This document shows, in pieces, positions 1-64,000 of a stretch of 64,000 nucleotides of DNA (positions are counted from its first letter, which is position 1; every line of letters starts with the position of its first letter). Location of the stretch: the IMG/VR virus record IMGVR_UViG_3300033463_000004, positions 198,695 to 262,694 of that record; one strand, written 5' to 3'. Position numbers and translations under genes: made by a program. The notes beneath the pieces were generated by a model. The model was given only the letters and a program-made list of their open reading frames with translations, had not been told where the DNA came from and made no database searches. The DNA is from a virus (taxonomy: Duplodnaviria > Caudoviricetes).

Positions 1-4
1 AAAA

Positions 5-481
5 ATGAGGAGGAAAATAAAAATGATTCAAGTAGCGACGATTGAAATTGCAAAGGAACTTGTTATGCGAGATTTGATTCGCTGTGCATGTAATACTATT
101 GTCGATTCTGGTGTTAATCCAGACAATATTGATACATTTTACTGTCAAACACACAATGAGAACACAGGCGATCGGATTGGCTGTATGATTACAATCAACA
201 ATGTTCCGAAGTTTACAATTTCAAGATCATTGGATGCGAATGTTGTTCATGTTGTAATTGAAGAATTGAACACCGAAAATGGTGCAGCATCATTTGACTT
301 TATTATCAAATTTGATAAGGAGACATGTATGGGTCGTTTTGAGTTTGCAGAAATTGTTGCGCCAAGTGAACATGAAATCAAACTGATGCTTCCATATAAA
401 TATCTGTCTGGAATGTTTGCTGGATATTTGACAGCACTGCAAGAACATATGATGCTTGTCGAATTGCCTGATATAGATTAA
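5..481 (+). CDS. hypothetical phage protein
   Basis: 158-aa ORF; GAGGAGG RBS suggests start at 23. Confidence 0.7.
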   Translation: MRRKIKMIQVATIEIAKELVMRDLIRCACNTIVDSGVNPDNIDTFYCQTHNENTGDRIGCMITINNVPKFTISRSLDANVVHVVIEELNTENGAASFDFIIKFDKETCMGRFEFAEIVAPSEHEIKLMLPYKYLSGMFAGYLTALQEHMMLVELPDID

Positions 482-498
482 AATGGAGGTAAATTAAA

Positions 499-1062
499 AT
501 GAAAACCGAGTTTGTGTTTTTCGATGAGAAAAGATTATCGTCTGTTGTGTTTAACAACATCGCATTTGCTATTTTAAATTCATTTAAGCAGTACCATAGT
601 GAATATATGAACATGGCACTGATTTTCAATGATGTAGATCATATTGATCCGAGCGAATTCAACTATCCGAACTATGAGATGGTTGAATTCGTTCAGCTGA
701 ATGGTTATGTCAGAAAAGAAAATGACAAACATGCTACCATGCAACAATTCTGCGGTATTGCCCGTTTGGAACATGAAACAGAAGACAAGTGTCTGGTTGT
801 TGTTGAAATACCTGGAAACAATATTGCATATAGAATCAATATTGAGCGGAGACCTGGTGATGATGATATTCATGATGATTTAGTAGCATCTATGACAACG
901 GCTCCAGTGTTTATCACAAACATCGAAGAGCTTCTGGATAAAGAACCGATTAAGTATTATGGAAAAATCATCTCGGAAGCTGTTGCTGAAATCGTAGAAA
1001 ATCAGTCTCTTGCGAGAATCATCGATGAAGATGGACGTCATATGTTTGAATACCGTCTCTGA
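499..1062 (+). CDS. hypothetical protein
   Basis: 187-aa ORF, GGAGG RBS. Confidence 0.75.
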   Translation: MKTEFVFFDEKRLSSVVFNNIAFAILNSFKQYHSEYMNMALIFNDVDHIDPSEFNYPNYEMVEFVQLNGYVRKENDKHATMQQFCGIARLEHETEDKCLVVVEIPGNNIAYRINIERRPGDDDIHDDLVASMTTAPVFITNIEELLDKEPIKYYGKIISEAVAEIVENQSLARIIDEDGRHMFEYRL

Positions 1063-1077
1063 TTGACTGGAGGAAAT

Positions 1078-1722
1078 ATGATGATTGATTATAAATCAGC
1101 GTGGGAACATTTGAAACATTACGTTTCTGATATGGAATTTTATACAAAGCCGTATAAAGGTAATGGTTTTCGGGCGGTCTTGTATAAAATGGAAGAACTG
1201 GAAAAATCTCTAACCAGAGATGAACCAAGTGAAATCATTGAACGTTCGAAAGATATTAAAATTGGTAATTATACACTCAAACGTTCGGATCTTCAATTCA
1301 CAAAAGAAGATTTTGAAGAAGCAAAGAAAGCTTGGAAACAAGGTAGTGTGATCTATGATATTGCACATGATCTTGAACAACAGCTTTTGGATTTTGACAG
1401 TAAGGTCAGACTGGAAGTTGACAGATGGGTATTCGATGCATTCAAGGATATATGCGGATGTACCACACCGGATGAGGTGTTCAACATTATAACAACACCA
1501 TTGCATATTCATCGATTCATGTATGTAATAGAAACCGTAAACAATAAAATCAAACTTCTGGATATTTGCGATGATACATTCACGCATCCAGAACCAGGTA
1601 AATTGCAATATAATCCATTGCATGGATGTCAATTGAGTGTACCGACAAAATCGTTTCAAGCAACCGAAGAACTGCGAAATTCAGTCAAACAACGATGGGA
1701 GGAAATTTATAATGCAAATTGA
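1078..1722 (+). CDS. hypothetical protein
   Basis: ORF; start moved to ATG after GGAGG. Confidence 0.75.
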   Translation: MMIDYKSAWEHLKHYVSDMEFYTKPYKGNGFRAVLYKMEELEKSLTRDEPSEIIERSKDIKIGNYTLKRSDLQFTKEDFEEAKKAWKQGSVIYDIAHDLEQQLLDFDSKVRLEVDRWVFDAFKDICGCTTPDEVFNIITTPLHIHRFMYVIETVNNKIKLLDICDDTFTHPEPGKLQYNPLHGCQLSVPTKSFQATEELRNSVKQRWEEIYNAN

Positions 1723-2167
1723 AAATTGGTCCGTTTCACAAACGGAATCAAATGTTAACGTAACTCTGAATCTGACATCATTTGATGATTTTGATTCAAC
1801 CGGATTTATCAAGTACATCAAAGAATTTGGTGATACTGATATTGATATGTCTGAATATAAGGAATTAAAGAGTGCTAAAGAAGCAAATATTAAAATGCAT
1901 GATCATTTCAGAGGATTGAATCATGCTCAGATTGTTTGCGTATGTGATGAATTGTATGAAAAACTTCAAAAGAATCCGAAAAATGTATATAATAGAAAAC
2001 TTCTGAAAGTCGGTATCGATATTCTTCAAGATTATGACGTTTTCTGGTGTCCTCCGGTTGATAAATATGATGGCGAACAAAACAAACAGTCTGATGACCC
2101 ATACAAAGATCTTCCTTATGAGGGTAAGATGGTTGGTGGTGTATTCCGTAGACCAGCTGATGAGTAA
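1712..2167 (+). CDS. hypothetical protein
   Basis: ORF; ATG after GGAGG overlaps upstream gene. Confidence 0.7.
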   Translation: MQIENWSVSQTESNVNVTLNLTSFDDFDSTGFIKYIKEFGDTDIDMSEYKELKSAKEANIKMHDHFRGLNHAQIVCVCDELYEKLQKNPKNVYNRKLLKVGIDILQDYDVFWCPPVDKYDGEQNKQSDDPYKDLPYEGKMVGGVFRRPADE

Positions 2168-2173
2168 ATGTAT

Positions 2174-2197
2174 AATGGTGGCCTTCGGGCCACCATT
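2174..2197. terminator. intrinsic terminator-like hairpin
   Basis: AATGGTGGCC-TTCG-GGCCACCATT. Confidence 0.7.
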
Positions 2198-2220
2198 CTA
2201 TATATCATTTTAAGGAGTAT

Positions 2221-3132
2221 GTGCAAATGAATAAAGATCAGTATGTAAAACGCGTTCAGCGACATACTTGTGTTGTATGTGGATGTGAAGCAACTTCTGG
2301 TGGAAATTGGTGGCCTAGTGGTGAAGTTGGTGTAATGCGCCTATATCAGGGACTCCCGATTTGCTGGGAATGTGCTTCTAGAATTTATGTACAATATCAA
2401 ATGTATGATAATAATTATGCATGGAGAGTAGCGCCATCAAGTTGGCAAAAATTAATCGTCGAACCAGTAAAAGAGAACACAGACAATCAACAAATTCAAT
2501 TTGAAGAACAATGTGAACGTTGGAAAGATTTTGATATTGTGGATATAACAAAAGAAACATCGAGATCTGACGATACTCAATCTGAAAAAGTTCTTGTTGG
2601 TCATATGTTCGCTGGTCATGAATATGACAAGGATTACATGGTGCAAACAATTCTCGGGGGAATTCGAGATTTTTCTGCAGGAGAATATCCAGAAGGTACA
2701 TATTTCGATGTTGTTATTAGAAAGAAATCCGAAGAGATTTCAACCACAACACCACTGAGACTCCCAATATGGTTTCCAAAAGATTTGCGAGATTCTATTA
2801 TATATTATATCAAAAATATTCAAAGACGGGACACAAATGGTGTGTATGCCGTTGCAATGGAAGCATCGGATATTTTTCCAAATGCAAAACCGGAAAACTG
2901 GGTTGGATTCATTACTGATATACAAATTGATTCAGATCCGTATCCTATTGACTGGGGTGTAATTAAAATGAATGATACAGAGATAGCAAAGGATGCTATT
3001 GCTGTCATTAATTCATTATACACATTTAACAATACACATGTACATCTTACCCCACTCATATCCGGGGTTCAAGAAGATGACAAATTTACGATTGTCAGTT
3101 TGAATGGCTTCGTCATCAAAAAGGATGGTTAA
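2221..3132 (+). CDS. hypothetical protein with N-terminal CxxC...CxxC zinc finger
   Basis: CVVCGC...CWEC. Confidence 0.7.
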   Translation: MQMNKDQYVKRVQRHTCVVCGCEATSGGNWWPSGEVGVMRLYQGLPICWECASRIYVQYQMYDNNYAWRVAPSSWQKLIVEPVKENTDNQQIQFEEQCERWKDFDIVDITKETSRSDDTQSEKVLVGHMFAGHEYDKDYMVQTILGGIRDFSAGEYPEGTYFDVVIRKKSEEISTTTPLRLPIWFPKDLRDSIIYYIKNIQRRDTNGVYAVAMEASDIFPNAKPENWVGFITDIQIDSDPYPIDWGVIKMNDTEIAKDAIAVINSLYTFNNTHVHLTPLISGVQEDDKFTIVSLNGFVIKKDG

Positions 3133-3133
3133 T

Positions 3134-3517
3134 ATGTTAAAAAATAAAACTGTAATTCAATTAAAATTCAAAGTAAATCCGGAATTTCGTAATAAGATTT
3201 CGGATTTTCTGAAATGTGATAATGTAAAAGAAACATTCTGTCACGGGGGATTTATCATTGTCCCCCGTAATAAAAATGGTCAAAAAACATATTTATCTTT
3301 CCGATTTTTAGAAAAATGGATCGGACGAGTACAATCCATATTTCTCGATCCAATCAATCCTGAAAATGATTATGCTGATTGTGTTTCGTTTGATGGTCCG
3401 TGGTTTGGATTAAATAATAAATCATTTGATAACGTCTATGTTACTCCGGTGATTGTCCTTGATAAAGAAGACAATAACATCGCAGATATTCTTGGATGTA
3501 TTTTGGAGGTGGAATAA
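3134..3517 (+). CDS. hypothetical protein
   Basis: ORF in tightly packed operon. Confidence 0.65.
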   Translation: MLKNKTVIQLKFKVNPEFRNKISDFLKCDNVKETFCHGGFIIVPRNKNGQKTYLSFRFLEKWIGRVQSIFLDPINPENDYADCVSFDGPWFGLNNKSFDNVYVTPVIVLDKEDNNIADILGCILEVE

Positions 3518-4245
3518 TGAATTCAAGATTACTGAGCTTCGCAACAAAAGAAGATTTCAATTTCATTCATTTTGTTGTAATTAAATTTGTAGAAACAGGA
3601 AGACGAATTCCGGATTCATTGCAATTGGTTTTATCATATGATACATATTATCATGCGCTTGTAACAGGTCATAATGATCTCACGTTTTCCATATCTTTCC
3701 AGGATGATTATCATAATATGGTATCAATGATAATTCCATATACTGATATCAATAATAAAATGATAAAAGTATATCCTGTTTTGACAATGGAAGAGTGTGA
3801 AAATTTATGTAATCGCAGAATTGATGAAGTAATTGCACAGGCAAGTGTAACAAAATTACACTATACAGACGAAGAGTTGTTGAAGTTTATTTTATTCGGG
3901 CGAAACATTGATGAATTTGATGATAAACTTAAAGACACATATAAACGATATACAAAACAGCACATTGGTCATCTTATTGAAATAATGGATAAAGGATTGA
4001 TCAAAGGTTTGCTGGCTGCTCAAGGATTGTATAATGGCAAACTTGATACATGCGCAATAACAAAATCATCCTGTAATCCACATACGTATTATGTGAACTT
4101 GAAAATATTACATACCGGAATGATGTCTTTTTATATCATAATTGGAAATAAATTTGATAAAGATATAAAAGATATAATATTGTCTGCAAGTGATATAGCT
4201 AACGAATCAACCAATAATGGGGAGGAGTTTGATTATGATGTCTGA
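3517..4245 (+). CDS. hypothetical protein
   Basis: ORF, GGAGG RBS, TAATG coupling. Confidence 0.7.
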   Translation: MNSRLLSFATKEDFNFIHFVVIKFVETGRRIPDSLQLVLSYDTYYHALVTGHNDLTFSISFQDDYHNMVSMIIPYTDINNKMIKVYPVLTMEECENLCNRRIDEVIAQASVTKLHYTDEELLKFILFGRNIDEFDDKLKDTYKRYTKQHIGHLIEIMDKGLIKGLLAAQGLYNGKLDTCAITKSSCNPHTYYVNLKILHTGMMSFYIIIGNKFDKDIKDIILSASDIANESTNNGEEFDYDV

Positions 4246-4993
4246 ATACCTCAAAAAGTTAATATTGAGATCCGTACATCCGTCAAAAAGTCTTGAGAAT
4301 GCAAAAGAAAATCCAACATCGGATAAACCAATATGCATAAATGGTGAATTCATGTGTGATGAACGTCTTCGTGAATTGATGGATGCCATTAATATTAATA
4401 CAGCAACCACCGAAGAAATCAAACATCGTTTAGGTACAAAATATACTGACAGATGCATCAATACTAACGAAAGACTTATGCATGAAATGAATCGTGAGTT
4501 GGCAAATAAAATAGTTCATGCAAAACTTGATGAGTTCCTAGAAAATGAAATTATTAAGAAATATGATTTACATTTTTGCAAAGATTTACATTTTTGCAAT
4601 AATGGGGAGTTTACTGGTTCGATATTCATTGCATCACCATTAACTTCAATGAATGATCAAGGTGGATATATAGGAATCAAAAAAGAAGTCAGATATGATT
4701 TTTCAACATTATATGTATCATTAAAAATCGATTATATATTCACAACAGGTTCTTCACTCACGATAGTGAACGCATGGACGCATTGTTCGACCTACGAAGA
4801 TAATAAATTTACTATTAAACCCCCTGAAGAATTTTCTGGTTTGTTAACGTATCCAGAATTCGAGAGGGCTCAATTTCAGTTCTTTTGTGATCAACTTATT
4901 CCAATAATTCAAGCATTGTTCGAAGATACATTTTCTGATGGATGGAAAGAAAGGCTTGGTATCACAGATGAAAAAGATAATTGTTGCGGATAA
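4235..4993 (+). CDS. hypothetical protein
   Basis: ORF, GGAGG RBS; 18-bp tandem duplication at 4565-4599 (DLHFCK DLHFCN). Confidence 0.7.
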   Translation: MMSEYLKKLILRSVHPSKSLENAKENPTSDKPICINGEFMCDERLRELMDAININTATTEEIKHRLGTKYTDRCINTNERLMHEMNRELANKIVHAKLDEFLENEIIKKYDLHFCKDLHFCNNGEFTGSIFIASPLTSMNDQGGYIGIKKEVRYDFSTLYVSLKIDYIFTTGSSLTIVNAWTHCSTYEDNKFTIKPPEEFSGLLTYPEFERAQFQFFCDQLIPIIQALFEDTFSDGWKERLGITDEKDNCCG

Positions 4994-5321
4994 ATTTGAT
5001 CCATCATACATTTTTCGTCCAGCATTTATAAATGCAATGCAATCAAAGCTCCTTCGGGTTATGAAAAAATACCCGAAGGAGCAAAAGTTTCGTATGATAC
5101 TTGAACCAATATCTGATGAGAATAAAAATGTGGTTATATATATAAATGATTATCTCGAGAAAATGACACAAGAACATTCAGAATCATTACATAAGATATT
5201 AGAGTCAAAATCTGCAGAAGAAATAAATGAAATGTGTTCTGACTGGTTCAAGTCATATTTCTTAAAACCTTTAATAGAAGGAGTGAATAACAATGACACG
5301 AAGAAAGAAGAAGAAACTTGA
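4968..5321 (+). CDS. hypothetical protein
   Basis: ORF overlapping neighbours. Confidence 0.6.
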   Translation: MKKIIVADKFDPSYIFRPAFINAMQSKLLRVMKKYPKEQKFRMILEPISDENKNVVIYINDYLEKMTQEHSESLHKILESKSAEEINEMCSDWFKSYFLKPLIEGVNNNDTKKEEET

Positions 5322-6072
5322 GAATCGTGCAGGATTCTTTCATTATCGCGATTATAAATTGCGTGTGAAATTGTTGTATCATGCGATAGACGTGGTAATG
5401 AAATCATCAGCGGCATATGCATTTAAAGTAGTTATGTTTGAGCATTTCAAGGGGTTGTTGCTGGGTCAAGTTCCGAAGAAGATTTGTGATCAGAATCTGA
5501 GATATAAACCTTTCCTCACAAATTGTGATGGAACGTTAGTCGGTAGGCATGCTGATATTGCGAAACCTGACGTGATTCCATCAATGAGCATGCGAATGGT
5601 TGGTGATAAAATCCATTCATTCTCCATCGATGAGGATTCTTTCAAGAACGGATACAAACCCGATGAACTTGCACCCCCACTTCCAAAGGGTCCGCTTGAC
5701 GGTCATAAGTCGATGTCATCAGCCAAGCTGTCAGCTATTCACAATAATCCCACAATGGCGTCAGCCAAGTTGACGATTGAGCACGGGGATACAGATCGCA
5801 TGAGTAGGCAGATTATGGCTGACGAATATATCAAAGGTGGATCTGCCATCGAATATCCTTCAAGTGCAACGATCGATCTGCGAAAAGCTGTCGGTCGATA
5901 TGGTAACATGTCTATCAAGGGCAATGAAGAAGACGTGTCTGAGCCGATTCATCTCGGTCCGATTGATCTGGGTCCTACTGATGGTGAACGTATCGAAGAA
6001 CATCTGCTTCAGTCAGAAGATAAGAAGCGTAGGTTTGCATCCAACGCTTGCGAGGCTTCTGCATATGATTAA
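5293..6072 (+). CDS. hypothetical protein, basic N-terminal motif family
   Basis: MTRRKKKKLENRAGFFHYRDYK N-terminus. Confidence 0.7.
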   Translation: MTRRKKKKLENRAGFFHYRDYKLRVKLLYHAIDVVMKSSAAYAFKVVMFEHFKGLLLGQVPKKICDQNLRYKPFLTNCDGTLVGRHADIAKPDVIPSMSMRMVGDKIHSFSIDEDSFKNGYKPDELAPPLPKGPLDGHKSMSSAKLSAIHNNPTMASAKLTIEHGDTDRMSRQIMADEYIKGGSAIEYPSSATIDLRKAVGRYGNMSIKGNEEDVSEPIHLGPIDLGPTDGERIEEHLLQSEDKKRRFASNACEASAYD

Positions 6073-6084
6073 GGGGGAATTCTG

Positions 6085-6309
6085 ATGGATAAGGGTAAAC
6101 GACCTACGTGTGTCGAATGCAAATGGTATTCCGAAAAAGGTGGTCCGATCGGTTCATGCGAAAACACGGGTTATCGACTCGAATTAGAAGACTTCTGTAG
6201 GGTTCCCAAAAATCCGATGATGATCAAAGGTCCGAAAACTGGGGTTCCAACATGGTGCCATAAATTCTGGACAAGAAAGGAGGATTCAGATGAACTGGAG
6301 AAAACGTAA
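6085..6309 (+). CDS. small Cys-rich hypothetical protein
   Basis: CVECKW...C...PTWC. Confidence 0.65.
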   Translation: MDKGKRPTCVECKWYSEKGGPIGSCENTGYRLELEDFCRVPKNPMMIKGPKTGVPTWCHKFWTRKEDSDELEKT

Positions 6310-6871
6310 AAGATTGCGTCGTATTGCACAGCATTATGGATACACCCATTACTGGGAATACAAACGTAATCTGAAGTTCTGCATCTATTATACTGCATTT
6401 CAGAACGCACTTGACAATGGGGAGATCCAATGGTCAGAAGTGCTTCCTAAGATGAATCAGATGTTTTGTAAAGCCGGACTTCCTGAGTATTGTATGACTC
6501 AGGAAGAATGGTATGCAAAAGTAATGGAGTCTGTCAATGAGCGGGAACGTCAACAAGACGAGGTGATCTTTCAGTTTATTGACGACGACTTCATGTCTCC
6601 ATCCATGAAAGTCAACAAACATGCCAATATCGTTGTCAAGAACAACTTCCACAAAAAGCTTGAAGATGCTGTAAGTGAAATGTGTGATCGTGACAAACCT
6701 GTTCAACTTGGTTATATCGACTACCTTGGTATCGAAAAACTCAATGGTCCGATTAAAGAATTTCATGAAGCCGTCTGTGAATGTTTACGTGACCCAAATC
6801 CTATCAGTGAATATCATGGTATTGTTGAGGAGGTGACAGATAATGAATCGTCGTCAGAAGAAGAAACTTGA
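6290..6871 (+). CDS. hypothetical protein, basic N-terminal motif family
   Basis: MNWRKRKRLRR...GYTHYWEYK; AGGAGG RBS. Confidence 0.7.
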   Translation: MNWRKRKRLRRIAQHYGYTHYWEYKRNLKFCIYYTAFQNALDNGEIQWSEVLPKMNQMFCKAGLPEYCMTQEEWYAKVMESVNERERQQDEVIFQFIDDDFMSPSMKVNKHANIVVKNNFHKKLEDAVSEMCDRDKPVQLGYIDYLGIEKLNGPIKEFHEAVCECLRDPNPISEYHGIVEEVTDNESSSEEET

Positions 6872-7235
6872 AAAACGCCGTGGATACTTCAGATATTCCA
6901 AATTCAAGGAATGGAAACGGATTCTTGATTTCGGTATGAAGCACGGTGGGCAAACGTTCTACGAATGGTTTGTCGAAGGCAAACATCGTTCCGAAGCACA
7001 TAAAGCTGGAACTGGAGTTGACATGTTGCTTATCACAACTAGCAAATCTGGAAAAGCTATCAAGCATATGCAGATTGCACAGGGGTGCTATCCGTCAGCA
7101 ATGACATCATCTGATGATGCATCGAATATCACACTGAGTTTCACAGCGGACTTTCACAATGGTGAATGTACAACCGACGTATTTCAGGAAGTGTATAACA
7201 GATATCAGGAATGGTTAGGAGGTATTCAGAAATGA
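6843..7235 (+). CDS. hypothetical protein, basic N-terminal motif family
   Basis: MNRRQKKKLEKRRGYFRYSKFK. Confidence 0.7.
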   Translation: MNRRQKKKLEKRRGYFRYSKFKEWKRILDFGMKHGGQTFYEWFVEGKHRSEAHKAGTGVDMLLITTSKSGKAIKHMQIAQGCYPSAMTSSDDASNITLSFTADFHNGECTTDVFQEVYNRYQEWLGGIQK

Positions 7236-7564
7236 AATGTCTCGAGTTTCCAAAGAAACCTTTCGAACAGTGTAAGTTCGACTATCCGGACGAGATGAAA
7301 AAGCTTGTCGACCTGCTTGAAGCAGATGGAATCAAAATCAATTGTGATTTGATGACACTCGAAAAGCTGTGGTTTGCCTATTCAGAAACATGGTCCGCTC
7401 ACTTCCTGACAGTGGGTAACAATGATAAAGACGATACTTATCCAAGATTCCTTGAATGGGTCGAGGACATCGACATTGATACCGCTGATCATATGAATTA
7501 TGAAGGAGAACAACTCGCGAGAGTTTGTCGTCCGTGGGATGATGAGGAGGATGATGATGAATGA
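7232..7564 (+). CDS. acidic hypothetical protein
   Basis: ATGA coupling, GGAGG RBS. Confidence 0.7.
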   Translation: MKCLEFPKKPFEQCKFDYPDEMKKLVDLLEADGIKINCDLMTLEKLWFAYSETWSAHFLTVGNNDKDDTYPRFLEWVEDIDIDTADHMNYEGEQLARVCRPWDDEEDDDE

Positions 7565-7779
7565 AATTGAATAAGGTGATTGAGGAGCTACAGGCTCTCG
7601 CAGCCAAAGGATATGGCGAATATGATGTCACGTTTGTATGTGACGCCACTCAAACATATTTCAATGACTCAGAGTACACATATGGTACCGATAGTCGAAC
7701 ATTCGATTTCGATGATCCAAGCCGCACACATAAAGCATATGATCAGCAGAAGATACTCGAGTTGCATTCAAAATGGTGA
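7561..7779 (+). CDS. small hypothetical protein
   Basis: ATGA coupling. Confidence 0.65.
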   Translation: MKLNKVIEELQALAAKGYGEYDVTFVCDATQTYFNDSEYTYGTDSRTFDFDDPSRTHKAYDQQKILELHSKW

Positions 7780-7784
7780 TTACA

Positions 7785-7818
7785 AATGAGGAGCCCACAC
7801 GGCTCCTCATTTTTTTTT
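7785..7818 (+). terminator. intrinsic terminator
   Basis: ATGAGGAGCC-CACAC-GGCTCCTCAT followed by T run. Confidence 0.85.
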
Positions 7819-7827
7819 ATATTATGA

Positions 7828-7840
7828 CATGTATATCATT
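7828..7840 (+). promoter_or_regulatory. putative phage promoter motif (partial)
   Basis: CATGTATATCATT, member of recurring TTTTCATATRTATATYATT motif. Confidence 0.5.
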
Positions 7841-7864
7841 CATTCGAAAGGAGGTTGAATAGCC

Positions 7865-8155
7865 ATGCATTGGAAGAAACGTCATAAATTCCGGAAGCTT
7901 CTGCACAGTAAGCTGCGGAAAAAACGTTGGTGGATGTGGATACCCGAAGATTTCAAATCATATGCTGATTACAAACGATACGTTCGTTCTTATTGCAGAC
8001 GAAATGTACCATGTCCGCCAATGGATCCAGAAGTGAGAAAAGCCATAATCCAATCTGAATGGAATGGAATGCCAATACGAAAATGGAATGAGCAATTTGA
8101 GGATCGGATAATCCAAGGGATTGTCGATGCTGAAATAGAACGCTTAATGAAATAA
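7865..8155 (+). CDS. basic hypothetical protein
   Basis: AAGGAGG RBS. Confidence 0.65.
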   Translation: MHWKKRHKFRKLLHSKLRKKRWWMWIPEDFKSYADYKRYVRSYCRRNVPCPPMDPEVRKAIIQSEWNGMPIRKWNEQFEDRIIQGIVDAEIERLMK

Positions 8156-8170
8156 GAAGGAGGATAAACA

Positions 8171-8494
8171 ATGAAATTTATGATTTGTGATAAGGACGCA
8201 TATCATGAGATACCAACTCCGTCTTCTCAACTTGTAATGATCGATGGTCGCGCGTGTGCTCCGGGTCATAGGGTTGTAGATAAATATGCTGCAATCATGT
8301 ACAACTATAATCTGAAAATCGGAGAATGGTATCCATGTGAATTAGTATCCACTATGCCACTGCCCGATATGTCCGTATATGCATATGATATCCAAATTAC
8401 TGGAACGCTGAAATATATTTGCGTACGGAAACAGGAGATTGACGATGGATACGTCAAGCTCGATTTTGAGGAAGGAGAAACGGATGGAACGTAA
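8171..8494 (+). CDS. hypothetical protein
   Basis: AGGAGG RBS. Confidence 0.7.
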   Translation: MKFMICDKDAYHEIPTPSSQLVMIDGRACAPGHRVVDKYAAIMYNYNLKIGEWYPCELVSTMPLPDMSVYAYDIQITGTLKYICVRKQEIDDGYVKLDFEEGETDGT

Positions 8495-8978
8495 GTTTAC
8501 CGTGAGAATCAACGGCATTCCGCTCCATAAATGGTATCTGTACAATGAAGAGGGTATGCAGCATGTATGTCCTGAATGCGGGCATGTTGCCACTGTATCA
8601 CAGAGCGAACTTGAACTGTGTCAAACATTGCAGCCTCGTGGTGTCAACATGTTCTCAAGACTGTATGAGAAAGTTGCACCACATATTCAATGCGTGAAAT
8701 GTGGTTTTCGCAATCCGTATTGGATGTTCTGCATTCGGAAATATTCGAAAGAACTGACAATTGCCGATGTTGTCAAGAATTCGATCTCTAAAAAGATCTT
8801 TGATGATCGGTCAATAATCTTTGATATGCCTTATACTCCCAGAGAGAATTGGGTTTGGAATCATTTGGCCAAGGATTTCGAAGGGGATACCATTGATACA
8901 ATTTATCTCACACCCAAACGTGGGCAATCACGAATGTGGCGTGGTTTGACAAAAGCATATACAAACTTTGGAGGTTAA
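8484..8978 (+). CDS. zinc-ribbon hypothetical protein
   Basis: CPECG...CVKCG. Confidence 0.7.
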   Translation: MERKFTVRINGIPLHKWYLYNEEGMQHVCPECGHVATVSQSELELCQTLQPRGVNMFSRLYEKVAPHIQCVKCGFRNPYWMFCIRKYSKELTIADVVKNSISKKIFDDRSIIFDMPYTPRENWVWNHLAKDFEGDTIDTIYLTPKRGQSRMWRGLTKAYTNFGG

Positions 8979-9354
8979 TAATGGCAACACCGATTCCGAA
9001 AAGTGATGCCCCTGTAGAAAAGGTCAAGGTTTCACACTGGATGCAAGTGAAATATGATCCGACCCTGTTGGAAGGTGCTCTCGAGATTGGTTGGATGGAG
9101 ATGCGAAACAATTACAAAGACTGGGAAGCTGATGGAGACCGTCCGCTCACAGAAGACGATTTCTATTGGCTTGTTGATGTTGCGCTGAATGAGGCATATC
9201 CCTGTTGCTGGTTTCCATATACAAACAAATATCTCAGGGAACTGAAAATTGAGTATATCCGCGTTGGCGAAATGCGGATCAGTATCAATGATTACCACAA
9301 GCTCTTTACTCGCAGGGGTTTGACAAAACCATATACAAATTTCGGAGGTTAATA
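8943..9354 (+). repeat. 38-bp direct repeats (8943-8980, 9317-9354) flanking one gene
   Basis: GGTTTGACAAAASCATATACAAAYTTYGGAGGTTAATA, 3 mismatches. Confidence 0.85.
8981..9352 (+). CDS. hypothetical protein
   Basis: ATG after GGAGG in repeat. Confidence 0.7.
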   Translation: MATPIPKSDAPVEKVKVSHWMQVKYDPTLLEGALEIGWMEMRNNYKDWEADGDRPLTEDDFYWLVDVALNEAYPCCWFPYTNKYLRELKIEYIRVGEMRISINDYHKLFTRRGLTKPYTNFGG

Positions 9355-10532
9355 TGGAACTGTTGAGAACTGATTCAAAGGAACAACTGTTTGAAAGCTA
9401 TACGGATCTGAAGTATGTTGATGGTGGTTGGATGCGTGCAGCAGATCGTATTGACAACATTGTCGACAACCATATCAACGCGGATCCGATCAAGAACCGC
9501 GATTATCTTGTTGAGCTTCGTTGCAGATACGACGCTGATATCAATGCTGGACGTCCGTATTCTTTCACGACAGAATTTATCTATCATGAAGATGAACGTG
9601 ACGGATACTGCTGGTTGAATGACTGGTATGAAGGTCAGCAAGATATTGATGTCATGCGAATTATCGCAGTGGATGAAATCGATGAATTCGAGTCAATCGA
9701 GTACACAACATCGAAACTGTCCGAAGGCTATATTCCGGCAGACATCACGTCCGAGAACTATGCAAACATCTTTGATGCTACCATCAAATCGTGGATGAAT
9801 AAGCATGAAATGTATACAGACGTGATTGTCCGGCTTGCATACAAGGTGAAAAGCGATCCGGAAATCAGGATTCGCAATGAGTTCCTGGAGTTCAACGGGA
9901 ATGAAGGTATCTTCGAATGGACTCACAAATGGGAACCTGAAGATCTGGAATTTTTCTATGCTACAGGGGTTATTGATCCGGATGACATCGAGAAGTATAC
10001 CACCGTGTATACGGAACATGATGCACCGTCATATCGTGAAACAATCCGCAATGTATCTGGTTCGGTTGATGGTAAGACATTCGAACAATGGGCAAAGGGT
10101 ATATACAGGAAGCTTGACGAAACCCTGAAGAAGTTTGCAACCGAAAATGATTGCATGGGTGAAGAGCTTGTTGTTCTTTGGGTACATACCGAGGATTCGC
10201 AGTGGGTTCTTCGGAAAGACGTTTTCCATCTCTTGCATTCTACATTATGGGATTCACCCGAGTTAATGTATCAGGTTCCCGGTGGTGCATTTGCCTATTA
10301 TGAGAATATCATGATTTGGGCAATCAGACCGCTGTCACAGATCAAAGAATTCGATCATTGGTTTGTGTCGACACACAACTATGCCGTCAAACAGAAAACG
10401 TCGGTTCCGATTTCACAAACGAATCTGACACCGGAACAACTCAAGGACCTGAAAGCGATGGCGTTGGCTCCTGTGATAGATGCCATCAACGAGGAAATGA
10501 AATCGGGTGACAAGAATGATTCATCAGTTTGA
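9354..10532 (+). CDS. hypothetical protein with 2-3 internal repeated domains
   Basis: 392-aa ORF. Confidence 0.75.
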   Translation: MELLRTDSKEQLFESYTDLKYVDGGWMRAADRIDNIVDNHINADPIKNRDYLVELRCRYDADINAGRPYSFTTEFIYHEDERDGYCWLNDWYEGQQDIDVMRIIAVDEIDEFESIEYTTSKLSEGYIPADITSENYANIFDATIKSWMNKHEMYTDVIVRLAYKVKSDPEIRIRNEFLEFNGNEGIFEWTHKWEPEDLEFFYATGVIDPDDIEKYTTVYTEHDAPSYRETIRNVSGSVDGKTFEQWAKGIYRKLDETLKKFATENDCMGEELVVLWVHTEDSQWVLRKDVFHLLHSTLWDSPELMYQVPGGAFAYYENIMIWAIRPLSQIKEFDHWFVSTHNYAVKQKTSVPISQTNLTPEQLKDLKAMALAPVIDAINEEMKSGDKNDSSV

Positions 10533-11022
10533 TTTGTACATGCTGATACACGGATATCTGTCGGGTGTTTACAAAGAGCAAATGGAACTGGGTCTGGTCG
10601 GAGGATCGAATTTCTCATTTCACAAAATAACATTCGATCTCCGATCCAACCAGAATCTTCGTGGTACATATAATCGTTTGAAGGTCAATCGTGTGACGAA
10701 AGCGGGTGTTTCATATTGGGAGATTGCCCAGACGATTGTTAGTCCAACATTCAAGACAATCGGATTCGGTTGTTTGATTCAGATATACGATGATGGAACA
10801 ATCGTATTTGTTGACTCTAAGAATCCGATTCAACCGGTTGACAAAGGTTTTATGCTCGGATTACAAACTCGCATCGAGAAATACATCCAAAAGCATAAAG
10901 ACGATCCAGCAATATCAGAATCAAATGCGGGAATCATGATCGAAATGAAAGACGGCGAAGTTCAAGTTCATGATGAACGTGATGATTATGACGAAGATAT
11001 TTCAAAGTATTGGGGGTATTGA
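10507..11022 (+). CDS. hypothetical protein
   Basis: 171-aa ORF. Confidence 0.65.
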   Translation: MTRMIHQFDLYMLIHGYLSGVYKEQMELGLVGGSNFSFHKITFDLRSNQNLRGTYNRLKVNRVTKAGVSYWEIAQTIVSPTFKTIGFGCLIQIYDDGTIVFVDSKNPIQPVDKGFMLGLQTRIEKYIQKHKDDPAISESNAGIMIEMKDGEVQVHDERDDYDEDISKYWGY

Positions 11023-11023
11023 T

Positions 11024-11290
11024 ATGACACGACGCAAGAAGAAAAAGCTCGCTCGCCGAATGGGACTTCGACATTATCGCGATGCGAAAGCTGTCAAATA
11101 TGCGGCAGACATTCTCATGAGAATGTCACACACGCTTGAAGAATCCTCATGGCCGAAACGCGATGACATCACGAAGTTACAAGAGGATTACACCAATGAC
11201 ATGTCAAAAGTATATCGTCATGTTTTGCGTACAGGACAGGTTCCTGTGAACAATAAAGAACTTATGGAGGTCATTCAACATGGGGAATGA
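11024..11290 (+). CDS. hypothetical protein, basic N-terminal motif family
   Basis: MTRRKKKKLARRMGLRHYRDAK. Confidence 0.7.
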   Translation: MTRRKKKKLARRMGLRHYRDAKAVKYAADILMRMSHTLEESSWPKRDDITKLQEDYTNDMSKVYRHVLRTGQVPVNNKELMEVIQHGE

Positions 11291-12089
11291 AAATTGCAAA
11301 AAGCTTACCATCACCCAATCGGTCGACATCGCGATCGAAGAACGTATGCTACATGCACGGCAGTTAGAAAAAGAAATGACCGCGCTCGAATTGAGCTTTC
11401 CGGATATCTATAAAGATATATCAGCATATATCTGTGCAGATGCTGCACTCGCCGGTACACGGTCTGGTATCAAACTTGAACATGAGTTCATGGGAAACTA
11501 TGCTGAACTTGATGATGTTCTTAAGAAACTTCTTGAACGTGTTCCGCTCAAACCGATCAACTACGGCTATTGGCTTATCAGGGATGGTGTAGGTAAAGAT
11601 TTCCCATTTATGGAACGGATTCAATCATGGAATTATGATCGTTGCATGCACAACCGCAGCAATCCCGGATATATGATGACAGAATACAGTGTTTTCTCTA
11701 ATTCTGCATTATACTTTGCATTTCCGAAATACAGCGGTGCAATTCTGTATATGAGGAGAATGTTTTGCGGCAGTTCCATAAAACCTCAGCTTGCGCTCGA
11801 AATCGGTCTTCAGATCGTCGATAATTATGATGCATATAAAGAACCTTGCATCGACCTTCAGGAATATCCGGCGATAACATACGTGGTATTGTCGAATGAA
11901 ACCGACATGCGTGCTCTGGCGCGTACCGGTATTTCGGATAGGGATCCACATCCGTTTCAAAGCAGGCTTACATTATTGAACCTTGGCTACTGTCAGGGTA
12001 TCTGCAAGACTATTGCAGAAATCATCCTTAGTGAACATCCTGATGTGTTCGCATACAAATATCCGAAAACTACTAATGAGAAGGAATAA
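11280..12089 (+). CDS. hypothetical protein
   Basis: 269-aa ORF, GGAGG RBS. Confidence 0.7.
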   Translation: MGNENCKKLTITQSVDIAIEERMLHARQLEKEMTALELSFPDIYKDISAYICADAALAGTRSGIKLEHEFMGNYAELDDVLKKLLERVPLKPINYGYWLIRDGVGKDFPFMERIQSWNYDRCMHNRSNPGYMMTEYSVFSNSALYFAFPKYSGAILYMRRMFCGSSIKPQLALEIGLQIVDNYDAYKEPCIDLQEYPAITYVVLSNETDMRALARTGISDRDPHPFQSRLTLLNLGYCQGICKTIAEIILSEHPDVFAYKYPKTTNEKE

Positions 12090-12185
12090 TCAAATGAGTA
12101 TTAAAGTACACGATAGCGAAGACGCCATCAGAAACCTTGAGTTCATTAATAGGGTTGAAGTCAAAACAGAGGAGGAATAAATAAA

Positions 12186-13040
12186 ATGGAAATGAAACTG
12201 ATTGTATATGATCGGAGAGATGCCATCACATATATGGCTCCGATTATCACGAATGCATGCAGAGATTTCGCCAGCAAGGTAGCGCCACAGGGTGGTGGTG
12301 TCTATTCGCAGGTGACAGTTGATTTCAATTTGACATCGTTCGGATACACAATTAACAAAGTTAATCCGAAAACACTGATCACGGTCATGGTTGATGACAG
12401 TTATCATCGTCCAATGATCATCGTCGGTGTTCCATTTCTCAGAGACGATCTCTTCTTCAAAATTACATTCGTAAATACGAATGAAGATGTTAAAGATTAT
12501 CCAGAAGAATGGGCATTCAAACTGGAATATTGCAGCGATCGGTGGGGTCACAACGTGATTGAAAGGAGAGCTGTAGCGCTCTCAGTGTCACAATTAAGCG
12601 CGAAGTTCATCGAACTGGTCGAACTCATGGAACGGCTTGTGAACTTCGGAACCAGTAACACATTCATGACAATCTCAATGCAAGACAGATGTGATGCTGA
12701 AGAGGATGTGGGCGAAGAAGCTGACGAGGAGATTCCCGTCGAAGAATCGGATGAAACACCGGAAGAACAACCAGTTCACAAAATGCGAAGATTCGCAGGC
12801 ATGATGCCCGTGAATGAAATCGAACGGACAGAGATATTCAAAGACAAATATGGACATGATGTTCGTATTGACGCAGGTCCGAACGGCTGGACAGTTAGAT
12901 ACGCAGATATGAGTTCCAATTACAAAGACGAGTCTATCGGCACTAATGCAAACTTCAAGAATGCATATGACACTGCTGCGACTTGTGTTGGACCTCTCAC
13001 ACCTGTGAAAACGGAACGAAAGGAGGGAATTGAAAAATGA
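12186..13040 (+). CDS. hypothetical protein
   Basis: 284-aa ORF, GAGGAGG RBS. Confidence 0.75.
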   Translation: MEMKLIVYDRRDAITYMAPIITNACRDFASKVAPQGGGVYSQVTVDFNLTSFGYTINKVNPKTLITVMVDDSYHRPMIIVGVPFLRDDLFFKITFVNTNEDVKDYPEEWAFKLEYCSDRWGHNVIERRAVALSVSQLSAKFIELVELMERLVNFGTSNTFMTISMQDRCDAEEDVGEEADEEIPVEESDETPEEQPVHKMRRFAGMMPVNEIERTEIFKDKYGHDVRIDAGPNGWTVRYADMSSNYKDESIGTNANFKNAYDTAATCVGPLTPVKTERKEGIEK

Positions 13041-13270
13041 AACGTACAAATCGTGCGGCACTTCATGCAATGCCTACTGATCAATTGGCAATGTTCATCA
13101 ATCATGTTGATTGCAGGAACTGTGCTTACTGTGGTGAGGATGGGGTGAGCTGTACAATCCCCGACCGTCCCATTCCTTCAGATAAATGTATCGAAGGTAT
13201 CGCAAAATGGCTTGACCAGGAAGAATCGGAATTCCTGAGTCATCTGGAATCAGAATACGAGGAGGACTAA
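13037..13270 (+). CDS. small Cys-rich hypothetical protein
   Basis: CRNCAYC...C...CIEGIAKWL. Confidence 0.7.
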   Translation: MKRTNRAALHAMPTDQLAMFINHVDCRNCAYCGEDGVSCTIPDRPIPSDKCIEGIAKWLDQEESEFLSHLESEYEED

Positions 13271-13272
13271 TA

Positions 13273-13728
13273 ATGAACAAGGATAAGGCATATGAAAATC
13301 TGATGAAAACAATGGCAGCGAATGCTGCTGAAAATGGTATTCCGTGGCCGCCCATTGAAAATCTGGGCGATCAGGCACATACTGCTGAAACACCGAACAA
13401 AGAATCAAAAGGTGCTTCATCAACGCCCAAAAAACAGGTGGGTGGCATCCCCGCAACAGTCAACATTGATATCGGACCCAAATACAGAATTCAGATTGAT
13501 GAAAATAACCCGTCTTCAATCGAGGCAGTCAAAAAGCTCATCAATTCGGAGCCTGTTATTTCACCGACGACAATGGCGACTGTTGCAACAGAGATCATCG
13601 GCATTCTGACCAAAAACAATATTGTTCCAACAATTCATATTAATCTGGGACCGCATGTCGATATTATTCGTAAGAAGCCTGCAGAGAATACTGATACCAA
13701 AACTGACAAGGGGGACAAATCAAAATGA
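13273..13728 (+). CDS. hypothetical protein
   Basis: GAGGAGG RBS. Confidence 0.65.
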   Translation: MNKDKAYENLMKTMAANAAENGIPWPPIENLGDQAHTAETPNKESKGASSTPKKQVGGIPATVNIDIGPKYRIQIDENNPSSIEAVKKLINSEPVISPTTMATVATEIIGILTKNNIVPTIHINLGPHVDIIRKKPAENTDTKTDKGDKSK

Positions 13729-14738
13729 AAATCATTCCACAAGCAGCATATTATCTTGATACGACGGGAATGTCCCAGTATCAAATCATCGAGAAAGCTG
13801 GAAGAACCTGCTACAAGTCTGAAGACAAAATCACTGAGGAATCCGCAACAAAGTTTGTTGCAGCTCTTGTGAGAAGGTGTCACCTTGCAATGCTCGAATT
13901 CGGTTATCTCTACATGAAGATTACCGATATCGATTTTCTCGAATTCTTTCAGGCGACAAAACCACATTTCATCCATATGGTTGGTGAGTATGCTGTTGGT
14001 AACTTCCGAGCATTCTACGACTGGTACAAGGCATGGCTTGACGGCAAATGGATGATTGATATGGATTATTATGATGGATTCATGGATCTCATCTGGTGTC
14101 TGGCTCAGAAGTATCCTGAAGTTTACAAAGACCTCTATGACAAGCTTCATGAGAAGTTTGAACCGGATGTGATCGATATAGAACGCATGAATGTCGATGA
14201 CGTGAAATATCCGTTCATGTTCTTCACAAAAGAGGAACTGATCGCTGATTACAAAGCATCTGGAAACTTTGACAGCTATCTGGTTGACATTATTCCGCAC
14301 ATCGTGATGTTCACAACAAACCGCGGTGTTACACATGAACTGGTAAGACATCGTAATGATGAAACATTCGCAATGGAGTCAACAAGATACTGCAAATACG
14401 ATGTGGAAAAGTTCGGTGGAGAGCTCACGATCATCGAACCGATGCAGGAAATCCGTGATAATCCGGATGCATATGAGAGATGGTTGAAGGATACCAAGGC
14501 TGATGAAGAATCGTATATGTGGTTCGTCAAGCATGGCATTTCTGCACAGGCTGCTCGCGGAAGACTTCCGCATGACATCAAAGCTGACATCTGGAATGCT
14601 TGTTTCGAGTCCCAATGGCAGCATAAACTGAATTTGAGAATGCATGGAACGACTGGCGCTCCGCATCCGCAGTTCAAAGAACTGATGGAACTTGTGTATC
14701 CAGACCTCGTGAAGTATTCCGAAGGAAGACTGAAATAA
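13725..14738 (+). CDS. thyX: FAD-dependent thymidylate synthase
   Basis: IEKAGRTCYKS, H..MLEF, RGVTHELVRHR-x7-ESTRY, QAARG.LP motifs. Confidence 0.95.
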   Translation: MKIIPQAAYYLDTTGMSQYQIIEKAGRTCYKSEDKITEESATKFVAALVRRCHLAMLEFGYLYMKITDIDFLEFFQATKPHFIHMVGEYAVGNFRAFYDWYKAWLDGKWMIDMDYYDGFMDLIWCLAQKYPEVYKDLYDKLHEKFEPDVIDIERMNVDDVKYPFMFFTKEELIADYKASGNFDSYLVDIIPHIVMFTTNRGVTHELVRHRNDETFAMESTRYCKYDVEKFGGELTIIEPMQEIRDNPDAYERWLKDTKADEESYMWFVKHGISAQAARGRLPHDIKADIWNACFESQWQHKLNLRMHGTTGAPHPQFKELMELVYPDLVKYSEGRLK

Positions 14739-14751
14739 AAAAAAATAAAAC

Positions 14752-14777
14752 ATGTGGGGCGGGAAACCGCCCCATAT
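14752..14777. terminator. GC hairpin terminator
   Basis: ATGTGGGGCGG-GAAA-CCGCCCCATAT. Confidence 0.75.
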
Positions 14778-14801
14778 ATAAATTTTTGAAAGGATTTTCA
14801 T

Positions 14802-15566
14802 ATGAAAAATATTCGAGTTCAACCATTTTTGAAGAATGTTTATAATGAAAAAAGTCAACATAATAAATCAACATTCTATTGCGATATTGTATTACGATAT
14901 GAAATTCTATATGGTATTCCTGATTTTATGTTTGCGGATGAAAATATTGTCGGTATTCAATTCGAAGAAGAAGATACAGAATATGACATCATTAACATCA
15001 TGAATTTGATCATGGGGAATCCGAGAGTCCGTGCAATCGTCGTATTGGATTCGAAAATAGATAAAAACATGCAGAGCTATGCGGTACAATCAACTGTTGA
15101 CGATAATCCAGATTTTGTATTAATGAAAGAAGAGACGTATCGTGAACGGTCATGTTATGTCCGTTTTCCAAAACAAGATTCGTTATATAAAGCTCTGAAA
15201 AATTCTGTTCGGAACGCATTTGTGGGTCGAATTAAATGGAATCGGAATCATATTGATACCAATACAGATGAAAGGTGTTATTCCGCAGAAGCAAACATTG
15301 ATATCATTTTCATGGATTCAACAGGTCTTTGTACAGTCATATTCAAGAATCCAGATAAACTAATTGATGTGGATGATCGTATCATCAGATTGTTCTTTGA
15401 TTATAACCGATACTTGAGCGTGAATGATCCTTCTGAAAACAAAGTCGACCAAAAGAAAGGGATCATTTGTGATAATCATCCATGGATGACCGATATTCAG
15501 AAATTGTTCGTGAATGATTTGAATAAGATCATTGAATATTATCATTTAAAATATAGGAGGGATTGA
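14802..15566 (+). CDS. hypothetical protein
   Basis: 254-aa ORF. Confidence 0.7.
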   Translation: MKNIRVQPFLKNVYNEKSQHNKSTFYCDIVLRYEILYGIPDFMFADENIVGIQFEEEDTEYDIINIMNLIMGNPRVRAIVVLDSKIDKNMQSYAVQSTVDDNPDFVLMKEETYRERSCYVRFPKQDSLYKALKNSVRNAFVGRIKWNRNHIDTNTDERCYSAEANIDIIFMDSTGLCTVIFKNPDKLIDVDDRIIRLFFDYNRYLSVNDPSENKVDQKKGIICDNHPWMTDIQKLFVNDLNKIIEYYHLKYRRD

Positions 15567-15570
15567 TAAT

Positions 15571-16341
15571 ATGATGATGCATGGTGCCCAAATTGTTTCG
15601 GAAGTAAAACACCGAATGCATGTGACAAATCATTTTCAATGTGAACCATGGACAGTTGAAGTTCGAGGTCATATTGCAACCATTTGTCCATCGGATAACA
15701 ACGTAAAATGGGTATACTATCGGGATTACTGGTTCAGAGTTTCGATTGATGAATTGATCTCATTTCATGATGATACCCAACATAAACTCGATAAACGTTT
15801 CGATGATTCTATGAGAGAAACAATCGAAAAGTATATTGACGAAAATCATATTGTATTTGGAGATGAGAAAATCATGAATGAGAATGTTAAAGTTAAATAC
15901 AAATTCCGTGTCGGTGATTATTTTCGTCAGGGTATGCCATATGAACTGATTCTGACACAAGGTTCCGCGCTGTATAATAAATTGACATGTAATGGTATTG
16001 GACCCGCGTTTACAAATGAATACGGTGACGGTTCAGACAAATTTCGAACAACTATAATCTGTGATGGTTTCGACACAGATGATACACGTGCGATTTTCAT
16101 CTATTATGATGCAAAAGAAAAGAAACCGATGCGGTTCACAATCAGAGCAGATGTTCTGGTTCGATCTATTGGATTACAAGATGATGGAACTCTTGGTGAA
16201 ATGTCTAGAGATGATCATATCTGTATTACACGGATTCCGACTGTCTCACACAAAGGTGTTCCGGCAGAAGATTGTTTCGGAAGTACATATGGTCATGTTC
16301 CGTCATTCATGCTCGAACACGTTCTTTATGCAGTTCGATAA
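15571..16341 (+). CDS. hypothetical protein
   Basis: 256-aa ORF, GGAGG RBS. Confidence 0.7.
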   Translation: MMMHGAQIVSEVKHRMHVTNHFQCEPWTVEVRGHIATICPSDNNVKWVYYRDYWFRVSIDELISFHDDTQHKLDKRFDDSMRETIEKYIDENHIVFGDEKIMNENVKVKYKFRVGDYFRQGMPYELILTQGSALYNKLTCNGIGPAFTNEYGDGSDKFRTTIICDGFDTDDTRAIFIYYDAKEKKPMRFTIRADVLVRSIGLQDDGTLGEMSRDDHICITRIPTVSHKGVPAEDCFGSTYGHVPSFMLEHVLYAVR

Positions 16342-16356
16342 TGAAGGTGCTAAATC

Positions 16357-16809
16357 ATGAAAGTATATATTACAAAAGATATTGTATGCAAGATCATCGA
16401 CGAATTTCACAGTGGGTATCTACGAAATATGCTATATGAAGTAACAAATATTCATATAGAAAAAGCACATTTCTTATGGACAATTCATGAGTATCCATAT
16501 TTGGTTCTCGCTGAAATGTATGATAATGCCGGTTTCGTTATTACTTGCAGAATTCGTGCAATCGGTGGTAAAGAAGCTGAAATCGAGGATCTTCGGAAGT
16601 GGTGTATAGAAAATTACATCATTAAAATATCATCAGATTCGATTGACTTCAAGTACAACACCGATTACTTCACTCATTTTGCATTAGATGAAGAATGGGT
16701 CAATACCCTATTCAAAATATATGCACGAATCGTTCAAGTAAATACAGAAATGTGGAAAGATGAACTGTTCAGGATGAGCCAAGAAATGAATGGTGGTGAA
16801 GAAACTTGA
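16357..16809 (+). CDS. hypothetical protein
   Basis: 150-aa ORF. Confidence 0.7.
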   Translation: MKVYITKDIVCKIIDEFHSGYLRNMLYEVTNIHIEKAHFLWTIHEYPYLVLAEMYDNAGFVITCRIRAIGGKEAEIEDLRKWCIENYIIKISSDSIDFKYNTDYFTHFALDEEWVNTLFKIYARIVQVNTEMWKDELFRMSQEMNGGEET

Positions 16810-17141
16810 AAAGAAACTTGAAAAAGTTTTTGAAAAAGATAACTCCTCTAATATTGGCTATACTAATAATAGCGGGTGTGTCTGTAATTGTTGTGTGGAC
16901 GTGTACAAATAATTCAACATCAATAGAAGATAAACTTATAACCGACATATTTGCACATGATTATATCAGAATTGATGGTATTGATTACCCGACAAAGGAT
17001 ATCAGTCGTATTCAAATCGGATATGGCGCATCATACGGATATATGACACTCAACGATGAACAAGTGATTGTACGATTCAATTGTGGTGAATTTGTATTAT
17101 ATAATGAAGGGGGTTTTCCATATGGAACTGGTGTCTCATAA
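16806..17141 (+). CDS. membrane-anchored hypothetical protein
   Basis: N-terminal hydrophobic helix. Confidence 0.65.
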   Translation: MKRNLKKFLKKITPLILAILIIAGVSVIVVWTCTNNSTSIEDKLITDIFAHDYIRIDGIDYPTKDISRIQIGYGASYGYMTLNDEQVIVRFNCGEFVLYNEGGFPYGTGVS

Positions 17142-17391
17142 GAAAATCATTCGACCGTTTATATTCCGGGGAAAACAATGTATAGTTGTTCCAGCGTCAC
17201 CGCATGTCATTCGTATATTTTATGATTGTCATATATATGATGTATTGCTGACCCATGATGAACTGAATACATGGAAAACGTCTGGTACAGACTGGCAACG
17301 AGAGTACATTCATAAACTTCTTGATGACAGACTGATCGGTACCGAAGCACTTGAACGGAATGCTTCCATCTTAGATGGATATCTTGCATAA
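17122..17391 (+). CDS. hypothetical protein
   Basis: ORF; loosely similar to 19094-19414 and 19407-19664 products. Confidence 0.6.
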   Translation: MELVSHKKIIRPFIFRGKQCIVVPASPHVIRIFYDCHIYDVLLTHDELNTWKTSGTDWQREYIHKLLDDRLIGTEALERNASILDGYLA

Positions 17392-17406
17392 AGAAAGGTG
17401 ATAATT

Positions 17407-18672
17407 ATGAAAAAGAAACTGGTAACTGATCAGGTGAAAAGTTTACTTGACCATGTCATCAGAACAATCGATCAATGGTGGTTTGAGACAACGAATATCG
17501 AACAAGGATGCTTCACAAGATCAGACATAAACGATTCTTCCGTTACATATAAAGATTATGTTGAGTGGAGATATAGTGAGAAGGCAGACTACAAAAACTA
17601 TATACCTGACTATGTTTCTATATTCATCTCACTTGAATATGAAGATGGTACGGATTATATCCGAATCGCGTTGAAAAAGTTGAAAGACGGAGTATATACT
17701 ACATATGATCCGTTCTGTGAAATTCATGACGGAAAAGTGGATGTCACAATTTCCGATGATACTGGCGGTTATGATGAATGGTTCTCCGTATTAGGAAAGA
17801 ACTGTTTCAATGACTTGACAGATAATATTGCGACAGCTGTGTATAGATTTACGAATCCACCATATGATGAAGAGAAAGTGAGTGCTATTATGTCTGATAA
17901 AAAAGAATACGGCGATGGTCTTTTAACATTAACGAACTTTGAAGTATTACAGACGGTCATATCAGAATTATATAATCTTCGAATGTTTTGGCCAAACTTT
18001 TTCAATATCAAATTTGATATTGATCCCAGAGAGTCTGATATTACATTTAATATCGATTTTCCCGACGATGGTACTTTTTGTATCGATATCCAAAATCAAG
18101 GATTCTATGTTGGTGAATTGGAATATCAATGGTGCGGTGGGTCTAATTCCAACATGCTGAATTTTAATTGTCTGGATGAGCATGGGGACATAGCAGATCG
18201 TATCAATGGAATTTGTTTGAGAGATAACAATACCAATGATCCAAAAATCAATTATTGGAATGAGGATGAATTAAAAACATCAAACATTCCATTGTTATAT
18301 GAATTTATATCCAGAATTTATTCTGCATTACATGAAGAGATGCGTAATAAATGGATTAAGGAACAAGCAATTGAAGAAAAACATCATATGCAATATAACG
18401 GTATCATAGCACGTCCAATATTCGATCCACAATTTCTTGAACCAGGTGCTTTGATTCAGATTCATGTATTAAAAGAACGATCCACGTGGAAAACAAACGT
18501 GTGGAGATCTGGAATTTATTACAACTGCTTCGTCACAGGTCAAGACGAAATGAATACAAAGTTAAATGTTATTCGCATCGATTATCGTTCTGGATCAAAA
18601 AGTACAATTACAGAAAAGATTGATGTGAAAGATATAACCGAAGGATATCTCGAAATTATTAGAGTGAAATAA
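17407..18672 (+). CDS. hypothetical protein
   Basis: ~420-aa ORF. Confidence 0.75.
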   Translation: MKKKLVTDQVKSLLDHVIRTIDQWWFETTNIEQGCFTRSDINDSSVTYKDYVEWRYSEKADYKNYIPDYVSIFISLEYEDGTDYIRIALKKLKDGVYTTYDPFCEIHDGKVDVTISDDTGGYDEWFSVLGKNCFNDLTDNIATAVYRFTNPPYDEEKVSAIMSDKKEYGDGLLTLTNFEVLQTVISELYNLRMFWPNFFNIKFDIDPRESDITFNIDFPDDGTFCIDIQNQGFYVGELEYQWCGGSNSNMLNFNCLDEHGDIADRINGICLRDNNTNDPKINYWNEDELKTSNIPLLYEFISRIYSALHEEMRNKWIKEQAIEEKHHMQYNGIIARPIFDPQFLEPGALIQIHVLKERSTWKTNVWRSGIYYNCFVTGQDEMNTKLNVIRIDYRSGSKSTITEKIDVKDITEGYLEIIRVK

Positions 18673-18675
18673 GAG

Positions 18676-19104
18676 GTGATTACATTGGCAAAATATCAGA
18701 ATAATGATCCATTTGGATATTTCTATGCAATGGTCGAAACAAAGAAAATTTACAACAAAGATTCATTCACAATGGGACATCCATATTGGATTAAATTTGC
18801 AGATGATGAATCTGCCATAAAATGTTTACCAAATTTAGATAAGTCTGGATTGTTTTGTGCCAAACGATGTAACAAAATGACCGATTCTGGTGTATATGCA
18901 TTATTCATTGGATATTCTAAAGGTATGACAACTGCAGATTTCATCACATTCCAATTAATAAATGATAATGGCGATTTTCAACAAGGTATATACATTTCAA
19001 TTGATATCGAAATGATTGTTGATTCTATGAATTCGATGTCAGCACAAGTGGATATACCAATCACAATTATACCATTAGGAAAGGAAGATATCAATGATAT
19101 ATGA
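18676..19104 (+). CDS. hypothetical protein
   Basis: 142-aa ORF. Confidence 0.65.
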   Translation: MITLAKYQNNDPFGYFYAMVETKKIYNKDSFTMGHPYWIKFADDESAIKCLPNLDKSGLFCAKRCNKMTDSGVYALFIGYSKGMTTADFITFQLINDNGDFQQGIYISIDIEMIVDSMNSMSAQVDIPITIIPLGKEDINDI

Positions 19105-19414
19105 AGATAATGAAAATCAAAGTACAAACGAATCACCAATGATTACATTGCATGCAATCAGACAAACGACTTTCGTTTATAAAAATAAAAAAGTCGTGAT
19201 TTCTCCAGTGACATCGCGGTTTATCAAAGATGATAATACCAAGCATGAATTCATCATCACATACAGTGGTAAAATCTTACACTGTTCAATCAGTGAAGAA
19301 GACTTGTTAAAAGTTAAAGAATTCACAAAAGAAGAACGACAGGCATTCTTCATAAAAGTCATTGATTGGGCTGATAAACAGAAAACAACAGGGACGGTAA
19401 AAGCCGATGAATGA
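19094..19414 (+). CDS. hypothetical protein
   Basis: 106-aa ORF. Confidence 0.65.
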   Translation: MIYEDNENQSTNESPMITLHAIRQTTFVYKNKKVVISPVTSRFIKDDNTKHEFIITYSGKILHCSISEEDLLKVKEFTKEERQAFFIKVIDWADKQKTTGTVKADE

Positions 19415-19664
19415 TTTGAATAAAGTAATATCATGTGAAAATTTTACCCCTTCCCCATATGAGAGAGAAATCAATATCATTGGATCACCTGCGTATATCA
19501 GAGAAGATATTGTGTGCTGGAATGGTCAACTCGTAAATTCATTTATGATTATTTACAGAGGAAAAGAATTTCAGATGCTTTCTTCCAAAAAAGATCTTGA
19601 TGACGATGTGATTAGAAGAGCAGTCATCGATTATATTTACGATAACGATATCAGATTCACATAA
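19407..19664 (+). CDS. hypothetical protein
   Basis: 85-aa ORF. Confidence 0.6.
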   Translation: MNDLNKVISCENFTPSPYEREINIIGSPAYIREDIVCWNGQLVNSFMIIYRGKEFQMLSSKKDLDDDVIRRAVIDYIYDNDIRFT

Positions 19665-19668
19665 CAAA

Positions 19669-19692
19669 TTGGGGCGGGAAATCCCGCCCCAA
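19669..19692. terminator. GC hairpin terminator
   Basis: TTGGGGCGGGA-AA-TCCCGCCCCAA. Confidence 0.7.
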
Positions 19693-19752
19693 TAAATCAC
19701 AACTTTCAAAGAACAAATTCTTACTATATTTCTTTGAAGGGAGCTAATCAAC

Positions 19753-21102
19753 ATGGCTGTCAAGAAAAAACAACAAACACCTCTGGAAGAAGATCTCAAT
19801 AAGCTTGATTTTATGACAATTATTTCCGGTGGTGGATCATCCAGAGTATTCTCCAAGAATACGTTAATTGATTATTCATATTCAACAGGTATTCCGATTA
19901 TTGATTATGCTTTGGGATACGAGGTAAATGTATTTGATGGAGATACGTTCGTTAAGAAACGTACATGTTTGGGTCTTCAAGCAGGTTCATTCAATGTTGT
20001 TACAGGACGTACGCAGGCATATAAGACAACAATCTGTATCAAGATTATTGCCGAAATTGCATACAAGTATGGTGGAAACATCGTGCATTATGATGCTGAA
20101 CAGAGACTTGTATTACAACGTGCAAAGAATCTTTCGAAACTTCCCGGTGATTGGTTTACCGGAGAATATCCGAGATATTCTTTGCGTTCTGGTGCAATTG
20201 GTTTTGATACATTGCAGAATGATATTGCGGAAATTTATTCTGCGAAAATGCAGAATAAACAATATCTGTTACAAGATACCGGTGAAGTAGACGATCAGAA
20301 TAAACCCATCAAATTGATGCCACCAACTGTTGTATTCTTAGATTCACTTCAGGATGTTATTGAAAAAGAATATAATGTTGATGATAAGAAATGGGTTGAA
20401 GATTCGAAAGAGCTTCGTGGTAATATGTATGGAGCACAATCTGCAAAAACAATCCGTGGTCTGTTGACAGATATTCTACCTATGCTGAAAGAGGCAAATA
20501 TCATTCTAATCGCAATTGCACACAAGACATCCAATATGTCTCTGAATCCGTTTGCTGGTGTGAAGAAACAATTCCAGTATGGCGCAAATGATGAAAGAAT
20601 CTCCGGTGGTTCTGCAGTTGAATTTAATGCATCTTCTGTTCTGAACTTCTCTGGATTGGTATCGGAAGATTCCCGTTATCATGAAGCACAAGATGGTTTC
20701 GAAGGAAACACCGTTCTGTTTGAACCGACAAAGTGTTCGACAAATGAGTCTGGTAACGTAAAGACTGGACTTGGATTCAATATCATCATTGACAAACGAC
20801 GTGAAGGTGTTGACAATATTCGAACACTCATCGAGTATCTCAGACAAAAAGGAAGACTTAAAGGAAATAAAGCAGGTTTCCGTGTCATTGATGATAAGGG
20901 TGAACCTATCTCAGAGAAGTTTACTTGGAAAACATGTTACAATGATTTCAAGGAAGATCCAGCTTCTTATAAAACATTTATGATGGTTGCACGTGAAGAG
21001 TTGGAAAAACTCATTGCGAAAGCAGATGTAGATGTGATGGGAACAATCAAACCATTTTCAATGGATGATATCATTAATGATCTAGAAACTGTTAATGGGT
21101 AA
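19753..21102 (+). CDS. RecA/UvsX-like recombinase
   Basis: STGIPIIDYALG, Walker A-like GRTQAYKTT, YDAE, Walker B VVFLDSL, SGGSAVEFNAS. Confidence 0.85.
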   Translation: MAVKKKQQTPLEEDLNKLDFMTIISGGGSSRVFSKNTLIDYSYSTGIPIIDYALGYEVNVFDGDTFVKKRTCLGLQAGSFNVVTGRTQAYKTTICIKIIAEIAYKYGGNIVHYDAEQRLVLQRAKNLSKLPGDWFTGEYPRYSLRSGAIGFDTLQNDIAEIYSAKMQNKQYLLQDTGEVDDQNKPIKLMPPTVVFLDSLQDVIEKEYNVDDKKWVEDSKELRGNMYGAQSAKTIRGLLTDILPMLKEANIILIAIAHKTSNMSLNPFAGVKKQFQYGANDERISGGSAVEFNASSVLNFSGLVSEDSRYHEAQDGFEGNTVLFEPTKCSTNESGNVKTGLGFNIIIDKRREGVDNIRTLIEYLRQKGRLKGNKAGFRVIDDKGEPISEKFTWKTCYNDFKEDPASYKTFMMVAREELEKLIAKADVDVMGTIKPFSMDDIINDLETVNG

Positions 21103-21108
21103 TTAAAT

Positions 21109-21732
21109 ATGATATGTTACAATAATATCCCAACTATCAGATTTCAAAAGACACATGGGCAATACCCAATCGTATTTGCGATTCTAATAACAGCTGGAAC
21201 TGTTTTATTCATTTTGGGATGCATTATATTTAGCACCCCAAAAGAATATACTGTTAAAGCAAAAAGTATTCATTGGCAATATGATATTCATATTGATGAA
21301 TTAAAACAATTTCATGAATCTGGATGGTCATCACCACCTGAAGGGGCATATAATATTGAAAGTTATCGTAAATACAAAGGACAGAAAAAAGTTGGTGACA
21401 TAACAATTCCAGATTATGATGATTGGTATGAATACGATATTGACAAATGGCGTGAGACAAGAGTTGTGACAACGCAAGGATATGACAAAGAACCTTATTG
21501 GGGTGAATACACTCTCCGTAGCACAGAAAATGAACGTGGAATTGGTAATGAGCGTGCTATAAGAAAAATAACAACGTATACAGTATACGGTCAATTACTA
21601 AATTCAGATAAAACTGATTTGATTCCTCTCGAAGTTGATGAATATATCTGGAAGAATATTACGGTCAATGATGAGTTGAATTATAAGAAAAGACTCGCTG
21701 GAAAACCTTATGCAATCAGCTTAGCTGAATAA
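21109..21732 (+). CDS. membrane-anchored hypothetical protein
   Basis: N-terminal TM segment. Confidence 0.7.
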   Translation: MICYNNIPTIRFQKTHGQYPIVFAILITAGTVLFILGCIIFSTPKEYTVKAKSIHWQYDIHIDELKQFHESGWSSPPEGAYNIESYRKYKGQKKVGDITIPDYDDWYEYDIDKWRETRVVTTQGYDKEPYWGEYTLRSTENERGIGNERAIRKITTYTVYGQLLNSDKTDLIPLEVDEYIWKNITVNDELNYKKRLAGKPYAISLAE

Positions 21733-21737
21733 AAAAT

Positions 21738-21765
21738 AAATGGGCGGGGATGTCCCCGCCCATTT
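21738..21765 (+). terminator. terminator hairpin
   Basis: AAATGGGCGGGGA-TG-TCCCCGCCCATTT. Confidence 0.75.
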
Positions 21766-21778
21766 ATCATTTTTTTAT

Positions 21779-21821
21779 AAAAAAAGAGAGATGTCGATGC
21801 GACACAACATCTCTCTTTTTT
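21779..21821 (-). terminator. bidirectional terminator ending the - strand module
   Basis: AAAAAAGAGAGATGT...ACATCTCTCTTTTTT. Confidence 0.75.
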
Positions 21822-21824
21822 CAT

Positions 21825-22186
21825 TTCCAGATCTTGTGGACATGGCATCGGAACAATACCAGATAGCTGAACATATTTACTCGGACGTCCACGTTACCTT
21901 TCAATATCTATCTGATACCATGAACCTCAAGGATTCGTTTCCACCAATAATTGGAATGATCTGATGGTCAGTGCTAGCCCTAACCATTGATGGTTGCCAA
22001 CCCATCTTTCCAATTTTGATGTCTCCTCCAAACACACGCCACATGTTGGAGGCCCGCTGTTCATTTATATCCCGCATCGACAGCCGGCGGACAGTAAATA
22101 CATTGAACGAACCAAGCAATGTATCTACCGTGACGGAATTGGGGTAGCTTGATTCCAGGATAGCCAGTCCTGGAAATACAAACATC
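21825..22186 (-). ncRNA. putative structured ncRNA (~360 nt)
   Basis: no credible ORF; at least 5 hairpins between CDS stop and terminator. Confidence 0.55.
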
Positions 22187-22603
22187 TCAGAGATCAAAGA
22201 GTTGTGCCAACTCTTTGGCCTCTTGGCGCGATGTTTTATTATGGTTAAATCGGGTTATGCTTCCCTTTTTTAACCACGGCTTTAGTTTCCATGCTTTGTT
22301 CCTTGGAACATGGAAACTTATTTGTCTTCGTGTTCCATCGACTTTTATGTCGAAGAACACCAAGACACATCTGAAACCGTTTTGGTCTTTGCCCGGTTTC
22401 AGATAATAATAGATCCCGCACGGAGGAACGGAATCTATCATTTTTAATGTATCAACCAGAATGTCTTCTTTATGTCGATATCTGGTTGATACCAAATTGT
22501 CCCGATGCAGATGAACATCATAAATATTCTTACCTGCATCGGAACAGGCTTGAGCAAGACAGATTCTCCGTAAAATCTGTCTTGTCATTTTGGTTTGTGC
22601 CAT
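22187..22603 (-). CDS. basic hypothetical protein (QISFHVP motif)
   Basis: AAGGAGG RBS, 138 aa. Confidence 0.75.
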   Translation of the reverse strand: MAQTKMTRQILRRICLAQACSDAGKNIYDVHLHRDNLVSTRYRHKEDILVDTLKMIDSVPPCGIYYYLKPGKDQNGFRCVLVFFDIKVDGTRRQISFHVPRNKAWKLKPWLKKGSITRFNHNKTSRQEAKELAQLFDL

Positions 22604-22652
22604 TATGATGACACCTCCTTTATCTAATTCTAATAAGAGTATTACATCATTC

Positions 22653-23432
22653 TCATGAGTATTGTTTCAGGCGGTTATCCCATGTCTGTGCGGTCTCTAA
22701 TGCATTGGTACGCATCGTTTCCACTGCATCCCAGATATCTCCGGAAAATGCTTCGTTGCCGATGATTTGTCTCGCAAGACTCTCATCTGATGAAGCGATC
22801 GCTTCATCACACGATTTGACTACAGCGATCGCAGCAGCCTTAGCATCATATGCCAACTGCTTGAGTTCACGCAGTTTCTCACCATATTGATTGTTCATCA
22901 CATCGACTGATGTGCCGTCCTCAAGTACGCGTTTCAGGCTAAGACACTCCCAGTCAAATTTGCCATACTCTTCATCGCGGCGGGGTCCATATCCTCTGGT
23001 ACGGCCACAATTCAGTGCTGCTTTCACAGCATTGAGAGCAATGTCGGTATAACATACAAATGTTATCCGACATTTGCAACCTGCCGGAATGACTTCAGCT
23101 CTCATTGTATCATGCGATAGGTCTTCCGACTCAAATGTTACGACATCCGGTGCTTTACCGGATTCGATCGGAATCCGTCTCTCTTCAATGAAGACTTCGT
23201 CGCTGATATCGCGATAGATGCTCGTGCAGCCACGGCACTGCTTCTTTACATAGCCGATCCAGCCATAGGACTGGAGCACGGGTTGGTTGTTATTGTCTCT
23301 CATAAACTGTCTTGTGTAATCGTCAGTGGTAGGGGTTTCATTGAGTAAGTGTGCATAATCAGCCGGTGCACTCGAAGCAACCAGATCCGTTATAAACGTA
23401 ATGCAGGCTGTCAGAATATATTTTTCTTTCAT
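22653..23432 (-). CDS. divergent Cas7/RAMP-like protein with C-terminal helical extension
   Basis: motif-by-motif similarity to 51408-52133 product (ITFITDL, SYGWIGYVK, EVIPAG, G-loop GYGPRRDEEYGKF). Confidence 0.7.
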   Translation of the reverse strand: MKEKYILTACITFITDLVASSAPADYAHLLNETPTTDDYTRQFMRDNNNQPVLQSYGWIGYVKKQCRGCTSIYRDISDEVFIEERRIPIESGKAPDVVTFESEDLSHDTMRAEVIPAGCKCRITFVCYTDIALNAVKAALNCGRTRGYGPRRDEEYGKFDWECLSLKRVLEDGTSVDVMNNQYGEKLRELKQLAYDAKAAAIAVVKSCDEAIASSDESLARQIIGNEAFSGDIWDAVETMRTNALETAQTWDNRLKQYS

Positions 23433-23541
23433 GGGTTTCCTCACTTTCTCCCGCTGTGCGGGTTGCGACGGCGTTAAGCTTTTACGCCGTCTATTATTTA
23501 TTTTCTTTGAATATTAGATAATACTATCTTCTATTCATAAT

Positions 23542-23560
23542 AATAATATATATATGAAAA
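23542..23560 (-). promoter_or_regulatory. putative phage promoter motif
   Basis: TTTTCATATATATATTATT on - strand. Confidence 0.6.
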
Positions 23561-23574
23561 TTGTGATTCTAAAA

Positions 23575-23596
23575 ATGGGGCGCATATGCGCCCCAT
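23575..23596. terminator. perfect 22-bp palindrome/terminator
   Basis: ATGGGGCGCATATGCGCCCCAT; identical copy at 39708-39729. Confidence 0.7.
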
Positions 23597-23604
23597 ATCT
23601 ATCA

Positions 23605-24228
23605 TTATTTGTCGTTTTCCATGAGACTACCTTCAAATTCATTTGTTAATGAAATTATTGTGTCCAGCCATTCAATAAACATCGCAGCATTTTCTGAAGA
23701 CAATAATTCATTAAAAAGTGCTTTGGCGTCATCAGCGGTAAATTTAATACGATATAATTCACCACTCGGAATATCAGAATATCGTTTCGCCATAAAATCT
23801 TCTGTATACTGATTAAATGTGTCTGGATCAAATGTTATTTTTTTACAGGTTTGACCATTATTCATGCCCAACGAAATATCGATATACAGCTGAACAATAT
23901 CATCATTCAATTTCGGAGAATCCATGAAATTGAATGTATAATCGATTTGCACTGTCATATCATAAAGAACACCGTTATCAGATACCCAACAATCTGCAAA
24001 AGTATCAAAGAGTTGACAACCTTCTTTCAATGTTACAGTCATTGCATCATTTGTATAGATCGGAACATCAACAATCTGAGTTTGTTCATCATAATATTCA
24101 AACTCAGTATTAGATATCAATTTCTTTGTTGCTACATCAAATTTGTCAATCGTTTCATGAATCTTTTCTTTGAGTGCCTGCATTTGTTTGATGCCTTTGT
24201 CAAAATTGTTTGACCATATTTCATTCAT
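23605..24228 (-). CDS. hypothetical protein
   Basis: 207-aa ORF, AAGGAG RBS. Confidence 0.7.
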   Translation of the reverse strand: MNEIWSNNFDKGIKQMQALKEKIHETIDKFDVATKKLISNTEFEYYDEQTQIVDVPIYTNDAMTVTLKEGCQLFDTFADCWVSDNGVLYDMTVQIDYTFNFMDSPKLNDDIVQLYIDISLGMNNGQTCKKITFDPDTFNQYTEDFMAKRYSDIPSGELYRIKFTADDAKALFNELLSSENAAMFIEWLDTIISLTNEFEGSLMENDK

Positions 24229-24281
24229 AATAAAAAACTCCTTTCAAAATGGGTGGGACACATGTCCCACCCTTATATACA

Positions 24282-26165
24282 TTAAAACGGTTTTACTAAA
24301 TGCCATCTGGCTTCCGATAAATCATATATCGGAATATTCTTTGCTTTTGCTTTACGAGTTTTCTCGGATTCAAAATCATGATTTGGTACAATGACACAAA
24401 TACAATCATTTGACCATCCCCCAACTTCATATCCAGAAGATTCCAAATCTTGAATCAAATCAGCATCACGTGTACCTGTCATACATACTTTACCGGATTT
24501 TCCGTATGTATAGTCAACTTGTTTTAAATCTTTAGCAAGTTCCATGATGTTTGTTAATTCGTCTTTATACCGAAGATATCCATCAATAATCTTTTGTATT
24601 TTTAATTTTCCTACATTCGGAATGTATCCTACAGACATGATTAATTCAGGGAAAGATCCATCTTCCATACTTTTTACAAGATCATGATCGTTGATAACCG
24701 TTAGGATTTGTTTCCATGTTTTCTCATCCGTATCATTAAATGGTAACGCTCCGAGGAATCTTGGTAATGTCGCTTCATGTAAAGCTTTATCAACTGACTT
24801 TACCATATTATCGAATGACGTATATCCAAACCCAGGTGTTTGTGCAATACAATCATCCCACTTTCGCAAATCATATAGATCAGCAATACATGATACAAAT
24901 TCATTGTCATATAGCTTTGTGATAACACCTTCACCCAACCCAACCATTTTCATCTTTTCAGCATGACGAATGATTGCACCAAGTTTCAGACCACGACAAT
25001 TTGGATTTGAACATTTTACCAATCGATATGAAAGATAATCCAATGGTGCATTACAAATTGGACACTTATCTGGAATTTGAATTGGAATATCACCATCATG
25101 ATACGATTCAAGGAAATATGGCACGATGTTGTATGCAATTCGTACAGTATCATTGTGTTTTAATTGCATATCAACAACGCGTTGTAATGTTGATAATGTC
25201 ACATGATCAACATTCACATTTCCAAATTTTGCAGGTGGATCCAATATTGCAACAGGTGTGATTCTACCTTGTTTACCGAATTGATATTCGATTCGGTTTA
25301 ATTTTGTTTCTTTCACATTTGATATGATCTTAATTGCACATTCATATCTTGGATCAATAACTGGGATACCATTCTCACAAACAGGTGAACACGATACAAC
25401 AACGCCGTCAATTGCAAATGTAAATCCTTCAATTTTAATTGTTGCACCATCCGCAAGAATATTTTTTGCAAATGATTCAATCAAATTAAAATCTGTGACG
25501 TAACAATCAACCATCGATACGGATGCCGTTAATTTTGGGATATACTGATATGGCACCATAGTGGATGAGTATCCTCTTAAAGGAATCAATGTGATGTATT
25601 TTGCAAAATATGTAAGATTATATGGCGGAGTCAATATGGCAGAAACCATATCACGTGCACGTTTATAATCTTTCTGCATTTCCTTTTTTGCTTTGATGAA
25701 ATTCTCTTCTGAAATGATTGCTTCGAATTTCATTGCGGTCGTTCCATCCATCGCGTATTTTTCAACAATTGGAAGGTGTCGTTCAAATAATGCCGTTACA
25801 TCAAGAGATTCACCATCTTCATAATCTCCACGTGTATAGAATCTTCCGGTTGTAAAATCAACCGCAACAGAACAACCGTCGAATTTTGGTTGTAAACACA
25901 TTTTAAAATCCCATTGCTTTTTCTGAATGAAATCTTTAAAATATATTTGATTTGAATGCATTGGTGCCAAATAACATTTCGTCAATGTTCCAACAATGTC
26001 ATTGACTGCATTCGATTGTTTTTGTCTTGTATATGGTCTTGCAGATTCACCATGTTCCGCAACATATTGCTCTAAAAGCATATCATATTCTTCGTCGCTG
26101 ATTAATGGATTTCCTGATTCATATGCTTTGAGATATTTATCAATCTCTTCTTTTGTGACTGACAT
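24282..26165 (-). CDS. ligA: NAD-dependent DNA ligase
   Basis: Y..G.P.ISDEEYD, KFDG, IDGVV, GKQGRITPVA, Zn finger CPIC..C..C, HhH and BRCT-like tail. Confidence 0.95.
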   Translation of the reverse strand: MSVTKEEIDKYLKAYESGNPLISDEEYDMLLEQYVAEHGESARPYTRQKQSNAVNDIVGTLTKCYLAPMHSNQIYFKDFIQKKQWDFKMCLQPKFDGCSVAVDFTTGRFYTRGDYEDGESLDVTALFERHLPIVEKYAMDGTTAMKFEAIISEENFIKAKKEMQKDYKRARDMVSAILTPPYNLTYFAKYITLIPLRGYSSTMVPYQYIPKLTASVSMVDCYVTDFNLIESFAKNILADGATIKIEGFTFAIDGVVVSCSPVCENGIPVIDPRYECAIKIISNVKETKLNRIEYQFGKQGRITPVAILDPPAKFGNVNVDHVTLSTLQRVVDMQLKHNDTVRIAYNIVPYFLESYHDGDIPIQIPDKCPICNAPLDYLSYRLVKCSNPNCRGLKLGAIIRHAEKMKMVGLGEGVITKLYDNEFVSCIADLYDLRKWDDCIAQTPGFGYTSFDNMVKSVDKALHEATLPRFLGALPFNDTDEKTWKQILTVINDHDLVKSMEDGSFPELIMSVGYIPNVGKLKIQKIIDGYLRYKDELTNIMELAKDLKQVDYTYGKSGKVCMTGTRDADLIQDLESSGYEVGGWSNDCICVIVPNHDFESEKTRKAKAKNIPIYDLSEARWHLVKPF

Positions 26166-26231
26166 TTATCATTCCTCCTTGAAATAAAAAAGTTATGAGA
26201 AAGTGGGGGCTTTCGCCCCCACTTATATTTC

Positions 26232-26501
26232 TCATAAACCGAACGATCTTGGTCCGATGATTTCATATGGTTTTGGTTCTGATATGTTATTTGTACACAT
26301 CATTGACCATGGTGACATTGGATTCACAACAGCATCCTCTTCTTCACTTTGGAAATTTACCGGAAAAGGTTTACCAGTTCCAACAGGAAGTTTTCCTTCC
26401 ATCATATCATTTAATACAGAAGCAAAATCTGATGTTCCTTTGTATACATGATATGGAGTCATTTCATGATGCTGTGCATTTGAATTAATCTGAATATTCA
26501 T
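26232..26501 (-). CDS. hypothetical protein
   Basis: AAGGAGG RBS. Confidence 0.6.
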   Translation of the reverse strand: MNIQINSNAQHHEMTPYHVYKGTSDFASVLNDMMEGKLPVGTGKPFPVNFQSEEEDAVVNPMSPWSMMCTNNISEPKPYEIIGPRSFGL

Positions 26502-26551
26502 ACAAGCATCCTCCTTTCATATTAAATATATATGTCTGAAGGATTTAAAAA

Positions 26552-29500
26552 TTATGAGAATCTACTTGGCGTTGATTCAGGTGTACGTGCACGATTCTCA
26601 TATGCTGCATTTCTTGCAGCTTGTTGTGGATTCTGTGTCATTGATACTTGTTCACGTTCTTCTGTTGCTTTGATCATTGCAGCCTGATCAAGCTTGATAA
26701 TTTGATTGATATCATGCTGCATTGCAGAGATCCATGCTTTACATGTTTTAACAACAGATTCCAGAACATCAACTGCAGAATCATACTTCTTGCGATTTGT
26801 ATGATAAACAGAATTCTGAACTTGAACAAGTTTATCTGTTTCAAGAATAAACTGTTCGGTGTATTGCATAAACTTCGACCATCTATCACATTTGATTCTC
26901 AATGTATTCAAAGTGTTCAATGTTTTACCATCATCACCATAGAATTCATTGAATCCAAATAATGCAGATGCGATGCGTTGTTGTTGTTCTTCGCCTTTCG
27001 GAATAATGAATGGTGTTTTGACAAGTTGCACACCAGTTAGCAATTCACCACCACGAACCATGTTATTCTTGATATTCAATTTTGGATCTCTTGGGAACAT
27101 ATCGCGTGATGGCATATTGAATTGCATGCCAAGCTGTTGTGCACAGGCCTGTACAGTATCAATTGCCAGACCAAGCAACGAATCCAAATGTGAATCAATA
27201 TAAGAATATTGCGGGAAATTCAGATTGATGAAATAGAATGATGCTTTCTCATCAAAGATTGCAGGCAATCCATTTTGTTTGATAAATCTTCTGATTTCAC
27301 GTGTGTGGTTGGATAAACGTTTACAGAATTCAACAAATTTACGAAGCATTGTCATCAATGTTCTGATGATAAATCTGATTGCAGTACTGAGAAGTTTAAT
27401 TGGTCCATATTTGTTTGATTTTGACAATGGATGTTTTTCAGAATCTGCTGCTTGTGCATCATAAACCGCCTCTTGAATCAAACAAGATTCAACAAATACA
27501 TCAAGTGCATGGTCAACATCCGATACTGATGCGTTACCGGATTCAAGAATCATTTGTGTGGAGTCATACAATGCGCTGAACATCATAATGGTTGATTCCA
27601 TTGTTTCAATATCCTGTTGAATATCGGCAATTTCTTCACCATCATCTTCGATAGATATTGAACCACGGATATGGCATTTATCAACTGCAGTTTGCATTGC
27701 CGTTTCTTCATCCATACCCATTTTCAGAAGTTCTTCATATTCTGATTTAACTTCTGGATCCTTTGGTTCATATTTCTCACCGGTAAGTTCACACTTTGCG
27801 AACAACAGCTGCTCCATGTGGAATCTTTCCTCATTTGCAATATCTGCATACAAACGACGCAAAACATCAACATTGGTTTCTTTTGCACCATCCATATATT
27901 CATTCATTGCATCTGCTTCAGAAGCCATTAACTTCATAAGAATCGTGACTTCTTTTGGATCAAAATCATTCTGAATATCTGACGTATCTTTTCCAAATGA
28001 ACCCAAATCAACGTTATCTGCATCCAACTTTTCATCTGGTTGCTCATACGCTTCAATGTCTTCATCAGACATACGATCTTTCAGATATTCTGGAATCTCT
28101 TCCATGTTTTCTGATAAATCATCCTTTTTGAATCTGTCGAAATGTCCGGATGGGAAAACATTGATATCTTCTTTATCATCCTCATAACCATTTTCATCTT
28201 CAACGAATCCATCATCTTCAATATCATCGATTGTTTCATCTTCGATTGAAATGGTTTCATCTTTTTCAGATGATTTGTTATCAGTGTCTTCATCGTCTTC
28301 TTCAAGATTCAGATCACCGATTGTGATGTCTTCCATATCGTCAGAAAGCATTTCTTCTTTCTTTGCTTCGGTAAATACATTTCCGAAACGATCCATTCGA
28401 TATCCCTCCTTCGTGAGATTTGATTTCTTAGCTTCACCGTCATAGATCATTTTGCATTTTGTCATGATCCAATCCTGGAAGTTTTTAATTGGTGTACCGT
28501 AATCGATCTCGGCATTGGTATAATCCCATACACCATAATTGAGATCCTGATTATCATATTCCGCTGATACTTCGGCAACATACTCAAAGATGTCAGTCAG
28601 TTTATCAAATACCTTTTTGCGTTCATATCCCCATTCATCCACAACACGTTTGAATGCTTGTTCGATGTAAACAAACTTTCCATCAAGCGGCACAACACAA
28701 ATTGTATGGGTGTTAAGTGTCTTCGTGTTCTTTGTATCAGTGAAATTCATGAAGTATTTTTTGTATGCTACACCAAAGGCATCGAGGTATCCAGCTTCAT
28801 ACTCGACCATGTCATAGCAGTTACCACCGCCAGCCTGGTCGACAGTCTCACCGGAATGAAATACCCAATACTTATCGTAATCTGCATCAGATACATTCCC
28901 AGTCATGAGCCTTCCATCTTTGATCAAACCATATTTGAATTTCTTGACATCGATACAAAGATCATCGATTACACGTTCCGGTGAGTAATCAAACTTGGTT
29001 GCTTTCTTCAAAACTTTTGGTTTGACAACCCAATGCCATTTGTACGTGAAATAATTCCGTGTATCCTTTTGACCCTTGGATGTAGGAACAACAGCCTTTC
29101 GTTTTGCATCCGCAATCTGATCAACACGGATAACACCATACAGTTTCATCCGAACAGGTTCCATGATCCAAACTTCCCGTGTGACATTCGCATCATACAC
29201 GAGTTTATCTTTCACGAGTTGTTTGTTGGTCTTGTGTTTGTATTCCTTCCAAGGTTTCTCTGGAATGTACACATACATTTTGTCGAATGTATCCGGTGAC
29301 TGTCTTTGAAGATTCACAGTAATACCATTCAACGCACCTTCGATTGATGTTGAGAAACAGATGCGTGGAGTTGTGTTATCCTCGAATCCAGTATCTTCCG
29401 GGTTGTATGGATCAAGATAATCAGGAACACGCGGTTGCCATACTTGTCCATCGATATGTTTATCCATAGACACATGAAATACCAGATCATCTGAATACGG

Positions 29501-31138
29501 GTTTACACCATTTCTGAAATCTTGGAAAGCTCCTTCCTGAATGTCGCATGGCACAGTTCCATAGTATTTACCACACGATTCGCATGTGTAAATTGGTTCC
29601 CCTTTCAATGTGATAGAAATCTTTCCACCACATTTACATTTTTCCGGAACCGGTTTACCTTCGTCATTCACACGTTTTGCATATTCATCCATAAATGATT
29701 CTTGAACTGGTTTTGTTTTATCCAAACGCATGATCAATCCACCATGATCGTTTTCTTGGGTGACAACAAAACCTAATGATTCATATAGTTTCTTTGCACG
29801 GGTATTTGACTTCATGACTTGGAGCAGAATCTTGTCATGTTCAGCAATATCATGTTTAATAATAGCTGATCCAATTCCAAGTGTTCTATATTCAGGTTTG
29901 ATATAAATGTGAGCCAGATACCACCAGTCTTTTTTACCTTCACGAAGACCATAGTAATCAGTCGGATATGCTTGATATACACCGATATCAGAATCTTCAG
30001 CAACGATGATTTGAGTATGACCTAAACTCTCCTTTGCATCTTCTCTGATGTATTTCTGGACTTTAGGATCATTTTTGTTTTCACCGACAGTTTCCAACTC
30101 AGAGAAATACACGAATTCCAAATCAGCTTCTGTTGCAGGACGCATTGTCCACTTATCGGACATATCACCCAACATGCCATGCTCTTTCATATATGGAACA
30201 TCCAATTCAGGATTCCATGGAAGAACTTTTGAAGGATCATTCATTTCAGAAAACAATTTATTGTTGAATTCTTTCGTATCCAACCGAACAATGTATGAAT
30301 TTGCAAAATTAATGTCACGGAAATAGGAATGTGTCGAATCCATTAAATCAATTTCTTTTAACAAACCAGCTTGTGCATCCATGATATATGCAACATCACC
30401 GATATTGACAACAAGAAATTCATGCCCACCTGTAGAATCTTTCCAGTTTACATGAACATACCATCTTGAATCAACTGCACCGCGTACAGTTTCAATGATA
30501 TTTCGTTGCGATACAAATTTTTGTTTTACTGGATTCATGACAATTGTTTCACCAACAATTTTCAATGCAGGATCACGTGGTGAATAAATCGGGCGTGGTA
30601 ATACATTCATACCGCGTGCTTGAGCTTCTGCACACCATGTACACAATTGACAATTCTGATTTCCTGTAGGTGGTTTGGAATCAGCTTCAACCTTTTTATG
30701 AATCTGCTCAACGATGAATTTTGCTTTTTCGAATGTCAATGAATCTTTTGGTGTCATTGTATGCAATCGAGAAAACAGTTCATCTGGATGTATCGTAATG
30801 ACACCTTGATCAGTTGATGTCTCATCATAATATGGTGCCATTAACCGAGGTGGTGCATTACCAAGACTTGTACCATCGGACATGGGTGGTACTTGCTCTT
30901 GCTGTGCAGCAACTTGTTTTACAGCAGTCATTCCGTCAGTACTCATACCTTCCTCTTTTGCACGGCGAAGAATCTTCTTTGCAAGTGCTTCCCGTTCATC
31001 ATTTGTAATATGTCCATGATTAATCAAATGCGCTGCCGATTTAATATGCTTTTGACTATCCAATGGATATTTATCTTTACCAGGAACACCCATTTGAGAA
31101 TCGGGTATTTCCCGACGTTCTTTCGCAGAGATTGACAT
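26552..31138 (-). CDS. large multidomain virion (internal head) protein/polyprotein
   Basis: papain-like (NC...H...DAQ), GNAT, Zn ribbon, ART-like, transglutaminase-like and ferritin-like motifs; start at ATG after GAAAGGAG. Confidence 0.75.
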   Translation of the reverse strand: MSISAKERREIPDSQMGVPGKDKYPLDSQKHIKSAAHLINHGHITNDEREALAKKILRRAKEEGMSTDGMTAVKQVAAQQEQVPPMSDGTSLGNAPPRLMAPYYDETSTDQGVITIHPDELFSRLHTMTPKDSLTFEKAKFIVEQIHKKVEADSKPPTGNQNCQLCTWCAEAQARGMNVLPRPIYSPRDPALKIVGETIVMNPVKQKFVSQRNIIETVRGAVDSRWYVHVNWKDSTGGHEFLVVNIGDVAYIMDAQAGLLKEIDLMDSTHSYFRDINFANSYIVRLDTKEFNNKLFSEMNDPSKVLPWNPELDVPYMKEHGMLGDMSDKWTMRPATEADLEFVYFSELETVGENKNDPKVQKYIREDAKESLGHTQIIVAEDSDIGVYQAYPTDYYGLREGKKDWWYLAHIYIKPEYRTLGIGSAIIKHDIAEHDKILLQVMKSNTRAKKLYESLGFVVTQENDHGGLIMRLDKTKPVQESFMDEYAKRVNDEGKPVPEKCKCGGKISITLKGEPIYTCESCGKYYGTVPCDIQEGAFQDFRNGVNPYSDDLVFHVSMDKHIDGQVWQPRVPDYLDPYNPEDTGFEDNTTPRICFSTSIEGALNGITVNLQRQSPDTFDKMYVYIPEKPWKEYKHKTNKQLVKDKLVYDANVTREVWIMEPVRMKLYGVIRVDQIADAKRKAVVPTSKGQKDTRNYFTYKWHWVVKPKVLKKATKFDYSPERVIDDLCIDVKKFKYGLIKDGRLMTGNVSDADYDKYWVFHSGETVDQAGGGNCYDMVEYEAGYLDAFGVAYKKYFMNFTDTKNTKTLNTHTICVVPLDGKFVYIEQAFKRVVDEWGYERKKVFDKLTDIFEYVAEVSAEYDNQDLNYGVWDYTNAEIDYGTPIKNFQDWIMTKCKMIYDGEAKKSNLTKEGYRMDRFGNVFTEAKKEEMLSDDMEDITIGDLNLEEDDEDTDNKSSEKDETISIEDETIDDIEDDGFVEDENGYEDDKEDINVFPSGHFDRFKKDDLSENMEEIPEYLKDRMSDEDIEAYEQPDEKLDADNVDLGSFGKDTSDIQNDFDPKEVTILMKLMASEADAMNEYMDGAKETNVDVLRRLYADIANEERFHMEQLLFAKCELTGEKYEPKDPEVKSEYEELLKMGMDEETAMQTAVDKCHIRGSISIEDDGEEIADIQQDIETMESTIMMFSALYDSTQMILESGNASVSDVDHALDVFVESCLIQEAVYDAQAADSEKHPLSKSNKYGPIKLLSTAIRFIIRTLMTMLRKFVEFCKRLSNHTREIRRFIKQNGLPAIFDEKASFYFINLNFPQYSYIDSHLDSLLGLAIDTVQACAQQLGMQFNMPSRDMFPRDPKLNIKNNMVRGGELLTGVQLVKTPFIIPKGEEQQQRIASALFGFNEFYGDDGKTLNTLNTLRIKCDRWSKFMQYTEQFILETDKLVQVQNSVYHTNRKKYDSAVDVLESVVKTCKAWISAMQHDINQIIKLDQAAMIKATEEREQVSMTQNPQQAARNAAYENRARTPESTPSRFS

Positions 31139-31179
31139 AATGTCACTCCTTTCAGAATTAAAGTTACAGAAACGTTTTA

Positions 31180-31207
31180 ACATGTGGGGCTTATAGCCCC
31201 ACATTGT
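31180..31207. terminator. hairpin/terminator
   Basis: ATGTGGGGCT-TAT-AGCCCCACAT. Confidence 0.6.
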
Positions 31208-31233
31208 TTATATAATGATATATATACTAAAAA

Positions 31234-31250
31234 TTCATATATATATTATT
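31234..31250 (+). promoter_or_regulatory. putative phage promoter motif
   Basis: TTCATATATATATTATT. Confidence 0.55.
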
Positions 31251-31394
31251 TAATGGATAAAGGAGACTTATTCGAATTCATGTCACCAAAAGAAGATGAA
31301 CATTATGAATAGATTCATTTGTTCATTATGAACAAAAGTCAATATATATAAAAATATAAGGGAAATACATTCCCTAGAAAGTGAGGAATTAAAA

Positions 31395-32336
31395 ATGAAT
31401 GATGAAAATGAATTGGATGTCATTTTAGAACAAGATCAAATCGACAAAATTTTCAAAGAAGTTGGGTTTGAACCCGTTAAAATACCCGAATTTGATCCAG
31501 ATGATATTGTTTTAATAAATGAAAAGACATTAAAACATTACCCACGTTCAATTGTAGCAAGTATGCTGTCTAGAAAGGCAAATGCATATTTAAATGAAAT
31601 TATAAAAGAACGCAAGGCGCGGAGAAGATATTCGGGTTTAGGTAAACCAAAACCAGTTGACTGGTTACGAAAGGAAGAATATCATAAAATGAGTAAAAAG
31701 AAAAATAAAAAACCATTTAAAGAAAAATTGGTCATTACACCGGTCGTTGAAAAGACTCAAGAAGACCAGAAAACACCAGAATTTGATAATGCCATAGATA
31801 TGAATGACAATTATATTTATGCAATATATCCGATTGATCAAGATAAAGGATATATCTCCGATAATCTGATCGCAATCATGACAAAAAAAGAAACAATGGA
31901 TACACAGAATATCTGGATTTTATTTAATGGAAAAAGATATTTAGGTACAATATTGTATTCAAAATTATTTACAAAACATAATGAATTTGAACAATATAAT
32001 CCATGTGTTCGTCATGAATTCAGATGGATATATACTCAGCTATTTGAAGATATCTTAGAAAAATTTCAGGAAGCAAATCTTCAAAACATTGCTTCCTGGA
32101 TTCGTGACATTAAACAAGAAATATTTGAAGAAACGGGATTTAATAATCCTGATAATATTATTACATATGCACACAAAGAACGGTTCTATTCATGTGATAC
32201 ATGTTTTTCGAATGATTCTAAACAATTACATGCACGGGGATGTCTCTCCAAGAAATTTTGTGAGGTATATGTTTATAAAATTGCTGGATCAACAGAGGAT
32301 ATATTTATTCACGATTATAAGATGCCAAAAATTTAA
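31395..32336 (+). CDS. hypothetical protein
   Basis: 313-aa ORF, GAAAGTGAGG RBS. Confidence 0.7.
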   Translation: MNDENELDVILEQDQIDKIFKEVGFEPVKIPEFDPDDIVLINEKTLKHYPRSIVASMLSRKANAYLNEIIKERKARRRYSGLGKPKPVDWLRKEEYHKMSKKKNKKPFKEKLVITPVVEKTQEDQKTPEFDNAIDMNDNYIYAIYPIDQDKGYISDNLIAIMTKKETMDTQNIWILFNGKRYLGTILYSKLFTKHNEFEQYNPCVRHEFRWIYTQLFEDILEKFQEANLQNIASWIRDIKQEIFEETGFNNPDNIITYAHKERFYSCDTCFSNDSKQLHARGCLSKKFCEVYVYKIAGSTEDIFIHDYKMPKI

Positions 32337-32340
32337 AAGT

Positions 32341-32370
32341 AAAGAGGGACCCGAAGGTCCCTCTTTTTTT
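32341..32370. terminator. bidirectional terminator between convergent genes
   Basis: AAAGAGGGACC-CGAA-GGTCCCTCTTTTTTT. Confidence 0.85.
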
Positions 32371-32378
32371 ATTAAAAA

Positions 32379-33605
32379 TTAAATAATTTGTTTACCAGCT
32401 TTAGCCACTGATGTATCGCCATTAATATAGCCATACAAGTCAGAATTACTTAACCCATGATATTCTGCACGAGATCTTGTTCTTTTCCCGTAATCAGACA
32501 ATGTTATACCTGCTTCACGAGCTTGTTCTTCAATAGATTTATGCATTTGATCAAGACCTGTGTAACATTTTTGTATTATTTCGGTATATAGTTTAGATAC
32601 AGTTTGTACAATTTGTTGGCATTTATTTGCATATTTACTTAAAGAAGCTTTGTCCGTTTTTCCTGTCAAATTTACTGAATCAAATTCTGTTTTTAATGTT
32701 TTCGTATTAGAAATCGTATTTGTTATATTTTGTATTTGTCTTTGTGCAGTTTGTAGAATTTGTTCAACATATGCCATCCAATCCAATGCAACTTTATACT
32801 GGTTCATCATAGTTGTTAATGAGATAGCTGTCGTTCTTTTTTCATTGGATGTAATTGCATTTTTTAGTATAGTTTCATTTTTCGATAAAATTTTTTCTGA
32901 TTCAGAAATACTATTATTGATTTCATCGAATAAAGATTTTCCATGTCTTTTGTTTCTACGAATACCTATTGAAACTTCATCTTTTTCGAGTTCATTATCA
33001 TCCGATGTATCTGATAATGCAATTACGATTGATTCAAGAGCGTGTTGTAAAGGAAGAAATACAGCAGCAAAATCTACAGATTCTTTTTTAAGTATTGAAA
33101 CCAAATCGATTATGCTATTTTCAATGGTAATTTCAGTGTCTCCATCTGAGTATAAACCAGTGAAATCATATGATTCAGTAACTTCAACTTTACCGTATGA
33201 TTTATGTTTACCACCTTTTGGTACGGTATTGTCTCCATTTAATCTACGTTTTGTCATTTCTTTTATGAATTCTTTATTCAATTTTTCAACACGTATCATT
33301 CGTGTTTTGACGCTCTTTCTATTTGTTTTTATATTACGAATCAAAGCTGCGATCAATCTTGGAATGAATTTCAGAATTCTGATGATAATGTTTTCTGATT
33401 TATCACCTTTTGCTTCATTTATAGCATTACCGAGCACACCTTCTTGAAAAACTTCAAAAGATGATATATCAACGTCATTAGAACAGTTTTCAAGAATCAT
33501 GCATGATTTGGAATATGTTTCCAATAAAGCATTACACACTGACATTTCTGCAAATGTTGAAGTTGCTTCAATATCATCGATTAAATCGAGCAATTCATTT
33601 TGCAT
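32379..33605 (-). CDS. putative virion head protein
   Basis: MILE..VFQEG N-terminal motif and IIRILKFI helix like C-terminal domain of 26552-31138. Confidence 0.6.
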   Translation of the reverse strand: MQNELLDLIDDIEATSTFAEMSVCNALLETYSKSCMILENCSNDVDISSFEVFQEGVLGNAINEAKGDKSENIIIRILKFIPRLIAALIRNIKTNRKSVKTRMIRVEKLNKEFIKEMTKRRLNGDNTVPKGGKHKSYGKVEVTESYDFTGLYSDGDTEITIENSIIDLVSILKKESVDFAAVFLPLQHALESIVIALSDTSDDNELEKDEVSIGIRRNKRHGKSLFDEINNSISESEKILSKNETILKNAITSNEKRTTAISLTTMMNQYKVALDWMAYVEQILQTAQRQIQNITNTISNTKTLKTEFDSVNLTGKTDKASLSKYANKCQQIVQTVSKLYTEIIQKCYTGLDQMHKSIEEQAREAGITLSDYGKRTRSRAEYHGLSNSDLYGYINGDTSVAKAGKQII

Positions 33606-33637
33606 AATATTACAACTCCTTTCATATAGATAACAAA

Positions 33638-33672
33638 AATGCGTGAGGGGCCGTTTGGCCCCTCACGCATTT
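33638..33672. terminator. terminator hairpin
   Basis: AATGCGTGAGGGGCC-GTTT-GGCCCCTCACGCATT. Confidence 0.8.
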
Positions 33673-33702
33673 CTTTCACAATGAGGTCATTGATTCATGT
33701 GA

Positions 33703-33963
33703 TTACGACGGATCCATGAAACGACCAGGCTTCGGAGAAGTTGCCGGCTCCGGCTGCTTGTATCCGATAGCGAGATCAGAGTCTTCGATATTGATATCGA
33801 ACTGACCACTCTGCAGTCCGTTGTTACCGGTCACGATGTTGGCAGGATCAAAGCCATTGAACTTTGCCTGGAAGAGATCAGAATAACGAGACTGAGAAGC
33901 ATTGTAACTCTCCTGGACAACAGGTTCAGTGTCCATCGGATTGAATTCAAAATCTTGCATCAT
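33703..33963 (-). CDS. small putative virion protein
   Basis: VVQES motif, AAGGAG RBS. Confidence 0.65.
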   Translation of the reverse strand: MMQDFEFNPMDTEPVVQESYNASQSRYSDLFQAKFNGFDPANIVTGNNGLQSGQFDINIEDSDLAIGYKQPEPATSPKPGRFMDPS

Positions 33964-33978
33964 GATGCGATACTCCTT

Positions 33979-35349
33979 TCAAGGTTTTTGATCTTTACCA
34001 TACATATCAATCAACAACTGGTTGATGTATAATTGATTGATGGTAATTAATAATCGGTAAGTATTAGCATAATTAACATTCTGAATGACTAATACGCGAC
34101 GTTTCCAATCAACGTAATAGCCATCCAGAATCAATGATCGATTTTCTCTCAAATGCACATTAATGAATAATTCAGGATTCAGATGATTCTTCAAGTGATA
34201 ATCAATCATTTCATTAATTGTTTGACCAAATCCATTACCGATGAATACCTCTTGTTCACCCCAGTCTAATTTCACAATTGGACGGGAATGAATTTTCCAA
34301 CCGTACAACAATGGGAAGTCTTTCTCATTGAATACATCTGAGAAGATTGGAATAGAGATAGCAGATTGCATAGGCATGTATTCCCGGAATGGTCCAGGAT
34401 TTGGTACAGATAAATCAAACATTCCAATCGTGTTGAATTCACAACGAATTGTGAATGTAATTGGGCAATCAGATTCAGTCTGACCAGTTTTGTTGACCTG
34501 ATTATATGTCAAGTCATTGATATTACACAACAACGAAGTCATGTAATATGCATAGAACGCATCCTTATGTCGACCAGATGAGAATCTGTACGAGATTGGA
34601 TACACGCTATTCATATTGAGATAGTCAACAAATTGCGAGATATTACCTTTGTCATCTTTCACAGGTACGTCAGCATACTTAGATGTCTCTTCTAAGAATC
34701 CATCAGGTAATGCCAGTTCCAATGCAGTGTCAACATCGAAAAATCCACCATCAGTCGGTATCTTGTTTATCAAATAAGAAGCCCAACGGATTTGTTCCGT
34801 TATGCTACGGAATGACAATACGAAATCAAAATACATAACAACACGGTTGATCTTTCCTCGCCACTCAATTCCCTTCCGTTTGTCAAAGAATAACTTTTCC
34901 ATTTCGGAGCGATTCTGAAATCGATTGGAAGTAGTAGACCAAAGTGATGTTGCATATGATCCCGCAGCCAACCGATTATCCAAACCAGACAACGAGATCC
35001 GAGGATTGACGATACACATCGGATATGGCTGTGTTCGAATTTGTTTCGGTGTGTGACGGAGTTGGCGGTGTGCTATCTTAGTGGAAGGCAACGCCGTCGC
35101 AAACGTTCTTGACGGGAATAAATCCAAGACAAACTGCAACATGATTGCAGTCACATTACCAATCGTATGTGCCATATCTGTTCCTGACTGACATGCTAAC
35201 GATAATTCGTAACCATGTGGCAGATATTCCGGCGACAAACTATTCAATTGATATGTGTATCCTGGAGTTGATATATTCCGATCAGTGATACCCTCATTGA
35301 CCACATTCTGATTATCGCGATTCGGATGCATGTCATCATAATGATTCAT
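33979..35349 (-). CDS. putative virion structural protein
   Basis: 456-aa ORF in structural cluster. Confidence 0.6.
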   Translation of the reverse strand: MNHYDDMHPNRDNQNVVNEGITDRNISTPGYTYQLNSLSPEYLPHGYELSLACQSGTDMAHTIGNVTAIMLQFVLDLFPSRTFATALPSTKIAHRQLRHTPKQIRTQPYPMCIVNPRISLSGLDNRLAAGSYATSLWSTTSNRFQNRSEMEKLFFDKRKGIEWRGKINRVVMYFDFVLSFRSITEQIRWASYLINKIPTDGGFFDVDTALELALPDGFLEETSKYADVPVKDDKGNISQFVDYLNMNSVYPISYRFSSGRHKDAFYAYYMTSLLCNINDLTYNQVNKTGQTESDCPITFTIRCEFNTIGMFDLSVPNPGPFREYMPMQSAISIPIFSDVFNEKDFPLLYGWKIHSRPIVKLDWGEQEVFIGNGFGQTINEMIDYHLKNHLNPELFINVHLRENRSLILDGYYVDWKRRVLVIQNVNYANTYRLLITINQLYINQLLIDMYGKDQKP

Positions 35350-35765
35350 GATTCATTCCTCGCAATCAGTACTGATAACACAGACGTCAAACGTTCAATG
35401 TTATAGTACTTAATGAATGAGAAGTTGAATCGCTGAATTGCAGGACAACGATTGAGAATCATTAGTGGACGCCACATATTCGTGGTACCATAACGATCAT
35501 ATGCACACAGCTTTGGATTCTGCGCATATTTCACATCAAAAACTTCCGTTGTGTACATATCCGGAAAGGATTCGATCAATCGAAAGAATTCTAATGGTAA
35601 ATATGATATCACAGTATCCCACTGTTTTGCATCAATGTCATCATCAACTCGAAACGATTCTTCTTGTGATAACCGCACGGATTTGGAAATGTTATCCAAC
35701 GTGAATAAATCAGATCTGATGTTTGCGATCAATGAGGGAATATATGTTTTTTCATCAGAGGTCAT
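35346..35765 (-). CDS. baseplate wedge protein, T4 gp53-like
   Basis: NPKLCAYDRYGTTNMWRPLMILN resembles gp53 LysM-like motif. Confidence 0.5.
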   Translation of the reverse strand: MTSDEKTYIPSLIANIRSDLFTLDNISKSVRLSQEESFRVDDDIDAKQWDTVISYLPLEFFRLIESFPDMYTTEVFDVKYAQNPKLCAYDRYGTTNMWRPLMILNRCPAIQRFNFSFIKYYNIERLTSVLSVLIARNES

Positions 35766-35789
35766 TTTTATTCACATCCTCTCATGAAG

Positions 35790-36077
35790 TTATTGCACGC
35801 GGACATACATATTGAAAATATCGTTGTCATCACAGACAAGACTTGCTTGCGTATCTACATCATCATCATTATCAATGAATCTTGATTCTGTTAGAATCCG
35901 AATTGGAACATTGAATGTTTCCGTCATCGTAATTGATCCAGTTTGAAAATTAGCAGATGCAAATACCGGAGATACGACTTCAACAATATCCCCATCATTA
36001 ATATGTCCGCGTGTTCGGATTATGCATGTTGAAGTATGAGGAACTTTGAAAGTCAGTTGCCTATTTTGCAGCAGCAT
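35790..36077 (-). CDS. hypothetical protein
   Basis: 95-aa ORF. Confidence 0.65.
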   Translation of the reverse strand: MLLQNRQLTFKVPHTSTCIIRTRGHINDGDIVEVVSPVFASANFQTGSITMTETFNVPIRILTESRFIDNDDDVDTQASLVCDDNDIFNMYVRVQ

Positions 36078-36105
36078 AGAAAATCAACGTCCCTTCATTT
36101 GAAGA

Positions 36106-37266
36106 TTACTCGGCAGCAGAATCAGTGATTCCCTCGGTTGCACCAGTTGCAACCTTTCCGAGAGCTGCAACAGCATCGGAGAAGTACTTCACGACGAGAT
36201 CTGCGGTCTTGGAGACATTGTCAGCCCAGATCTTTGTGTTAGAGTTGATTGCAGTGAAGGTCTTGGAGATCTTCTTCTGACCACCCTTACGAGACTCGTT
36301 GTACTTAGTCTCTTCTGCTGCACACAGGTTCTGAATGAACTGCTGTGCACCAGCCTTCTTCTGAGCAGATGCAGCCTTAACAACACCATCAGAAACCTGG
36401 CGAACGACATAGACCAGAACAATCATGGTACTAATGTCATCGAAGTCAACTTTGGTTGCAGTCAGCTTATCAGAGATCTCAAGTCTTGCCATGTCAGCAC
36501 CCTTAGAGAGATGCTTGAGCAGTGCCTTTGCATTCGGGCTGCCACCCTTGTTGAAACCTTCGACTCCGTCAACTGCTGTTACATCAGTCTTCAGTCCAAC
36601 CGAAAGACCCAATGCTCTAACGTATGCCTGCCAGAAACCTTTAGCGGTCTTATTGATAGCCAGACACTCAGCAACAGTAGGATCTTCGATAACATCAGAG
36701 ATGTCAAGGCCGAACACTGCAGAAAGATGTGCCATAGCATTTCCATAATTCATTGCAATCTTTTCGCACTGCAATGCATTCGGGAAAACACCTTTATTGA
36801 AACGAATAAAGTTGCCAACACCCTTGCGGTCAGCAGCATTGTCGCGAAGTAATGCGGTAGCAAGCGGCTTTGCAAATGCTGTCATGAAGTTGCCAGAAGT
36901 TGCAGCAGCAGCGGAAATGCCATACTTCTTACCGAGACCGATGATAGCTTTCATATCACGATCTGCAGCAGCCTTAACCTTCTTAGCGTTCTCAATGACG
37001 ACATCATAGAAACCGATCAGCTCCTGAGCAACAGCTTCGGTAGCAAGACCAGCACCTTCAGACGGAGACGTCGGAAGACCAGCTTCCTCAGCTGCATCAG
37101 CAGCTTCCTGGATAAATGCAGAATTTTCAGGGCAATCAGCAAGCTTTGCAGCATACTCGAAGATTGCAGATGCCACATTGACCTTGCCACAAGCCTGCTT
37201 TACCGCAACATCATGCATTGAAGCATCGCCGGTATCAAGATCAAGAAGAATTTCAGAAAACTTCAT
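36106..37266 (-). CDS. putative abundant virion head protein
   Basis: Ala-rich 386 aa, FIQEA motif, biased codon usage. Confidence 0.6.
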   Translation of the reverse strand: MKFSEILLDLDTGDASMHDVAVKQACGKVNVASAIFEYAAKLADCPENSAFIQEAADAAEEAGLPTSPSEGAGLATEAVAQELIGFYDVVIENAKKVKAAADRDMKAIIGLGKKYGISAAAATSGNFMTAFAKPLATALLRDNAADRKGVGNFIRFNKGVFPNALQCEKIAMNYGNAMAHLSAVFGLDISDVIEDPTVAECLAINKTAKGFWQAYVRALGLSVGLKTDVTAVDGVEGFNKGGSPNAKALLKHLSKGADMARLEISDKLTATKVDFDDISTMIVLVYVVRQVSDGVVKAASAQKKAGAQQFIQNLCAAEETKYNESRKGGQKKISKTFTAINSNTKIWADNVSKTADLVVKYFSDAVAALGKVATGATEGITDSAAE

Positions 37267-37361
37267 ATATCATTTTCCTTTCTTAATGATTTATATCTAC
37301 ATTGGAATCCATAGTAAGAGCCCCCTGATACCACAGCTTCCATGTAAATTACAATTTGGTG

Positions 37362-37700
37362 TCATCCAGCAAGATTATCTCGCATTTCAGACTTATAACG
37401 ATCAATCAATTGATTTGCTTGATCTTTATACTTGTTGATCAAATCAACACGGATTTTTCGATGGTTCATTCCAGCACGAACCAAAGCACCATAATCTGGA
37501 TCAGATTCACGTTTTGCCAGCATTAATGCGACAACAGAAACAGCAATGTTATTCGTTGTTTCTTCCGTGAATTGAATGGTGTTTTTTACATCAAGTCCGT
37601 TGCTTTTTGCAAGTTCTTGAAGACGTTGATTTTGATTCAAGTTTGTCATGATTGTACCGACTTTCTGAATCATATCGTCATCTGTTAAAAAATCACTCAT
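37362..37700 (-). CDS. hypothetical protein
   Basis: AAGGAG RBS. Confidence 0.7.
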   Translation of the reverse strand: MSDFLTDDDMIQKVGTIMTNLNQNQRLQELAKSNGLDVKNTIQFTEETTNNIAVSVVALMLAKRESDPDYGALVRAGMNHRKIRVDLINKYKDQANQLIDRYKSEMRDNLAG

Positions 37701-37804
37701 TTAAATCGACTCCTTTCATATAGTATATCCAACAGAAAGCCGGATATTACCATAACGTCCTTATTCTATTAATAGTACCAAAAAAAAAAATAAAAGGGAG
37801 GACA

Positions 37805-38074
37805 TCAGTCCTCCCATGGTACTTTATTCTGATTCGGTTCATTATATACGATTAATTCTCGACTGTTACTGATCACTGCATCATAGTTTCCAGACAATAA
37901 TTGATCTGCGTAATATTGCAATTCTTCCAAAACTTTAACTTGTTCATCTGTACGGATTAAGATGTTATCTTTGTAAGATTTTACCAATGCTGCTAGTTGT
38001 TTTGCATAATATTGAATTTCTTCAATATAAATGACAGGTGGTTTATCCGCATTTTTATTTGATTGAATATTCAA
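37805..38074 (-). CDS. hypothetical protein
   Basis: TTG start after AAGGAG. Confidence 0.6.
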   Translation of the reverse strand: MNIQSNKNADKPPVIYIEEIQYYAKQLAALVKSYKDNILIRTDEQVKVLEELQYYADQLLSGNYDAVISNSRELIVYNEPNQNKVPWED

Positions 38075-38148
38075 TGTATAACTCTCCTTTCTGAAGTGAA
38101 CAAACTTTCTAATATGCCTTTGGTATATTTCAAACTGATTATATATCT

Positions 38149-38688
38149 ATGGAAAGGAAGAAAAATATGTTTGATATAAATGACAAAGAATTGATCATCA
38201 AATTGATCAATGGGAGAAAGAAAGATTCATATATCGCTCCAATGTATGTAAAAAATTATCATGAAACATATCAGTTGAGCGAATTAAAAAACATTGATAA
38301 TTTTAACCCTTCTGCATTTAAAGTTGGTTTTGGGGCACATGTCTCAATACTTGATAAATTTTCCTTCCCAAGTAATATGGTTCATTCATTTGAACCAATC
38401 ATTGCATTTACATCATTTGATGAAGAACAAAACATTGCAGAAAGATTCTTCATTATTGAAACTGGTATAATTGATCTAAACGTTCAAGATGAATCTGGTA
38501 CAATTATTGACAAACAATCTGACGGAAATGTATCATCGGCAACACAGAAGAATCCATACAATCAAAAGGTAATTGATCAAATGGCATACTATCAAAATAT
38601 GATTATGGATTTCTTATCTAAACAACAAGCAGAGATCAGAAAGAAACGTATCGAAGAAGCTATGTCTGAATATTCATCATCAAATTAA
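38149..38688 (+). CDS. hypothetical protein
   Basis: 179-aa ORF. Confidence 0.65.
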   Translation: MERKKNMFDINDKELIIKLINGRKKDSYIAPMYVKNYHETYQLSELKNIDNFNPSAFKVGFGAHVSILDKFSFPSNMVHSFEPIIAFTSFDEEQNIAERFFIIETGIIDLNVQDESGTIIDKQSDGNVSSATQKNPYNQKVIDQMAYYQNMIMDFLSKQQAEIRKKRIEEAMSEYSSSN

Positions 38689-38775
38689 TTTTCTATTTTC
38701 AGTATATATATTCTTTTATTGACGTGAGTCAATAATATTTATAGTATATATAAATAGAAAAGAGAAGGTGATGAA

Positions 38776-39708
38776 ATGGATACAGCATTGGCAGAATTCA
38801 AAAGACAATTATTGGATACTGGGTTATTCATGAAAGTATCTACGAAAGGACAATACAGATGTAAGACATGTCCTTTTTGTGGTGATACAGGAAAACACAT
38901 GTATGTGAAAATCGATCAAGATTCAGATATGCCCGTTGTGTATTATTGCCAAAAATGTAATGCGCATGGATTGATGAAACAGGATTGGTTAGATTATTTT
39001 GGCATTGACGACATCAAGATTCCAAAAATAAAAGGAAATCGTAAAATACAATCCCAAGGTGTTGGTGAACAGATTGTTGAATTAATTGATTTTGAAAAAG
39101 ATTCACAAATGATTCAAACATGCAAAGATTATATTCAACAACGTGTAGGAATTATTCCGAGTAATGAAGATTTAAAATCATTTCGGTGTATCGGTAATGT
39201 ATTTGATTATGTCAATGCATATCTTGGTGGAGAACCGCGTGGTTTAAAGAACCGGATATGGTTTTGTTTGCATAATGGTAATATTGCGGGACGGCGAACT
39301 GATGATGTTGATTCATTCCGATGGGTAAAACGAAATCGAAATAATGACAATAAAAGTGGTGGTATATATGTTATCAAACGTCCAATTGATACAATGGATA
39401 CAATCAATGTATGTATATGCGAAGGCATCATGGATGCAATTGGATTGTTTTATCATGCTAGAGTAAAGAATGCAGTATTCATTGCATGTCTCGGACGCGA
39501 TTATCAATTGGGAATTAAATATGTAATTGATTCCGGAATCTTCGGTGAGAGTGTTAATATTCGTATCTATAAAGATGCGGATGTTAATGAAGTATTTATT
39601 GACCGCATATACAAGAAAATATTCAAATCAATTTCTGTTTATAAAAACGCCATTGGAAAAGATTATGGCGTTCTTGCAGAACAGATTGAAATTGAAAAGA
39701 GTATATGA
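38776..39708 (+). CDS. DNA primase (Zn finger + TOPRIM)
   Basis: CPFCGD..H..YCQKC; ICEGIMDA; YKDAD; KDYG. Confidence 0.85.
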   Translation: MDTALAEFKRQLLDTGLFMKVSTKGQYRCKTCPFCGDTGKHMYVKIDQDSDMPVVYYCQKCNAHGLMKQDWLDYFGIDDIKIPKIKGNRKIQSQGVGEQIVELIDFEKDSQMIQTCKDYIQQRVGIIPSNEDLKSFRCIGNVFDYVNAYLGGEPRGLKNRIWFCLHNGNIAGRRTDDVDSFRWVKRNRNNDNKSGGIYVIKRPIDTMDTINVCICEGIMDAIGLFYHARVKNAVFIACLGRDYQLGIKYVIDSGIFGESVNIRIYKDADVNEVFIDRIYKKIFKSISVYKNAIGKDYGVLAEQIEIEKSI

Positions 39709-39738
39709 TGGGGCGCATATGCGCCCCATTTTATTCTC

Positions 39739-39757
39739 TTTTCATATGTATATTATT
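39739..39757 (+). promoter_or_regulatory. putative phage promoter motif
   Basis: TTTTCATATGTATATTATT. Confidence 0.6.
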
Positions 39758-39800
39758 TAATTGAACAATCTTCTGGTATATTATAAAGGAGGAATTTAAA

Positions 39801-40925
39801 GTGAGACCAGAAAAAGACTTATACTATTTAAAATTGGCATTGGATGCCGCGTCACGTTCAACATGTTTGAAACGAAACTATGGTGCGGTTATTGTAAAAG
39901 ATGACCACATTGTTTCAACCGGATACAATGGTGCACCAAGAGGTCGAGTCAATTGCTCTGACATTGGTTGTCCCCGTATGAATGTTGCACACAACACGGA
40001 ATATTCAACGTGTCGTTCTGTACATGCAGAAGCAAATGCAATCATACATGCAAATTATTCGGACATGATTGGTTCAACCTTATATTTATCAGGTTCTGAT
40101 TGTATGAAAGAAAATCAGACAATCAAAGATGCTGAACCGTGTCCAATGTGTAAACGCATGATTATCAATGCTCAAATTGATCGTGTTGTTGTATACGACG
40201 AACTGATGAAACCAAAAATACATTATGTGAAAGATTGGGTTCTTCCATGTAATGATGATTCTATTCAAAAGAAAGAATCAAAACCGGTAAAAGAAGAACT
40301 CAAACCCGAAACTACTGCAGAAAAGTTTTTAAAGTGGACAGATTCAATTACACCATCTAGCACGTTGGATGCAATGATACACCAGACTGAATTCTTGGTA
40401 AAAACATACATACCAGAATCTATGGCAATTAAAATCGATAATGATACAATGTTACTTTTATATTGCATTTATCGTGACACAGTTCGAAGATTTTGCATAA
40501 TTCATAATCTTCCAACGGTTCTTGTTGAAGTAATTGTCGCATTTTATGCAAGTTTTGCATCAAGATGTGATGTGACTGATGCTTGTATCCACAACTTCTA
40601 CATGATAGCATTTCATGATAAATGTACATATAAAAAATTCTGCTATTGTATGCACAGAATTACAATTGAAAAAGATTCAATGAATCATGCGAATTTCATA
40701 TATAGTGGAGAAACAGAAATTTCTCCTGATACAAAAATCACAATTGGATCAAGTAATTATCATGAGCTGATTCCGGCAATTCGTATCCATCGTGGTTGTA
40801 TTGCTGCGGGAATATGCGGTGAATTAGAATCGCCATCATACAAAATGATGAAATACCTTGAAGATTATGACGCATTCCATCCTTATACACCATATAAAGA
40901 TGACATTGACATACGGTCATTCTGA
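39801..40925 (+). CDS. dCMP deaminase with C-terminal extension
   Basis: RSTC, STGYNG, HAEANA, PCPMC. Confidence 0.9.
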   Translation: MRPEKDLYYLKLALDAASRSTCLKRNYGAVIVKDDHIVSTGYNGAPRGRVNCSDIGCPRMNVAHNTEYSTCRSVHAEANAIIHANYSDMIGSTLYLSGSDCMKENQTIKDAEPCPMCKRMIINAQIDRVVVYDELMKPKIHYVKDWVLPCNDDSIQKKESKPVKEELKPETTAEKFLKWTDSITPSSTLDAMIHQTEFLVKTYIPESMAIKIDNDTMLLLYCIYRDTVRRFCIIHNLPTVLVEVIVAFYASFASRCDVTDACIHNFYMIAFHDKCTYKKFCYCMHRITIEKDSMNHANFIYSGETEISPDTKITIGSSNYHELIPAIRIHRGCIAAGICGELESPSYKMMKYLEDYDAFHPYTPYKDDIDIRSF

Positions 40926-41513
40926 TGTAATTGTACGGCGAGGTTCTGTGAAGCCGAGCTCTGTACCGTAATGTGAATGTAAAGTACAATGTTGTTTAGT
41001 CCTGTATTGGTGAAGTCTGGTCACGTGATATGTCGTCATCTGTTGTGTTGTAAAGGTAGAGTATAGTGACGTTTGGTCAAGTGGCGTAAAGGTGAAGTTA
41101 TGCCTAGTAACGTATTGTAACGGTGGTGTACCGTGTCGTCGCGTTGAGTAATTGTGGATGTTTTGTATAGTATTTGTAGAGTATTGTGTAGTGATGTTCT
41201 GTATAGGCACAGTGTCGTGTCGTCTTGTTCAGTTGTGTGTACTGTGCTGTTAGGTTCAGTACTGTCTCGTTTTGGTACGGTGCGGTACGGTGGTGTCAAG
41301 TTCTGTAGATGTATCGTTTCGTATCGTGATGTGAAGCCTAGTAAAGGCGAAGCGTGGTTCAGAAAGGTAAAGTGACGTTTTATCAAGTAGAGTGTAAGGT
41401 AATGCGGGATATCGTTATGTGACGTATCGTAAAGTATTGGCAACGTGTAGTTGCGTTTTGTTTGGTGGAGTCACGTATATGCACAGTTTGGTTTTGTCCG
41501 ATATAGTATAGCA
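40926..41513 (+). repeat. NGY-NN pentamer array A (candidate guide-RNA array)
   Basis: 5-nt periodic GT/GC, e.g. AGT GT CGT GT CGT CT TGT TC AGT TG TGT; ends at terminator. Confidence 0.85.
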
Positions 41514-41515
41514 TT

Positions 41516-41553
41516 AAAAAAAAAGAGGGAGGTTCGCCTCCCTCTTTTTTTTT
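41516..41553 (+). terminator. intrinsic terminator after array A
   Basis: AAGAGGGAGG-TTCG-CCTCCCTCTT followed by T run. Confidence 0.9.
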
Positions 41554-41557
41554 GTAT

Positions 41558-41576
41558 TTTTCATATATATATCATT
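41558..41576 (+). promoter_or_regulatory. putative phage promoter motif
   Basis: TTTTCATATATATATCATT. Confidence 0.65.
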
Positions 41577-41640
41577 TTAATGTAAATGGATGATGTCATC
41601 CAAACAAATCCAAAATATTTATGAAAGTGAGGAATTAAAA

Positions 41641-42948
41641 ATGAAATTATCAGAAAGGATTTCTGCAATTATTGCTGTTGCAGAACTGCACGCGCAGGAG
41701 AATATTATCTTGGCTGATTGGTACGAAAGTACCGCAAAAGCGGCCAAAGATATCAACACGGAAGTCGGAAACAAAATTTCCGAGTTCGAGAATATTGCGC
41801 TCGCTTTGACCGCACTTGACCCGAAGGTTGCTGTCATCGATAGTAGTATTATAGAGGGAGGTACCGAAGCTCTTTATAATGCGATTAAATTATATGATTA
41901 CTCAAATACAATATATGGCGGAGTAATCAAAGCGTCTGTTGACGCTCTTGTAACGATCGGCGAACAGCTGGTTGCAGCTGTACGAAACATCGCGATTCTG
42001 GAATACGCGATGAATCTTCGCAATGATAGCTCAGATGTTGCGCTGACAATTGAGAAACCGGAATCTTTTAAAACAGATGAACCTGAAATTATTGAACCTG
42101 AATCAGAACCGGAACCGGAATCTTCTGAAACATCTGAAACAGAAGAACCTGTCATTTCATCTCTTCGTGAAGATCCGAAGGAAACGGAACCGATCGAAAA
42201 TGAACCGATGTTGTTTGGTATTCCGGTTAGTCAGCTGGCTACAACGGAAACTGAACAAGAAAAAATCCGGCGAATCACCGAAGAACCTGTTGTGGAAAAA
42301 CCTGTAATGCCGAATAAGGCACAGAACCCGCAGGATAATCCGAAAGGATTCATACCAATTGTCATTCCAGGATATCCGGAAGATAAGTTCTGTCTGTCGC
42401 CAGAAAATGCGATCGTGGATAGAAACCATGGTCGTATGTACCGTGCCAATTACAAAAAGCATGGTAAATATTATTTTAGATTGAAAGCGCCAGATGGAAA
42501 ATCCGATGTTTTCTTTGAACTCGAGGAGATTATTAATCTCACTCGGAATACTGTAGAAACCGCAGAAACCGTCGACGACAAACCCGTCGTAGACGATGAT
42601 AAACCAGATGATCCATATGTATGGGTCGACTGGTTCGACGGTATCCCGAAGAGAAAATATAAAGTTTTCAAATCGGGTAAAGTGTACGATTGTGTACACC
42701 AAATTTATCTGCCGTATGACAAGAAGTACGAAACTGTACGACTTTCATCCGGCGATATAGAATCTCGATCGGTCGGAACAAGATCGACTGTCAAAGCGCT
42801 GAAACGTCAGTCGCTTGTTTGGCAGGCTTTCCATCCCGATTACAGATGTGGAGATGGACGCAAGAAAGTCTATATCTCTTTCAAAGATGATAATAGACAG
42901 AATTGTGCACTCGAAAATCTGTACGTCGGTGTATCTGCACCCGATTGA
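41641..42948 (+). CDS. protein with C-terminal degenerate NUMOD4/HNH-like domain
   Basis: YKVFKSGKV...LVWQAF...FKDDNRQNCALENL; acidic linker. Confidence 0.6.
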   Translation: MKLSERISAIIAVAELHAQENIILADWYESTAKAAKDINTEVGNKISEFENIALALTALDPKVAVIDSSIIEGGTEALYNAIKLYDYSNTIYGGVIKASVDALVTIGEQLVAAVRNIAILEYAMNLRNDSSDVALTIEKPESFKTDEPEIIEPESEPEPESSETSETEEPVISSLREDPKETEPIENEPMLFGIPVSQLATTETEQEKIRRITEEPVVEKPVMPNKAQNPQDNPKGFIPIVIPGYPEDKFCLSPENAIVDRNHGRMYRANYKKHGKYYFRLKAPDGKSDVFFELEEIINLTRNTVETAETVDDKPVVDDDKPDDPYVWVDWFDGIPKRKYKVFKSGKVYDCVHQIYLPYDKKYETVRLSSGDIESRSVGTRSTVKALKRQSLVWQAFHPDYRCGDGRKKVYISFKDDNRQNCALENLYVGVSAPD

Positions 42949-43015
42949 TTAACAAATATCGCACGGGTATCTCACTCATACCCGTGCGATAATAAATAAA
43001 AAGGAGGCATAAAAG

Positions 43016-43969
43016 ATGGACAATCTTATTATGCGGAAATTAGAGGATATTGAATCCTTAAAACAAGAAATCATTCATGAAATTCGGAAATTGGACGATT
43101 TCGTGGATGTATTTCAAAACGAAATAAAAATAGTTCCATGCATCTTGTACAGAGAAGGTATGGAATTGAGAGATGGGACAACATCTCTCAAACATTTCGT
43201 GGAAGGACATTCTGCATTAACAAAACAATTGGAACCCGAACGAAAAGCTGCAGCTGCGGTCACATACTGTGGTCAAGCAGTTGTCGGTTATACCCGTGCA
43301 AAAGAACTTGCATGTTTTACGGATGATGCAAGTTCTGAACTACAACGGTTATACAACATCGCTGACAAAGATTGCCAAGATGATGTTGTATTCATCGTGG
43401 TATATCAAGCAAAAACTATAAACTGCGGTTTGATCTCGTATATCAAACCACATATTTTCGTTCTTGATTTGTATGATGAAGTTGCATACAAGCGGCTCGC
43501 ATACAATAAAGAGAAGATGGAATTCTTCATTGAATCTGATGGGGATTATTCCATTCGGAAATATCAATTGGCTGACATTTCCGATATGTTGACCGTCGGT
43601 GTTGAAATCTGGATCAATCCTGCACATAAAGACGAAGATGCAGCTAATGTACATATTGACAGAGCTTTTCAAAGTCGAATTCATTATACAGGATTCGACA
43701 ATCTTGATCAGTACACACTACATTTACTGACCGAGAAAACTGCAGAGCATGCATTGGAAGTTTACTCTAAACTTCCAAAAGAAAGAATTCGTGTATGCAA
43801 ACTTTGTGGAAAGCATTTTGTAATGGCAGATTCTGAAATCGGATGGTTTGAAATGAAAAATTTCAAACTGCCCATAAAATGTCGTGCATGTCGCGAAACA
43901 TCAAAACGTGTCCGGCAATCCAGTATTCAACATTGGGATGACGATCCCGATGGTGGATATTGGTTATAA
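43016..43969 (+). CDS. protein with C-terminal zinc ribbon
   Basis: CKLCGKHF...E..WF......P.KCRACR. Confidence 0.7.
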   Translation: MDNLIMRKLEDIESLKQEIIHEIRKLDDFVDVFQNEIKIVPCILYREGMELRDGTTSLKHFVEGHSALTKQLEPERKAAAAVTYCGQAVVGYTRAKELACFTDDASSELQRLYNIADKDCQDDVVFIVVYQAKTINCGLISYIKPHIFVLDLYDEVAYKRLAYNKEKMEFFIESDGDYSIRKYQLADISDMLTVGVEIWINPAHKDEDAANVHIDRAFQSRIHYTGFDNLDQYTLHLLTEKTAEHALEVYSKLPKERIRVCKLCGKHFVMADSEIGWFEMKNFKLPIKCRACRETSKRVRQSSIQHWDDDPDGGYWL

Positions 43970-44009
43970 TAATATCTCACGTATCTATACACATATAGAT
44001 ACGTGAAAT

Positions 44010-44093
44010 GCTGGTATGATGGAATTGGCAGACGTGACGGACTCAAAATCCGTTGGTAGCGATACCGTGTGGGTTCAAGTCCCACTACCAGCA
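44010..44093 (+). tRNA. tRNA-Leu(CAA)
   Basis: cloverleaf, ACGGA-CT CAA AA-TCCGT, long variable arm. Confidence 0.92.
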
Positions 44094-44200
44094 CTCGGCG
44101 CAAGAGATGAGAGGTTCCAGCACCTCTTCGCGGTCCCTCAATGAAACTGCGTAGTTTAAGGGAAAAACCCTTGCGTTGATTCAAGGCGATGCATCGCCTC

Positions 44201-44286
44201 GGATATGTGTAGCTGAACAGGTGAAAGCACCGACTCAAGGGACGCCCTTGAGTCGGTGGTGCGGGTTCGACTCCCGTCACATATCT
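44201..44286 (+). ncRNA. tRNA-like RNA with 12-bp anticodon-arm hairpin
   Basis: acceptor, D and T arms intact; CCGACTCAAGGG-ACG-CCCTTGAGTCGG. Confidence 0.75.
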
Positions 44287-44318
44287 TCAAATATTCTTAT
44301 TGTAAAGGAGATGATGGT

Positions 44319-44654
44319 ATGTCAAAAACATCTGACGATTATCGGAAATTCCGCCAGATTCACTTCCATATGTATTGGGAGGCGAGGAGCAGAACCATTC
44401 AAGAACCTGACAATATCGACATGACGATTTTGTATGATCTGAAACCCGAGGATCTTCTGGTTGTATATGTTGATACAAGAGACGATGGTGTTCCTGGGTT
44501 AACAACAGATGTTATCCGCGAAGTTATACACCAACTCAGAGAGAAGTACAAATGCAAAGTAGTCGCATTACCGTATGCGACGAAGATTTTTCAAGAAGAC
44601 AAAGAGACATTCAAGAAGCGACTTCAAGAGATTATTAAATATCTCGACGAGTAA
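44319..44654 (+). CDS. hypothetical protein
   Basis: ATG after AAGGAG. Confidence 0.65.
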   Translation: MSKTSDDYRKFRQIHFHMYWEARSRTIQEPDNIDMTILYDLKPEDLLVVYVDTRDDGVPGLTTDVIREVIHQLREKYKCKVVALPYATKIFQEDKETFKKRLQEIIKYLDE

Positions 44655-44815
44655 TAACATTAAATTGAGAGCGGTTGGCGAAAGCGCGAATCGTGATTTT
44701 ATATCGTGATCGAAACTAACTGGTTGGGGAGTATCGACTGCCATGCATTGATCCAACTAGAAAAGATGGATTGTCCGATTCTAGATCCTAAGTAAATCAT
44801 GTTATAACGTCGACG

Positions 44816-44954
44816 TTATCTGTATGCAAGAGGTCAAAAGCAGTCTACTTTCAGTAAGTAGAGAAGACTCTCCACCCAGAATACTCTGCAGGGTATTGGG
44901 TTAAAACTCGCAATCGCGAGGGGGAGTACGGGGGTTCGAATCCCCCCAGATAAT
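44816..44954 (+). ncRNA. tRNA-like RNA with ~70-nt branched variable-arm insertion
   Basis: TTATCTG/CAGATAA acceptor, GGGGG-TTCGAAT-CCCCC T arm. Confidence 0.7.
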
Positions 44955-44975
44955 GTTTGCTCAATTCTTATAGAT

Positions 44976-45050
44976 CGGGGTGTAGTGTAGTCTGGCTAAC
45001 ACGTCTGTTTTGGGAACAGATGATCGCAGGTTCGAATCCTGTCACTCCGA
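44976..45050 (+). tRNA. tRNA-Pro(TGG)
   Basis: TCTGT-TT TGG GA-ACAGA. Confidence 0.92.
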
Positions 45051-45056
45051 TTCAAA

Positions 45057-45645
45057 TCTTTTCGATATATCGTAATCACGGTCGACATTGGCGTTATGCA
45101 GATGGATGGCGAGAGGTACAAGGTAATCGTTGCAGTGCAAAAGGATAAGAATAATCAAACAAGATGCAATCCTAGTATCGGACGAGTACGACACCTTGTA
45201 TGTGTGATGGCGATAGTAAGAGGCGCCTGGTCGAAATTAGCCTATAAGCGACTATGTTAGTCACGGAAGACACCGTTGTCATTTTGCTTGTTTAGTGACG
45301 ATGGTGAGATCACCGTGCAGCGAAATGGATGATACGACCATCTCCCGAGTAGTGGCGAGCGAAAGGGATCAACAATAGCATCTGGGGCTTCTGGCCGAAC
45401 ACGGATGTGTGCGTTGATTAAAAAGCACCCTGTAAACGGGTATACACAGTTACAATAGTATATCGGAAAGATGAGACGAAGACTGTGAATTGTTTTAGAC
45501 CTCCTAACGGGCGTGGGACATACGGTGTCACCGAAACGATTTATGAGTCTAGGACTATTGATGAGTGGGAAGTACCGGGCACTAGCAAACCGGCATACCG
45601 GATATGGACATCCGGTGTACGTAATTGTCTGAGACACAATATACA
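45057..45645 (+). ncRNA. putative large structured ncRNA
   Basis: no credible ORF; long-range stem 45057-45069/45459-45471 and many hairpins. Confidence 0.55.
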
Positions 45646-45652
45646 ATAGTTT

Positions 45653-45726
45653 GGGGCTGAAATCTGGGTGGCACGGCGCCGTGCGCACGCTCGTCGTTGC
45701 AGTGGGTTCGAATCCCACACAGTCCT
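45653..45726 (+). pseudogene. degenerate tRNA-like element
   Basis: GGGCTG/CAGTCC acceptor and GTGGG-TTCGAAT-CCCAC T arm; no clear D or anticodon arm. Confidence 0.5.
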
Positions 45727-45729
45727 TCT

Positions 45730-45800
45730 GACTCGATAGCCAAGTGGTAAGGCATCCGGTTGCAACCCGGAGACCGGTGGTTCAAATCCATCTCGAGTCT
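45730..45800 (+). tRNA. tRNA-Cys(GCA)
   Basis: TCCGG-TT GCA AC-CCGGA. Confidence 0.92.
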
Positions 45801-45988
45801 TCATCGTCAAGATAAGTGTGTCAGGTGAATGGAGTGAGTGCCGTCAGGGTTATGAGCGGAACTTCCTTAGGAATCTCATAATGTTACGCGGTTCCGTTAG
45901 CTGCAGATAAACGGGTAGACTGCACTGATTTGTGGATGGTTAAACAATTCTGTACTGCCGCAGTGATGCAAACTGTTTTGACGATTAT

Positions 45989-46143
45989 GATCTGCTTAGT
46001 TCAGTTGGTCATGAACACACTCGAGGACGAGGTCGTCGGTTCAAGTCCGGCACATGGTATTAGGATCCAATACCATTGTTAGCGCAGATGGTAAGCGCGC
46101 GTTGAGTGAGTGAGGTCGGAGGTTCGAGTCCTTCAGCAGGTCT
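45989..46143 (+). ncRNA. double-tRNA-like RNA (tRNA body with permuted tRNA body in place of anticodon loop)
   Basis: two D arms, two T arms, two acceptor-like stems, no anticodon loop. Confidence 0.75.
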
Positions 46144-46150
46144 TTCAAAC

Positions 46151-46223
46151 GATTCATTAGCTCAGTAGGTAGAGCATCTCCCTTTTAAGGAGAGGGTCCA
46201 GGGTTCAAATCCCTGATGGATCA
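46151..46223 (+). tRNA. tRNA-Lys(TTT)
   Basis: TCTCC-CT TTT AA-GGAGA. Confidence 0.93.
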
Positions 46224-46626
46224 TCTAATGCAGAATCATGTTAGTTTAAATGGTGATAAAAAACGGTTCATGTTGACGGTACTGCAGGACCTGAATGAAT
46301 CATATGCGGATCGTTGAAAGAGTCGATGTAAACAATCGCATACATGATGAAGCATTATGACAGGAAAGCGCCCTAACGTTTTCCTGAGATACGATTTGTC
46401 GATCATAGTTCAAATAAAGAACACTCATATACCAGTATCCGGATGCTGATGTGTGAGGGATCCTACAGCTGCACAAGACATGTTGTATTCAGTTGGTGTT
46501 TATAGTAGACTGGTGCCCCGCTTTCGGCGGATCTGACCGATTACGGTGCAGGCCTCCGCATATATGGAGGAGTTGCTATGAACGGGTGATTGACAAATTG
46601 TGTCTAAATCTCTGTCAATTTTGTAT

Positions 46627-46708
46627 GCTGCTGTGGCGGAATTGGCAGACGCGTTGGATTTAGGTTCCAATGTCTTCGGGCATGCAGGTTCGATTCCTGT
46701 CAGCAGCA
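46627..46708 (+). tRNA. tRNA-Leu(TAG)
   Basis: TTGGA-TT TAG GT-TCCAA. Confidence 0.92.
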
Positions 46709-46713
46709 TTTAT

Positions 46714-46786
46714 TCCCGCTTAGCTCAGTCGGTAGAGCAAATGACTGTTAATCATTGGGTCGTAGGTTCAAGTCCTACAGCGGGAG
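46714..46786 (+). tRNA. tRNA-Asn(GTT)
   Basis: AATGA-CT GTT AA-TCATT. Confidence 0.93.
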
Positions 46787-46802
46787 CTAATAAAACATAT
46801 GG

Positions 46803-46843
46803 GATGGGGCGCTTCGGCGCCCCTTATCATTCTTTTTTTTTTT
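46803..46843 (+). terminator. intrinsic terminator of tRNA cluster
   Basis: GGGGCGC-TTCG-GCGCCCC followed by T run. Confidence 0.85.
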
Positions 46844-46845
46844 GA

Positions 46846-46863
46846 TTTCATATGTATATAATT
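46846..46863 (+). promoter_or_regulatory. putative phage promoter motif
   Basis: TTTCATATGTATATAATT. Confidence 0.55.
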
Positions 46864-46938
46864 AATACGAACAAGAAGTGAATCTTGTTCCTTGAAATTT
46901 TACATCTCGAAAGAGATAAAAGAGGAGGAAAACAAAAA

Positions 46939-48030
46939 ATGAAAAGAGAATTATTATTAACATTAAGCAAGGCACCGGTCATTGAGCATAATGTGCTCGG
47001 TTTTCTGGTTGACCAAGAGACAATCGGATCCATAGATTTGAACAAATTATGGGACGATGATTCGGCCGCTACTGTATACTGTTATGATTTTGGATGTCAT
47101 GAAGTTGAGAACGTCTCAACCGGTGAAACATCATATATCATAGACAAAATCATTATCTGTCCACCAAATGAAATCGGATATAAATTTGTAACCAGATCTA
47201 ATCTCCAAGAATTGTTTGCATGTGATTATGATGGTGATGTCATAATTTGTACAAACACTGAAGAGGTTTGGTCAGGTAATCCGGATTTAAAACCGTTCTC
47301 GGTTAATTACAATCCGGAGGGCAAATACTATATTCGGAATCCAAAACTCCGGAATATGAAATCCTATATTTTCAATCGGGAACAATTTTCTCAACTGTTT
47401 TCATCATTAATCGCTTCAAATGAAGAAGCATTTGAGAGATTCGAAGATGCTGCCAATGGTACTGACGATGGAGTAGTCGGAGACTTCAAAATCTGGAGAG
47501 ATGAAGACGCCGAAGTCTCTATTCTTCATGTACCATCCGGTGTCATCATTGGATGGTACAAAATGTATCATTATGGCCGTGATAATTGGTGTAATCGTGC
47601 GGATTTCACCGAAGCAGATTTACGTGATTTTCTTATGCTGCTGCGGCATCAATTGATGGAAGATCCGGATGAACCTGCTGAAGATTACCATCCGAATGTG
47701 AAAGTTACAGAAACTGATCAATCTAAATATGACAGTTCAGTTTCGGCCACATCACTCATGGATGAATATATCAAAGCAATGAAATTCAGTATAAATTCTA
47801 TATATGGTCTTCATTGCGATGTGTGTCATAAACCTATCAATTTGGACGAATCACATGATATCCAAACCAAAACAAATATCCACATAACCATTTGTCAGGA
47901 TTGCTTAAACAAAATCAATCCTATCAAAGAAGACGATTCTGACATAAAAGACGTTTGTCAGGAGAACGATGACGGATCGTTCACATATATAGGAGAAGGA
48001 GACGATGATGAAGACGATTACAAAGAATAA
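46939..48030 (+). CDS. hypothetical protein (C-terminal CxxC..CxxC)
   Basis: ATG after GAGGAGG. Confidence 0.7.
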   Translation: MKRELLLTLSKAPVIEHNVLGFLVDQETIGSIDLNKLWDDDSAATVYCYDFGCHEVENVSTGETSYIIDKIIICPPNEIGYKFVTRSNLQELFACDYDGDVIICTNTEEVWSGNPDLKPFSVNYNPEGKYYIRNPKLRNMKSYIFNREQFSQLFSSLIASNEEAFERFEDAANGTDDGVVGDFKIWRDEDAEVSILHVPSGVIIGWYKMYHYGRDNWCNRADFTEADLRDFLMLLRHQLMEDPDEPAEDYHPNVKVTETDQSKYDSSVSATSLMDEYIKAMKFSINSIYGLHCDVCHKPINLDESHDIQTKTNIHITICQDCLNKINPIKEDDSDIKDVCQENDDGSFTYIGEGDDDEDDYKE

Positions 48031-48631
48031 GTTACAAAACTTGATATTGGGCATACTGTTAACAGTATGCCTGATTATTACTGTCATATTATTGGCATAT
48101 GGTTCATCAAACAAAAATATGAACGAATTATCATCTATCGAAGAAACGACAACCTGTACAACAATGACAACAACCACGTCGGCAACAACGACCACAACAA
48201 CGACAATTACGACGGTGACAACTGTAATCACAACAACGACGGAAGCAACGACAACTACAACCGCGACACACGATATCAAGGATAGGTTTGTTGATTACGG
48301 TTTCTTCCGCGCAACCTACTATCACGGAGAAGGAGCTAATCCGTGTCCCGGGGGCTCCGGTCGTATGCTTCTCGATTGTTCACCGAAACTTGATGAAATA
48401 AAAGGTTCGGTTGCATGTCGTCGAGTGCAAGAAGATTATGGGTATAATATTAATGGCAGAACCCGTGTATGGCTTGAGTTTACTAAATATCCAACCATGA
48501 CCGGCTGGTATTTCGTGGATGATGCATGTCGCGACTATGATGTTGTTGATGTGTATTTTATCGAGTATTCGGATTGTCCATGGGAGCATGACGGAAATGC
48601 AGAAGTGCATTTGTGGCTCGAACCGTCTTAA
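48005..48631 (+). CDS. membrane-anchored Thr-rich protein with 3D-like (cell-wall hydrolase) domain
   Basis: TM helix, poly-Thr linker, RATYY..GSVA..VDDAC..VVDVYF. Confidence 0.6.
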   Translation: MMKTITKNKLQNLILGILLTVCLIITVILLAYGSSNKNMNELSSIEETTTCTTMTTTTSATTTTTTTITTVTTVITTTTEATTTTTATHDIKDRFVDYGFFRATYYHGEGANPCPGGSGRMLLDCSPKLDEIKGSVACRRVQEDYGYNINGRTRVWLEFTKYPTMTGWYFVDDACRDYDVVDVYFIEYSDCPWEHDGNAEVHLWLEPS

Positions 48632-48642
48632 GATTAAAATAC

Positions 48643-48918
48643 TGAAGTCATCGATAGCGATACAGGGAGTAGTTCTGCGGAGTAAAGTGACGGCAAGGTG
48701 TGGTGTGGCATAATAACGTATGTCAATGTATTGTCAAGGTGCCGGAAAGCAAGGCTCCGTGGTGTTTTGTGACGCTTTGGTTGAGCATTAGTACAGTGCA
48801 ACAATGTGTTGTATCGGTCGAGTCAAGTCTTGTTCCGTGCAGTACTGTGGTGTTTAGTAAAGTAATGGTAAGGCACAGTATGGCGCTTCGTGACTCAGCA
48901 ACGTAACGGTTGTGTGTA
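48643..48918 (+). repeat. NGY-NN pentamer array B
   Basis: e.g. TGT AT CGG TCG AGT CA AGT CT TGT TC CGT GC AGT AC TGT GG TGT TT AGT AA AGT. Confidence 0.75.
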
Positions 48919-48943
48919 ATAAGGAGAGGACTGATCATGAGAA

Positions 48944-49408
48944 ATGAATAAGAAAACTTCGGTAGATGAAGTCTTATACTTTATCCACCATATTTTCGAC
49001 GGAAAAACTTGTGAAGAACGTAATGTCATTCACAAGTTTTTCGGATGTGGATATTGTTATTATTTCGCATCAATGTTGAAAGCAGCTTTCCTTCGCGGTC
49101 ACATTGCGTGGGCTGCACCGTATTCCCACTGTGTGTGGGTTGATGTTGATGGGACTCCGTACGATATCGAGGGAATATACGACGGCGAATATTCTTATTT
49201 GATTCCAATAGAATTTGCCGAAACTGTATGTGACAAATTCAAACATATATTTCGGCATAATTCTGAATATTCAGAATCATATATCGTATACGTTACACAA
49301 GAAGATATCCAACATGTTTGCCGCGCGTACTGCGCGGCGAATAATATCAAGTATCAAGACCAGTATGGGGATTGGTATAAATGGAAAGGAGATGTGACGA
49401 AATGGTGA
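48944..49408 (+). CDS. hypothetical protein, possible Cys-His-Asp papain-like fold
   Basis: GYCYYFA...SHCVW...YDIEG. Confidence 0.65.
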   Translation: MNKKTSVDEVLYFIHHIFDGKTCEERNVIHKFFGCGYCYYFASMLKAAFLRGHIAWAAPYSHCVWVDVDGTPYDIEGIYDGEYSYLIPIEFAETVCDKFKHIFRHNSEYSESYIVYVTQEDIQHVCRAYCAANNIKYQDQYGDWYKWKGDVTKW

Positions 49409-49908
49409 CTTTAGTAGTCGACGGGCACATCATAAGTGACGTCGAAAAATTCATTCGTCTGGCATTGACAGCCAGCGATCCAATGACCGATGATGCTATG
49501 CAATCCGTCGCATTGAATGCATTGAAAGAAATGCGGGCATTGGTCACTGTTCCTGATCGGAGCACACACAATGACATCATGTGGGACTCACCAGATGATA
49601 TTCACCGAGATATCTTCACGAATGTACTCGGAAACGCGGGTGTGTCGCCAGCTTTAACGAAGCTGGATAAAGTTGGTATCACAACCGAAGCACAGCTGAA
49701 GAATTTCATTATTGCCGCACATCGACCGGAAGGTTTCGGTGCAAAGACCATCGGTTTAATCGCCGAATATGTGTACATTCGTGGTCTGACATCAAGTCCT
49801 GAAAACATCGTGTCCAGGTTTTACAAACCTGGGTGGCATGAATATAATCTTGCCATGAATACGATCGCCGAAACCAAATGGCGGCGATGGAACACGATCA
49901 TTGACTAA
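49402..49908 (+). CDS. hypothetical protein
   Basis: ATG after AAGGAG. Confidence 0.65.
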   Translation: MVTLVVDGHIISDVEKFIRLALTASDPMTDDAMQSVALNALKEMRALVTVPDRSTHNDIMWDSPDDIHRDIFTNVLGNAGVSPALTKLDKVGITTEAQLKNFIIAAHRPEGFGAKTIGLIAEYVYIRGLTSSPENIVSRFYKPGWHEYNLAMNTIAETKWRRWNTIID

Positions 49909-49911
49909 ATA

Positions 49912-51278
49912 CTGTGTACAGGCAAGGTACTATACAGCAGAATTCCGTGCAGCTATGGCAAAATAGTGTATTGTAAGGTGAGGTGTGGTAATGCTTAGCT
50001 GTGGTATGGCAGTGCAAAGTTCTGTTCGGTATTGGTGGGGTTTAGTATCGTGGCGTCGTGTTTGGCAAAGCAAAGGTATTGTACGGTCATGGTAGGGTTG
50101 TGTTCGGTTCAGTTGTGTGTGGTACCGTTGTGTCATGGTGCTGTGCTGTTCGGTACGGTATCGTACTGTAGCGTGCCGTAGAGGTGTGGTAGAGCAATGT
50201 TCGGTAGCATGATGTTCTGTGATGGTCTGGTATTGTGAAGTATTGTGGTATAATGTGCAGTGATGGTTTAGTGTCGTTATGTAGAGTATCATTTAGTCAT
50301 GTAATGGTGACGTCAGGTATGGTATAGTTATGTCCTGTGGAGGCATGGTATGGTTATGTCCTGTGGAGGCATGGTATGGTTATGTCCTGTGGAGGTGTAG
50401 TATAGTCAATGTTACGCACCGTGGCGTACAGTCTGGTGTGGTCCAGTAATTGTCCCGTGCAGTAGGGTGAAGTTTGGTGAAGGTACTGTATTGTATAATA
50501 GGGTGCGGAATAGTGATGTACAGGTATTGTATCGTAAATGAATAGCAAAGCGGAGTGGTGTATTACTCAGTATCGCAAAGGTAAGGTGTCGTAAGATAAG
50601 GTGCTGTCTCGCAAAGGTGTGGTCACGTCTTGTGATATTCAGTAAAGCAATGCAAATGTAGAGCAAAGCTGATCGCCGTGTGATAGGGTAACGTAACGGT
50701 TCAGTGTTTGTCAAGTGACGCGGCATGACGTTGAGTGAAGTGTCGTAATTGTAAAGTGGCGCAAGATCAGGTACCGTTGTATCGTGTAAAGTATAGGTAT
50801 AATGAAGCGACGTCTTGTTTGGTTCCGTCAGGTAATTGTGAAGCCGCGTGACGTTTTGTGTTGTAAAGGTTCTGTCGTGTTTCGATTGTATTGTGAATGT
50901 ATGGTAACGTTCGATATTGTGCATTCATGCGTTGTCAAGGTAAAGCGGCGTACAGTAAGGTATAGCTTCGTATCGTTTCGTAATGGTGAGGCGAAGTTTG
51001 GTTTCGTCAAGTAAAGGTAAGGTACAGCTTCGTGTCGTTTCGTAATGGTGAGGCGAGGTTTGGTTTAGTCAAGTAAGTGTGAAGCCTGGTGTTGTGGAGT
51101 CGGGTCATGTTATGTCTTGTACTGTACAGTGAATGTATTGTTCCGCAATTGTGACGTAGCGTTTCGTGTCGTGACGTGAAGCTGAGTAAAGGTAATGTAC
51201 GATTTTGTCAAGTTTAGTCAAGTAAGTGCAAGGTTTAGAGCCGTGACGTGCGGTCCTGTAATGTCAAGGTATAGCTAT
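49912..51278 (+). repeat. NGY-NN pentamer array C (~1.37 kb), upstream of Cas7-like gene
   Basis: e.g. GGT GC TGT GC TGT TC GGT AC GGT AT CGT AC TGT AG CGT GC CGT; periodic 6-nt phase slips before GGY. Confidence 0.9.
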
Positions 51279-51303
51279 GGATTATATATGAAAATTTTTA
51301 TGA

Positions 51304-51322
51304 TTTTCATATATATATCATT
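51304..51322 (+). promoter_or_regulatory. putative phage promoter motif of Cas7-like gene
   Basis: TTTTCATATATATATCATT. Confidence 0.65.
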
Positions 51323-51407
51323 ATGGTGATCCGAAGGACAATTATACCTTCGGAAGTAAAGTTTATTTTAATTTTGTAAGGGCTTAGTCCCAGAAAGGAA
51401 GACCATT

Positions 51408-52133
51408 ATGGCAACTGAAACAACCGCAAAGAAAACATCCGCAAAAAAAGCTGCTTCTGCAGCACCCCGCATCGCATATTATTTATCTGCAAAGATTACA
51501 TTCATTTCACCGTTGTTGGCAACAAATGCCAATGATCCTCAGATTTATTCTGAGTATCTGGCTAGTCTCGCCAATGACGAGACCCGTGCTGCCGAAATCG
51601 AACGTCTCGGTCTTGCCGAGGTGGATGAGAAAGGCATGACTGTCTTTCTCCGTAATCCGGATAATCCGATGCAACCCCAGTTGAAGGGGTATACTTGGCT
51701 GGGCTTTTTGAAGTCCAGATCAAGAGCTCTGGCAAAGGTTGACGGCACCCAGATCAAGGGTATGTCGGCCTATATTAAGGAAATCGACGACAGAATCTTT
51801 GTGTCGCCAATTTTTATCAATCTGGATTTACCGGAAGGAGAAGCAATTGACACCCTTCAGAGACCGCTGAGAGCAGCTACCATGCAGGGTGATCGCGTTG
51901 CATTGGCAAAATCCGAAACTGTGCCGGAAGGTACGACTTGTGAAGTCACATTCCGTACGGAGACTCTGGACGGAATGAAACTCGTGATTGAGTGTCTGGA
52001 TTACGGAAAGATCCATGGCACTGGTCAATGGCGAAACGCCGGATATGGGCGTTTCACCTGGGAAAAAATTGACCAATGGAAAGAATACATCGACAAAGTC
52101 AAACTCGAGGAAGACGACTTCCCGATGAGATAA
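51408..52133 (+). CDS. stand-alone Cas7/Csm3-like RAMP protein
   Basis: KITFISPLL beta1; LKGYTWLGFLKS helix; thumb QRPLRA; SETVPEGT; G-rich loop LDYGKIHGTGQWRNAGYGRF. Confidence 0.8.
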   Translation: MATETTAKKTSAKKAASAAPRIAYYLSAKITFISPLLATNANDPQIYSEYLASLANDETRAAEIERLGLAEVDEKGMTVFLRNPDNPMQPQLKGYTWLGFLKSRSRALAKVDGTQIKGMSAYIKEIDDRIFVSPIFINLDLPEGEAIDTLQRPLRAATMQGDRVALAKSETVPEGTTCEVTFRTETLDGMKLVIECLDYGKIHGTGQWRNAGYGRFTWEKIDQWKEYIDKVKLEEDDFPMR

Positions 52134-52142
52134 CTTTGTCTG

Positions 52143-52188
52143 AATTTAACGGCGTCATGTGTAAAAAGCATGACGCCGTTAAATTTTT
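52143..52188 (+). terminator. 17-bp stem hairpin after Cas7-like gene
   Basis: AATTTAACGGCGTCATG-N9-CATGACGCCGTTAAATT. Confidence 0.65.
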
Positions 52189-52191
52189 CTA

Positions 52192-52317
52192 TGATGCGGT
52201 GGTACGGTAGCGTATGATTCTGCACTGCGCAGTAATGTAAATGCGAAGTGACGTATGGTCTAGTCTGGTGTTGTAAATGCATTGTTTTGAGGCGTTATGT
52301 TGTGTCTCGTAAAGTAT
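52192..52317 (+). repeat. NGY-NN pentamer array D
   Basis: TGC GA AGT GA CGT AT GGT CT AGT CT GGT GT TGT AA. Confidence 0.7.
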
Positions 52318-52335
52318 AATACTTTAAATATAATT

Positions 52336-52422
52336 GCTGGTGTGGCGGAATTGGCAGACGCAAGGGACTTAAAATCCCTCGGTGGATACATCATACGGGT
52401 TCGATTCCCGTCACCAGCACCA
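52336..52422 (+). tRNA. tRNA-Leu(TAA), CCA encoded
   Basis: AGGGA-CT TAA AA-TCCCT. Confidence 0.93.
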
Positions 52423-52548
52423 ATCTCTTACACTGTATTTTCTGAAGCAATTGTTTCAGAGAACACGGGCTGCATGTGTAAGAGTACTTTCGATATACGA
52501 CGGCGGTGATAGCACCCCATCATTCGCTGTCGTATATTGATATTTTAC

Positions 52549-52622
52549 GGGCTTTTAGCGCAGTTGGTTAGCGCTCCCGGCTCATAACCGGTTGGTCCAG
52601 GGTTCGAGTCCCTGAAAGCCCA
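52549..52622 (+). tRNA. tRNA with CAT anticodon (Ile2-like, or Met)
   Basis: CCGG-CT CAT AA-CCGG. Confidence 0.88.
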
Positions 52623-52663
52623 TCCATATAATTATTATTTGACGAGAATACTGTATAATATTT

Positions 52664-52751
52664 GGAGGTGTACTCAAGAGGCTGAAGAGTTCGGTCTTGA
52701 AAACCGATAGGGCGTGAAAGCGTCGCAGGGGTTCAAATCCCTTCACCTCCG
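52664..52751 (+). tRNA. tRNA-Ser(TGA)
   Basis: TCGGT-CT TGA AA-ACCGA, long variable arm. Confidence 0.92.
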
Positions 52752-53577
52752 TCATCAAGTATTCTCCATTCAATCAAACCGCCTGACGATTCCGATGAGT
52801 TTTATCAGCTTTCTGTTCCAGTACAAGCTGATACGAAAATGTCGATCAGGTTCCTAAAATATGTATATAATATCTGCTTTTCTATAAGCACCTCACCGGG
52901 GTTTAAAGGTACCCCCAACCTGTGTCCAATAATTGTCTTTATCTGCCATTATGTTCTCGCATGACACGAGGACAACAACAACAACCACGGACACCGTGCT
53001 ACAGTATTATATATGTAACCAGGGGTTTACATACATGCGGTTTACCCTGGATCCGCTTACTTCTTCCGCCCACATACACTCGGGTGGATTCTTCCTTATT
53101 CATTCAAACCTCCTAACATCTGCACTAGGATAGTTAGGTTTAGAAAAGAAAATCTTGCCAATAGGTCACGAGCATCCTGTACTCGCTTTACATTGGCACG
53201 AGGCTCTGTCCGGGTTACATCAATGAGGTTACCGGACATTACGAAAAACGATGATGATGGTCTATCTTGACGATATGTCGGTCTGTCACTCGAGAACAGC
53301 GTCTGATATATCCGTGACAAAATGAGGTAATAAACGATTACGCGCGTAATCGCTAATACGATAGTATTCCTGACCATCACCAATTGCTTATGCCGGATCG
53401 CGTTCGACGGCGCCATATCGAATGCGTTCCATTCCCATAAGACTCCAGCATGAGGAGTTTACACGGCGGGTTTGCACTATTGAATGTTTCAGAGAGGTAA
53501 CGAATGAGTACCAGAAGAGGTTTGTCTAGCATGCTGACTAGCCTCCCCGCTATAGAAATGTAAAAAACAGTCAATTT

Positions 53578-53648
53578 GCACGTGTAGTTCAATGGTAGAA
53601 TACCAGCCTTCCAAGCTGGGTATACGGGTTCGATTCCCGTTACGTGCT
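53578..53648 (+). tRNA. tRNA-Gly(TCC)
   Basis: CCAGC-CT TCC AA-GCTGG. Confidence 0.92.
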
Positions 53649-53870
53649 TCGAACATGAAGCTGTGGTATGTTTGCAATGAGCATAGCCGCGAGTTAAATT
53701 CTTTCCCTGCTGTGTTGGATAGATAGGCGGAAAGAGCCGTAAAGGTAATGGGTCCACATGTTTAACATCAGCTTGAATCATGTTCTATGTCATGTCGCCG
53801 GATGTACCCTAACAACGTGGGAGGTTGTGAAGCTCACGTTGTTAGGTGTCGGTGACACCAATAATTTTAT

Positions 53871-53945
53871 TGTGGTATCGCCAAGGGGAAAGGCATCAGA
53901 CTTTGACTCTGACATTCGTAGGTTCGAATCCTACTACCACAACCA
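53871..53945 (+). tRNA. tRNA-Gln(TTG), CCA encoded
   Basis: TCAGA-CT TTG AC-TCTGA. Confidence 0.92.
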
Positions 53946-54093
53946 ACAAAATCTTTTAATTCGTATCAGCATAAAATTTCAAGGTCACACTCGTTTTGTG
54001 CTGATAAATAGGTCTTCACTTTCAATGATTTTATGTGACCTTATTTTCCGTGCATGGACGCAGTACCTCCATGCACATTTTTTTTTTGAAATA

Positions 54094-54120
54094 ATGAAGC
54101 GGGGCAATGCCCCGCTTCAT
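54094..54120. terminator. terminator hairpin
   Basis: ATGAAGCGGGGCA-A-TGCCCCGCTTCAT. Confidence 0.75.
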
Positions 54121-54133
54121 CTTTATTTTTTAT

Positions 54134-57100
54134 TTAGACATTCGTCCAATTGTGTGATTCTTGATCATATAATCTTAAATCAACTCTTCCAGTTTGTGTA
54201 TTTTCATCAATTAATAATGTTTTGTAATTTACAGGATCACCATCCGAATTCAAAACATCTGTTGTATTTGAAATATTTGAACCACGGAGGATTGTCATTT
54301 TTACTGGTGTAAATTCACGTGGGTCTTCACCATCCGTACTCATGAATTTGAATGTTTCGGTTTCAAGAATACTTGGGAATACCAATCTCCATGAACCCTT
54401 CGGTTGTGACAAACGACGTGCTTCTTCATTGATATTGACAATCTTTGTGAATCCTGGTTGTTGATAAATATCGTCTGTTGTTGATGCTGATGAATATACT
54501 GGATTATTTGTGTAAATATTAAATGCTGTTTTTGCTGTACCGGATTCATTCTTAATCAAACTATATTTTGTTTGATTAGCTGTATCAATGATTTCAATAT
54601 TACCCCAATCAAAATATTCACGAACGACATATAATTCACGTGTATGTGCGTTTACATAATACTTCTCATGAAGTTCTGAATTGGGATCAAACATCCAAAC
54701 CATTGGACCAACATGTGGAACATTCCACATGATTGTTGTTTGTGTATTGGTATGAACATATTTGTCTGTTGTCAGATTATTTCCTGGTAATGTTGATGTT
54801 GAATCAGTTGTTTGTAGGTTATTCAATGAACGATGAATCACACCATAAATGAAATCAAAGTTAGATGAATCAGATTGGTCGAGCCATCTCCAGAAGATGT
54901 ATGAATCAAATATCATACCACCGTCTTCTTTAATTTTTTGCAATACTGCAGATTCACTACGATAATTTGCATGCAATTGTTTGACGCCACGACAATACAG
55001 TTTATTGATATCGACAACTGTAAGATCATCATACATGTCAGTATCTGATGTTGCTGCTGTTGAAGGAACATGTACAGGTGTACAATTTGTATCAACAACA
55101 TTAATGGATGATGCTGTTGTAAATACATTCAAAAGAACATCTGTTGCATATTCTTTCATCGGATTCACAGGAAGTGTTCGTGCTGACGGAAGAATTGAAT
55201 TGATATAAGAATCACGTAATGATACTTCACCTCTGACAGATGCTGTTTCTGATGCATATGATTGTGCAATCAATTGTTGTTTTACCCATTCATTACCTGG
55301 ATGCGTAACATACCAGATTCCATCAAAATCAGAAACGAATGCAAACAAATCATCGAATAATAATCCTTTCTTTGGAATTAATTCTGCATAATTTGCAATC
55401 TGTAATGCAATCTTTAATCCTGTTCCAGAAAATGCATTATATCGATTATTTGGTGACGTACCATATGGGAGTGTCAAACCGGATGACGTTTCTGTTGATA
55501 CAAAATTGAAGTTTGCAAGATTGATTCTTGTATCTGATGAATCATTTGATGCGATTTCTGCCGACAGAACAGATCCTGTTGTTGATACTGCAGTCACAAC
55601 ATATGTGAATGAATATCCACCAACAACAATTGTTCCAGATGATCCTTCACTATATCCTGAACCGCCATCTGCGATATATCCAACAGATACGTCATTTGGA
55701 TCAACACCACGATTCAGATTTGTAATTTCTCTGAAATCATTATGATACATCAGGTCAACTTGATTCAACAAATCCATGGAATCAAATACAAATTCATTTG
55801 ATTGTGTATCTGGTTCTCCTGTATAAATCGGAATACCCTCTGCATCAAGTGCTGTTGGACGAACCCATCTTGACTTTGCTCCATTCTGTAAGAAATATTC
55901 ATCGCGTTCTGTATATGATGCTTCTGAACGGACATATTGCTTATCAACAACAGATGTTGGAGCTAAACCTGAAATGTTCGATAATTGCATGACAGATACA
56001 GGAATATCGCAGATACGTGCAATTGTTCTTTCAGGTTTTGGATTTTTTGCAGTTGCATTATTGATATATTTTGGATCATCATTCGAAAGAACATAAACTC
56101 TTCCGATCTGAGATGGATCGACATCATCAATTGTATATGGTGCTTCGATTTCTTCAATCTGTTCCATCTCAATTGCCAATACCAAATTAATTCCGGTTGT
56201 GAATGTGTGCAACCACCATGGGGTTCCGTCTTGCATTAAACCATCACCTGTACCGGATAATTGTGCATTACGGACTTCCATTAATTCATTAATATCATAC
56301 TCATTATCATACAGCCATTTTGTTGTCAGATGATTTCCTGTGAGTGTCATTGGATCATATGTTTCTTCATTTGCTGATCCGGATTTCAAACTTGATATTT
56401 GTGAGAATTCACCTGGAGCAATATAATCATAAACTGTTCCAGTGCCCATATCGAAATAAAGTTTTCCATATTCAGGTTCAATTTCATGTTGTTTTGTATT
56501 ATCTTCATAGAAACGATCTGTGTCATTATCATAATAACCATATACCATATCTTTGACAGTATCTTCTGCATCAATTCGAAGATAATTGTGATTCTGTGTA
56601 TAAATATACTCAAACAATGTTAATCTGTCAACATAAACATTATTCATACTTGGTTCAATCAATATTGTATACGACATATCTTCGTAGAAATTATAATCTG
56701 CTGAATTGTAATATCCCCATATTGCATACATTGGTTGAACATCAGATACAACACCAAATTCATCAGTTGATGTTATCTCAAATAATGTTCTTCCACGAGA
56801 TCCATCATTTAAATTGACCCAAAATCTATTATGATCACTTAATAAATCTGCATTGAAATCTGTTAAACGGATATATTGTGAAGATAATTCATTATATTGA
56901 TAATTAAATTCTGTTAATTTATCAATGAATAATTTACCTGGATCAGGTGTGATTTCTGTCACATACGTTAATTCTTCATAGAACTTTCCATCATTCGAAT
57001 TATAATAACCATGAACAACGACTTGTTCATTCATTTTGTGATTATAACCCGTTCCGCCTGATATAACGGAGACGCTTTTAATTTTGTATTGTCCTGGGTG

Positions 57101-58513
57101 AAAATTTGTATCATATGTACGTTCCACGCCAGGATCCATAATCAATCCAGCAATTTGACGAGTTGATTGATCTTCTGGTTTGTAGAATGGAGTATTATGT
57201 GCAGCATATACAGAAAGATGCTGAGGTGTTAAATTCTCATCATTATTACGAATCCAATCAGGTAATCCTTCCAGATTTGTTAAATCATGCGGATAACGTG
57301 GTTGTTGATCAGGAAAATTTTTTGAAGAACCCATACTGATTCCAGCAAATCCGATATCATTTGTTTTCGTCTCAAATGGAATATTCTCATCAAGACGAAC
57401 ATCAAATGCCGCAATTAATGGCTCTTCTGTTCCATACAGATTATTCACAAATGTTTCAACCGAAACACTGTATGAACCATCTTGCTGGTAAACCCATCCT
57501 GCGTTTGGATTTAAAGTGACAGAATTTGCACCTTTTTCACTTGTGAATTTGATAATTTGTTGATCACTATTGTTTGTATTCTTGAATGCAACATATTTAA
57601 TTGATTTTGAGAAATCGGCAGGTGTATCATTGAATTCACCGATTGCTGGAGCACTGCAGACGAGATCCCAATCTGATAATGTTCCAGATGGAACAGACTC
57701 TGTATCAATTCCAGTTGCTGGATACAATTTACATCTATATGGATATACATCACCGGGATGTCCCATTGTCAGTAACTTTGATCCAGTTTGTGCACCAGAA
57801 ACAACATTATTTTCAATCTGGATACTTGGTCCAATATTGGATTCATCACATGTAAACCATGCTAACGGGAATCCAATCATATTTGGATCAGTGATCAAAG
57901 GTGTTGTTAACGTTGCTGACTCAATGTCTGCCTGGATAGGCTGTAAAACTTCATCTGCAGGGAAATAGAATACTGGATTCGTTACACCTTCAGAAAATTC
58001 GATGGGTTGTTCAATTGTCCATTGATCATTTGCATCCAGCATTTGCAAAATCGGAGTTTCAGATGTTTTATACCATTTATATACAAACACATCTGAATCT
58101 GTTTGATCCGGAGCAATCGGTATATAACATTCCTCAACATTTGAAAGTTTTAATCTGAAATTATGGTATTCGTCATTCATTAACAGATTAATTGATTTCA
58201 AACGCAAGAAATGTAATCCATTCATTTCCGGAATATATGACCATACTGATTTTGCAAGATCAAAGACATCGGACACATTCTCCGAAGAGAATGTGCCCTT
58301 ATTGACAACGACGTCTTTTGTATATAACTTTTCAGTTTCGATAATGATGTCTGAACCAAGATTATCAATGCGACCTTGAAATACATCACCAGTTACAGTA
58401 TCTTGAACTTTTTTCGTTTTATCGGTTTTCAATAACCAATGTTTTCGATCCTGTTCCATGATCATTGCAAATGATGATGCACCAAGATACCATTTTATTT
58501 TCTTAGGATTCAT
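54134..58513 (-). CDS. large tail/baseplate-like structural protein
   Basis: ~1460 aa; GG.GY motifs; triplicated V.GYY...D..FYE module; paralog of upstream gene. Confidence 0.6.
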   Translation of the reverse strand: MNPKKIKWYLGASSFAMIMEQDRKHWLLKTDKTKKVQDTVTGDVFQGRIDNLGSDIIIETEKLYTKDVVVNKGTFSSENVSDVFDLAKSVWSYIPEMNGLHFLRLKSINLLMNDEYHNFRLKLSNVEECYIPIAPDQTDSDVFVYKWYKTSETPILQMLDANDQWTIEQPIEFSEGVTNPVFYFPADEVLQPIQADIESATLTTPLITDPNMIGFPLAWFTCDESNIGPSIQIENNVVSGAQTGSKLLTMGHPGDVYPYRCKLYPATGIDTESVPSGTLSDWDLVCSAPAIGEFNDTPADFSKSIKYVAFKNTNNSDQQIIKFTSEKGANSVTLNPNAGWVYQQDGSYSVSVETFVNNLYGTEEPLIAAFDVRLDENIPFETKTNDIGFAGISMGSSKNFPDQQPRYPHDLTNLEGLPDWIRNNDENLTPQHLSVYAAHNTPFYKPEDQSTRQIAGLIMDPGVERTYDTNFHPGQYKIKSVSVISGGTGYNHKMNEQVVVHGYYNSNDGKFYEELTYVTEITPDPGKLFIDKLTEFNYQYNELSSQYIRLTDFNADLLSDHNRFWVNLNDGSRGRTLFEITSTDEFGVVSDVQPMYAIWGYYNSADYNFYEDMSYTILIEPSMNNVYVDRLTLFEYIYTQNHNYLRIDAEDTVKDMVYGYYDNDTDRFYEDNTKQHEIEPEYGKLYFDMGTGTVYDYIAPGEFSQISSLKSGSANEETYDPMTLTGNHLTTKWLYDNEYDINELMEVRNAQLSGTGDGLMQDGTPWWLHTFTTGINLVLAIEMEQIEEIEAPYTIDDVDPSQIGRVYVLSNDDPKYINNATAKNPKPERTIARICDIPVSVMQLSNISGLAPTSVVDKQYVRSEASYTERDEYFLQNGAKSRWVRPTALDAEGIPIYTGEPDTQSNEFVFDSMDLLNQVDLMYHNDFREITNLNRGVDPNDVSVGYIADGGSGYSEGSSGTIVVGGYSFTYVVTAVSTTGSVLSAEIASNDSSDTRINLANFNFVSTETSSGLTLPYGTSPNNRYNAFSGTGLKIALQIANYAELIPKKGLLFDDLFAFVSDFDGIWYVTHPGNEWVKQQLIAQSYASETASVRGEVSLRDSYINSILPSARTLPVNPMKEYATDVLLNVFTTASSINVVDTNCTPVHVPSTAATSDTDMYDDLTVVDINKLYCRGVKQLHANYRSESAVLQKIKEDGGMIFDSYIFWRWLDQSDSSNFDFIYGVIHRSLNNLQTTDSTSTLPGNNLTTDKYVHTNTQTTIMWNVPHVGPMVWMFDPNSELHEKYYVNAHTRELYVVREYFDWGNIEIIDTANQTKYSLIKNESGTAKTAFNIYTNNPVYSSASTTDDIYQQPGFTKIVNINEEARRLSQPKGSWRLVFPSILETETFKFMSTDGEDPREFTPVKMTILRGSNISNTTDVLNSDGDPVNYKTLLIDENTQTGRVDLRLYDQESHNWTNV

Positions 58514-58531
58514 GACAATCACTCCTTTCTA

Positions 58532-61500
58532 TCATACATATGCCCATTCCCATTTTCCATCATGGAATGTATACTTTCGATATCCTGATTCATGATGTAC
58601 AATCAACATGGTGCATTCAGAAATATCTTCACCATTTTTATACATTCTAAATTTAGTAAGATCAGGTATAGGCATTGTGGGTGTTGGTTCAAGTCTAAAC
58701 ACATATAATGGTTCAACCGTTCGTTGTGTACCATGTGTTGATACATTTATATCAAGCACGTTTACAAGAGGAACAAATCCACCGATTGGTGTATTGTTTG
58801 GAATCTTCATACTCTGTCCTTTTCTTGCAAATAACACAAGATCCGGATTATCATATACAGATGCAGGATATGTTCTGGATATGACATAATCAACCATTGT
58901 ATTGAATTTTGTACTTGGACCAACGTATTTCATATTTCCATTTGATGTGTCATCTTCGATACTTGACGCAACAAAGTTTTTCGTTGCAGTATATAAAGTT
59001 GCAGACATTCCAGTTGGTTTCACCCCAATTGGAATAATCAAATTATTTGCTTTATCATATTCAAGTGATGTAGACACATAAGTATGATCAACACGATACA
59101 TATTACGTTCTATATCAACGACGATTGTGTCACCTATATATGGTTTACGTTCTTCATATGGAACTGTAATTATGTTAGGATATACAATAAAGCTATCTCG
59201 TTGATAAGTTTGACCAACCTCGTATTCCAATTCTGTATAAGAATACAATCTTGAAATATCAGTATTAGATCCAAACTTTTCGAGAATATAATCATACAAC
59301 TCAGAAGATGTCATTTCAGATAATTGAACTCTCAATTCTTCTAGTTGTTCAAATGGTTTCATATGATCAAATCGATATAAATTATAATTCAGATTTGTGA
59401 TGTTATGAAGTCTTGCAGCATCTGAAGGATATGTTTCGGAATCTATTTTCAAAATAGATGCCAAAGATATCACAGAGCTCGTTTGTAATGACAATTGGCC
59501 ATAATTGTATAAATATTCATCATATGTTGCATGCATGATATCATACATAAATGGATATATCATTAGATTATTCGCAATTGTAAATTTAATAGAAGACCAT
59601 GAGTTGTCATATGATGAAATATTTAATCCGGAAAACTTAGGGAATATTAAATTACCATTTCCAAATCTTCCGTTAATATATGATGCATTCATGTCATATG
59701 ACCAAGCAATTGTGTAATAATTTTCTTGGTCATAATCACTTTGTGTTTCAAGTTTTGGAACAGCTGCAACAAAACTATTCCATTTATTCAAACCATTATC
59801 AGATATCAGTTTATGCAAATCTTCTGGATCTGTTATTAATTTTTCGATTGTCATTTCTGGATATTGATATGAACAAATTTTTGTATCTATATCAATTGTC
59901 TTTTCACCAGAAGTATATTGTAAAATGAAATCTTCTTCTAAGTTTCGATTGGTAAACATGTTATACAAATAAGAACCGAGTAAAGTTCTACGTTCAACAG
60001 TTGTCAAATCTTCATATGCAGGATTGCCAATTGAAAGATCTCCTGTGATTTGTATCATTGATGATTGATTCCAACATTCATTTTCATAATCATATTTAAT
60101 AGCATGAATACCACGATTCATATCATCTCTGACAAATGCAAATAAATTTTCATTTGGTAATTTGCGATAACCGATTTCTGTTGAATCACGATAATCCCAG
60201 ATTTCTTGTGGAACGGTCAGTTTGATAACAATTCCATTACCGCTACCAGTTAACTTTGTTGCAGGGCGATATGTTTCGCGTTCACCAATATTTGCGAATG
60301 GAATTTCAACATTATCTGTTTCAGGTTGTCCTGGGATATCTCTATTGATTTCCATTTCAAAATCAAATGCACGTTCTTTACCGTCTGGATCACCAGGAAT
60401 TGGTTCTGTTGCGGTTACAGTTCCTCTGAAGAATAAACCACCGATATTGAAACCAAAAGTATCATCAACATGATATCCGGCACCACCGGATGACAATGTA
60501 AATTCACAATCAGAAACGTTGACTGTACGATTTGGAATACGAACATCTCCAAATGTGTCGATAACATTACTTTTTGATGAATACATCGGTGATGTCAAAA
60601 GTGCCATTGATGGAAAACGTAAACGTGCTGTTGAACGATATTGATATGGTGCATACCAATCGGATTGGCAATAATTCCATAATGTTAAATATTTTTCGTC
60701 ATTCCATGATGCATATGAACGAACATAATCTGGATCAATAACTAATGTAGGTGATAAATTGGTGATATTTTGTAACTGAACAAATGATGTTGGAATATCA
60801 CATATTCTTGCCGCAGTTCTTGGTGCTTTTTGAACTTTCGATGTGGCGTTATTTTCGTATGCTGCGCCATCATTTGTGATCAGATATCCTCGACCATATT
60901 CTGTATCTGGATCGAATTCAATAATACCAGTTGAGAAGAATCTATTTCCATGATATACAAATTTATGTGTATATTTTGCTCCAGGAATTGTAACGTCACA
61001 AAAATGATTTCTATCAATAAAACCTGTATCTGATAAGAAATTCATTTTTGATACGATTGCAGATTCGTCGGTGACATATGTAAACGTATGAGGACCTTGA
61101 TATTTGATTACAGGTTTCATGTCTTTTGTAATTGCTGCATAATCTGTAATTGGTACACCCGAATCCAATATAATTGCAGCAGTTTGTTTATCCATTGCAT
61201 GTTGATTTCGTACATTTGCATCGTCACGAATTGCATACATTTCAACATGTGCATGATGAATCGTTCTGTCGAGATAATATTTATAGTATGACGGTAATCC
61301 ATCAAACTCACATAAATTACGGATTATGCCGAAACGTTTATCAACAGCATTCGTTGTGTAATCCGTTGAATTATCAATATGAATACCCGCATTCATTGCA
61401 TTGATTTCAGATTCATATGGATGATAATATTCGTCTTTGAATGATACTTTGAACATCGGATAGAAAACTTTGCGTTCATTTAAAGAATGCACAACATTGT

Positions 61501-62665
61501 TTTCAAATCCATTCAAAAACATGCATGCAACAATGGGATTGTATATTCCAGAAGGATCATAATCATAATCACCATTTACAGGTTTTCTGAAAGTCCATCT
61601 CAGTTCTTCAGGTAAATTGAATTCTGTTAACGATACTTTTACATATTTATCATCATAATATGAATAGTATTCGAAATCTGGTTCATCTGTAAATGATTCT
61701 GTCGGACAATGTATGAATCCAATCCGTGTCACTTTTGTATTTAAATTGTATTCATCATGTGTTGTGCCAACAAAATCACCATATACTTTTACATACCAAA
61801 ATCCAGTACTGAATGATGGATCGGGAACATTTTCAATTCCATACATATATGGGAATAAAAGAATTGTATCATTTCCATTCACACCAAATTCAAGTAATGG
61901 TCGATGGAAATAATCTTCATTACCAGCATACGGTAAATCATCCCAATGAATACTTTCATTTTCCGGTACAACAAGTTGTGTTTGATACCACCGCATTGGC
62001 GGTAGTATTCTCATATCAGAAGTGCACAACCATAATGCAGGTAAATCAATAAATTGTGTTAGATCATGAATTGTTAATATTCTATTATACATGTCATAGA
62101 TCGATTTGTCTCTTGTCGTTTGATTAATTGCAAAATACCATGTGACATGTTCATCAGTATTATCTTCATTTCCGACATATAATGGATATTCATCACCATC
62201 AATCAATAATACAGGATTTGTCAATGTTGAATAAAATGCAGATATACACGAGTTCTGATCTGAATATGCTTCTGCTCTTGCGAAATATCTGATTGTTACA
62301 TCTGTAAATTTCAAGCCATATGCATGATTTGGTAATAATACGTCAGTTTTCACACAACCCATCAACAAATTCTGTTGAGGATATACATTGATAAAATCTG
62401 AATGTGATATATTAAAAAAGTATGATAACATTTCTGACGGATGAATTATTTTTTCTGGTGGACGATTCATCCGTAATTTCCGTGTTTCAATCAGAATCTC
62501 TGAACCAAAGTTTTCTGATGTTCCAACATATTGCAAACCATCCAAATCTTCATACCCAAAATACTTTGAAGTATGGAGATTATAAAAGCTTTTGGATAAT
62601 TGCAAAAGTTGACGTAAAGCATCAGGAGAAGCAGGAGTTGTTCTCATACGAAGTATATCAGACAT
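58532..62665 (-). CDS. large tail/baseplate-like structural protein
   Basis: 1377 aa; shares RT.ARICDIP.S..QL.NI..L.PT...D..YVRS.AS block with neighbour. Confidence 0.6.
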   Translation of the reverse strand: MSDILRMRTTPASPDALRQLLQLSKSFYNLHTSKYFGYEDLDGLQYVGTSENFGSEILIETRKLRMNRPPEKIIHPSEMLSYFFNISHSDFINVYPQQNLLMGCVKTDVLLPNHAYGLKFTDVTIRYFARAEAYSDQNSCISAFYSTLTNPVLLIDGDEYPLYVGNEDNTDEHVTWYFAINQTTRDKSIYDMYNRILTIHDLTQFIDLPALWLCTSDMRILPPMRWYQTQLVVPENESIHWDDLPYAGNEDYFHRPLLEFGVNGNDTILLFPYMYGIENVPDPSFSTGFWYVKVYGDFVGTTHDEYNLNTKVTRIGFIHCPTESFTDEPDFEYYSYYDDKYVKVSLTEFNLPEELRWTFRKPVNGDYDYDPSGIYNPIVACMFLNGFENNVVHSLNERKVFYPMFKVSFKDEYYHPYESEINAMNAGIHIDNSTDYTTNAVDKRFGIIRNLCEFDGLPSYYKYYLDRTIHHAHVEMYAIRDDANVRNQHAMDKQTAAIILDSGVPITDYAAITKDMKPVIKYQGPHTFTYVTDESAIVSKMNFLSDTGFIDRNHFCDVTIPGAKYTHKFVYHGNRFFSTGIIEFDPDTEYGRGYLITNDGAAYENNATSKVQKAPRTAARICDIPTSFVQLQNITNLSPTLVIDPDYVRSYASWNDEKYLTLWNYCQSDWYAPYQYRSTARLRFPSMALLTSPMYSSKSNVIDTFGDVRIPNRTVNVSDCEFTLSSGGAGYHVDDTFGFNIGGLFFRGTVTATEPIPGDPDGKERAFDFEMEINRDIPGQPETDNVEIPFANIGERETYRPATKLTGSGNGIVIKLTVPQEIWDYRDSTEIGYRKLPNENLFAFVRDDMNRGIHAIKYDYENECWNQSSMIQITGDLSIGNPAYEDLTTVERRTLLGSYLYNMFTNRNLEEDFILQYTSGEKTIDIDTKICSYQYPEMTIEKLITDPEDLHKLISDNGLNKWNSFVAAVPKLETQSDYDQENYYTIAWSYDMNASYINGRFGNGNLIFPKFSGLNISSYDNSWSSIKFTIANNLMIYPFMYDIMHATYDEYLYNYGQLSLQTSSVISLASILKIDSETYPSDAARLHNITNLNYNLYRFDHMKPFEQLEELRVQLSEMTSSELYDYILEKFGSNTDISRLYSYTELEYEVGQTYQRDSFIVYPNIITVPYEERKPYIGDTIVVDIERNMYRVDHTYVSTSLEYDKANNLIIPIGVKPTGMSATLYTATKNFVASSIEDDTSNGNMKYVGPSTKFNTMVDYVISRTYPASVYDNPDLVLFARKGQSMKIPNNTPIGGFVPLVNVLDINVSTHGTQRTVEPLYVFRLEPTPTMPIPDLTKFRMYKNGEDISECTMLIVHHESGYRKYTFHDGKWEWAYV

Positions 62666-62784
62666 TCTTTATTCCTCCTTTCGAAAAAAAATAATTTTCA
62701 TGTATATGTATAATTTTTGTGCTTGGGAATGTAACACTCTTTTACTACACAATTCCCAAATTCAAGAAAGTGAAGGTGATTATT

Positions 62785-64000
62785 GTGATTGACTATGTTA
62801 TCAAACAAATGCACAATCCGATGTCAGGGATTCAAGTTGATCTTGGTGTAGATCAACCGCTTTGGCGCTATGTTCAAAAAGCAATACAAGATATTGAAGT
62901 TTTGAACATCTTGAATCTATATAAATATGACAAGGATATACCTGCACCATTCATACATGTCATCAATTGGAAATGGAATCCACATCCGTTGGCAGAAGAA
63001 ATCCAATACCGCCGGCGTGAAACCGGCGACAAACTTTCAACAAAATCAATTGGAGATACTCGCATTGGTATTCTTGAATTTGATATATACTGTGGAGCAC
63101 GTGACAAAAATAAGAATATCGTCGAAGAGGTTGTCCATAACAAATTATACATCCCGATTGAGGATGAACATGGAAATTATTTGATTGAACACCAGTTGTA
63201 CTCTGAATATCAATTGGTTGATAAGCTGCTTTATCCATCTGGAAACAATTCATTCACGTTGAAATCATTGCTTCCAGTTGTGATAAAATATGAAGACGCA
63301 ACAGAATCTTCAATGGATGGTTATCTTGTAACGTCCAAAGTTGGAATGGTTAAAATTTTCACAACCATGGAACCGATTCTTGCATGCTTCATGCATATAC
63401 CTGGACCACTTTGCTATCTCGGAGTTTACCCAGTATTACAGTTCTGTGACCATGTCCGCGAGCAAGATAAAGATGAATATGAATACTTTCAGCCTATTCC
63501 TGACCGCGATATTTACATTCGTGCATATCGTAAAGGTCTGGAAGAATTCGATTATGTTCGTTCAATTTTGGTCATGGCGATTCCGTTGATTAAGAAGTAT
63601 AATCCAGAAACATTGGAACAATTGAATTCACCTGAATGGTGGATTTATCAATTATCATACTATGATAATATCATTGAACATCGCGGTTCTTGTTATGAAA
63701 TGCATGTTGCAAGAATGCTTGATACAATCTCAGCAAATGTATTACCAATTCCAGAAATTGACAAACGGAATATGATTGCATTATTGCGTTATGTGTTGCA
63801 GACAGAATTTACAGACGTTAATATTTATTCATATGAAAACAAACGACTTCGTCTGAATGAAGTCATCTCAACAATTGTAACTGCTCAAGTATCTGAAAAA
63901 CTGAAGAAGATGTTTAAGTTTGGATTACTTCTGAAGATGACAGATATGCAACCAGCAGTAAAATTCCGTCCAGAATTGATTTTGAAAAATATCTATAAGC
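62785..64000 (+). CDS. phage RNA polymerase beta-like subunit, N-terminal part (truncated by window end; absent from ORF track)
   Basis: open frame from GTG 62785; LYIP..DEHGNYLI...YQLVD and YENKRLRLNE resemble conserved beta-subunit regions. Confidence 0.65.
   Translation, partial: MIDYVIKQMHNPMSGIQVDLGVDQPLWRYVQKAIQDIEVLNILNLYKYDKDIPAPFIHVINWKWNPHPLAEEIQYRRRETGDKLSTKSIGDTRIGILEFDIYCGARDKNKNIVEEVVHNKLYIPIEDEHGNYLIEHQLYSEYQLVDKLLYPSGNNSFTLKSLLPVVIKYEDATESSMDGYLVTSKVGMVKIFTTMEPILACFMHIPGPLCYLGVYPVLQFCDHVREQDKDEYEYFQPIPDRDIYIRAYRKGLEEFDYVRSILVMAIPLIKKYNPETLEQLNSPEWWIYQLSYYDNIIEHRGSCYEMHVARMLDTISANVLPIPEIDKRNMIALLRYVLQTEFTDVNIYSYENKRLRLNEVISTIVTAQVSEKLKKMFKFGLLLKMTDMQPAVKFRPELILKNIYK

What the first reader, a model, noticed from the sequence alone, without database searches (positions are those of the whole stretch)
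45989..46143. Double-headed tRNA: two tRNA bodies fused through their anticodon stems
The outer body has acceptor GATCTGCT/AGCAGGTC, D arm GTTC/GAAC, stem CACTC/GAGTG, AGGTC and T arm GGAGG-TTCGAGT-CCTTC. In place of the anticodon loop is a circularly permuted second body: AGGTC, T arm GTCGG-TTCAAGT-CCGGC, an acceptor closed as a hairpin (ACATGGTATT/AATACCATTGT), then TA and D arm GCGC/GCGC. The result has two elbows and no anticodon. I know of no described RNA with this architecture. It might be a bivalent decoy or scaffold.
Basis: seen in the sequence. Interest (0 to 1): 0.85.

Follow-up and report, generated by a model that had tools for sequence, protein, structure and literature searches.

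The report
Two-headed tRNA look-alike in jumbo phage
A cattle-gut giant phage carries, among its tRNA genes, a 155-base gene for an RNA shaped like two tRNAs joined where the codon-reading loop should be; the same design recurs in unrelated phages, cannot read codons, matched no RNA library or paper I searched, and most likely imitates tRNA shape to occupy host proteins.

Summary
Observation confirmed. 45989-46142 is a normal tRNA body whose anticodon loop is replaced by a circularly permuted second body (T arm, hairpin-closed acceptor, D arm). All four swapped helices pair; 0 of 200,000 shuffles match it. Unbranched contigs from two samples span it unchanged, so it is not a chimera. About 20 copies of the design occur in about ten mostly unrelated phage lineages, including cultured Xanthomonas phage RTH11. 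Eleven of them give compensatory changes in 31 of 41 pairs, and a model built without the window fits it end to end. Both heads keep the tRNA elbow bases. The inner head has YrlA topology, but there is no Ro60 gene, no Ro-binding motif and no YrlA-level score. Splicing cannot restore a canonical tRNA. Three near-complete relatives lack it, so it is an accessory. Best reading, inferred and untested: a non-decoding tRNA mimic that occupies host tRNA-binding defence proteins (about 0.4); the outer end has a His-type acceptor and may be charged. Expression is unshown. The scan found this design before in other phages.

The parts
45989..46142 (+). Whole double-headed tRNA-like RNA gene (G-1 to discriminator C73); no encoded CCA
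   Evidence: (held-out model matches 45989-46145, all pairs canonical)
45989..45996 (+). Outer acceptor 5' strand with G-1; pairs with 46135-46142
   Evidence: pair probabilities 0.82-1.0
45997..46017 (+). U8-A9, outer D arm (4 bp, 10-nt loop with G18-G19; position 21 is U, not A), base 26
46018..46029 (+). 5' strand of the central helix: outer anticodon stem (46018-46022), short linker, 3' strand of the inner anticodon stem (46026-46029)
   Evidence: alternative register
46030..46051 (+). Inner head: 5-nt variable region and T arm with canonical T loop
46052..46079 (+). Inner acceptor stem closed as a hairpin (10 bp, one bulge, 7-nt loop; no CCA after position 73)
46080..46099 (+). Inner head: U8-A9, D arm (4 bp, canonical loop), G26
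46100..46112 (+). 3' strand of the central helix: inner anticodon stem 5' strand (46100-46103), linker, outer anticodon stem 3' strand (46108-46112)
46113..46142 (+). Outer variable region, T arm, acceptor 3' strand and discriminator C73
45730..45800 (+). Upstream tRNA-Cys(GCA), same cluster
46151..46223 (+). tRNA-Lys(UUU), starting 8 nt after the element; implies co-transcription (inferred)
46806..46823 (+). Terminator-like hairpin after tRNA-Leu and tRNA-Asn; likely end of the operon

Best explanation
A phage non-coding RNA that mimics tRNA shape twice and cannot decode. SHOWN (sequence level): two complete tRNA cores share one anticodon helix; the outer has free ends, the inner is circularly permuted and capped. 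INFERRED: (1) it is transcribed with the Cys-Lys-Leu-Asn tRNA operon; (2) host RNase P, RNase Z and CCA-adding enzyme mature the outer end, as for the phage's other tRNAs that lack an encoded CCA; (3) both heads fold into L shapes and present D/T-loop elbows; (4) with no anticodon loop it cannot pair with mRNA, and there is no loop for an anticodon nuclease to cut; (5) it therefore acts as a competitive sink for host proteins that recognise the tRNA body or acceptor end, most plausibly tRNA-attacking anti-phage effectors, protecting true tRNAs. I put the fold at about 0.9 and the decoy function at about 0.4.
For: Fold: 94.7% of cells paired and 31 of 41 pairs compensatory in 11 homologs, every swapped helix covarying; RNAalifold recovers seven of the eight helices unaided; a held-out model fits the window copy end to end; 11 tertiary-core features are complete in 27 of 30 heads. 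What is conserved is shape: acceptor sequence, discriminator (C, A, G, U), inner hairpin length and linker all vary. No shared neighbouring gene was evident on reading the flanking ORFs, and no Ro60, so the partner is likely a host protein. Turnover typical of conflict genes: absent from three relatives 92-100% complete, absent or under 80% alike in two strains about 96% identical downstream, present as paralog rows in other phages. Phage tRNA clusters are established counter-defence loci (PMC10264068, PMC11464382, PMC11555353, PMC12445682).
Against: No binding or phenotype data. In the published cases I read, phage tRNAs rescue by replacing the cut tRNA, not by decoying: changing the anticodon abolished rescue from retron-Eco7 (PMC11555353), and P2-OLD reads a motif in the anticodon stem (PMC12445682), so an RNA without an anticodon may not bind such nucleases. 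Homologs were picked by a detector that demands swapped pairing, which inflates the covariation counts. Patchy presence also fits a neutral relic. The variable linker weakens a two-site avidity argument.
Confidence: 0.4

Rival explanations
1. YrlA-like adaptor. The inner head binds an effector such as PNPase or another elbow reader, and the outer tRNA body replaces the Ro60-binding module, tethering a second tRNA-binding protein to build a new complex.
For: The inner head aligns to positions 23-86 of the YrlA model, the effector domain. Homolog heads score 29-41 bits on it. One homolog's head matches by BLAST an unannotated YrlA-like RNA behind the RNA-binding-protein gene of mycobacteriophage Snenia. 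YrlA acceptor and anticodon stems also vary in length (10.1101/312249).
Against: No Ro60 in any of 14 phage records, no Ro-binding motif in the window copy, no shared neighbouring protein evident. A dedicated complex would be expected to fix the linker geometry.
Confidence: 0.2
2. Chargeable mimic. The outer end is aminoacylated by a synthetase that needs no anticodon (HisRS via G-1:C73 here, AlaRS via G3:U70 in L031) and serves as an aminoacyl donor or as a sink for EF-Tu or for toxins that attack charged tRNA.
For: The window, L051 and L053 copies have G-1:C73; L031 copies have G3:U70, A73 and an encoded CCA. C73 occurs in 3-4 of about 10 lineages against 4.7% of ordinary tRNAs (binomial p 0.0008-0.007). 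No tRNA-His was found in this phage. The identity rules are from established knowledge.
Against: Identity differs between lineages. The L001/L004/L006 copies end in CCU while three of four neighbouring true tRNAs in L006 encode CCA, which looks like avoidance of charging. C73 could be inherited from a tRNA-His ancestor. This reading can coexist with the decoy reading.
Confidence: 0.17
3. Neutral relic. A tandem tRNA duplication folded in swapped form, lost its anticodon loops and is decaying.
For: Identical tandem tRNAs can pair either way (L091 scores 24 both ways). Close relatives lack it. The window copy has a non-canonical base 21 and a bulge, and is no closer in sequence to other double-heads than to the best ordinary tRNA pairs.
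Against: The two halves differ in every variable stem, yet all four swapped helices and both elbows are intact, which needs many compensatory changes. The same end state recurs in unrelated phages.
Confidence: 0.12
4. Precursor. The inner body is an intron, or the RNA is cut and re-ligated into one or two working tRNAs, as for permuted tRNA genes.
For: ARAGORN with introns calls tRNA-Ser(UGA) with a 78-nt intron. Lak phage tRNAs carry introns with nested tRNA-like bodies (PMC6784885). M. smegmatis YrlA is opened by RNase P (PMC4201824).
Against: The only splice giving U33 and purine 37 yields G32, a short variable arm and C73, which SerRS should not accept, and the phage already has tRNA-Ser(UGA) at 52663. 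Only 2 of 15 members can form a Y32-U33-R37 loop. The window's central strands total 25 nt where two anticodon arms need 34. No RtcB in the genome.
Confidence: 0.07
5. Assembly chimera of two tRNA genes.
For: tRNA clusters are repeat-rich and can mis-assemble.
Against: One unbranched contig in the probable source run (45655-46662, 0 differences, depth 43) and one in a second sample and study (45600-46750, no difference in the element) span it. The design recurs in an isolated phage.
Confidence: 0.01

Closest known systems
YrlA, tRNA-like Y RNA of bacteria and mycobacteriophages (Rfam RF02553; PMC4201824; 10.1101/312249)
   Same: The inner head has the same permuted order (variable region, T arm, closed acceptor, D arm), the same tertiary bases, and an anticodon-like stem that continues into the rest of the RNA.
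   Different: The stem continues into a second, complete tRNA body with free ends, not a Ro60-binding module. No Ro60 gene, no Ro motif; 15.6 bits against a cut-off of 69.
Lak megaphage tRNAs with introns holding a nested tRNA-like body (PMC6784885, Table S6)
   Same: A second tRNA-like body sits in the anticodon loop of a phage tRNA gene.
   Different: In Lak the nested body is in normal orientation on a linker, the host tRNA keeps its anticodon, and intron-less alleles exist. Here it is permuted, stacked on the anticodon stem, and no canonical loop can be restored.
Permuted and split tRNA genes of red algae and archaea (own knowledge)
   Same: The 3' half precedes the 5' half in the inner body.
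   Different: Those are spliced at bulge-helix-bulge sites into decoding tRNAs. Here the anticodon nucleotides are missing.
tmRNA tRNA-like domain and viral tRNA-like structures (own knowledge)
   Same: Acceptor and T arm mimicry without a working anticodon loop; chargeable through acceptor identity (Ala, His).
   Different: No tag reading frame, full D arms are kept, two elbows. ARAGORN and Rfam give no tmRNA call.

Membership tests
YrlA Y RNA | Permuted tRNA-like domain (T arm, closed acceptor, D arm) | tested here: met
   one search aligns 46027-46103 to model positions 23-86
YrlA Y RNA | Reaches the Rfam RF02553 gathering score (69 bits) | tested here: not met
   15.6 bits for the window; at most 41 bits in homologs
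YrlA Y RNA | Encoded next to a Ro60/TROVE gene | tested here: not met
   0 of 14 phage records, four of them carriers 98-100% complete; controls rang
YrlA Y RNA | Ro60-binding stem with the GNCGAAN(0-1)G motif on the 5' strand | tested here: not met
   absent in the window; two homologs have a match, on the 3' side only
YrlA Y RNA | Binds Ro60 in vivo (a host Ro60 is possible) | not testable with these tools
   host unknown; needs a pull-down
Decoding tRNA | Acceptor, D and T arms with conserved tertiary bases | tested here: met
   outer head lacks only A21, inner head complete
Decoding tRNA | 5-bp anticodon stem closed by a 7-nt loop with U33 and purine 37 | tested here: not met
   no loop; not called by ARAGORN without introns or by Rfam at gathering score
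Intron-containing tRNA (incl. Lak type) | Excision restores a canonical anticodon loop that fits the body | tested here: not met
   only G32 Ser(UGA) on a class I body with C73; 2 of 15 members give any Y32-U33-R37 loop
Intron-containing tRNA (incl. Lak type) | Intron-less allele in relatives | tested here: inconclusive
   relatives lack the whole element or hold a different RNA at the slot
tmRNA | G3:U70 acceptor, tag reading frame, pseudoknots | tested here: not met
   no tmRNA call; outer pair 3:70 is C-G

The most novel reading that the evidence does not exclude
A widespread, uncatalogued class of phage RNAs in which a tRNA body is a chassis and the anticodon loop is swapped for payloads (a hairpin, a branched domain, or a whole permuted tRNA head). 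The two-headed form would be an RNA-only counter-defence or adaptor that engages two tRNA-binding proteins at once, possibly while histidylated. Counter-defence by a non-decoding tRNA decoy appears in none of the papers I read, where phage tRNAs act by replacement.
Probability: 0.35. Interest if true: 0.88.

Novelty: new variant of a known kind. Interest (0 to 1): 0.72.

Why it matters
Standard tRNA finders miss these genes or mislabel them as intron-containing tRNAs, so a conserved RNA family has stayed unannotated in phage tRNA clusters. If they are decoys, phage tRNA clusters fight tRNA-targeting immunity in a second way that needs no decoding, which bears on the old question of why phages carry tRNA genes. 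The fold is also a natural two-elbow scaffold that can show which enzymes read the elbow alone. A cultured carrier, Xanthomonas phage RTH11 (OQ790161.1, about 75847-75999), makes it testable now.

Tried and rejected
An exact 24-mer from the element found nothing in viral contigs. BLAST against cultured phages gave only ordinary tRNA matches. A window-specific pattern found nothing in bacterial genomes. The single metagenome scan gave 18 loci and no new double-head. Model R1 with default filters lost the window copy, and ordinary tandem tRNAs reach about 94 bits, so the score alone does not define the family. Pairwise similarity could not separate common descent from convergence. Expression: no RNA holder listed, which is no evidence either way. 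No convincing + strand sigma-70 promoter. RtcB absent; CCA-adding enzyme in 1 of 14 records; the T4 RNA ligase search was uninformative because no control rang. A kink-turn in the central loop does not fit the consensus on inspection. The 50-codon ORF at 45930-46082 was not pursued and is probably incidental. Paper searches for this architecture found no description; most subscription journals are not covered.

Full report
SETTING. The window is the last 64 kb of a 262.7-kb virus record, 98% complete. Its UvsX-like recombinase is closest to those of Bacillus phages AR9 and PBS1, staphylococcal jumbo phages and phiR1-37 at about 26% identity. The best sequencing runs are bovine gut metagenomes. 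The host is unknown; a Firmicute is my guess. The element lies in a tRNA cluster between tRNA-Cys (45730-45800) and tRNA-Lys (46151-46223), 8 nt before the latter, with a terminator-like hairpin at 46806. Rfam at gathering score and ARAGORN without introns miss it. ARAGORN with introns calls tRNA-Ser(UGA) with a 78-nt intron.

OBSERVATION. The sequence reads as two tandem tRNA-like units whose anticodon arms are 12 and 13 nt instead of 17, and whose halves pair crosswise. The 5' acceptor of unit 1 pairs with the 3' acceptor of unit 2 (7 bp plus G-1:C73). The 3' acceptor of unit 1 pairs with the 5' acceptor of unit 2 as a hairpin. The two anticodon stems are swapped in the same way (5 and 4 bp). 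The minimum-energy fold shows it, apart from an alternative register in the central helix. The tRNA-like register costs about 3 kcal/mol more without tertiary contacts (-46.8 against -49.7). The global z-score is weak (-1.5), but the specific test is strong: swapped score 22.5 of 24; 0 of 200,000 shuffles reach it; 319 ordinary tandem tRNA pairs average 15.1 +/- 2.4, and the two that reach 22.5 also pair with themselves. An unbranched contig in the probable source run and another in a different sample and study cover the element with no difference inside it.

FAMILY. Degenerate patterns for a shortened anticodon arm next to a second T arm, which do not ask for swapped pairing, were run on viral contigs, metagenomes and bacterial genomes. 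A detector then picked units whose crosswise pairing exceeds self pairing. This gave about 20 distinct copies: rows of paralogs in L001/L004/L006/L012 and L031, copies in L051, L053, L119, L130, a Mu-like phage (L087), a contig with phage-like genes in a bacterial assembly (L248), and the cultured Xanthomonas phage RTH11, where the cluster is unannotated. Most carriers are 230-320 kb. None of the seven tested matched the window's recombinase. Eleven homologs aligned without the window give 94.7% paired cells, 31 of 41 pairs with two-sided changes, all 7 pairs in each acceptor, and 0 of 500 shuffles as high. RNAalifold finds seven of the eight helices unaided. These counts are inflated by selection through the detector. 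A covariance model from those eleven fits 45989-46145 end to end at 95.8 bits with no broken pair. The score alone is not diagnostic, because ordinary tRNA pairs reach about 94 bits. In 15 members, 27 of 30 heads keep all 11 tertiary-core features; the window's outer head lacks only A21. Acceptor identity, discriminator, inner hairpin length (5-12 bp) and linker length vary. Whether the window copy descends from the others or arose separately is open. The inner T stem resembles that of two other lineages (5 of 17 against 9 of 305), a weak hint of kinship.

DISTRIBUTION AMONG KIN. Three relatives at 84-93% recombinase identity and 92-100% complete have the same tRNA cluster but no double-head. 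In one (G015) the slot before tRNA-Lys holds a different anticodon-less tRNA body with a branched insert. Two gut strains about 96% identical downstream of 46150 skip this stretch or are under 80% alike there. The window itself has further anticodon-less tRNA-like genes at 44203, 44816 and 45653 that have counterparts in relatives. The double-head therefore looks like one form of a wider set: a tRNA chassis with a variable payload in place of the anticodon loop.

MECHANISM. Decoding is excluded by the missing loop. Splicing is unlikely: the one excision that gives U33 and purine 37 makes a Ser(UGA) loop with G32 on a short-arm body with C73, the phage already has a true tRNA-Ser(UGA), and only 2 of 15 members can form a canonical loop. 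What selection keeps is two elbows and one free acceptor end. Most of the phage's true tRNAs lack an encoded CCA, so host maturation of the outer end is the expected route (inference). G-1:C73 is the HisRS identity pair (established knowledge), and C73 is enriched among lineages (p 0.0008-0.007), so charging is possible. But one lineage ends in CCU beside CCA-ending tRNAs, so charging is not the common function. No shared neighbouring gene was evident and there is no Ro60, which points to a host partner. Location in tRNA clusters, paralog rows and fast turnover fit a conflict role. I favour a decoy for tRNA-attacking defence proteins at about 0.4. The main objection is that the known cases work by replacement and depend on the anticodon arm (PMC11555353; PMC12445682). 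Rivals are a YrlA-like adaptor (0.2), a charged mimic (0.17), a relic (0.12) and a precursor (0.07). No step from transcription onward is shown.

COMPARISON. The inner head works like the YrlA effector domain: same permuted order, alignment to model positions 23-86, and similar variability of stems. It is not a YrlA: score 15.6 against 69, no Ro60, no Ro motif. Lak phage tRNA introns are the published case of a tRNA-like body inside a phage tRNA (PMC6784885), but there the nested body is in normal orientation and the host tRNA keeps its anticodon. Bacterial genomes hold related chains of permuted modules without a closed outer acceptor, for example Sphingobacterium L221. I found no paper describing the two-headed form. 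Earlier agents of this scan reported the same design in other phages. I reproduced it independently here and treat their notes as leads only. This window adds an AR9-like gut lineage, a His-type acceptor and evidence of gain or loss among close kin.

VERDICT. Real, conserved by design rather than by sequence, undescribed in the sources searched, function inferred. New variant of the tRNA-mimic kind; interest 0.72.

Noticed in passing
window 44203-44285 +: tRNA body whose anticodon arm is a 12-bp hairpin with a 3-nt loop. A counterpart with a shorter arm is in relative G016 (L290 about 800-875).
   Followed up: partly
window 44816-44955 +: tRNA-like RNA with a branched, very long variable region; conserved in relatives G001 and G016.
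   Followed up: partly
window 45653-45726 +: Atypical tRNA-like RNA with a weak tRNA-Sec match (25 bits) and a tmRNA-like 5' end; counterparts in G001 and G016.
   Followed up: partly
window 45119-45754 and 46230-46620 +: Long non-coding stretches inside the tRNA operon. The first is 68% identical in G001; the second is about 96% identical in two gut strains. Candidates for further structured RNAs.
   Followed up: no
L289:2684-2819 + (G015): At the slot before tRNA-Lys, an anticodon-less tRNA body with a branched insert instead of a second head.
   Followed up: partly
L282:1364-1495 and 1508-1660 + (Xanthomonas phage RTH11, OQ790161.1): Unannotated tRNA cluster with one full double-head and one reduced form whose inner head lacks a proper D arm.
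   Followed up: partly
L149, L155, L157, L050, L057, L006:6070-6272: Many single-headed tRNA-like genes with intact acceptor, D and T arms but a short or expanded non-decoding anticodon arm.
   Followed up: no
L221:4610-4748 - and L257, L278: Chains of T-arm and D-arm modules with a YrlA-like inner head but no closed outer acceptor, in bacterial genomes (L221 is Sphingobacterium).
   Followed up: no
L031:1846-2379 -: Three double-heads in a row share a bulged G at the same place in the outer acceptor and an encoded CCA; this genome also encodes a CCA-adding-type enzyme.
   Followed up: no
window 48643-52317: Pentamer-periodic non-coding arrays around a 241-aa gene (51408-52133), noted by the first stage as Cas7-like; the protein has no PHROG match.
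   Followed up: no

What the first reader, a model, noticed from the sequence alone, without database searches (positions are those of the whole stretch)
49912..52317. Candidate non-CRISPR RNA-guided system: solo Cas7-like RAMP plus NGY-NN pentamer arrays
Seen: a 241-aa protein with RAMP hallmarks is flanked on both sides by non-coding DNA in which GT/GC recurs every 5 nt with variable intervening bases. There is no repeat-spacer CRISPR array and no other cas gene in the window. Known: Cas7 family proteins polymerise on guide RNA with a fixed nucleotide step. Inference: each subunit grips one NGY and displays the variable NN, so the dinucleotides jointly spell a non-contiguous target code (for example, skipping every third target base) against rival phages, host genes or self promoters. 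This resembles my recollection of recently reported phage VIPR-type systems with GGY/NN repeats, which should be verified. Here the first base is relaxed to N, there are four arrays and there is a second paralog.
Basis: partly seen in the sequence, partly recalled or inferred. Interest (0 to 1): 0.96.

Follow-up and report, generated by a model that had tools for sequence, protein, structure and literature searches.

The report
Phage VIPR system, punctuated guide arrays
A cattle-gut jumbo phage carries a VIPR system (a CRISPR-related, RNA-guided DNA-binding device first described in 2026): one Cas7-like protein plus about 68 short guide blocks written in five-base steps, so it is a large new example of a known kind whose targets are still unknown.

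Summary
Observation confirmed. ORF 51408-52133 folds as a RAMP (best Foldseek hits Cas7/Csm3, E 4e-10); the 262.7-kb AR9-like phage shows no Cas1, Cas5 or repeat-spacer array. Four + strand arrays (453 pentamers) have 5-nt GY periodicity far above shuffles. Among strains of this phage group, inner NN positions change rarely (4) while the base before GY changes freely (19; p=2e-6), and NN composition fits codon positions 1-2: the code is NGY/NN, most likely with a skipped wobble base. In five close relatives arrays occur only where the gene occurs. The G1-reading residues of SUSP1 Vipr are replaced (D177 to Q), matching the relaxed first base. A degenerate, lineage-specific paralog lies at 22653-23444. 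This is VIPR (bioRxiv 2026.04.26.720920), whose text already lists YNNNG repeats and staggered arrays; this scan has also reported the same kind in other rumen jumbo phages. No target found: self and five related phages show no excess, seven guides gave chance-level hits. New member of a known kind.

The parts
51408..52133 (+). vipr gene: 241-aa stand-alone RAMP (RRM core, thumb about residues 148-172, G-loop G204-T-G-Q-W-R-N210)
   Evidence: AlphaFold pLDDT 84.7; Foldseek top hits type VII Cas7 and Csm3, E 4e-10; best PHROG is the SUSP1 Vipr family phrog_4652, E 0.036; 2549 homologues
49921..51277 (+). Main guide array: 264 NGY-NN pentamers in 40 blocks separated by +1 hexamers
   Evidence: whole-block replacement in other strains
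52201..52317 (+). Downstream mini-array: 23 pentamers in 3 blocks, ending 18 nt before tRNA-Leu (52336)
48656..48917 (+). Second upstream array: 51 pentamers in 8 blocks, two genes before the main array
40932..41514 (+). Distant array: 115 pentamers in 17 blocks directly after the dCMP-deaminase gene; relative G004 has a 400-unit array at the same place
41515..41555 (.). Strong terminator-like hairpin closing the distant array
   Evidence: fold z -6.0 for 41480-41560
51269..51329 (+). AT-rich hairpin ending the main array; contains an AR9-like early-promoter motif (51307-51324) in front of vipr, also present before the gene in relatives L001 and L007
   Evidence: AR9 early consensus AAATATATATTAT-(6N)-G in PMC5312081; function inferred
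52142..52189 (+). Stem-loop between vipr stop and the mini-array; a stem at this place is seen in L001, L003 and L007
   Evidence: fold z -5.2
22653..23444 (-). Degenerate vipr paralog (259-263 aa): thumb shortened, G-loop Q-W replaced by P-R, extra C-terminal helical tail, no adjacent array, own early-promoter-like motif near 23557
   Evidence: no other relative at E<=0.001 in the 5.8-billion set

Best explanation
This is a VIPR system of the relaxed-repeat (YNNNG), staggered-array kind in an AR9-like rumen jumbo phage. Shown here: a stand-alone RAMP gene; four NGY-NN arrays punctuated by a +1 hexamer; co-occurrence of arrays and gene; selection on NN but not on the base before GY; whole-block turnover. 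Inferred from the published SUSP1 mechanism: the arrays are transcribed at the 3' ends of operons, Vipr (probably made early) polymerises one subunit per pentamer gripping GY, the hexamer marks the boundary between guides (cut site or break in filament register), the last unit acts as a minimal tail, and units 1 to n-1 display 10-20 nt of NN that pair with double-stranded DNA skipping every third base (codon wobble), silencing protein-coding genes of the host or of unrelated co-resident mobile elements. No nuclease partner is present, so repression rather than cutting is expected.
For: Fold. G-loop W178/R179 of SUSP1 (G2 and Y3 contacts) align to W208/R209, while the G1 readers D177 and H17 align to invariant Q207 and near-invariant T39, matching loss of G1. 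Jumbo-clade homologous blocks (44 pairs): inner NN 4 substitutions vs 19 at the base before GY, p=1.7e-6; first unit constrained, last unit looser; independent runs show 12 of 16 in-array differences outside NN. NN best fits codon positions 1-2, about 70% sense and 25% antisense, other registers under about 10%. Arrays in G000, G004, G006 (gene present), none in G005, G007, G008 (gene not found; G007 92% complete and syntenic). 149 of 161 homologue loci give array calls of this punctuated type (loose threshold). Three blocks are replaced by one new in-register block in other strains.
Against: No target was identified, so the 1-nt skip is supported only indirectly. Guides are short (typically 12-14 coding bases), near the limit for unique recognition in a bacterial genome. 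Direct sequence similarity to SUSP1 Vipr is weak (hhalign 13%, G-loop only) and the alignment behind the H17/R138 mapping is at 21% identity. In the small-phage relatives NN is not clearly better conserved than the third base (p 0.27 and 0.03). No conserved vap gene and no structured tail were found.
Confidence: 0.8

Rival explanations
1. All three variable bases (GY-NNN) pair with the target, giving a contiguous code that would compensate for the short blocks.
For: The base before GY is as variable in composition as NN; concatenated NNN reads like peptides; in small-phage relatives the third base is about as conserved as NN.
Against: In this phage group the third base changes as freely as the C/T position (19 vs 4 for both NN positions together); its weak coupling to NN is not frame-specific and is explained by TpA avoidance; stop triplets are not depleted (5 seen, 6.8 expected); no NNN matches above control.
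Confidence: 0.05
2. The complex acts on RNA (binding or Csm3-like cleavage of mRNA) rather than on DNA.
For: Closest solved folds are RNA-targeting type VII Cas7 and Csm3; SUSP1 Vipr can hold an RNA target in vitro.
Against: About 70% of guides read like the sense strand; a guide with sense sequence pairs with the template DNA strand, not with mRNA. Vipr structures are not in the searched library, so Cas7 hits are expected by default.
Confidence: 0.04
3. Guides are not single blocks: one long RNA carries several blocks that jointly recognise a longer target across the hexamer, or the arrays serve mainly as a decoy that soaks up Vipr of competing elements.
For: Blocks of 2-3 units exist and cannot be specific alone; a two-block 62-nt unit is duplicated; decoy vrRNAs are published; homologous Vipr proteins are common in gut phages.
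Against: Two-block searches at offsets -6 to +6 gave nothing above control, though in a database with no known target; blocks are gained, lost and replaced singly; selection on NN argues for sequence-specific pairing; the cognate gene is adjacent.
Confidence: 0.08
4. The tract is a degenerate minisatellite or a hidden minus-strand ORF, unrelated to the RAMP gene.
For: Open frames of 120 and 170 codons lie on the minus strand and one was called as a gene in JGI records.
Against: 5-nt not 3-nt periodicity; substitutions sort by pentamer position; strict co-occurrence with the gene; same architecture beside distant homologues.
Confidence: 0.02

Closest known systems
VIPR systems with alternative YNNNG repeats and 'staggered' vrRNA arrays (bioRxiv 10.64898/2026.04.26.720920, methods and legend of fig. 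S18)
   Same: Stand-alone phage RAMP flanked by pentamer arrays; YNNNG is the same register as NGY-NN; tail-less back-to-back guides offset by one base; no cas genes or CRISPR array; codon-phase signature.
   Different: The figure itself could not be seen, so identity with the published staggered type (and type number I-VII) is inferred from text; staggered arrays were not tested experimentally there. Here: 68 blocks in four arrays, one 10 kb away, no conserved vap, and a degenerate second paralog.
Type II VIPR of Escherichia phage SUSP1 (YP_009199429.1; bioRxiv 2026.04.26.720920, .720927, 2026.10.15.759431)
   Same: G-loop G-x-G-x-W-R motif; same PHROG as best (weak) hit; 5-nt unit with variable NN.
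   Different: SUSP1 has GGY, 9-16 units per guide, a pseudoknot tail, four guides and vap1; here NGY, 6-9 units typical, no tail, D177 replaced by Q; 21% identity.
Non-canonical VIPR arrays found by Evo-PIN periodicity (bioRxiv 10.64898/2026.10.21.760802)
   Same: Degenerate fixed part such as WGT/NN or TGH/NN beside Vipr-like folds.
   Different: Hexamer punctuation is not mentioned in the passages read.
Type VII Cas7 / type III Csm3
   Same: RAMP fold (Foldseek E 4e-10, TM about 0.5).
   Different: No Cas5, Cas6, Cas10, Cas14 or repeat-spacer array context; guide period 5 with gapped pairing rather than 6 with contiguous pairing.

Membership tests
VIPR | Minimal RAMP protein with RRM core, thumb and G-loop | tested here: met
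VIPR | Homology to a characterised Vipr | tested here: inconclusive
   Best of 38,880 PHROGs is the SUSP1 Vipr family but E 0.036; hhalign 13%, G-loop only; the paper's seed X1U2U4 and its 670-protein set were not available
VIPR | No CRISPR array or other cas genes | tested here: met
   (Cas1 and Cas5 searched genome-wide; record 98% complete)
VIPR | Virus-encoded, gene flanked by long non-coding pentamer tracts | tested here: met
VIPR | Fixed/variable pentamer: GGY/NN or a listed alternative (NNNGG, YNNNG, NNNNG) | tested here: met
   YNNNG form; G or T before GY only at block starts
VIPR | NN dinucleotides carry the specificity | tested here: met
   Indirect: purifying selection on NN, not on the third base or Y
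VIPR | 1-nt-skip recognition of dsDNA targets | tested here: inconclusive
   Codon position 1-2 fit but no target above chance
VIPR | Accessory vap gene (typical, not universal) | tested here: inconclusive
   Gene before the array (49381-49908) has no homologue in seven related sequences; single-sequence fold poor
VIPR | RNP formation and transcriptional repression | not testable with these tools
   needs pull-down and reporter assay
Type II VIPR (SUSP1-like) | GGY repeats with structured 3' tail per guide | tested here: not met
   SUSP1 parsed as unpunctuated GGY runs with the same parser
CRISPR-Cas class 1 | Repeat-spacer array and cas operon | tested here: not met

The most novel reading that the evidence does not exclude
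The hexamer alone delimits guides without any tail or processing enzyme (it breaks the filament register), so one early-expressed protein runs a roughly 60-plex silencing programme of 12-20-nt gapped guides against host genes (for example defence genes) rather than rival phages, with the RNA-binding-defective paralog acting as a cap or regulator. Whole-block replacement in strains would then give a handle on the open question of how VIPR guides are acquired.
Probability: 0.15. Interest if true: 0.75.

Novelty: new member of a known kind. Interest (0 to 1): 0.42.

Why it matters
The kind is published, so the surprise is limited. The value is in what this locus adds to the least-studied VIPR architecture: staggered arrays were described but not tested, and here strain data show which bases matter (NN yes, third base no), that guides turn over as whole in-register blocks, and that the system is an accessory cassette gained or lost in a tRNA region of AR9-like jumbo phages. 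A tail-less guide of 31-46 nt with only GY fixed would be the most compact multiplexable VIPR guide format, and the locus is a ready test case for how such guides are delimited and acquired.

Tried and rejected
Self-targeting with 0-3 nt skips and with contiguous NNN: no excess over unit-shuffled guides; the one 17/18 NNN match (genome 21531) is AT-rich and not supported by others. 1343 guides from all homologue loci against 2.4 Mb of phage/prophage DNA, single and two-block models: no excess. Window and relatives' guides against five related jumbo phages plus self (1.4 Mb): 14 vs 13 expected, none strong. Exact pattern scans of seven window guides in IMG/VR, GTDB and JGI collections: zero hits or chance-level hits that do not extend and are not supported by a second guide; a 308-kb virus record hit by one guide had no further matches; a Selenomonadales hit has the skip off the wobble position. 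Third base as a relic of the target wobble base: rejected. Host not determined; the endolysin-like gene and Vipr relatives point only loosely to Clostridia. Complex prediction of Vipr with the paralog gave no answer. Pfam, NCBIfam, Rfam and PDB sequence searches name neither the protein nor the arrays. One metatranscriptome has two low-depth contigs on the array and the 5' end of the gene: too weak to show transcription. Figures of the VIPR paper are not held, so type assignment was not possible.

Full report
Setting. The window is the last 64 kb of a 262,694-bp virus record, 98% complete. Its NAD-dependent ligase is closest to Staphylococcus jumbo phages (Machias group), AR9 and phiR1-37; runs that hold the locus are bovine gut metagenomes. 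The finding lies in a tRNA cluster.

Observation. All four arrays are real and lie on the + strand: lag-5 GY pairs exceed every one of 500 dinucleotide shuffles in each array and not in the gene. They are the only such tracts in the genome. A phase parse with equal penalties for 4- and 6-nt steps shows that the register slips almost always by +1: 453 pentamers form 68 blocks, 50 of them of 6-9 units. Inside blocks only G (92%) and Y (99%) are fixed; at the junction the hexamer is GY-A-A-W-K, so each block starts with GGY or TGY and ends with GY-AA.

Protein. With a 73-sequence alignment AlphaFold gives pLDDT 84.7 and Foldseek returns type VII Cas7 and Csm3 (E 4e-10). The family is large (2549 clusters at 90%; 2120 at 50%) and mostly viral. 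Sequence similarity to SUSP1 Vipr is confined to the G-loop, but that family is the best PHROG hit. In the SUSP1 structure H17 and D177 read G1, W178 stacks on G2 and R179 holds Y3. Here W208 and R209 are kept, D177 aligns to invariant Q207 and H17 to T39, which fits the free first base; the H17 mapping rests on a 21%-identity alignment. No Cas1 or Cas5 was found and the family profile finds only this gene and the paralog.

Linkage. Homologues at 57-70% identity in other rumen jumbo phages carry the same punctuated arrays beside the gene, as do most 40-49% homologues in small gut phages and prophages, where blocks are shorter and the unit is G(C/T/A)-NNN. Of five relatives found through the recombinase gene, two have the gene and arrays and three have neither; G007 is syntenic on both sides and lacks the cassette. 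The neighbouring genes are not conserved, so no vap could be named.

Which bases code. Homologous blocks among strains, paired by a position-blind threshold, show in inner units 18 changes at Y, 19 at the base before G, and 4 at the two NN positions together (p=1.7e-6); the first unit is constrained and the last is looser. Independent sequencing runs agree (12 of 16 differences outside NN). The NN dinucleotides fit codon positions 1-2 better than the other registers, about 70% of guides as sense and 25% as antisense; this is what a skip on the wobble base predicts, though the mixture had no non-coding class. The third base carries no frame-specific codon signal. In other strains three blocks at 50616-50707 are replaced by one new eight-unit block in register, and a 26-nt block varies in copy number: blocks are the units of turnover.

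Expression (inferred). Arrays follow stop codons directly and end at hairpins or a tRNA. A motif close to the AR9 early promoter (PMC5312081) precedes vipr and the paralog, so the protein is probably made early. Transcription of the arrays is not shown.

Targets. None found; see Tried and rejected. The negative is informative only for self and five related jumbo phages. One guide (50940) decodes to a motif matching the start of a common intein family, but the pattern is AT-rich and has over 100 hits, so it is a lead only.

Paralog. 22653-23444 keeps the RRM core but has lost most of the thumb and the G-loop tryptophan, has no array nearby and no other relative in 5.8 billion clusters. It is either a decaying duplicate or a regulatory subunit; the data do not decide.

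Comparison. It works like VIPR and passes every defining feature that could be tested except those of type II specifically. The discovery paper already lists YNNNG repeats and staggered arrays offset by one base; a later preprint adds degenerate motifs. Earlier notes of this scan report the same kind in other rumen jumbo phages; I did not rely on them. Verdict: new member of a known kind, with useful new evidence on the code of the untested staggered type. Interest 0.42.

Noticed in passing
window 50940-50984: This guide decodes (xNN, sense) to [KN]GT[KN][IM][FL][IM][FL], which matches the N-terminal block of a widespread phage intein family (C-x-x-KGTKILMF); several virus records hit there. 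AT-rich pattern, over 100 hits, so possibly chance.
   Followed up: partly
window 22653-23444 (-): Lineage-specific degenerate Vipr paralog with its own early-promoter-like motif and a short inverted repeat upstream (about 23470-23492) resembling the stem after vipr.
   Followed up: partly
G004:C1:78649-80699 (L401-L402): A related phage has a 2-kb, 400-unit, 54-block array after the same dCMP-deaminase gene, 11 kb from its vipr gene.
   Followed up: partly
L023-L182 (small gut phages and prophages): Their blocks are only 5-6 units (8-10 coding NN bases) and NN is not clearly more conserved than the third base; how such guides reach specificity is unexplained.
   Followed up: partly
proteins P0158, P0159: 432-458-aa proteins with two matches to the Vipr profile: possible tandem Vipr fusions.
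   Followed up: no
window 44203-44285: Rfam calls a twelfth tRNA that ARAGORN missed.
   Followed up: no
window 48005-48631: Secreted-looking Thr-rich-linker protein conserved in relatives with and without VIPR, directly before one array.
   Followed up: no
L004:14397-16916: A strain of a related jumbo phage carries a LAGLIDADG-containing insertion in a helicase gene that other strains lack.
   Followed up: no
L010 and L013: Contigs join the vipr locus to bacterial or plasmid-like genes; probably misassemblies, possible host clue.
   Followed up: no

Follow-up and report, generated by a model that had tools for sequence, protein, structure and literature searches.

Hexamer-punctuated pentamer arrays beside a Vipr-like RAMP gene in a rumen jumbo phage: a large and likely example of VIPR

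The final 64 kb of the 262,694-bp genome of a rumen jumbo phage (IMG/VR record IMGVR_UViG_3300033463_000004; this whole stretch of 64,000 nucleotides is called the window below) carries two long arrays of five-base repeats that are interrupted at bounded intervals by a single six-base unit, and directly after the longer array lies a gene for a lone RAMP protein. We consider it likely that the locus is a VIPR (Viral Interference Programmable Repeat) system in which each run of pentamers started by a hexamer is a separate guide or filament segment. The assignment to VIPR is made because the NNNG(T/C) arrays adjoin a Cas7-type RAMP that is a remote homologue of SUSP1 Vipr and keeps its tryptophan-arginine pair. 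The locus is thus a large new example of VIPR and no new kind of system.

VIPR, a CRISPR-related form of phage silencing, was first described in 2026 preprints (10.64898/2026.04.26.720920, 10.64898/2026.04.26.720927). Most genes for Vipr, a minimal RAMP, belong to phages, and its vrRNAs are runs of GGY/NN pentamers. The NN bases pair with double-stranded DNA and leave out one target base in three, as a rule the wobble base of a codon; competing phages and satellites are repressed in this way (10.64898/2026.04.26.720920). Cryo-EM of the SUSP1 Vipr revealed a right-handed helical filament with one protomer per 5-nt repeat, in which W178 and R179 of a glycine-rich loop hold G2 and Y3 (10.64898/2026.04.26.720927). 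Alternative repeats (YNNNG, NNNGG and NNNNG) have also been listed, as have, in the same preprint, “staggered arrays with overlapping vrRNAs”, which its authors give without confirmation by small-RNA sequencing (10.64898/2026.04.26.720920). Motifs of the WGT/NN type are listed in a later preprint (10.64898/2026.10.21.760802), and solo or orphan vrRNAs of satellites redirect VIPR (10.64898/2026.10.15.759431).

Exactly two arrays of NNNG(T/C) pentamers occur within the window, both on the + strand. Array 2 (49,924-51,281) is made up of 224 pentamers, 39 hexamers and one tetramer, which form about 31 guide-sized units of 4-10 pentamers, and it includes the interval 50,060-50,345 in which an earlier note on this DNA had described a five-base rhythm broken by six-base slips. 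Array 1 (40,931-41,513), with 95 pentamers, 15 hexamers, two heptamers and one tetramer in about 15 guide-sized units, lies 9.9 kb upstream of the RAMP gene, hereafter vipr, and immediately 3' of a dCMP deaminase gene. Units and hexamers were called by dynamic-programming segmentation of both arrays, and the two together (0.58 kb for array 1 and 1.36 kb for array 2) hold some 46 guide-sized units, in keeping with the dozens of guides that had been predicted if, as the sequence suggests, each unit serves as one. Over the 263-kb genome, stretches of 300 nt contain 0-4 GT-to-GT gaps of exactly 5 nt, a count that climbs to as many as 34 in the two arrays, on the + strand only. Within the pentamers the fixed G is present at 91-94% and is followed by T at 84-92%, the remainder being mostly C (T/C 98-99%), and the other three positions are near-uniform; the position matching the first G of GGY is free, with 16-25% G. 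Judged by their sequence, the arrays consist of repeats of the “YNNNG” type, one of the listed variants of canonical GGY/NN. Tandem Repeats Finder detected no repeat-spacer (CRISPR) array, Rfam at the gathering threshold returned tRNAs and no other known RNA family, and blastn against GenBank phages gave no match.

In both arrays the sequence proceeds in runs of mostly 5-8 pentamers, each interrupted by one hexamer, and no run exceeds 10 pentamers. For instance, between 50,060 and 50,400 of the + strand hexamers begin at 50,072 (AAAGGT), 50,088 and 50,134 (CATGGT), 50,180 (AGAGGT), 50,221 and 50,262 (GATGGT), 50,303 (AATGGT), 50,339 and 50,365 (GGAGGC) and 50,391 (GGAGGT), separated by 2, 8, 8, 7, 7, 7, 6, 4 and 4 pentamers, respectively. 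Units of 41 nt are the most frequent (15), followed by those of 31 nt (12), 46 nt (7) and 36 nt (6). When the same number of slips was placed at random among the units, and both the spread of run lengths and the number of runs of 5-8 pentamers were scored, none of 20,000 placements was as regular as either window array; by the spread measure of this test, three arrays of two related phages gave p <=0.00015.

The hexamers are also distinct from the pentamers in sequence, with the consensus A-A-W-K-G-Y. The base preceding GY is G or T in all 54 hexamers as compared to 154 of 313 pentamers (Fisher p = 2e-15), A at the second hexamer position is enriched over pentamers (p = 9e-7), and C occupies 8 of 216 variable positions in hexamers versus 181 of 939 in pentamers; it is the hexamers alone that keep G or U at the G1 position. 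Segmentation, permutation and hexamer composition thus agree that the rhythm with slips about every 30-46 bases is real, and the segmentation that the earlier note had proposed as a check found the slips to be random in neither spacing nor sequence. Some of that note's details need correcting. Five of the six octamers quoted as slips do lie within 50,060-50,345, and the sixth, GTAAAGGT, occurs in the array but outside that interval, at 50,863, 51,011 and 51,186; at 50,070 the sequence reads GCAAAGGT and not GTAAAGGT.

Duplications inside array 2 comprise whole units. A tandem 26-nt repeat of 3.1 copies (50,315-50,395, + strand) has as each copy one unit, the hexamer GGAGGY followed by four pentamers, and each copy of a twofold 62-nt tandem repeat (50,955-51,076, + strand) consists of two 31-nt units. 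The gap upstream of vipr in a near-identical contig of 263,039 bp is exactly 26 nt shorter. As a separate observation, the near-identical contigs L232 and L233 from other samples show six differences from window positions 48,408-55,133 (6.7 kb), of which four fall inside array 2, at 50,326, 50,344, 50,352 and 50,802; two change a third variable base, one is a C/T exchange at the pyrimidine and one restores G at a fixed G.

The gene directly following array 2, vipr (51,408-52,133, + strand), encodes a 241-aa lone RAMP/Cas7-like protein with the glycine-rich loop GTGQWRNAGYGRF. Its AlphaFold2 model (pLDDT 80.8) finds as top Foldseek matches in the PDB the Cas7 of type VII and the Csm3 of type III-A (E 1e-9, probability 1.0), and its sequence profile matches type VII Cas7 at E 1e-4. 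None of the Cas7 models of NCBIfam or Pfam matches the protein, and its 2,549 homologues are unannotated. The relationship to SUSP1 Vipr was reached by way of the arrays. When IMG/VR was searched for nine GTs spaced 5 nt apart, more than 120 contigs matched, many of which have non-identical NNNGT arrays in intergenic DNA, some then followed by terminators. Clustering of the ORFs around 35 viral loci with diverse NNNGT arrays gave one family of about 190 aa (A2) that adjoins the array in 22 of the 35; A2 corresponds to no Pfam family, and its profile matches the PDB entry 36pp, “SUSP1 Vipr protein”, over its full length at E 2.6e-47. In the whole 263-kb genome the top match of the A2 HMM is the ORF at 51,408-52,133 (E 0.007), and hhalign of the window protein's own family (A1) against A2 gave 86% probability and E 4.8e-6 over 181 columns. 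The A1 profile found no direct match to 36pp, and the window protein appears to be a remote homologue of SUSP1 Vipr, linked to it through A2.

The glycine-rich loops of the two proteins read G-T-G-Q-W-R-N in the window and G-V-G-D-W-R-P in SUSP1, and W208 is retained by all of 28 members of the family to which the window protein belongs, R209 by nearly all. The position of SUSP1 D177, which contacts G1, is Q throughout this family. We considered the exchange of D177 for Q as the cause of the lost first G and rejected it, since Q is family-wide and includes relatives whose arrays partly still read GGC/NN. Other RNA binders that form rings or filaments with a spacing of about 5 nt (TRAP-like binders, Rho, CsrA or Hfq sponges) were also dropped because the neighbour is a RAMP and the array-linked family matches SUSP1 Vipr. 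The suggestion that a protein filament reads the RNA in 5-nt steps is supported, given the Cas7/RAMP fold of the adjoining 241-aa protein, its place in the Vipr superfamily and the one protomer per 5-nt repeat of SUSP1 Vipr. Among the proteins neighbouring the locus no cas-related match was found in Pfam, PHROG or NCBIfam, none of the three assigned a family to the 175-aa ORF that precedes array 2, and no neighbour except the array is conserved with the jumbo relatives L204 and L205 that could be an accessory (vap) gene.

By homology to SUSP1 Vipr, the arrays would be transcribed from the + strand, one Vipr protomer would bind each pentamer, and the conserved tryptophan-arginine pair would clamp the G and the pyrimidine. 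The exposed variable bases would then pair with double-stranded DNA in a gapped, period-3 fashion, and genes of competing phages or mobile elements would be silenced. A hexamer (A-A-W-K-G-Y) would add one base and so break the register of one protomer per 5 nt; because of this break, each in-register run, a hexamer with its 4-10 pentamers and mostly 31-46 nt in length, can be read as a separate guide or filament segment. The border itself, a C-poor AAW followed by G/U-G-Y, is probably a processing site or a signal at which filaments start.

The same grammar is found in relatives of the phage. Jumbo phages whose Vipr is 58-63% identical have, at the corresponding position, arrays of about 1 kb with equally regular slips, and their unit content is no more like that of this phage than shuffled controls are. 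The 80 closest IMG/VR loci belong to 40-kb phages with a Vipr about 45% identical, and these have arrays of NNNG(C/A/T) pentamers on both sides of the gene, with an AAAGGC, AAAGGA or AATGGC hexamer every 4-7 pentamers. An apparent absence of arrays at 78 of these 80 loci came from a caller restricted to GT and was discarded after a base-neutral period-5 scan showed NNNG(C/A) arrays. Since phages at about 45% identity have the same hexamer grammar, we regard it as a conserved property of this Vipr clade rather than an oddity of one array. We also note that a related jumbo phage has a tubulin gene (PhuZ/TubZ-like) 2.7 kb upstream of its vipr (L205:2243-3337).

Alternatively, the RNAs might be VIPR RNAs of another shape, few and very long, in which the hexamers are merely tolerated as one-base bulges and the filaments span them. 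Such a reading is consistent with the fact that no tail, ribozyme or terminator lies between units, and the staggered arrays of 10.64898/2026.04.26.720920, which are given there without small-RNA confirmation, also speak for it. We nevertheless think it unlikely, because bulges would not explain slip spacing so tightly bounded that no run passes 10 pentamers and no random placement equals it, nor a C-poor AAWKGY motif conserved over relatives of about 45% identity, nor internal duplications that comprise whole units; moreover, an extra base fits neither protomers bound at every 5 nt nor a target with a period of 3. The proposal that the slips delimit individual guides is, on this sequence evidence, supported: by the whole-unit duplications and by a hexamer motif and spacing that are kept in relatives.

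A reading without any RNA guide must also be weighed, in which the arrays are a protein-binding lattice at the DNA level, a coding repeat or a slippage satellite. The mean GY spacing is 5.14-5.16 nt, so that two units span about 10.3 bp, near the helical repeat of DNA, and internal tandem duplications are present, as would suit a lattice or a satellite. The helical phase is not kept, however, as arrays in other phages run for 20-26 pentamers without a slip; a ten-mer diversity of 0.94 makes the arrays no simple satellite; and a coding repeat is contradicted by a + strand full of stops, the long minus-strand ORFs (120-170 aa) being an artefact of AC-rich sequence. With a signal that is strictly strand-specific, terminators that follow the arrays and a Vipr/RAMP gene to which the arrays are linked, we find any such explanation very hard to credit.

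With regard to transcription, array 1 is closed on the GT strand by a strong intrinsic terminator (41,515-41,554, + strand) that has a GC-rich stem and then nine consecutive T, and in the viral loci terminators lie on the GT strand in 11 as compared to the opposite strand in three. About 75 nt before array 2 there is a sigma-70-like promoter match (49,820-49,848, + strand; TTTACA, a 17-nt spacer and TATAAT, 11/12), a resemblance to the consensus and no more. The interval that separates array 2 from vipr contains a phage promoter-like motif, TTTTCATATATATAT (51,304-51,320, + strand), which is repeated after the array 1 terminator (41,558) and at about 20 other intergenic sites of the genome and is kept before vipr in L204. 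In its recurrent intergenic form, TTTTCATATATATAT(T/C)ATTATTATGAA, the motif often comes immediately behind a GC-rich terminator, with a start codon about 40-100 nt further on, and it is probably the phage's own promoter consensus. We infer that the arrays are transcribed from the + strand, and their processing and unit ends are inferred in the same way. Right after array 1, a 452-aa ORF (window 41,590-42,948) has a weak C-terminal match to HNH endonucleases (PHROG E 6e-5); some VIPR types are reported with HNH accessory proteins, and this HNH-like ORF may be linked to the VIPR locus.

The position of array 1 bears on a further alternative, namely that one or both arrays act as decoys by which the Vipr of competing phages is titrated or diverted. 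Array 1, apart from vipr and in the 3' part of the transcript of the dCMP deaminase gene, would be the likelier candidate, and a precedent exists in the solo vrRNAs that redirect VIPR (10.64898/2026.10.15.759431). We hold this to be quite improbable, as both arrays share the repeat motif, the hexamer motif and the unit sizes, which fits one cognate protein, the phage has its own Vipr beside array 2, and the variable bases resemble codons, as those of genuine guides should.

The codon-like character of the variable bases is seen when the first two are compared with codon positions 1 and 2 of the phage's long ORFs (r = 0.90 in the sense and 0.62 in the antisense direction), which agrees with the published rule that it is the wobble base that pairing skips. 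Conditional on the first two, the third variable base also shows a weak likeness to codons (z = 2.4, p = 0.007), and stop codons are not significantly depleted, so that a read-out of 3 nt is possible but unproven. We tentatively entertain, at a rather low probability, the idea that the freed first G serves as a third guide base, giving a contiguous, codon-phased read-out of 3 nt, and that AAWKGY is a signal setting guide length at about 6-9 protomers. Under such a reading, AAWKGY would make it possible to divide a kilobase array, by cutting or phasing, into dozens of guides with no need of a tail or ribozyme. The support for this idea is thin and comes from the third variable base and from the hexamers, the only units to keep G or U at G1.

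Exact target scans were made for four guides in three collections. For the 10-repeat unit, the viral, metagenome and genome collections contained no exact period-3 match, and two 8-repeat units gave 25 and 21 viral matches, about the chance level, with random agreement at the third base. For the unit at 50,936 (50,936-50,983), 18 of 18 coded bases, counting the two that open the following hexamer, match a conserved 129-aa gene that lies between the genes for the major head and major tail proteins in at least 30 viral contigs, and the skips fall on the wobble. This match is near chance, as about 2-4 such matches are expected by our own composition-based estimate for its AT-rich pattern, and none of the other units converges on the contigs that it matches; the 129-aa head/tail-region gene is a candidate target of this unit. 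The loci in question are L266:2635-3024 (minus strand) and about 30 similar ones (L255-L356) on tailed-phage contigs. Mismatch-tolerant local searches of 4.7 Mb equalled shuffled controls, and neither these nor the exact scans yielded a significant target. Under the NN rule, units of 6-9 repeats have only 12-18 paired bases, and they are shorter than SUSP1-type vrRNAs with their 9-16 repeats.

Among the forms of VIPR already described, the slips most likely correspond to the “staggered vrRNA arrays” of 10.64898/2026.04.26.720920, as far as its S18 legend characterises them. By that legend and the methods of the preprint, both are found in phages with a lone RAMP flanked by long noncoding 5-nt arrays with a fixed G-Y and variable bases, in both the vrRNAs abut without spacers or tails, and in both other cas genes are lacking. 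In the YNNNG reading, the hexamer is a T-AAW-G repeat plus an extra G that starts the next GGY, which would fit the “1-nt overlap” of the legend. Set against the S18 legend alone, the window differs in the great length of its arrays, with their approximately 46 units over 0.58 and 1.36 kb, and in the AAWKGY consensus and modal unit of 41 nt documented here.

The type II VIPR of Escherichia phage SUSP1 (36pp) shares with the window the RAMP fold, the tryptophan-arginine pair, one repeat per presumed protomer and codon-like variable bases. Each SUSP1 vrRNA, however, is transcribed on its own, measures about 100 nt and combines 9-16 GGY/NN repeats with a 3' tail that is invariant and contains a pseudoknot, whereas in the window the first G of GGY is free, each unit has 4-10 repeats, no tail is shared and dozens of units are concatenated; no conserved neighbour resembles vap1, and the likeness of the proteins is at the profile level only. 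We have not filed the window locus as type II VIPR because its units consist of 4-10 abutting repeats without an invariant structured 3' tail.

Two side observations concern the SUSP1-like loci. In L057 (~690-745 and 826-880), L060 and L077, runs of pentamers are followed by a sequence resembling a tRNA acceptor-stem and T-arm minihelix, with GGTTCGA(C/T)TCC, the first copy in L057 being flanked by the complementary ACAATGG and CCATTGT; ARAGORN called no tRNA there. The minihelix-like sequence may be a vrRNA 3' tail and could recruit tRNA-processing enzymes. A second unannotated family, of about 170 aa, stands beside SUSP1-like vipr genes and arrays in six loci (L036, L062 at 1968-2465 on the minus strand, L076, L088, L096 and L100) and is possibly a vap accessory gene.

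As compared to class 1 CRISPR systems (Cas7/Csm3), the fold, the polymerisation along a guide RNA, the periodic flipping of bases and the quantisation of guide length by the subunit step are the same. Guide lengths in type III CRISPR are 37 and 43 nt, and those in the window would step through 31, 36, 41 and 46 nt. The arrays of the window have a period of 5 nt in place of 6, their fixed bases are part of each repeat instead of a repeat-derived handle, and there is neither a repeat-spacer array nor a gene for Cas6, Cas5, Cas10 or adaptation.

With some 46 units in a 263-kb rumen phage, the locus is an unusually large array set for VIPR. Its one-base punctuation combines a conserved sequence (AAWKGY) with a bounded spacing, a grammar that is common to jumbo and 40-kb phages. 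VIPR has been known for months only, and well-documented natural examples therefore help to define its range. If the third-base reading were true, the array grammar and the pairing rule would be ones not yet characterised experimentally. The locus offers a concrete case in which to test how “staggered” arrays that lack tails are split into guides, and it bears on whether the third variable base, here freed, contributes to target reading.
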